Of a DNA stretch of 64,000 bases, positions 1-64,000 are shown piece after piece. Made by a program: the position numbers and the translations under genes. Position 1 is the stretch's first letter, and every line of letters begins with the position of its first letter. The stretch spans positions 44,702,001-44,766,000 of the forward strand of contig OX638156.1 of assembly GCA_951804945.1 (NCBI GenBank), given 5' to 3'. Below the pieces are notes generated by a model. That model ran no database searches and was not told where the DNA came from. It worked only from the letters and a program-made list of their open reading frames with translations. Source of the stretch: Podarcis cretensis (Eukaryota).

Positions 1-225
1 ATATTATTATAAATACCTACACTGCTGTAGACCTTTGAATGAGGTTAGTGTCCGATTGTACATAGTTGTAAAATAGCAAACAGGCCTAAACAAATAGAAG
101 AGAAACAATGACTATAATTCAGTATTTTAAAACTGAAGTTCTTCAGAAAATTTTCATCTCTGCCAGATCACTGTGAATTAATGTGCAAGCCTCACTGTTG
201 AGACATACTCATGTAAACTCTAATA

Positions 226-451
226 CAGTGGTACCTCGGGTTAAGTACTTAATTCGTTCCAGAGGTCCGTTCTTAACCCGAAACTGTTCTTAACCTGAAG
301 CACCACTTTAGCTAATGGGGCCTCCCGCTGCTGCTGTGCCGCCAGAGCACAATTTCTGTTCTCATCCTGAAGCAAAATTCTTAACCCAAGGTACTATTTC
401 TCGGTTAGCAGAGTCTGTAACCTGAAGCGTATGTAACCCGAGGTACCACTG
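226..451. mobile_element. Tc1/mariner (Tigger/pogo-like) MITE, 226 bp
   Basis: TIRs CAGTGGTACCTCGGGTTA / TAACCCGAGGTACCACTG, TA on both sides (224-225, 452-453). A close copy in the opposite orientation lies at 41816-42041. Confidence 0.9.
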
Positions 452-1240
452 TACAGCAGTACTGTGGTATTTCTTTTTCTGCTATCCCAATTTACTACTG
501 CACCTCACTTGAACATACAACACAAAGTGTTTAAAAATACTGGAAAGAACATACTTGGCTACCTGTGTGTAGTGATTGCAACCCAAAACCCATCATGTAG
601 AGCCTAGTTTCACAAAATGAAACGACCACAGAGAACTACAGGAGTGAGTTATAGAAGGCTGTTCTTCCTAATTCAACAGTGTCAGGTACATAATGCACCC
701 TTTATGGCTAAAAGTTTATTTTAAATGCATATCAAGAAGATGGAGAGCTAGAAAGCAAATGCAAAATGGTATGTGGGGTTCAGTTATAAATTAATACCGG
801 CAGGCTAAACTGCCTTCATGAAAAGAATATGAATCTTAAAACCCATTGCTGCTACAGAACAGATAAAAAGGTATGAAGGTATATAAGCATTTGCTGTGAA
901 GCACATACTTCCTCAAAATATGACAATAACACTAGTAAAATACAAGTTGAAAACTAAAGAAAATGTTGTTGTAACATGCTAATCCATAATCAATATGAAT
1001 CTGTCTCATACTAGGTCATACAGTTGGTCTGTTTAGTACTGTTTGTTCTGACTGGCAGCAGATTATCCTGAGTCTGTAGCAGAGAGAAGTTTTTTTTCCA
1101 TCACCTGCTTTCTGATTCTTTTTAAGTGGAGATGTCAGGTATTGAATATAGTGGTCCCTTCTGTGTGCAAACAGTTGCTCTGCCATGGAGCAAGCCTGGC
1201 TCTTAGTCATACATGCATAAAGCAACACAATTGACATCAT

Positions 1241-1460
1241 GAGAATCTATGTGGTATAGTGCCTAGAAAGTTGGACAATGATTGGGCAGACGCAGGTTCA
1301 CATACCCAGTCATGAAGTTCACCTGGTGTACTTGGGTTAGTCCATCACTGTCACCCTAACTGACCTCACAGGTTTGTTGTGAGGGAGATATTAAAATGGG
1401 GACTATTAAGTGCCACCCTGAAAATCTCAATTAAAAGGCAAGAAAAAATGTAATATATAA
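1241..1460 (+). mobile_element. Old tRNA-derived MIR/CORE-like SINE
   Basis: tRNA-like head (GTGGTATAGTG...GCAGGTTCACATACCC) and core-like ACCTCACAGGTTTGTTGTGAGG. Degenerate; boundaries approximate. Confidence 0.6.
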
Positions 1461-2528
1461 ACTAACAATGAAGAACAGGTGCTTGCTTGCACAAATGTAT
1501 GTGATATCTGCCCCGTGGAGGGATTTGGGGCACTAAAAAGTGCACCCCAGATATATTTCCTGATCTGGACCATGACTAGCATCCACTACGGACATACTGA
1601 GGAGCAAGGTTTTGCAGGTGAATGATGTCTAGTTGCATTTGCTTAGGAAAAGCCACCAAAGTTGAACATTCAGTCATATTCTCTTGAAAAACTAATGTTG
1701 CTTTTGTTTGCTATGATAAGTACTATCCTGCAGTTGCAGTTGATAAGGTATAGAAATGTGTAGCACATCAAGTGTATTTCATGTTGTCAGATTCCCCCCC
1801 CCTCTTTTCCTGAAAGAAACATGGTTATAACCACAGTTAATTCTGAATGGTAGTGTTCATTATCCAATTGTAGGAAAGATTAGTTAACAAGCTACAAAAA
1901 TGAACACGTTACTAAATCGTTGGCATAAGGAGAAAAAACAGCTGGATCGTTAAAAAGCCTCGCAATTAGAGTGATGAAATACATTCCAGCTGAGTTCATT
2001 TCATAAACTCACAAAATTCTAAAGAAAAAAGTATTGGTAACAGGGAAAAAATAGCATCTCTCATTACCTGCATGTTTACAAGCAATTTCTGCATTCCTAA
2101 ACGTTCATGCTGAGCTTCCACACTTTGGTGAAAAGTTCAAAGTTCACATTTGGTCCAATCAACAGGCAAATAATCTAGGCTCTTTATGCCCCCAAGACTA
2201 AGGCAGTTATTAGATGAAGGGACATCATCATATATGAAATGCCCTGGCGGGCAAATTCTACTACAATGCATTTTTTCCATGAAGGAATGCCCATGAAAAT
2301 TTTACACCAGAACTGTAATATTTATCTGAAATTTCAGTAGGCATTGGAACAGATTTTTACTCAATACTTTACTTCTTGTGAAATCTACAGTGATTTTTTT
2401 GGCATTCTACTTCAATTTAACGTGCTTTCCGCAAAAAGGGAAGTGTAATTTCCTAATCTGCCTAAAATTCAACACAGATATATCACCTCATCTCAGCCTT
2501 TTGTAATTTATCTGAACTAGTCCACACT

Positions 2529-2636
2529 AGTCCTGATAGTCTGCTATAAACAGATTAGAGGGAATACAAATACTTTAACCTCATAAACAAAGTGTTTGTA
2601 TTTCCTCTAATCTGTTAATAGCAGACTATTAGGACT
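2529..2636. repeat. 48-bp inverted repeat (hairpin) with 12-nt loop
   Basis: Arms 2529-2576 and 2589-2636 are reverse-complementary at 44 of 48 positions. Confidence 0.9.
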
Positions 2637-3141
2637 CTCCATCAGAGAAGATTAAGGACCATTTTACAAGAAAAAAATTAGCAATCTCCAGGAATTCTGA
2701 ACAGCTTGTCATTACTGATACTCTGCGTAAACATTTGTTTTTCACAAGAAATGTAATGAAGGAATTTCAATTTCTTAGAAATTTGCATGGTTATTGTGTC
2801 CACACACAGCCCATATTTAAGTTCTCAACTTCACATCATTATGCAGTTTAGGGCAGATTAAAATAAACAATTACAAACTTGATAGAAGTAGGCACTGGCC
2901 TGGTTCACACATCACTTTAACCAGGGGTGAGGGAACTTTCAGCTCAGTGGACCATATTTTTATCTCTTCTACTTCCGTGGCCCAACTTTAAAAGGTGCTG
3001 GGACTACTCAGCTTCAGTCATCTGATGCCATAATGATTGACAATGGGTTCTGAGCTGCATTTCCCAAACAACTAACAATCAAAACAAAATAAAAAAAATT
3101 CCTTCCAGTAGCACCTTAAAGACCAACTAAGTTAGTTCTTG

Positions 3142-3179
3142 GTATGAGCTTTCGTGTGCATGCACACTTCTTCAGATAC
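3142..3179 (-). ncRNA. Minimal type I hammerhead ribozyme (minus-strand copy)
   Basis: Exact reverse complement of 3416-3453. Confidence 0.8.
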
Positions 3180-3415
3180 ACTGAAACAGAAGTCACCAGA
3201 CCCTTCTATATAGTGAGAAGGTGGGGAGGGGTATTACTCAGAAGGGTGGTGGGATTGGGTGATTGGCAGATAGCTGTGATGAGCCTGTTGACGACTCTTA
3301 ACGACTGCAATAGGTTTTTAGCTATCTGCCAATCACCCAATCCCACCACCCTTCTGAGTAATACCCCTCCCCACCTTCTCACTATATAGAAGGGTCTGGT
3401 GACTTCTGTTTCAGT

Positions 3416-3453
3416 GTATCTGAAGAAGTGTGCATGCACACGAAAGCTCATAC
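3416..3453 (+). ncRNA. Minimal type I hammerhead ribozyme
   Basis: GUAU-CUGAAGA-A-GUGUG-CAUG-CACAC-GAAA-GC-UC-AUAC. It has the CUGANGA and GAAA core, stem I GUAU/AUAC, stem II GUGUG/CACAC and palindromic AGCU in place of stem III. Predicted cleavage is after C3449. Confidence 0.8.
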
Positions 3454-4369
3454 CAAGAACTAACTTAGTTGGTCTTTAAGGTGCTACTGGAAGGAATTTT
3501 TTTATTTTGTTTTGACTATGGCAGACCAACACGGCTACCTGTCTGTAACTGGAACTAACAATCAGCCAGCTGTTGGGCCCCTGGGAGGTGCTGCACAAGC
3601 AGCTTTGTAAGCACTGCCAATTGGCAATACCTGCAAAGCCTGCTTTTCCCAACCCCACCTTTACCTACCCCCCACCTGATGTTATATATGCTATTAGTTG
3701 TAGGGCAGGTGGGTGTGGCTTGGTCAAAACAGCCTCCCAGTCTGAATGAGGAAGCCTGTGAGGTCAAATTAGTCCTACAGGCTGAAGGTGGTTCCCCACC
3801 CCTGATTTAAACCATAGTTAAACTACACTATTGTTTGAAGTGTGCTGGCACATGTGGCTAAAATCATTGGCACTTTGCTCCTCTGCTGTGCTGCCAAGAT
3901 ATAAGCCATGGTTTAGCTGACCCTGGCTCAAAGTTTGTTTCTTCTCTTTGCAGTGAAACAAATGACAGGACTGGGTTGGGATGCAACTCTTACAAAATTC
4001 TCTCTAACACCAATTACTACAGAAAATAAAACTGTGTTTTACACAGTTACATGTCTATCTTGTCAACACAACAGAAAGATTATTGTTTCATTGGCATACT
4101 TCTCCACATCACCATATATAATGTGGGGCATTTTCATACGGAAAAAAATGAGTAAGAGAGGACATAATAGTAATGTATATAATTTTGAATGGGGTAGAAG
4201 AATAGGATAGAGTGTTTTTCACCCTCTCTTCAGCATGTTTTAAACCCCATGGTGAGCTACATAGGCTTTAGTCTCAAGCATTGTTGTCAACTACTATTTT
4301 GTATGATCACAAAAGGGGCAACAGAAAACATCATGTCTCTTTCTCATTCCCCTCTTATACCCTCTAGCT

Positions 4370-4489
4370 CAGGGGTAGCCAATATGATGCCCTCCACATG
4401 TTGGACTACCATAATACTGACCATTGTCCATACTAGGAAAGGCTAAAGGGAGCTGGTCCAATAACATATGGAATATTGGCTTACTTCTG
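4370..4489. mobile_element. Old hAT MITE
   Basis: Termini CAGGGGTAGCCAA / TTGGCTTACTTCTG. 8-bp TSD CTCTAGCT / CTCCAGCT. Confidence 0.65.
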
Positions 4490-5136
4490 CTCCAGCTTTT
4501 CCAGATCACCAGCTGCACCTGGTACTTATCTTATCCCTTGATGTTCTCTCAATACAGTTACTAGTTTTAGATGACAACTGTTCTAGAGGATGTGGTCTGG
4601 TTCTGGCTAAAACACCTGTGCAATATTCAATTGGGTTCACATCACACAGCTTCCCATTCAGCTTATACACCAAATGAGGAACCTTTATCAGTATCAATTC
4701 TATATCTTCCTTCTAAAGCAGCTGAAGGAATCAATTTCAACTGAGCTTTACTAAAGGCAATCCTACGTCTCAATTTCTGCAAGTCTTCTAAATAGCAAGG
4801 GAGAACAAGGGTAATTCTTATACAATTGTGCTGCTTTAGGAACCAATATAGTTGCTGCTATAGGGATACAGCTAACATTATGCTTGAAAAGCGTTTTATT
4901 GAGCTCCATTCCAAACTCTTTATTTATAGTTCAGAAAAGCCTGATTTCTTCACTAAGAATGAAGTAAACCCCTTCTGAGAATGATTCTTCATTTCCTCAA
5001 ATGCCATAAATATTTCCAGGTTGGCTTACAAATAACCATAAAAATACAAGAGATGTCCACAATAAAATCAACGTATCAGGTAGAAACATGGAAGAAGGAC
5101 CTAATTTATATTTGAATTAGGTAGAATTATTTAACA

Positions 5137-5203
5137 CAGGCATCCCCAAACTTGGCCCTCCAGATGTTTTGGGACTACAATTCCCATCATCCCTGACCAT
5201 GGT
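5137..5203. mobile_element. Half of a palindromic hAT MITE
   Basis: CAGGCAT...GGCCCTCCAGATGTTTTGGGACTACAATTCCCATCATCCCTGACCA matches one arm of 13818-13953. Confidence 0.75.
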
Positions 5204-6851
5204 CCCAACAGTTCCTAAGGACAGATTCATAAAATCATAAACAACCTATTTGCATTGTGACTGTCTTATCATTTGAGCGGTTTCTTCTGACTCAGAGCTA
5301 ATACAGGTGTGTGAAGGACAGTGTGAAGAGAGAAAAGAACCAACACCATGTATTAGCTTTCTGCCTGGTGTACTAGTTGTTGCTGTGGGAGGCTTTACAG
5401 TATTAGACAGCTTTCCTTAAATATCAGAATGATCCTGTATAGAAATAAAAAGAAAAAGGAAGAGCCAGCATGCCATAAAGGACTCTAACCTAGCCTTTCC
5501 ATTCCATGTTAGCTTTCTACAAGGAGGGAACAAATTCACATTGGAGCAGCAATCATGCTAGTCCCCTCCTGCAATCCGATATAGTACAGCCAAGACCTCA
5601 GGGACTCTCCTGAGCCTGCCCCCAATGCCACTCCATCATATTTAGTTGCCTTGAAGACACACTAATTAAGGCAGGCTTTGCCAGCCTGAACCTCTCCACT
5701 ACAAGTCCCATAATTCAGGACTTCTGGAGAGCACCAGGTTGAGTTAAGAATTCCCACTATTTAGAGTGGGAAAGTCACCTAAATGGACTTTATAAAATAT
5801 AGGATGGTGGGGCTAGAATAAATATCTAATCTAGATAAGTACTATACATTGTGTCACACACACCTTCTATATAACCATGTCAGCACCATCCCAAATCATG
5901 TCCAGTAGTCTACCTGAAGTAGTTAAAATGCAGGTTTGGGGTCAGTTCTCCCTGTCTCTTTAATGTAACTGTAGTATGTAAATACACTGGTGTTATTTCC
6001 TTCAAACATGCACAGACTGGCTTTTTCAAAGCTATGAGGAGGGAAAGTTGTGGAAATATTTGTTTTCCTGAGCAGGACTCCTCTTTGTTTCCCTTTTTTC
6101 TGTGTAAAGATTACTCCATGAGCCACAAAGATCTAATCAAAACACTGGCAGACACCAACCTTGGGATCCTTAGTGGGGGTAAAATAATTACTATAAAAGG
6201 AAATATTAAAAGGGGGGCACCAGCTTGGAGTGTCAATGAACATTTATGCATTAAGCAGCCGCTGTAAAATATTTAATGTTTAAATGAATGTTTTATGTTT
6301 ACCATAAAAAACCCTCCAGCCATGAAGGGCTTTTAAATGTTACATATAAAATGTAAGCAAAACCAAACAGAAAGCAAAGGACACTTGAGGGGGCAAGGTT
6401 CACAACATTACACAGTGTTTGGTTTCTTTAAAAAATCAAATGGGTGTGTTTGTTTTTAATTGTTTACTTCACATTTATGAATTAACCAGAAGCCTCTAAT
6501 TAATCAGAAGCTGTCATGGCTAGAACTGGGGACAGAAAGATTTGTATGTTGCTCTTGCTCCTGCTGCCCTATGTGGTGAACCACCAAGTGAGTTCCCCTT
6601 GATATGTTCCCCCACTCTTTGGAAAGGAAAATGCAGTAGCACAAATGGGGAGGGGCGCACACTGGCAATTGAAGCACAGGGCATGATATGGAAAGCCCTC
6701 TACCACCTGCTGTCCTTTCTGGGGGAAGAAAAGCTGGAGTGGCAAATAGCTCATTTTCAGGTTGAAATATATGAATTGGCACTTTGAAACCAAGCTGTGT
6801 GGGGATAGGCTATATTAACGTTCCAAGTTGCATACTTCAGGCCTCTTGGGA

Positions 6852-7031
6852 AAGGGGCAAGCCCATTGGCAGAGCATCTTCTTTGCATGCAGAAGATCCC
6901 ACCATCTCCTGGTAGCACTAGGAATGTCTCCAGTATGAAAGCCTGGAGAGCCACTGCCAATCAACATAGAAAATACAGAGCTAGTTAGACAAATGGTCTA
7001 ACTTTGGTATGATGCAGCTTGCTAGGTTCCT
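6852..7031 (+). mobile_element. Old squamate tRNA-derived SINE with CR1-like 3' end
   Basis: GGCAGAGCATCTTCTTTGCATGCAGAAGATCCC head and GAGCTAG..GACAAATGGTCTAACT tail. Similar to 8448-8638 and 55657-55842. Confidence 0.6.
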
Positions 7032-8015
7032 GGATCAAATTAAGCCCCACAGAAGTCAGCCAATTCCACAGAGGAGAAAGCAAATACAAAGTCATCTATG
7101 TGGTTTTTCGGAATGCATCCCATAGATCAAATGATTGTGTAAATGTCTGACAAAACAATTACTACCCCCAAACTACAAATATAACCTTTTTGGCCAAAAC
7201 AAAGAGGATACGGAGAATACCAAAGGAAGTTGCTTTATCTATCACTCATTAAAATGCTTATCAGCCACTAAGGAGTTTTGAAATCCACCCCCACTAATCT
7301 CAAAATGTACTCTTTTTATAAACCTTAGAGCAAACCAAATTAAAAACAGATAACTCAAAACGAAGAAACCGAGTTATCCTTGCTTTTTTTTACTTCACAT
7401 ACACACATACATATAGAGTGAACTTTCATGGGTCTGATTGCATGCAAATGTTTCAGAGTGATGTGGTTTCTTCAGAATTTGATGAAAAAAGCCTCACTTG
7501 ATTCCAATACAGATGGGGAAGGAAAGCCAAATTTCACTGCAAAGCACTACACTATATAAACTTACTGGCAACAGAAAAAGTATCTGCAAACATTAACACT
7601 CTGCCTATCTTATACATTTAATCCCTGTTAATATAAGTTGCAAAAACACAATGCAGAAACAATGTGTTGCATGCATGCAGAGGAATTCACACAAATTTGG
7701 GGCCAGCTGTCAGCTACGTGAGGCACCAACCCATCTATGCTGCCACTTACGGTCCCCTGATATTTGTTTCAGCAATGGTCTGATAGCAGTGCTGCTAAAC
7801 CATCACCCAAGGGCCTAGTGAGCAGTGGTATGTAGTGGAGGGTGGGGGAGAGAGAGCATTAAAGGGAAGAATGTGTGCTGGGCACCAGGCATCAGCAGCA
7901 AGGACTCCTTGAGTCTGGTGCTGGCTGTGGCTTCTCTCATAAAAGGGAAGCATTTGCTGGAACTGCCATACTCACCACCTTTCATGGAATAGGCATTAGC
8001 TTAGAAGTGCCCATA

Positions 8016-8378
8016 GGGACGTGGGTGGGACTGTGGTCCAAACCACTGAGTCTAGGGCTTGCCGATCGGAAGGTCGGCGGTTCGAATCTCCATGACAGAG
8101 TGAGCTCCCGTTGCTCGGTCCCTGCTCCTGCCAACCTAGCAGTTCGAAAGCACATCAAAGTGCAAGTAGATAAATAGATACCTCTCCAGCGGGAAGGTAA
8201 ATGGCCTTTCCATGCGCTGCTCTGGTTTCACCAGAAGTGGCTTAGTCATGCTGCCCACATGACCCGGAAAAACTGTCTGCGGACAAATGTCAGCTCCTTT
8301 GGACAGTAAAGCGAGATGAGTGCCGCAACCCCAGAGTCGTTCGCTACTGGACTTAACTGTCAGGGGTCCTTTACAGTT
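8016..8378 (+). mobile_element. Sauria SINE, full length
   Basis: GGGACG head, B box GGTTCGAATC, diagnostic CCTGCCAACCTAGCAGTTCGAAAGCA, CCTTTAC tail. 15-bp TSD TTAGAAGTGCCCATA at 8001-8015 and 8379-8393. Confidence 0.93.
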
Positions 8379-8447
8379 TTAGAAGTGCCCATAAGATTTC
8401 CACAACCATATTCCATGCAACAATGACAATATTTGGTGTCAGTGGTG

Positions 8448-8638
8448 AAGGGCTGTGGGTCAGTTTTGGAACACGTGCTTTGCATGTAAAAGGTGCATAA
8501 TTAAGTTCTTGGTGTATGGAGGTAGGGCTGGGAAAGATCCCTACCTGAAACCCCGGAGAGGGGCTGCCAGTCCTTGTCAATGATACTGTGCTAAATGGAC
8601 CAATGCCCTAATTTGGTATAAGGCATCTTCCTTTGTTC
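8448..8638 (+). mobile_element. Old squamate tRNA-derived SINE
   Basis: GGTAGGGCTGGGAAAGA..CCTGAAACCCCGGAGAG..CTGCCAGTC and ATGGACCAATG motifs are shared with 6852 and 55657. Confidence 0.6.
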
Positions 8639-9234
8639 CAGCACCTGACACTCAGGGCCTAAGTGTTTTTCCAGGGCCCACGGCTGATGTGAGCACCCTG
8701 ACAGCCAGCCCCTAGCCATTTTTTCCCTGGTCTGGCACTGAAAGCATTACCAGGAAGCTGGATCTAATTACCCTTTTGATTTCCTACAATGTCCCTGACC
8801 TAATGTCACTCTAATGCATTGTGGGAAATTAAAATGGGGGTTACCCCAACCTCACTGCATTGCTTCAAGTGCTGCCACTACTGCCAGGGTCCACTTACAG
8901 AGTTGGGGAACGAGCAGAGAACTCTTTGCCCAAGGCCCCTTTCAGACCTCAAGCCAATCAGGATCCACATTGAAGCGGGCAGAAATCCAGCAGTAATGGG
9001 GCCAAATGAATATCCATACCTAATTTTAGCATTTGTATTAAGTGAAAACTACCACATGCATTGAAGGTACACTAACTGAAGTTCAAAGTATTATTTTTAA
9101 AACTTTATTCCTTATTTCGCCCTGCAGACAGGTATGTTTCAACTTGAACCTGCCTAATATATCTGATGCTGGGTTAGCTGTGGTTAATATGTTTCTGTTA
9201 TCTAATAGATGTTGCACCCAAGAATGGGAAAAAG

Positions 9235-9365
9235 CTGTGCCAGTTACCATCCAAATCTCTCTAATTAGTGTTGACAGTAAAATATTAGCCAAGGTATTAA
9301 CTACAAGATAAGAGGCAGCACTCCTGGGGTTTACAGAACCCATTCAAGAAAGATTTGTTGTAAAA
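9235..9365 (+). pseudogene. Degenerate L1/Tx1-clade reverse transcriptase fragment
   Basis: Translates ISLISVDSKILAKVLTTR*EAALLGFTEPIQERFV, resembling the L1 RT motif RPISLLNxDxKILAKxLAxRL...IHxDQxGF. Contains an in-frame stop. Confidence 0.65.
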
Positions 9366-9752
9366 AAGAAAAAGAAAAAATCTCCACTTTAAAATTGCCA
9401 AGCAACTGCAACTTTTTATTTAAAACAAAACACACTACAAAACACCCAACACCCAATGGTAGAAAGTGGGATAACCCATTCCATAACTGTTTTGGTGGTA
9501 GGCTTCACTGACATTTTCATAGTAGAGTCTGGAGTGGAACTTACGGTATGTCCTGAATATTCAGGGACATGCACCTGTAAGCCACAATTCCCTGAAACTC
9601 CCCAATTGGTATTTATAATTACCAACTTAACTGGATTGTCGAGAGACCACACAAGATTGTAACTACTACTAACTAGGTTATTATTTTACTTAAAAATAAA
9701 TTTTATACCTAAGAGGAATGTGTGGGAGAGTTTGCTTATCAGTCACCAGTGT

Positions 9753-10005
9753 GAGAGCCAGTGTGGTATAGTGGTTAAGAGCGGTAGTCTCATAATCTGG
9801 GGAACCGGGTTTGCGTCTCCACTCCTCCACATGCAGCTGCTGGGTGACCTTGGGCCAGTCACACTTCTCTGAAGTCTCTCAGCCCCACTCACCTCACAGA
9901 GTGTTTGTTGTGGGGGAGGAAGGGAAAGGAGAATGTTAGCCGCTTTGAGACTCCTTAAAGGGAGTGAAAGGCGGGATATCAAATCCAAACGCTGCTTCTT
10001 CTTCT
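9753..10005 (+). mobile_element. Squam3-like tRNA-derived SINE, full length
   Basis: GAGCCAGTGTGGTATAGTGGTTAAGAGC head, GGGTGACCTTGGGCCAGTCAC body, (CTT)n tail. 10-bp TSD TCACCAGTGT at 9743-9752 and 10006-10015. Confidence 0.85.
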
Positions 10006-10084
10006 TCACCAGTGTATTTCTTGAAAACTAATGAAATTATTCACAACTAAAACAAAACAAGGTGGCAGGCTAATGGTCACCTTC

Positions 10085-10420
10085 AGGGGCACCAAATTGT
10101 CCCCTACATGTCATGTGATGCCCCCTGGTGTGTGCTGGGCAGGGCGCGCTGAGGGCAATCTCCATGCTTGCTCATCCCAGCCACAGCTTGGCAGCCCAGG
10201 AGCTGGGCTGTGGCTGGGATGAACAAGCATGGAGATCACCCTCCATGTTTGTCCCAGCAGCCACCTGGCTCCTGGGTTGTTGGGCGCGAGGCTGGGGCAC
10301 ATGGAGGTCTCCCGGCAGCAGCCGGGGGAGACAGCCCCCTCAATATTGGGTTGGGGGTTTCTGCTGCCTCCTGCCAAAAAATACTGGGAGAGCTGAAGCC
10401 CCCTCCGCCTGGTCACCCTG
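10085..10420. mobile_element. Probable GC-rich non-autonomous DNA transposon with internal 30-bp inverted repeat
   Basis: Arms 10158-10187 and 10207-10236 (1 mismatch). Ends in TGGTCACCCTG; left terminus not resolved. Confidence 0.45.
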
Positions 10421-12667
10421 TATTTCCATTAAACTGAAGTTCTAGGCAGCTTACAAAGTTAAAAACCAATTTATGATACAATATGAATGCACACATTCAA
10501 AAACATAGCTGTTTTAACCAGATTAAAAGCCAGCAGCTATCTTTTTTATTCATCCCCTTTTATTTGCCTAGTGGTTTTCTCTTAAGGAAGCTTTAGGACC
10601 TGGTACTTTCAATGGACTGTGAATAAGTAGCACTGTTGTTTGCACCAACTCTATTGTTAAGTTTTCCATAATCATAACTATGGGATATTTCTGACTCTTG
10701 GAGGGAGGGCTTGGTACAGAGGAGCAATAAAAAATGATGTTCCTTTCTTTTCTTCTTACTTTCTTCTGCTGAAAGAATCTTAAAAATCAGAATAAAATAT
10801 GAAGTAGGATAAAAGGTGGGCCTTAATGAGGCCCTCTGTTACTCTACCACAGTACCTCTTAAAAACAAATAGAAAAAGGTGCTTTGTCAGCAGGAGAACA
10901 CAATAGAATTAGTGCCTGGAAAGTTGGTGAATCTTGAGGCACAGTTAACATCCAAGATGAAGAGATTCTAAGAGTGCTCGAGGGTGGTGTGTAAGGTGGA
11001 GAATACTAAGGATGTTATTTGTCCCCTCACTACAAAAATAATTTTCAGGATTTCAAAGAGACTTTAACATTGCTTGAACATAAATAAATGAATAAACTTA
11101 ACTGAGCTTGCAAAACAGGCATTCTATTGTTGTGGCTTTTCTGCAACATGAGAGATTTATGTGTGTGAGAGAAAATATAATAGGCAAGAACCAGGGAAAA
11201 AGTATTGATGGGGAGAGATTGAAGCACACACTTAACACAAAGGACTAGTGGCCTGACAGTATGAGCTCCATCATATGTTTAAGCAAACCAGCCCAACAGT
11301 CCATCTTTCGCAGTATTGTCTAGGCCAATCCAAGGTTTTATTTAGGGAGAGGTTGTTCCCAGCTCCACTACCTGATATCATTTTAACTGAAATGCCAGAG
11401 TTTAAACCAGGGACTTCTGTATACATACAGAGCATCTCTTCATAGTGTTTTTTGTTTGTTTGTATTTTGCAGCTGATTAAGATACTCTGTTTTTCAGCAG
11501 TGGTTTGGAAGAAGAATGTGCAGATTAAACAAAAGGATTTGTTGTGCTGCTGCTGCTGCTGTTAGTAACTGTTATTCATTGATTTGTTGTGAGGTGTGAT
11601 CCTATTTTAAGGATTGCATTATTTTATGGATTTAATGTGTTATTTTTGTCATATTTGGCTCTGTAATAAACTATTCTGTGTCTTGTGCAAAGGGTGATAT
11701 ATACCGGTAAATCATCTAATTAAATAGTAATTATAGTAATCATTATCTAATTTTTTTTTTAAGTCCACAAAAACAACATATGCTCTTTATCTAATCTGTA
11801 CCCTCTACCACAGATTGCTTTCCTCTGTACCTTTTCCAGGGCTAAACTGTAGAACAGATAGGGTGAAGAACAGATAATAAATAACAACAAACAACATTGT
11901 ATGAGTTCCTTAGCTGGCAAATTGAAAAAGAAATGGCCAACAGCCAACTGTGGTTTAATAGGCAACGATGTTACAAAGATTTTCCACATGCCATCTAGTC
12001 TAGTGAACCATTTGTAAAACATTTAGAGGAACGCTACCTCTTGTCATGCTCTGCAAGACAGAGGTGTTTCAACACAGCGAGGATACCTGTCACCCCCTCC
12101 CCAAATTACTTAGATACAGAAACACATTTTTAATCTTCATAGATTACACTTAAATCACAGTGGTCTTAGATATATGTTAACACATTTTGAAGAAAGCACA
12201 TCAATTTCCAGTCACTTCTAAGTTAGAATTAGAAAGGTGGGGGTCTTCTCTGTGGGGGGTGGGGGCAGGGATGGAATGTTAGTGAAAAGCCCAGAAGTGA
12301 AGAGGGAACGGAACTCAGCTGGTAGGAGAAAAAACAATACTGCTTAAAATGAAATGGTTGTTTTCTGTACACAGTCATTTTATAAAATGTACAGTAAAGC
12401 TTTTATATGTAAATTATCCAAACACAAAAACCTCTCCGTTCAAATTGAATTGAGAATAGCTTGTAGTAGAGTGCTTTAGAGAAAACGTGCTTAAAATGAA
12501 CAAACTAGAGAACCACCAAGACTGAATTTCTGTTTCAAGGAAGAAGAGAAAACTCTATAAAAATGGGCTTGTGTGATCTGCTTTTATTTGAGAAATAAAA
12601 GACATTAATTTACTTCTAAATACATATCTCATTTTTTTTCTACTGGCAAAATGTCTGTCATTATGAT

Positions 12668-12851
12668 CAGTGGCGGAGCTCCATGCACTGGGGGGGCAGA
12701 GAGCAGGCAGGGGTGGGGCTGGCGCAGGTCCTGGGGGTGGGGCGGGAGCAGGGCACCTAGGACGAGCGGAGGGCAGCCACAATGGTACCCTGCTGGGATT
12801 GCGCTGCCGGGGGCAGTGTGCTCCCCCCACACTCCTCTTCCTCTGCCAGTG
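12668..12851. mobile_element. hAT MITE
   Basis: Termini CAGTGGCGGAG / CTCTGCCAGTG. 8-bp TSD ATTATGAT / ATTATAAT. Confidence 0.75.
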
Positions 12852-12929
12852 ATTATAATGGGTGTTATAGATTCATGAGTGCCTATACATTCCTGAAACA
12901 TGGGAATGGTTCCATATATACCAGATGGT

Positions 12930-13480
12930 AGAATGCAGGTGGGTTGCTGTTCAGCCCCATGGCACTTGATCAATGGGGTCCTTCAGGGTTCTGTTCTACC
13001 TCCAATGCTATTCAATATCTATATGAAGTTGCTGGTTGAGGTCATTAGGGAAATGGTAGTAGGGTGCCACCAATATGTGAATCATACCCAACTCTATCAT
13101 TGTCATCAGAGTCAGGTGATGCAATATAGGTTCAGGATCAGTGTCTGCCTGCTTTGATGGAATAGATGAGAGAGAATAAACTGAAACTATGACTTGGTAG
13201 GTTCCTGGAAATTAGGGAAATGGCCTGTTCTTGATGGGTAGCACTTCCCCAAAGGGAGCAGGTACATAGCCTGGGGTCCTCAGTGGCACCTTTTCACAGC
13301 TATAGCTACTTCATCAGATATGGCTGTTCCTGAGCACTGATATGACATTTCTGCAAAGACTACTCTAAAATTGGAAATGACAGAAAAAGTAGTGGCTTTT
13401 TTCTGAGTGGTGTCACCAGCTGGAAACATGCTACACCAGTTCTTAAGGGTATGAACTCACTGCCAATCAAGCCATCCAAT
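12930..13480 (+). mobile_element. Degenerate L2 LINE ORF2 fragment
   Basis: Translates GVLQGSVLPPMLFNIYMKLLVEVIR...CHQYVNHTQLY, a decayed GVPQGS...YADDTQLY RT core. Confidence 0.8.
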
Positions 13481-13523
13481 GTTAGAAGGGTGAGACTGGA
13501 GGAGGCTGGAACACCACCACGTT

Positions 13524-13536
13524 CTATCTATCTATC

Positions 13537-13583
<47 letters not shown>

Positions 13584-13620
13584 ATCTATCATCTATCTAT
13601 CTATTTACTTACTTACTTAT
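13524..13620. repeat. (TATC)n microsatellite grading into (TTAC)n
   Basis: Directly visible. Confidence 0.95.
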
Positions 13621-13817
13621 TTTTGTTAGGACAACTAAAATGCTGCACAAAAGTAGTAAGCAACCTTTAAGTTCCACATTATTTTTTTCCAATCTAGACA
13701 CCAATAAGAAAAAGCAGGAGAGTGAAAAGCTACACATGGAAAAGCCAGAAACATTCTTAAGATGCTGGGTTATGTGTGTCAAAGGGCGAACAGCAATTGT
13801 TACTTGACCCATTAGAA

Positions 13818-13953
13818 CAGGCATAGGCAAACTCTGGCCCTCCGGATGTTTGGGACTATAACTCCCATCATCCCTAGCTAACAGGACCAGTGGTCAGGGA
13901 TGATGGGAATTGTAGTCCCAAACATCTGGAGGGCCAGAGTTTGCCTATGCCTG
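13818..13953. mobile_element. Palindromic hAT MITE, 136 bp, young
   Basis: TIR CAGGCATAGGCAAACTCTGGCCCTCC / GGAGGGCCAGAGTTTGCCTATGCCTG. Perfect 8-bp TSD CATTAGAA at 13810-13817 and 13954-13961. Confidence 0.93.
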
Positions 13954-13968
13954 CATTAGAACATGGTA

Positions 13969-14177
13969 CAGCCAGCATGAAACAGTAGTTAGAGTGCTAG
14001 ACTAAGACCTAAAAGACTAGGATTTGAATCCTGACTCATTCATGAAACTCACACTGGATGACCTTGGGCAGTCACTGCCTCTCAGTCTATTCTACCTCAC
14101 AGGATTGTTGAGAGGATAAAATAACCATGCATGCTATCCTTCTTGGAGGAAAGGTAGGTTATAATAAATATAATAAA
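13969..14177 (+). mobile_element. MIR/CORE-like SINE
   Basis: tRNA-like head, GACCTTGGGCAGTCAC, ACCTCACAGGATTGTTG, (TAAA)n tail. Confidence 0.7.
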
Positions 14178-15574
14178 CAACCTGAAATCTGCGTACAGAA
14201 CTAATTAAGTCTGAATACAAAAGTTTCAGCTGGCTTGAATAAAGTTATTAACTTTGTTGTACTTTTGAATGGACTAACATGGGTACTTGTGATTTTTCTT
14301 GATTTAGGTGATGATTTTAAACTTCTGTGCACACTGCTTAACTTCATACCAGCTAAGAAAGCAGGTGGAAACAAATTTAAATTAACCAAATCAAGTAATG
14401 CATTGTGGGCTAACTAAACAGCTTGTGGAAGCACACAAAACTCCATCAGCTTCAAATTAGAATTTGTCTCCTCCACCCTTCTTGAAAGACATAGCTGGAA
14501 GAACACAAAAATGGCATCCCATATTACACAAACCTATATAACACTAGTGAGCATCTGCTTAATGAGCAAAGCAAATACTCCAGACAATAAAATATTAACA
14601 ATATAGGCCAATACTAAAAAACAACTATAAACTGAATACTGGCTCTGTAAATAAACTGAAGACAAAGTAAAAAGCTAAGTTTAAAACAATTTTGCGTGAA
14701 GTGGAAGAAAAACCATAATTACTGCAGCCTGGCAATGTTATAAACTAGTGCCATCAGAAGCAAAAATGGCTTTCTGTTAATGCTGCTCATCCCTATAAAA
14801 ATTAAAGCAACTGTTGTGAACTATAGCTAAATTAACTGTATTTCCTTTTTAAAGCTGAGCTATACTAAACCAAGCAGGACATAATGCTGATTATAGAGAC
14901 AGAAGGTATTTGAAGTACAACATCAGTAAATGTAACTAGCTGTAAATTTACTAGAATGCAAATTAACCATTTCCAGAGTGCACAAGAGGCCTTATTTCGA
15001 TGTTATGAGTATGGTGTGTTTGCCATGAAATACAGTAACTCAGTTTATATGTTGGTGACCCTTCACCACAAACATCTGTATGCAACAACTGCATGAATTG
15101 GATGGATTATGTGGCATGTTCTCATGCAAAACATAATTTATCCTAGTGAAGTTCAACAGTTGTGTAAGGTCCTATAACACAGTTGTGGTTACAAGTATCA
15201 GTCACCGTGTACAAGTTTTTCTTTTTCTTGGAAGTTCTCACACCAGACTTGCTACCAAACCTTGAAATTGGAGAATACAACTGTGGAGAATACAAGGGTC
15301 ATCCATACATCTTCTTCTCTCCCTCTAGGAGGTAGTCCAGAGAGAGGGAAGGAAGCAAGTGAGAAGTTCCCCGGGGGGGGGGGGGAGGTGTGCTTGAATG
15401 TACTCAGGAATGGGAGATCACTGACAGCATCTTCCCAAGGACTTCCCCAAGTCTGGGACTGATTGGCATATTATTGCAAGAAGGTATAGCGACACAGAAA
15501 GTTGCCTTATATTAGGTCAGGCTTTTGCCTATATAGACAAGTACTGTATACTCTGACCTGCAGCAGTTCTTCTC

Positions 15575-15690
15575 AGAGGTAAGTCTCACTCTGTTGAGTA
15601 GGCCTTGTTCCCAAGCAAATGTGCATACTGTGTGTGTAGCCTTAGGCTACAATCCTATACACTTACCTGGGAGTAAGCCTCAATGAAAAA
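15575..15690. mobile_element. Tandem fragments of a short palindromic MITE family (probably PIF/Harbinger-like)
   Basis: GTAGCC-TTA-GGCTACAATCCTATACACTTACCTGGGAGTAAG junction. Related pieces lie near 43810-43970, 49580-49655 and 58655-58720. Confidence 0.5.
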
Positions 15691-18600
15691 GCGACTTGAA
15701 ATGTGCATGAGGAGGGAGAAACCTCACTTCATTTCAATTCACTAATGTATACATAGCCTAGATGCATATTTCACAAATACAAATTGCTGAAGTTTCTTTA
15801 ATGTACACTCAGCAGCGGGCATCAACAGGATAGATGATTTTTTTTTGTTAAATAGTAAAGGATGTCACATACATTTCTACATAAGTGCTCTCTTTGTATC
15901 TGACACACTACGCATGCCTTTTGCTTGCTTTTGCATTTGGTAGCTGCACCAGAAACCCCAGGATCCTAAGCTTCCCTTCATCTCTCTGCAAAATCTATTA
16001 ACTCCATCAAGGTTCTGCTTGCACAAGTCCACAAAGGATCAATGCTGAAAATGTTTGTTCTTTCAATAGAGTTACATGTTATCTTATATCAGAGAAATAG
16101 TCACAACTATATATCTTTTCTAGAGCATGTAAGCTGGGGTATAGATACAAAATTATGTGAAGTCCATAACCCCCTGGAGGGGAGAGGAAGGGGGGGGATC
16201 CTTTAGTGTATTAAATTATACTTGTTCATTTTTACTTAATTTGTTTGTGTAAATATTTACTGAAATGTACTGGGAAAGGAGAATTCATGCTCATGGGTTT
16301 TGTAAATCAAAACACTTTAAATACACAACAAATCACTTCAACTAAGAGCAATCAAAATGAAATTGTATGTGCTCATACAATTTCCAAAGAGAAAATGTTA
16401 AAAAGGTGATGTAGTGATTTTCAGCTGGGATATAAACATACATGCTTAATGACACCTACCCACACACCTACACTTCGCAGTACATGTACAAAGATGGCTT
16501 GGAAGGTGTTGTGGTTGAAGAAAGAGGACATACAGCCTCTATCAGATGAGAGGGGATTTGTCAGAGATTAATAGAATTCCATTGTAATATCCATATCTCA
16601 CAAAGACATGCTCTGACAGGACCCAATTACTTTCAACAAGCTGGGCCTACAACACAGACCCCCTGAACCGGAATGGCCCTCAAACCTGTATGCTTTCGTT
16701 CAAGCAGATAACACCAATGGGTTTCTCTCTGTGATCACTGCCTAAGTTAAATGAGTTAATCTCATTTTCCAGATGAATTGTTATTTTGTCTCCTGCAGGC
16801 TGTGATTACTGGATAAAAGTATTGTGTTAACAGAAGGGCCGCGCTCTTTTCAGTAGAGAATTCCACAGCCAGATAACCAGTCAGCCAGTGAGGACTCTCC
16901 CCCTTTCTTCCAGTATGAAGTAAGAGAATGGCACAAACAGGGGGTGGGGAAAAACTATAAAATAGAACAGATACATATTTCAGATAATTACATAATTTCT
17001 CAGGAGTTCAAAGGGACCATTTAACGTCCTATCTAAGCGTATTAAAGTTATGCTCTAACGCCACCTCTGTGATACATATTGAAAGATGCGTACTGACTTC
17101 CCAGGGACATTTTCCTTTTTTCTACCTCTGATGCTATTACCATTGTAAACTATTATGGAATGGGGTAAATACATCAGATTAACTATGTTTATGTGTTACA
17201 TCTCTTTCTACAATTTCAGTGGATTTCTGATTTTGGTCCTAGAACTTGCTAGCCATCTCTTGTAAACATGCACGGTATCATATTTTTGTAAGATGAAGAA
17301 CTTTATTGCTGACATGCTCTAAAAGGAACAGTGTCCTGTTCTCCTCTTTGAAGTTGTTTGGCTGGTGGTGGGTGGGGAACATGATTATGATGGGGAGGAT
17401 GGTATATAGGAAGAATTCATTCTATACACTGTCTGCAGAATGAATGTGATGGAGTGTGCAACCTTTTAGAAGTGCAATAAAGTATTTCCCCTACCCCAAC
17501 AAGCATTGTCTGTTCTCATTGAAGTATTTTAATTGACTGCACAGCTCCAGCCTTATCTGTAACTATTATTTTATATATTAATGCATTGACATTATACTTT
17601 TAGGATTCAAAACACATCCATATTATCATGAAGGAGGGGGACAATACAGAAGGAAGGTTAATGGAAGAGGTTTCATTGATGTCTAAAGTACTCAAGACAA
17701 CATCATACTGTTGAATCAGGCATTATATTCTACCAAAAATAATTGCAATAATAATGAGTCACAGGTTCCTGTAGTTTGAATCATGATATCGCCTAAGCTT
17801 CAGTGAGTGTGAGCTTTCTAATTACCAGTCATTTTACATGGAAACAGTAATTTGCATGACAATGTGTTTATATGTCACTTAACTTCCTATGCATATTCCC
17901 TTAATGTTAGCAACCTAACATAATGAGTTTGAAATCAATACTCTGATTGAATGCTGATGTTGTTTCAAGAAATGAAAACATTCTCCAAAAGAAACAAAAT
18001 CTCTCTCACACACACACAATTTTCTTTTCACAATGCCTCAGAAACACATACAGATGAAATTTCAAATTGCTAAGTGCTTTTATTTCTTTAATGTATATTA
18101 TTGACCTTAGAAATTGTTCCGTTTTTTCTAAACAAACAAATGAAAGAAAACAAAGTGAAATAGATTTTTTTTTTTTTAAAACGACAGCTTTATTAAGATA
18201 GCCTGAATTACATTATTCCCTTTTCTTTTAAAGCTTTGTCAACACGCAAATACTCCATAAAAAAGTAACTGGTGCATTCAGGAGCAATTCACTTTGCAAA
18301 TAAAGCAGTATAATGTCAGTGGTTTGAAATGGTTCTGTCTCTGTTGCTTTCCATGTCAATGCACTGGCAGTCTTGCCTGAATGCAGCTAGTCAATAGAAA
18401 GTAAATAGAGCATTTCCTGACTTCACCTGGCAGCACTAAAAATGCCCAGCTTAGAACTACACAGTTTAATAGTTTTTGCAGTAAAGATGGACTCTGTGTA
18501 GTTCAAGCCATTTTTTTAACAACCACGAATAACCATTTGTTCAAAGGTTTAACAGGAACATTCAACAGCAGGAATATAGCAAACTGCCTTGTCTGTCTAG

Positions 18601-19574
18601 TCTACTACTGCATTGGTCCACCTGGGTTTCAGACAGAGGACCTAACTAGAAAATCCAAGAACTGAACCTGGGATATTTCACATGCCCCAAGTGTTGATAC
18701 ATTAATAACTTTGTTTTTGCTACTACAATTTCATAGTTTAGAAGTACACAGTTGTTAAGCACTTTAACATGGCACTTTCCACATGCAAAATAATCTTTTT
18801 TCATCATATAACTTGGTCTCTGACACAAACAGTGCTGTTTATTTTTCTCCCTCTCCCAAAGTTATTAGCTGCAGTTTTAATGCATTGCTATTTCATTGTT
18901 ATGTTACCTTAATCCTTAAACCTCAAGACTGGTGTACAGATGCTTTAAGTAAATGAATAAATTAAAAAAATTGACTGTACTTGGGAAGAAGTATTTTGAT
19001 GTGCCCACATTTGTTAACTGAAGAGTTATATGGAAAAGTATAAATAAATAGGGAAGATATCTTTTTCTAATAACTCCTGGATACAAGTATAGTGATTTTG
19101 CTCCATTTCCCTGGAGGGTGGGGAGTAGCAGCTGTTGTACAACTATTATCATGTTTTGCCATCAAAAAAACACACAACAACAAAGTGAAACAATAATTTG
19201 CAATGTCCAAATCTGAAATTGCTTTATTAAAGCCAATGATACAAAACGAAAAGCCACTGCAATTGTTCTCATTTGATATACTAAGTAAGTAAAACAGAAT
19301 TTACGTAAGGGCAGGAAAAAAAATTAAGGGTTACCATATTGGACTATGACATGGGCCTAGCGAAGGGGGGGGGCCAGGGGGCAGCTGCTCCCCCTAGATC
19401 CACAAATATTATTGAAAAACATTGAAAGTACTCAATTATCTGAGGTTCTGCCCCCACTAGCAGAAGACTGCCCCTCACAATGTCCTATTTACGGGGTATT
19501 TTTACTCGTGGTTTTCCAAGAATGGGTCAACAACTTTCATTTCGTAAAAAGAGCTAAACAACTTTGAATTCCCA

Positions 19575-19925
19575 AAAAAGTTCAGGTTTCAAATCCCACA
19601 CAGCCCTGACTCTCAGTGTAATCTACCTCACTGGGTTGTTGTGAGAATATTGTGGAAGGGGAAGAACCAGGTACGTCACCTTGAGCTCCTTGGAGGAAAG
19701 GTGGGATTAGGGTTGCCATATTTCAATAAGTGAAAATCCGGACACAAAAGTTGTTGAGCTTTTTCTTTTGGGCAAAACTTTTTTTGCATGGGTTGCCATA
19801 CGTCCAGATTTCCTCAAACGTTAAAGTGATTTCTGTCTGGGCGCTGTTACAGATGAATACAGTCTATGTTCAGGAAATTCTGGACGTATGGCAACCCTAT
19901 ATAGTGGGATATAATTTTAATAAAA
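19575..19925 (+). mobile_element. MIR-like SINE remnant interrupted by a DNA transposon
   Basis: CTACCTCACTGGGTTGTTGTGAGAAT...TTGGAGGAAAGGTGGGAT, resuming as GTGGGATATAA after the insertion. Confidence 0.6.
19708..19899. mobile_element. hAT (Blackjack-like) MITE
   Basis: TIR TAGGGTTGCCATA / TATGGCAACCCTA. Internal third copy GGGTTGCCATACGTCCAG near 19790. GTGGGAT is duplicated in the flanks. Confidence 0.8.
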
Positions 19926-20820
19926 CCCCAAATGTGGCAACTTGCATTGCTGGGACCACAATGGAAATGACCATTAAATGTGAATTTATTTCTGATTTTT
20001 TAAAAATGTTATTTGATTGCAGATTTAGGCAATGTGGCATTTAAAATTGCTATTTTAGCCACCTTTTTTTGGGGGGGGGGCTTGTAAATTGTCAGGTGGT
20101 AGGATATGTGTGCAAAAATAGGGTAACTAAATGAAATAAATTTGAGTCTCCTTTCCCGAAACTTAAGCTTCTGTCATCAGGAAACTAAAGCTGGGTTTGG
20201 ATTATATATTGATAAAACTCTATATTACTGTTATATATAAAAATAACAATGTTATAATATTGTTATTACTATATTAAAACTCTATAACATACTAAATAGA
20301 TAAAAGACTTGTGCGAACCAGGTTAGTTGTTGTTATTATTATTATTGCTATTGGTTTTATTATTTAAAGGAAAATAGCAAGACAAGATGTCACCTCTGGC
20401 TAAAATACCAGCTTCATTAAACTTCTTTGGTAAAACCTCATGGCAGCAGTATTTCTTTGGAATACTCAGAGAAAGATAGCATAGCAATAAGATTTTATGG
20501 GAATTACAAGCTTGCTTGATTCCTTTGTTTTATTGTAATGACACCATTTATAAAAAATCTATTTAATCCATTCTTTCCATAAATAACTCAGAGTCAGGAA
20601 CTCATTGTGCACCTCAGTATTATTTTCATATTGTCCTAAAACAATCAAGATGCATTTATAAAGTGATGTCAGAAGCTTATTAAATCCCCTAACTTCACTA
20701 GTTCTGTGTAGTATGATCCCAAACTGGTCATCAATATATAGATTGAACTTCCATGCATGACAAATTGGTAATGTTTAATGATTGTCAATTGGTTCACTTT
20801 TGGCTATGGGAAAAAAATTA

Positions 20821-21335
20821 CCATATTTTTCGCCCTATAGGACACAGTTTTTCCTCTCCAAAAATGTAGGGGAAATGTGTGTGCGTCCTATGGGGCGAAT
20901 GCAGGCTTTCGCTGAAGCCTGGAGAGCGAGAGGGGTCGGTGCACACCAACCCCTCTCGCTCTCCAGGCTTCAGGAAGCTCTGCGCAACCCTTGGGAGACC
21001 AGCACGACTTCGCGCCGGGCTCCCAAGGGTTGCACAGAGCTGCCTGCATTCCCGGGCTTCGCGCAGCTCTGCGCAACCCTAGGGAGCCCGGCGCTGAAGA
21101 GCGTGCCTGGGCTTCGCACAGCTCTCCGCAAGCCTGGGGAGACCGGTGCGGCTCCCTAGGCTTGCGGATAGCAGGCTGTTCTCGGGGCTGGGGTCGGGGG
21201 AAGCTCGAGCTTCCCCTGTGCCAGCCCTGTGCCTGGGGGGGGGGAGAAATAATTTTTTTTCTTTATCCCCCCCCCAAAAAAAAACACCTAGGTGCATCCT
21301 ATGGGGCGGTGCGCCCTGTGGGGCGAAAAATACTG
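20821..21335. mobile_element. Tc1/mariner (Tc2-like) MITE with GC-rich internal repeats
   Basis: TIR CCATATTTTTCGCCCTATAGG / CCTGTGGGGCGAAAAATACTG, TA flanks. Shares internal blocks with 29721-29978. Confidence 0.85.
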
Positions 21336-23428
21336 TAATCAGTGATACAGGATGGAACATAATATAGGTATGCTAATGTAGACTCTGAAGATAAACCTGA
21401 GGAGGCACATTTGTGCAACAGATACAAGAGGACCCTGATGCCTTGTCTGTAATTGCTTTTGCATTTTAACTTAAACTGCACGTTACTCAAATTCTTGGTT
21501 CAGCTAGAGGTTTGCACATGTCCTGAGACTATGTATAATTTAGCTTTGGTTTGAGTAACATTCTGGCGATGGTGCATGTAAATCAGGCAAAGCTTAAGCC
21601 TGGTGTCATTGACTGAGGGAAGCCCCAGTACTCTTTGCCAATAAACCTCCCTAGAGTGAATGCTGAACAGGAAGTTTTACCTATGATGAATGAATCACCT
21701 TAATGCATGACTAATAAATTCTGGAATCAGTGCCATATCTAATGCAGATAAACATCTAAAATCAGCTATTAATTATCCTTTATGACTAATGGATTCTCCC
21801 AATAAGCATATTCTGCCCTGATTAAAGAACCTTTGTTTGCATTTCTGGAGAAATTCAAGCTCAATCCCTGTAGTGTGCATAGTCATATTCTTGTTTGCCT
21901 GATCTGATTGGTGGAAGCCCTTGTGAATATGCCAACTATGTGGTGGGAATTTTAATTACTATGAGCTATAACAGCTTTGTTAACCTATGACCTTATGCCC
22001 ATCCTGGACATTAACAAGATAAGTTTGCAACTGGCCGCTGCTTTTTCTCTAAGACTAGACAGGTTTTGGATCTCCAAATTCTCCAGATTTGGGGATGCAT
22101 CCAAAAGGCTGCTCTATGCCTCCCCTTTTCAAGATACCCTGACCCAGTGTCCCAATGTGGGAGAGGGCTTCTAATGCTTCCTCAAGCTTTCATTAATATT
22201 CGTTCATCTCATGTCCTTGTTCCCTTGTCTCTGATCCATATGGGATATTTTCTTCAAAACTAATCAGGGCACCTTCCAGAAAGTGCATGTCACTATTAGA
22301 AAGTGTCTTTCTAAAGAAATAATATTTTATTCTTTTACCTTATTTGAGGGTACCATAGAACTCATCTTAGGGTCAGACATGGCCATTCAAGGCCTGAGTT
22401 TTATATAGTCCTGGTAAAGAACAAATTGACAACCATTTGGCTTTCAGAATACAAGAATAGCACCTGATTTGTTCTTCTAAATGAATCTCCTCCCCACCCA
22501 AAGCAATACCTGACTCTCTGCTGAGACCAGTGAAGTCAGCCACTACTGGGCACCTTCATGTTGCGATGAAATAAGCAAGAACCATTTCTCCATGTTCATA
22601 TTTCTGCAGGGGAGGACAGCATTGTATGCCACCACTTCTTTTACTTCTTTCTAGCTTGCATATTTCACAGCTCTTTTGTGCTCTTGCAAGTCCCACACTC
22701 CAACTATTGGCATATAAACTTTTCGCCTTCTTGGTTTATTTTGCCCACTTATCATCCTGCTGGATTTAAACACCTGCCCATAGCTCTATATAAGGTATAT
22801 ATTGCCTGTCTCTACTTCCCTGCATCTCTGACAGCACTTAGGGTTCCTGACTGGATTTTGGAGGGGGTAGGGGAAGGCTGCCCTGGAGGTAGGAAAAAAC
22901 ACTGGACATTACACACACACTTTATTCCCTGTATTTAAGGCACTTTGTGGAGGGAGCCAAAGAAATCACTGAGCTAGCAAAAGCTCTTGGTGAGCTCTGT
23001 CTTCAATCCAGATTGTCATTTGGAAAACACATTTTTTTCTTAAACACATTCCCTCCCCTTTCCATCACTCTATTCTCATCTGTATCCAAAGTGATATGTA
23101 CTGGAATGGGATTTTGAACTTCCTAATCCAGCATTTTAGTCTGTCTCTAAGGCTGTCCCCACCCCACCCCCACTTTTTCCTGAAATAATTCATCTAGTTC
23201 TTCAAATGAAATTATATAATAAATAATTCCTCCAGCCCAGAATCTCCAGTCTCAACTCCTGCGTCTCAGCACTCTAGTCTCCCTTGGTCACCTTTTGTCC
23301 TCACCTCCACAGACTTGCTCCAGAAGAATGAAGGCCATCAAGGAGTTGCTGCAACCCTGTTCTGGCACCATCATTCTCCAGATCTCATGGTATGCTTAAT
23401 ACACATATATTTATTTTGGCCTTCAACA

Positions 23429-23460
23429 CTGTGTGTGTGTGTGTGTTTGTGTGTGTGTGT
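23429..23460. repeat. (GT)n microsatellite
   Basis: Directly visible. Confidence 0.9.
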
Positions 23461-62275: not shown

Positions 62276-63431
62276 GTAAACTATAAGTTGCACAGTAAAC
62301 TGCTTAGAGGTTTTCTCACAATCAAGTCATATATAAATTTCATGAAATAAAATTAATCAAAACTAACAAATTGTTCATAACTTTTAAAGGGAGATGGTTT
62401 CACAGTATGGGTGCCACTGCAGAGAAGGCCCTATGAACTACAATGATCTACATCCATCCCAGACAATGGCACTTTCCCCTTTGCAGGTTTCAGGTATAGG
62501 ACCATTCTTGCTTGGAGACTAACTTAAAAATGCTCTTCGCCAGCAACAACAGGCCACACAACAGAGACACAACTAGATGCCAACTCTGACCTACACAGTA
62601 TAGGATGGATAATAGATTAAAGCACTTTATATAAAGCCTAGGTTACATGAACTAAGTTTATTGTTACATGAATTTATTCATAGCTATCAATGGATTTTAT
62701 TAAATTTAATAAAACTTAATAAAAGAAGAAATGCACTCAGAAGAAATGCACTGCAAATGAGTAAGTTACTTACATCAATGGGTCTACTTTGAGCAGATCT
62801 AGTATTGAATGTTCCTATGCTCTAGGTATTTTTGCCCCATGGACCACAAGCAACAGTAGGTGGAAAGTGGGCATCACATGCCACTGGGTATGGCCAGAGC
62901 CAATGGTGGGTAGGGTCTGGGCTCACATACACACACACTCTTGAGGACGAGGAGATAAACCTTCTCTGTGTACCATTCTCTCAATCATGACTGCACTCCT
63001 CGTAGTCTAAGTTTGATTTATATGGAGACTGAGGTACAAAGGGGGGGGGGATGACTTCCTGCACACATCTTTCTCCATTCCAATTGTGCTTCCTTCAAGC
63101 CAGCTAAAAAGATGTTTAGTGGCCTGAGGGAATATAGCTGCAATCAGGAAGTAAGTGAATGGAGAGTACCATCCCTGAGCACTTTTCTCCCCATGGCAAC
63201 TGTGTTCTGAAGAGCCTACCTAATAGCCTGCATGATGGGTTGGGCACCAAAATTCAACAGCAAATAGAAGAAATTGGGAGGCAGTGGGAGTGTCTTGGAC
63301 ATCCATGCAAAGCACAATGAAGGCCTGTATGAAGCCTGTGGGTTGTCCATGTGTGCTTTACACAATAGCTATGGTATTTTAAAATATGTATGCATAATAA
63401 CAAATAAACTAGACCTAAGATTTTGATTTTC

Positions 63432-63788
63432 GGGACGCAGGTGGCGCTGTGGGTTAAAGCCTCAGCGCCTAGGACTTGCCGATCGAAAGGTCGGCGGTTC
63501 GAATCCCTGCGGCGGGGTGCGCTCCCGCTGCTCGGTCCCAGCGCCTGCCAACCTAGCAGTTCGAAAGCACCTCCGGGTGCAAGTAGATAAATAGGGACCG
63601 CTTACCAGCGGGAAGGTAAACGGCGTTTCCGTGTGCAGCTCTGGCTCGCCAGAGCAGCGATGTCACGCTGGCCACGTGACCCGGAAATGTCTCCGGACAG
63701 CGCTGGCCTCTGGCCTCTTGAGTGAGATGGGCGCACAACCCCAGAGTCTGTCAAGACTGGCCCGTACGGGCAGGGGTACCTTTACCTT
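63432..63788 (+). mobile_element. Sauria SINE, full length, young
   Basis: GGGACGCAGGTGGCGCTGTGG head, B box GGTTCGAATCC, (ACCTTT)n tail, many intact CpGs. 14-bp TSD TAAGATTTTGATTT at 63416-63429 and 63789-63802. Confidence 0.95.
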
Positions 63789-64000
63789 TAAGATTTTGAT
63801 TTGCTACTTTCTACAATATATATGTGCATATAATGCTGAATTATCAGCCTTTTTTTAAAAAAAGACATTTTAAAAAGTGGCTTTGCAATGAAAGGGACTG
63901 TTGTGCCAAAAAGGTGGGACATTTTCACGGGCATTCCTCATTTCACGTATAAAACGGATTGCTGCTAATGGCTTCTTTTACCTGCAGATGTCCTTGGGAG

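What the first reader, a model, noticed from the sequence alone, without database searches (positions are those of the whole stretch)
3079..3552. Penelope-like palindrome carrying two divergent hammerhead ribozymes
Seen: two arms of about 196 bp, identical except one base in a poly-A run, a 44-nt spacer, an 11-bp TSD, and an intact hammerhead core on each strand (3416-3453 +, 3142-3179 -). Established: Penelope-like elements carry minimal hammerheads in their pseudo-LTRs and often insert with an inverted pseudo-LTR; the palindromic 4-nt stem III implies cleavage as a dimer. Inference: a read-through transcript of either strand holds one sense ribozyme plus its perfect antisense, so it can fold into a long dsRNA that masks the ribozyme and could feed ADAR or Dicer. 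That would be a self-silencing ribozyme cassette. The element class is known; this regulatory behaviour is my hypothesis.
Basis: partly seen in the sequence, partly recalled or inferred. Interest (0 to 1): 0.75.

Follow-up and report, generated by a model that had tools for sequence, protein, structure and literature searches.

The report
Back-to-back Penelope ends in a lizard
This 471-base mirror-image sequence is a real insertion, missing from a related species, made of two back-to-back ends of a very common repeat that is likely a Penelope-type jumping gene of lizards, each end carrying a minimal self-cutting-RNA motif predicted to be inactive on its own; the shape, and editing or small RNAs from such hairpins, are already described, so it is ordinary.

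Summary
Observation confirmed; the regulatory reading is not supported. The palindrome, 44-nt spacer, 11-12-bp target duplication and two minimal hammerheads are there. A related species has the empty site. The spacer is not foreign: 40 of its 44 nt are upstream element sequence. The insert is therefore two 5'-truncated copies joined head to head, one ending at each of the family's two 3' ends, 38 nt apart. All 15 joints shown (of 712) are other head-to-head copies, 14 ending beside a TATA/initiator-like motif, a likely RNA start. Best mechanism (about 55%): reverse transcription primed from both cut target ends; fold-back priming is the rival. Opposite-strand minimal hammerheads 100-700 bp apart, inverted pseudo-LTR with tail, siRNAs from Penelope inverted repeats and heavy editing of lizard Penelope are all published. 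Minimal hammerheads tested so far are inactive as monomers, so masking adds little. No RT/GIY-YIG ORF could be tied to the family. Expression, cleavage and editing were not tested. The scan found this architecture before in other genomes.

The parts
3070..3081 (.). Left copy of the target-site duplication (11-12 nt; last base ambiguous)
   Evidence: empty site in run X6 keeps one copy: 483 nt absent = 471 + 12
3082..3315 (-). Left element copy, 234 nt, 5'-truncated, no tail; outer end at the family's inner 3' end
   Evidence: loose-end hot spot before 3082 in 4 of 4 runs; shared continuation behind 3315 in the rows shown for 3 of 4 runs
3142..3179 (-). Minimal type I hammerhead motif, left copy; predicted cut after 3146 on the minus strand
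   Evidence: activity untested
3180..3212 (-). TATA-like (3212-3207) and initiator-like (3184-3180) motifs, 30 nt apart, facing outward (left)
   Evidence: promoter function inferred
3276..3315 (-). Loop part 1: upstream element sequence present only in the longer left copy
   Evidence: table 7 (agreement 0.79-1.0 of the continuation behind 3315)
3316..3319 (.). Four T at the head-to-head junction, matching neither copy's family continuation; likely untemplated
3320..3552 (+). Right element copy, 231-233 nt, 5'-truncated, with tail
3383..3415 (+). TATA-like (3383-3388) and initiator-like (3411-3415, A at 3413) motifs, facing outward (right); family 5'-end hot spot at 3412-3418
   Evidence: promoter function inferred
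3416..3453 (+). Minimal type I hammerhead motif: stem I 3416-19/3450-53, core 3420-26, unpaired A3427, stem II 3428-41, core 3442-45, palindromic helix III 3445-48, predicted cut after C3449
   Evidence: fits the consensus in the supplement of PMC4209133; activity untested
3434..3550 (+). Short frame starting in loop II, stopped at 3461-63 in this copy; possibly the start of the parent ORF
   Evidence: open in other copies (P0001, P0002, P0006, P0009); link to an RT ORF not found
3513..3552 (+). Tail between the family's two 3' ends (3512/3513 and 3550), plus two further bases
   Evidence: loose-end hot spots: 3512 and 3550 in 4 of 4 runs, 3513 in the rows shown for 3 of 4
3553..3564 (.). Right copy of the target-site duplication

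Best explanation
The feature is one insertion of two 5'-truncated end copies of a high-copy repeat, likely a Penelope-like retroelement, joined head to head between an 11-12-bp target duplication, and it was likely made by reverse transcription primed from both cut ends of the target. Shown: both copies point their 3' ends outward; the left ends at the family's inner 3' end and the right at the outer one, 38 nt further (the tail); their 5' ends differ by 40 nt, which forms the loop; a relative has the empty site. Inferred: the element's endonuclease cut both strands 11-12 nt apart; each 3' OH primed a cDNA on element RNA at one of two internal start sites; both cDNAs stopped early and were end-joined with four untemplated T. 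The two hammerheads are passengers of the pseudo-LTR. If host transcription crosses the site, the RNA would form a hairpin of about 194 bp that removes the hammerhead fold and would be an ADAR (perhaps Dicer) substrate. That is a by-product, not a selected switch. Odds: Penelope-like by-product about 0.9; double priming given that, about 0.6.
For: Empty site: X6 record 17 joins 3069 to 3553 with 670 and 748 aligned bases on the two sides. High copy: 11,820-23,779 contig records laid per run, depth concentrated on the element, flank depth at the single-contig level (depth is no copy number). Two 3' ends at 3512/3513 and 3550 match the two RT start sites that bound the tail in the anole element, which cuts and extends both strands in vitro and is predicted to be a dimer (PMC11167929). 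The 15 joints shown of 712 are all head-to-head with varied junctions; 14 of 15 have one side at 3412-3418 or its mirror, beside a TATA/initiator pair of which shuffles give 1.8 per window. An unrelated contig's frame (P0001) reads 3144-3260 then 3410-3511: a second palindrome with another junction. Published architecture: inverted 5'-truncated copy and 30-40-bp tail at one end (PMC8557442); 8-10-bp TSDs and TATA/Inr in pLTRs (PMC3846280); dual min-HHRs 100-700 bp apart on opposite strands (PMC4209133).
Against: No RT or GIY-YIG ORF was tied to this family: two protein searches gave only five spurious or chimeric frames over short copies, plus five unrelated proteins. The arms carry the same letter at three mirrored sites where the family varies in 12-54% of depth, which fits one template and so also fold-back copying. 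The 3' end of the left copy can form a 7-bp DNA hairpin, as long as at only 6 of 178 other possible ends, a hint for fold-back. No contig spans the whole insert; the two junction-crossing pieces hold only 16 (X5) and 25 (X2) element bases, under the tool's 31-base bar. The extra G 5' of 3416 in many copies can be a cap-derived base or a subfamily with a 5-bp stem I; not resolved.
Confidence: 0.55

Rival explanations
1. Same Penelope-like by-product, but the second arm was copied from the first cDNA by fold-back (self-priming), as proposed for inverted pLTRs in Adineta vaga; only the tail came from a second priming event.
For: Arms have no substitution and share letters at three family-variable sites. 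A 7-bp hairpin (-1.6 kcal/mol, DNA parameters) sits at the left copy's 3' end, 8 nt from where the arm copy begins; 6 of 178 other ends have one as long, 19 of 178 are as likely paired. Model in PMC3846280 (passages).
Against: Faithful extension from that hairpin would write seven specific bases before the arm; four T are seen. The test was made after seeing the junction. The tail cannot be copied from the left cDNA. Family junctions cluster at the likely RNA start on either arm.
Confidence: 0.27
2. One reading: a selected, self-silencing ribozyme cassette in which the antisense arm masks the hammerhead and feeds ADAR or Dicer to regulate the element or a host gene.
For: On either strand the antisense copy is transcribed first, and folding of the full insert gives probability 0.0 for stems I and II, against 0.55-0.95 in an RNA from 3413 to 3552. 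Lizard Penelope is heavily edited.
Against: The insertion is absent in a relative whose flanks differ by 12 substitutions in 1,418 bases, so it is young. Junctions vary between copies. Monomeric min-HHRs are inactive. Stem I is also lost (probability about 0.0) in several single-arm contexts without any antisense arm. Penelope siRNAs from inverted repeats do not silence efficiently. No host gene was identified.
Confidence: 0.04
3. A non-autonomous palindromic mini-element (MITE-like or retrozyme-like) that moves as a unit.
For: Short, non-coding, long inverted repeats, flanked by a TSD.
Against: Ends are asymmetric (tail on one side only). The junction differs from all 15 joints shown and from P0001. 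The hammerheads are opposed, not tandem, whereas non-LTR retrozymes are defined by tandem units (10.64898/2026.07.22.740005).
Confidence: 0.04
4. Assembly artefact (fold-back chimera) or a later inverted duplication of a single insert.
For: No laid contig spans the insert; arms nearly identical.
Against: Both outer ends coincide with family end hot spots, the TSD matches the empty site exactly, the loop is genuine upstream element sequence, and the arms differ in one A-run.
Confidence: 0.04

Closest known systems
Insertions of endonuclease-positive Penelope-like elements with inverted pLTR, tail and TSD (Pen2a_Av and others, PMC3846280; overview PMC8557442; passages seen)
   Same: Head-to-head inverted 5'-truncated copy, 37-40-nt tail at one end only, TSD of similar length, TATA and initiator-like motifs in the pLTR
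   Different: Only pLTR parts are present, no ORF; TSD 11-12 against 8-10 bp; parent ORF not identified here
Minimal type I hammerheads of metazoan PLEs (Cervera and de la Pena 2014, PMC4209133; parts 1-2 of 4 and a supplement passage seen)
   Same: 4-bp helix I, long helix II, unpaired base after position 9, G10.1-C11.1, palindromic 15.2-16.2; that paper already reports pairs 100-700 bp apart on opposite strands and motifs in turtle and snakes
   Different: This sequence family was not among the reptile rows seen; cleavage not assayed
Poseidon of Anolis carolinensis, PAc (Frangieh et al. 2024, PMC11167929; parts 1-2 of 4 and three supplements as text seen)
   Same: Hammerhead near a start codon in the pLTR; two 3' ends bounding a tail; outer end 117 nt after the ATG here, against an RT start at 111-118 there
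   Different: ATG lies in loop II (cut at +16) rather than at the start of stem II (cut at +26); the PAc consensus file could not be read, so no direct alignment was made
Penelope inverted repeats as dsRNA sources: siRNAs in Drosophila (PMC3681739, PMC3136932) and hyper-editing in lizard and Xenopus (PMC5625713, PMC10636886); passages seen
   Same: Same predicted hairpin and the same two host pathways
   Different: Nothing shown for this locus; the passages seen do not discuss the ribozyme
L1 twin priming (recalled, not from a call)
   Same: Both target ends prime cDNA, giving an inversion
   Different: L1 inverts an upstream, non-overlapping segment of the RNA; here both copies cover the same 194 nt

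Membership tests
EN+ Penelope-like element | ORF with telomerase-like RT and GIY-YIG endonuclease in the parent element | tested here: inconclusive
   No ORF in the insert; searches with the short frame found only frames over short copies, none with RT; no host genome is held
EN+ Penelope-like element | Inverted 5'-truncated pLTR copy adjoining head to head | tested here: met
EN+ Penelope-like element | 30-40-bp tail at one end only | tested here: met
   37-40 nt at 3513/3516-3552; family ends at 3512/3513 and 3550
EN+ Penelope-like element | Target-site duplication from retrotransposition | tested here: met
   empty site with one copy in X6
EN+ Penelope-like element | Hammerhead motif in the pLTR | tested here: met
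EN+ Penelope-like element | Similarity to a Repbase/Dfam Penelope consensus; clade (Poseidon, Neptune) | not testable with these tools
   No such library; two short motifs gave 0 hits in the supplement of PMC8557442
Minimal type I hammerhead ribozyme | Conserved core, helices I and II, palindromic minimal helix III, NUH site | tested here: met
   consensus row
Minimal type I hammerhead ribozyme | Self-cleavage as a dimer or with protein help | not testable with these tools
   folding only: the lowest-energy dimer pairs the 14-nt stem II palindromes (-25.2 kcal/mol) rather than helix III (-2.5)
Rfam hammerhead families | Score at or above the gathering threshold | tested here: not met
   these models are not expected to fit minimal motifs (own knowledge)
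Non-LTR retrozyme | Tandem units, each with a type I hammerhead | tested here: not met
   copies are inverted, not tandem (definition)
MITE / DNA transposon | Symmetric terminal inverted repeats and a fixed internal structure | tested here: not met
   asymmetric tail; varied junctions

The most novel reading that the evidence does not exclude
These palindromes are a fossil record of the unsolved Penelope insertion cycle: a dimeric RT-endonuclease primes both target strands, one at each internal RT start, and most cDNAs run to a capped RNA start 30 nt behind a pLTR TATA box. Each insert then seeds the lizard genome with two outward-facing promoters making single-arm hammerhead RNAs that could cleave each other in trans, while read-through turns the same insert into a major lizard ADAR substrate.
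Probability: 0.15. Interest if true: 0.55.

Novelty: new member of a known kind. Interest (0 to 1): 0.17.

Why it matters
As a single locus it matters little. As one clean, young example with an empty site and no substitutions between arms, it helps test how Penelope-like elements build their inverted ends, a step still not validated experimentally (PMC11167929). It also offers a concrete reason why lizard Penelope is so heavily edited: a copy like this folds on itself without needing a neighbour.

Tried and rejected
Rfam: 0 hits at gathering score; the 10 matches at E<=10 are 9 microRNA-model and 1 snoRNA-model hits, all below gathering score, most explained by the long hairpin. No whole genome is held, so no copy census. 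Sequencing runs: no RNA holder listed among 24 rows; this says nothing about expression. No RNA reads were laid, so expression, editing and RNA ends are open. An 18-nt tail motif gave 17 metagenome and 2 viral loci; none of the 19 extends beyond 22 matching bases, so they are chance. Host gene: 481 of 743 stop-free frames of 40 aa or more were scanned against Pfam (150 frames of at least 40 aa up to about 13.3 kb; 331 of at least 52 aa beyond); only weak hits (E >= 7e-4), no host exon identified; short exons would be missed. Parent ORF: searches gave 3 and 7 proteins; five are frames over short copies, five are unrelated. Duplex energies of the two outward RNAs were uninformative; BLAST shows at most 14-nt complementary stretches. 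The bacterial promoter scan does not apply. PMC9977147 (passages) had nothing on head-to-head copies. A cut-site hot spot at 3450 was not among the loose ends shown; 2 of the 32 pieces shown begin at 3450-3451, too few to judge. Literature gaps: 'Penelope' + 'twin priming' returned 3 papers, none on PLE insertion by their listing; two searches listed no paper on antisense masking of a PLE hammerhead. These searches cover open-licence papers only. Unseen supplements that may bear on this: the PAc consensus file and figure images of PMC11167929, and file 1 of PMC4209133.

Full report
OBSERVATION. The palindrome is real. The arms (197 and 196 nt) differ only by one base in an A/T run and enclose 44 nt; 37 nt follow the right arm before a 12-nt direct repeat. 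It is the longest inverted repeat within 1.5 kb spacing in the window and the only copy of its family there. A relaxed hammerhead scan finds two hits in 64 kb, both in the arms, against 0.01 in shuffles. Rfam does not recognise them. Each motif has a 4-bp helix I, the conserved core, an unpaired A, a 14-nt palindromic helix II region, a 4-nt palindromic helix III and a cut site after C3449. This fits the minimal-HHR consensus and the turtle row in the supplement of PMC4209133.

WHAT IT IS. Contigs of four public runs (four samples, three studies; 4 of the 24 runs listed) were laid on 2400-4300. Run X6 has one 3,004-base contig that joins 3069 to 3553: the empty site with one copy of the repeat, 483 = 471 + 12 bases absent. 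X9 is consistent with an empty site (88 bases left unaligned at 3553), but this is not proven. X5 and X2 have pieces that cross the left and right junctions by only 16 and 25 element bases, below the tool's bar; no contig spans the insert. Each run laid 11,820-23,779 records, with depth concentrated on the element, so the family is abundant; depth is not a copy number. The host is likely a lacertid lizard: a Zootoca vivipara gene model contains the same sequence, and an unchecked note on this genome says wall-lizard relative.

The other copies define the element's ends. Loose ends pile up before 3082 and behind 3512/3513 and 3550 (24 rows shown of 1,764). So the family has two 3' ends 38 nt apart; the left copy uses the inner one and the right copy the outer one. 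Behind 3315 the loose ends agree with one another (0.79-1.0), so 3276-3315 is upstream element sequence on the minus strand. The insert is a 234-nt copy and a 231-233-nt copy joined by four T. All 15 joints shown (of 712) are other head-to-head copies with shorter arms; 14 have one side at 3412-3418 or its mirror. That spot lies about 30 nt behind a TATA-like box, at an initiator-like motif, and 5 of the 12 'letters between' rows shown carry one extra G on the RNA sense side. I read it as the RNA start with a cap-derived base; a subfamily with a 5-bp stem I is the alternative. This copy extends upstream of that point, so its template would have been a longer, tandem read-through RNA. P0001, from an unrelated contig, translates as 3144-3260 followed by 3410-3511: an independent palindrome with a different junction. 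P0002 and P0009 begin to match near 3416.

HOW IT WORKS. On both strands the sequence that continues from the target duplication is antisense to the element RNA, as expected if each 3' OH of a staggered cut primed a first-strand cDNA. The anole element PAc cuts and extends both strands in vitro, starts reverse transcription at two internal sites that bound the tail, and is predicted to be a dimer (PMC11167929). Double priming followed by end-joining explains the orientation, the one-sided tail, the unequal 5' ends and the four T. I give it 0.55. Fold-back copying (PMC3846280) gets 0.27: the arms are alike at family-variable sites and a weak 7-bp hairpin sits at the left cDNA end (6 of 178 other ends as long), but faithful extension would not give the four T, and the tail needs a second priming anyway. 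Three target bases at 3079-3081 pair with the RNA at the inner start; with one locus this may be chance.

THE REGULATORY IDEA. Folding supports masking: stems I and II have probability 0.0 in the full insert and 0.55-0.95 in an RNA from 3413 to 3552. But stem I is lost in several single-arm contexts too. A single minimal HHR did not cleave in vitro and dimers cleaved weakly (PMC4209133); the PAc ribozyme needed protein, was dispensable for insertion, and left no read ends at its cut site. The putative promoters face outward, so their RNAs would lack the antisense arm. No host gene was identified in 481 of 743 frames scanned, and no RNA reads were examined, so read-through is open. The downstream predictions are already in print for the class: siRNAs that match Penelope inverted repeats and silence poorly (PMC3681739, PMC3136932), and over 40,000 hyper-editing sites in lizard Penelope (PMC5625713; Xenopus).

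MEMBERSHIP AND NOVELTY. Four structural features of endonuclease-positive Penelope-like insertions are met. The defining ORF could not be linked, and the clade is unassigned. It works like, and very probably is, a Penelope-like insertion. Opposite-strand hammerhead pairs 100-700 bp apart were reported in 2014 and the inverted copy with tail is the standard picture. Eight earlier notes of this scan describe the same architecture in other genomes. They are unchecked and not independent support; my double-priming and RNA-start readings were in the notebook before I saw them.

PAPERS SEEN. PMC11167929: parts 1-2 of 4, and three supplements as text (figures not visible, consensus file unreadable). 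PMC4209133: parts 1-2 of 4, and a supplement search. PMC8557442: passages and a supplement search. 10.64898/2026.07.22.740005: part 1 of 5 and passages. PMC3846280, PMC3681739, PMC3136932, PMC5625713, PMC10636886, PMC9977147: passages. L1 twin priming and the repeat labels in 'noticed' are recalled.

VERDICT. Real, young, ordinary. New member of a known kind; interest 0.17.

Noticed in passing
P0003 residues 103-130 (like window 3425-3508): A Zootoca vivipara 'lysosomal enzyme trafficking factor-like' (TMEM251/LYSET) gene model carries an in-frame 28-aa stretch from this element, hammerhead part included; either an insertion in a gene copy or a mis-modelled exon.
   Followed up: partly
window 3412-3418 and mirror 3177-3183: Family-wide 5'-end hot spot at the edge of the hammerhead, with a frequent extra G; depth in the hammerhead bin is 2.7-4.4 times that of the bin upstream.
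   Followed up: partly
window 3434-3550 +: A frame starting in loop II runs 117 nt to the outer 3' end, the distance reported for PAc; this copy has a stop at 3461-63 where 30-41% of family depth has another letter.
   Followed up: partly
P0006 and P0009: Two frames over short copies share the same upstream peptide, which looks like a squamate SINE read in frame (label recalled); the same locus in two samples, or a preferred target.
   Followed up: no
window 2529-2636: Unrelated hairpin element, 48-nt arms 92% complementary with a 12-nt loop, 450 bases left of the finding; present at near single-copy depth in all four runs.
   Followed up: no
window 13818-13953, 10151-10243, 20817-21339, 29708-29991: Further hairpin or TIR-bounded repeats typical of lizard non-autonomous DNA transposons (label recalled); the window is rich in self-folding repeats.
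   Followed up: no
window 224-453, 41814-42043, 59695-59942: Three copies of a 230-bp element with 25-nt terminal inverted repeats, 90-93% alike; Tc1/mariner-like MITE by recall.
   Followed up: no
window 30357-31145 + and 59115-60253 +: LINE remnants: a 262-aa CR1-like frame (label recalled) and frames with a weak RVT_1 hit, E 0.008.
   Followed up: no
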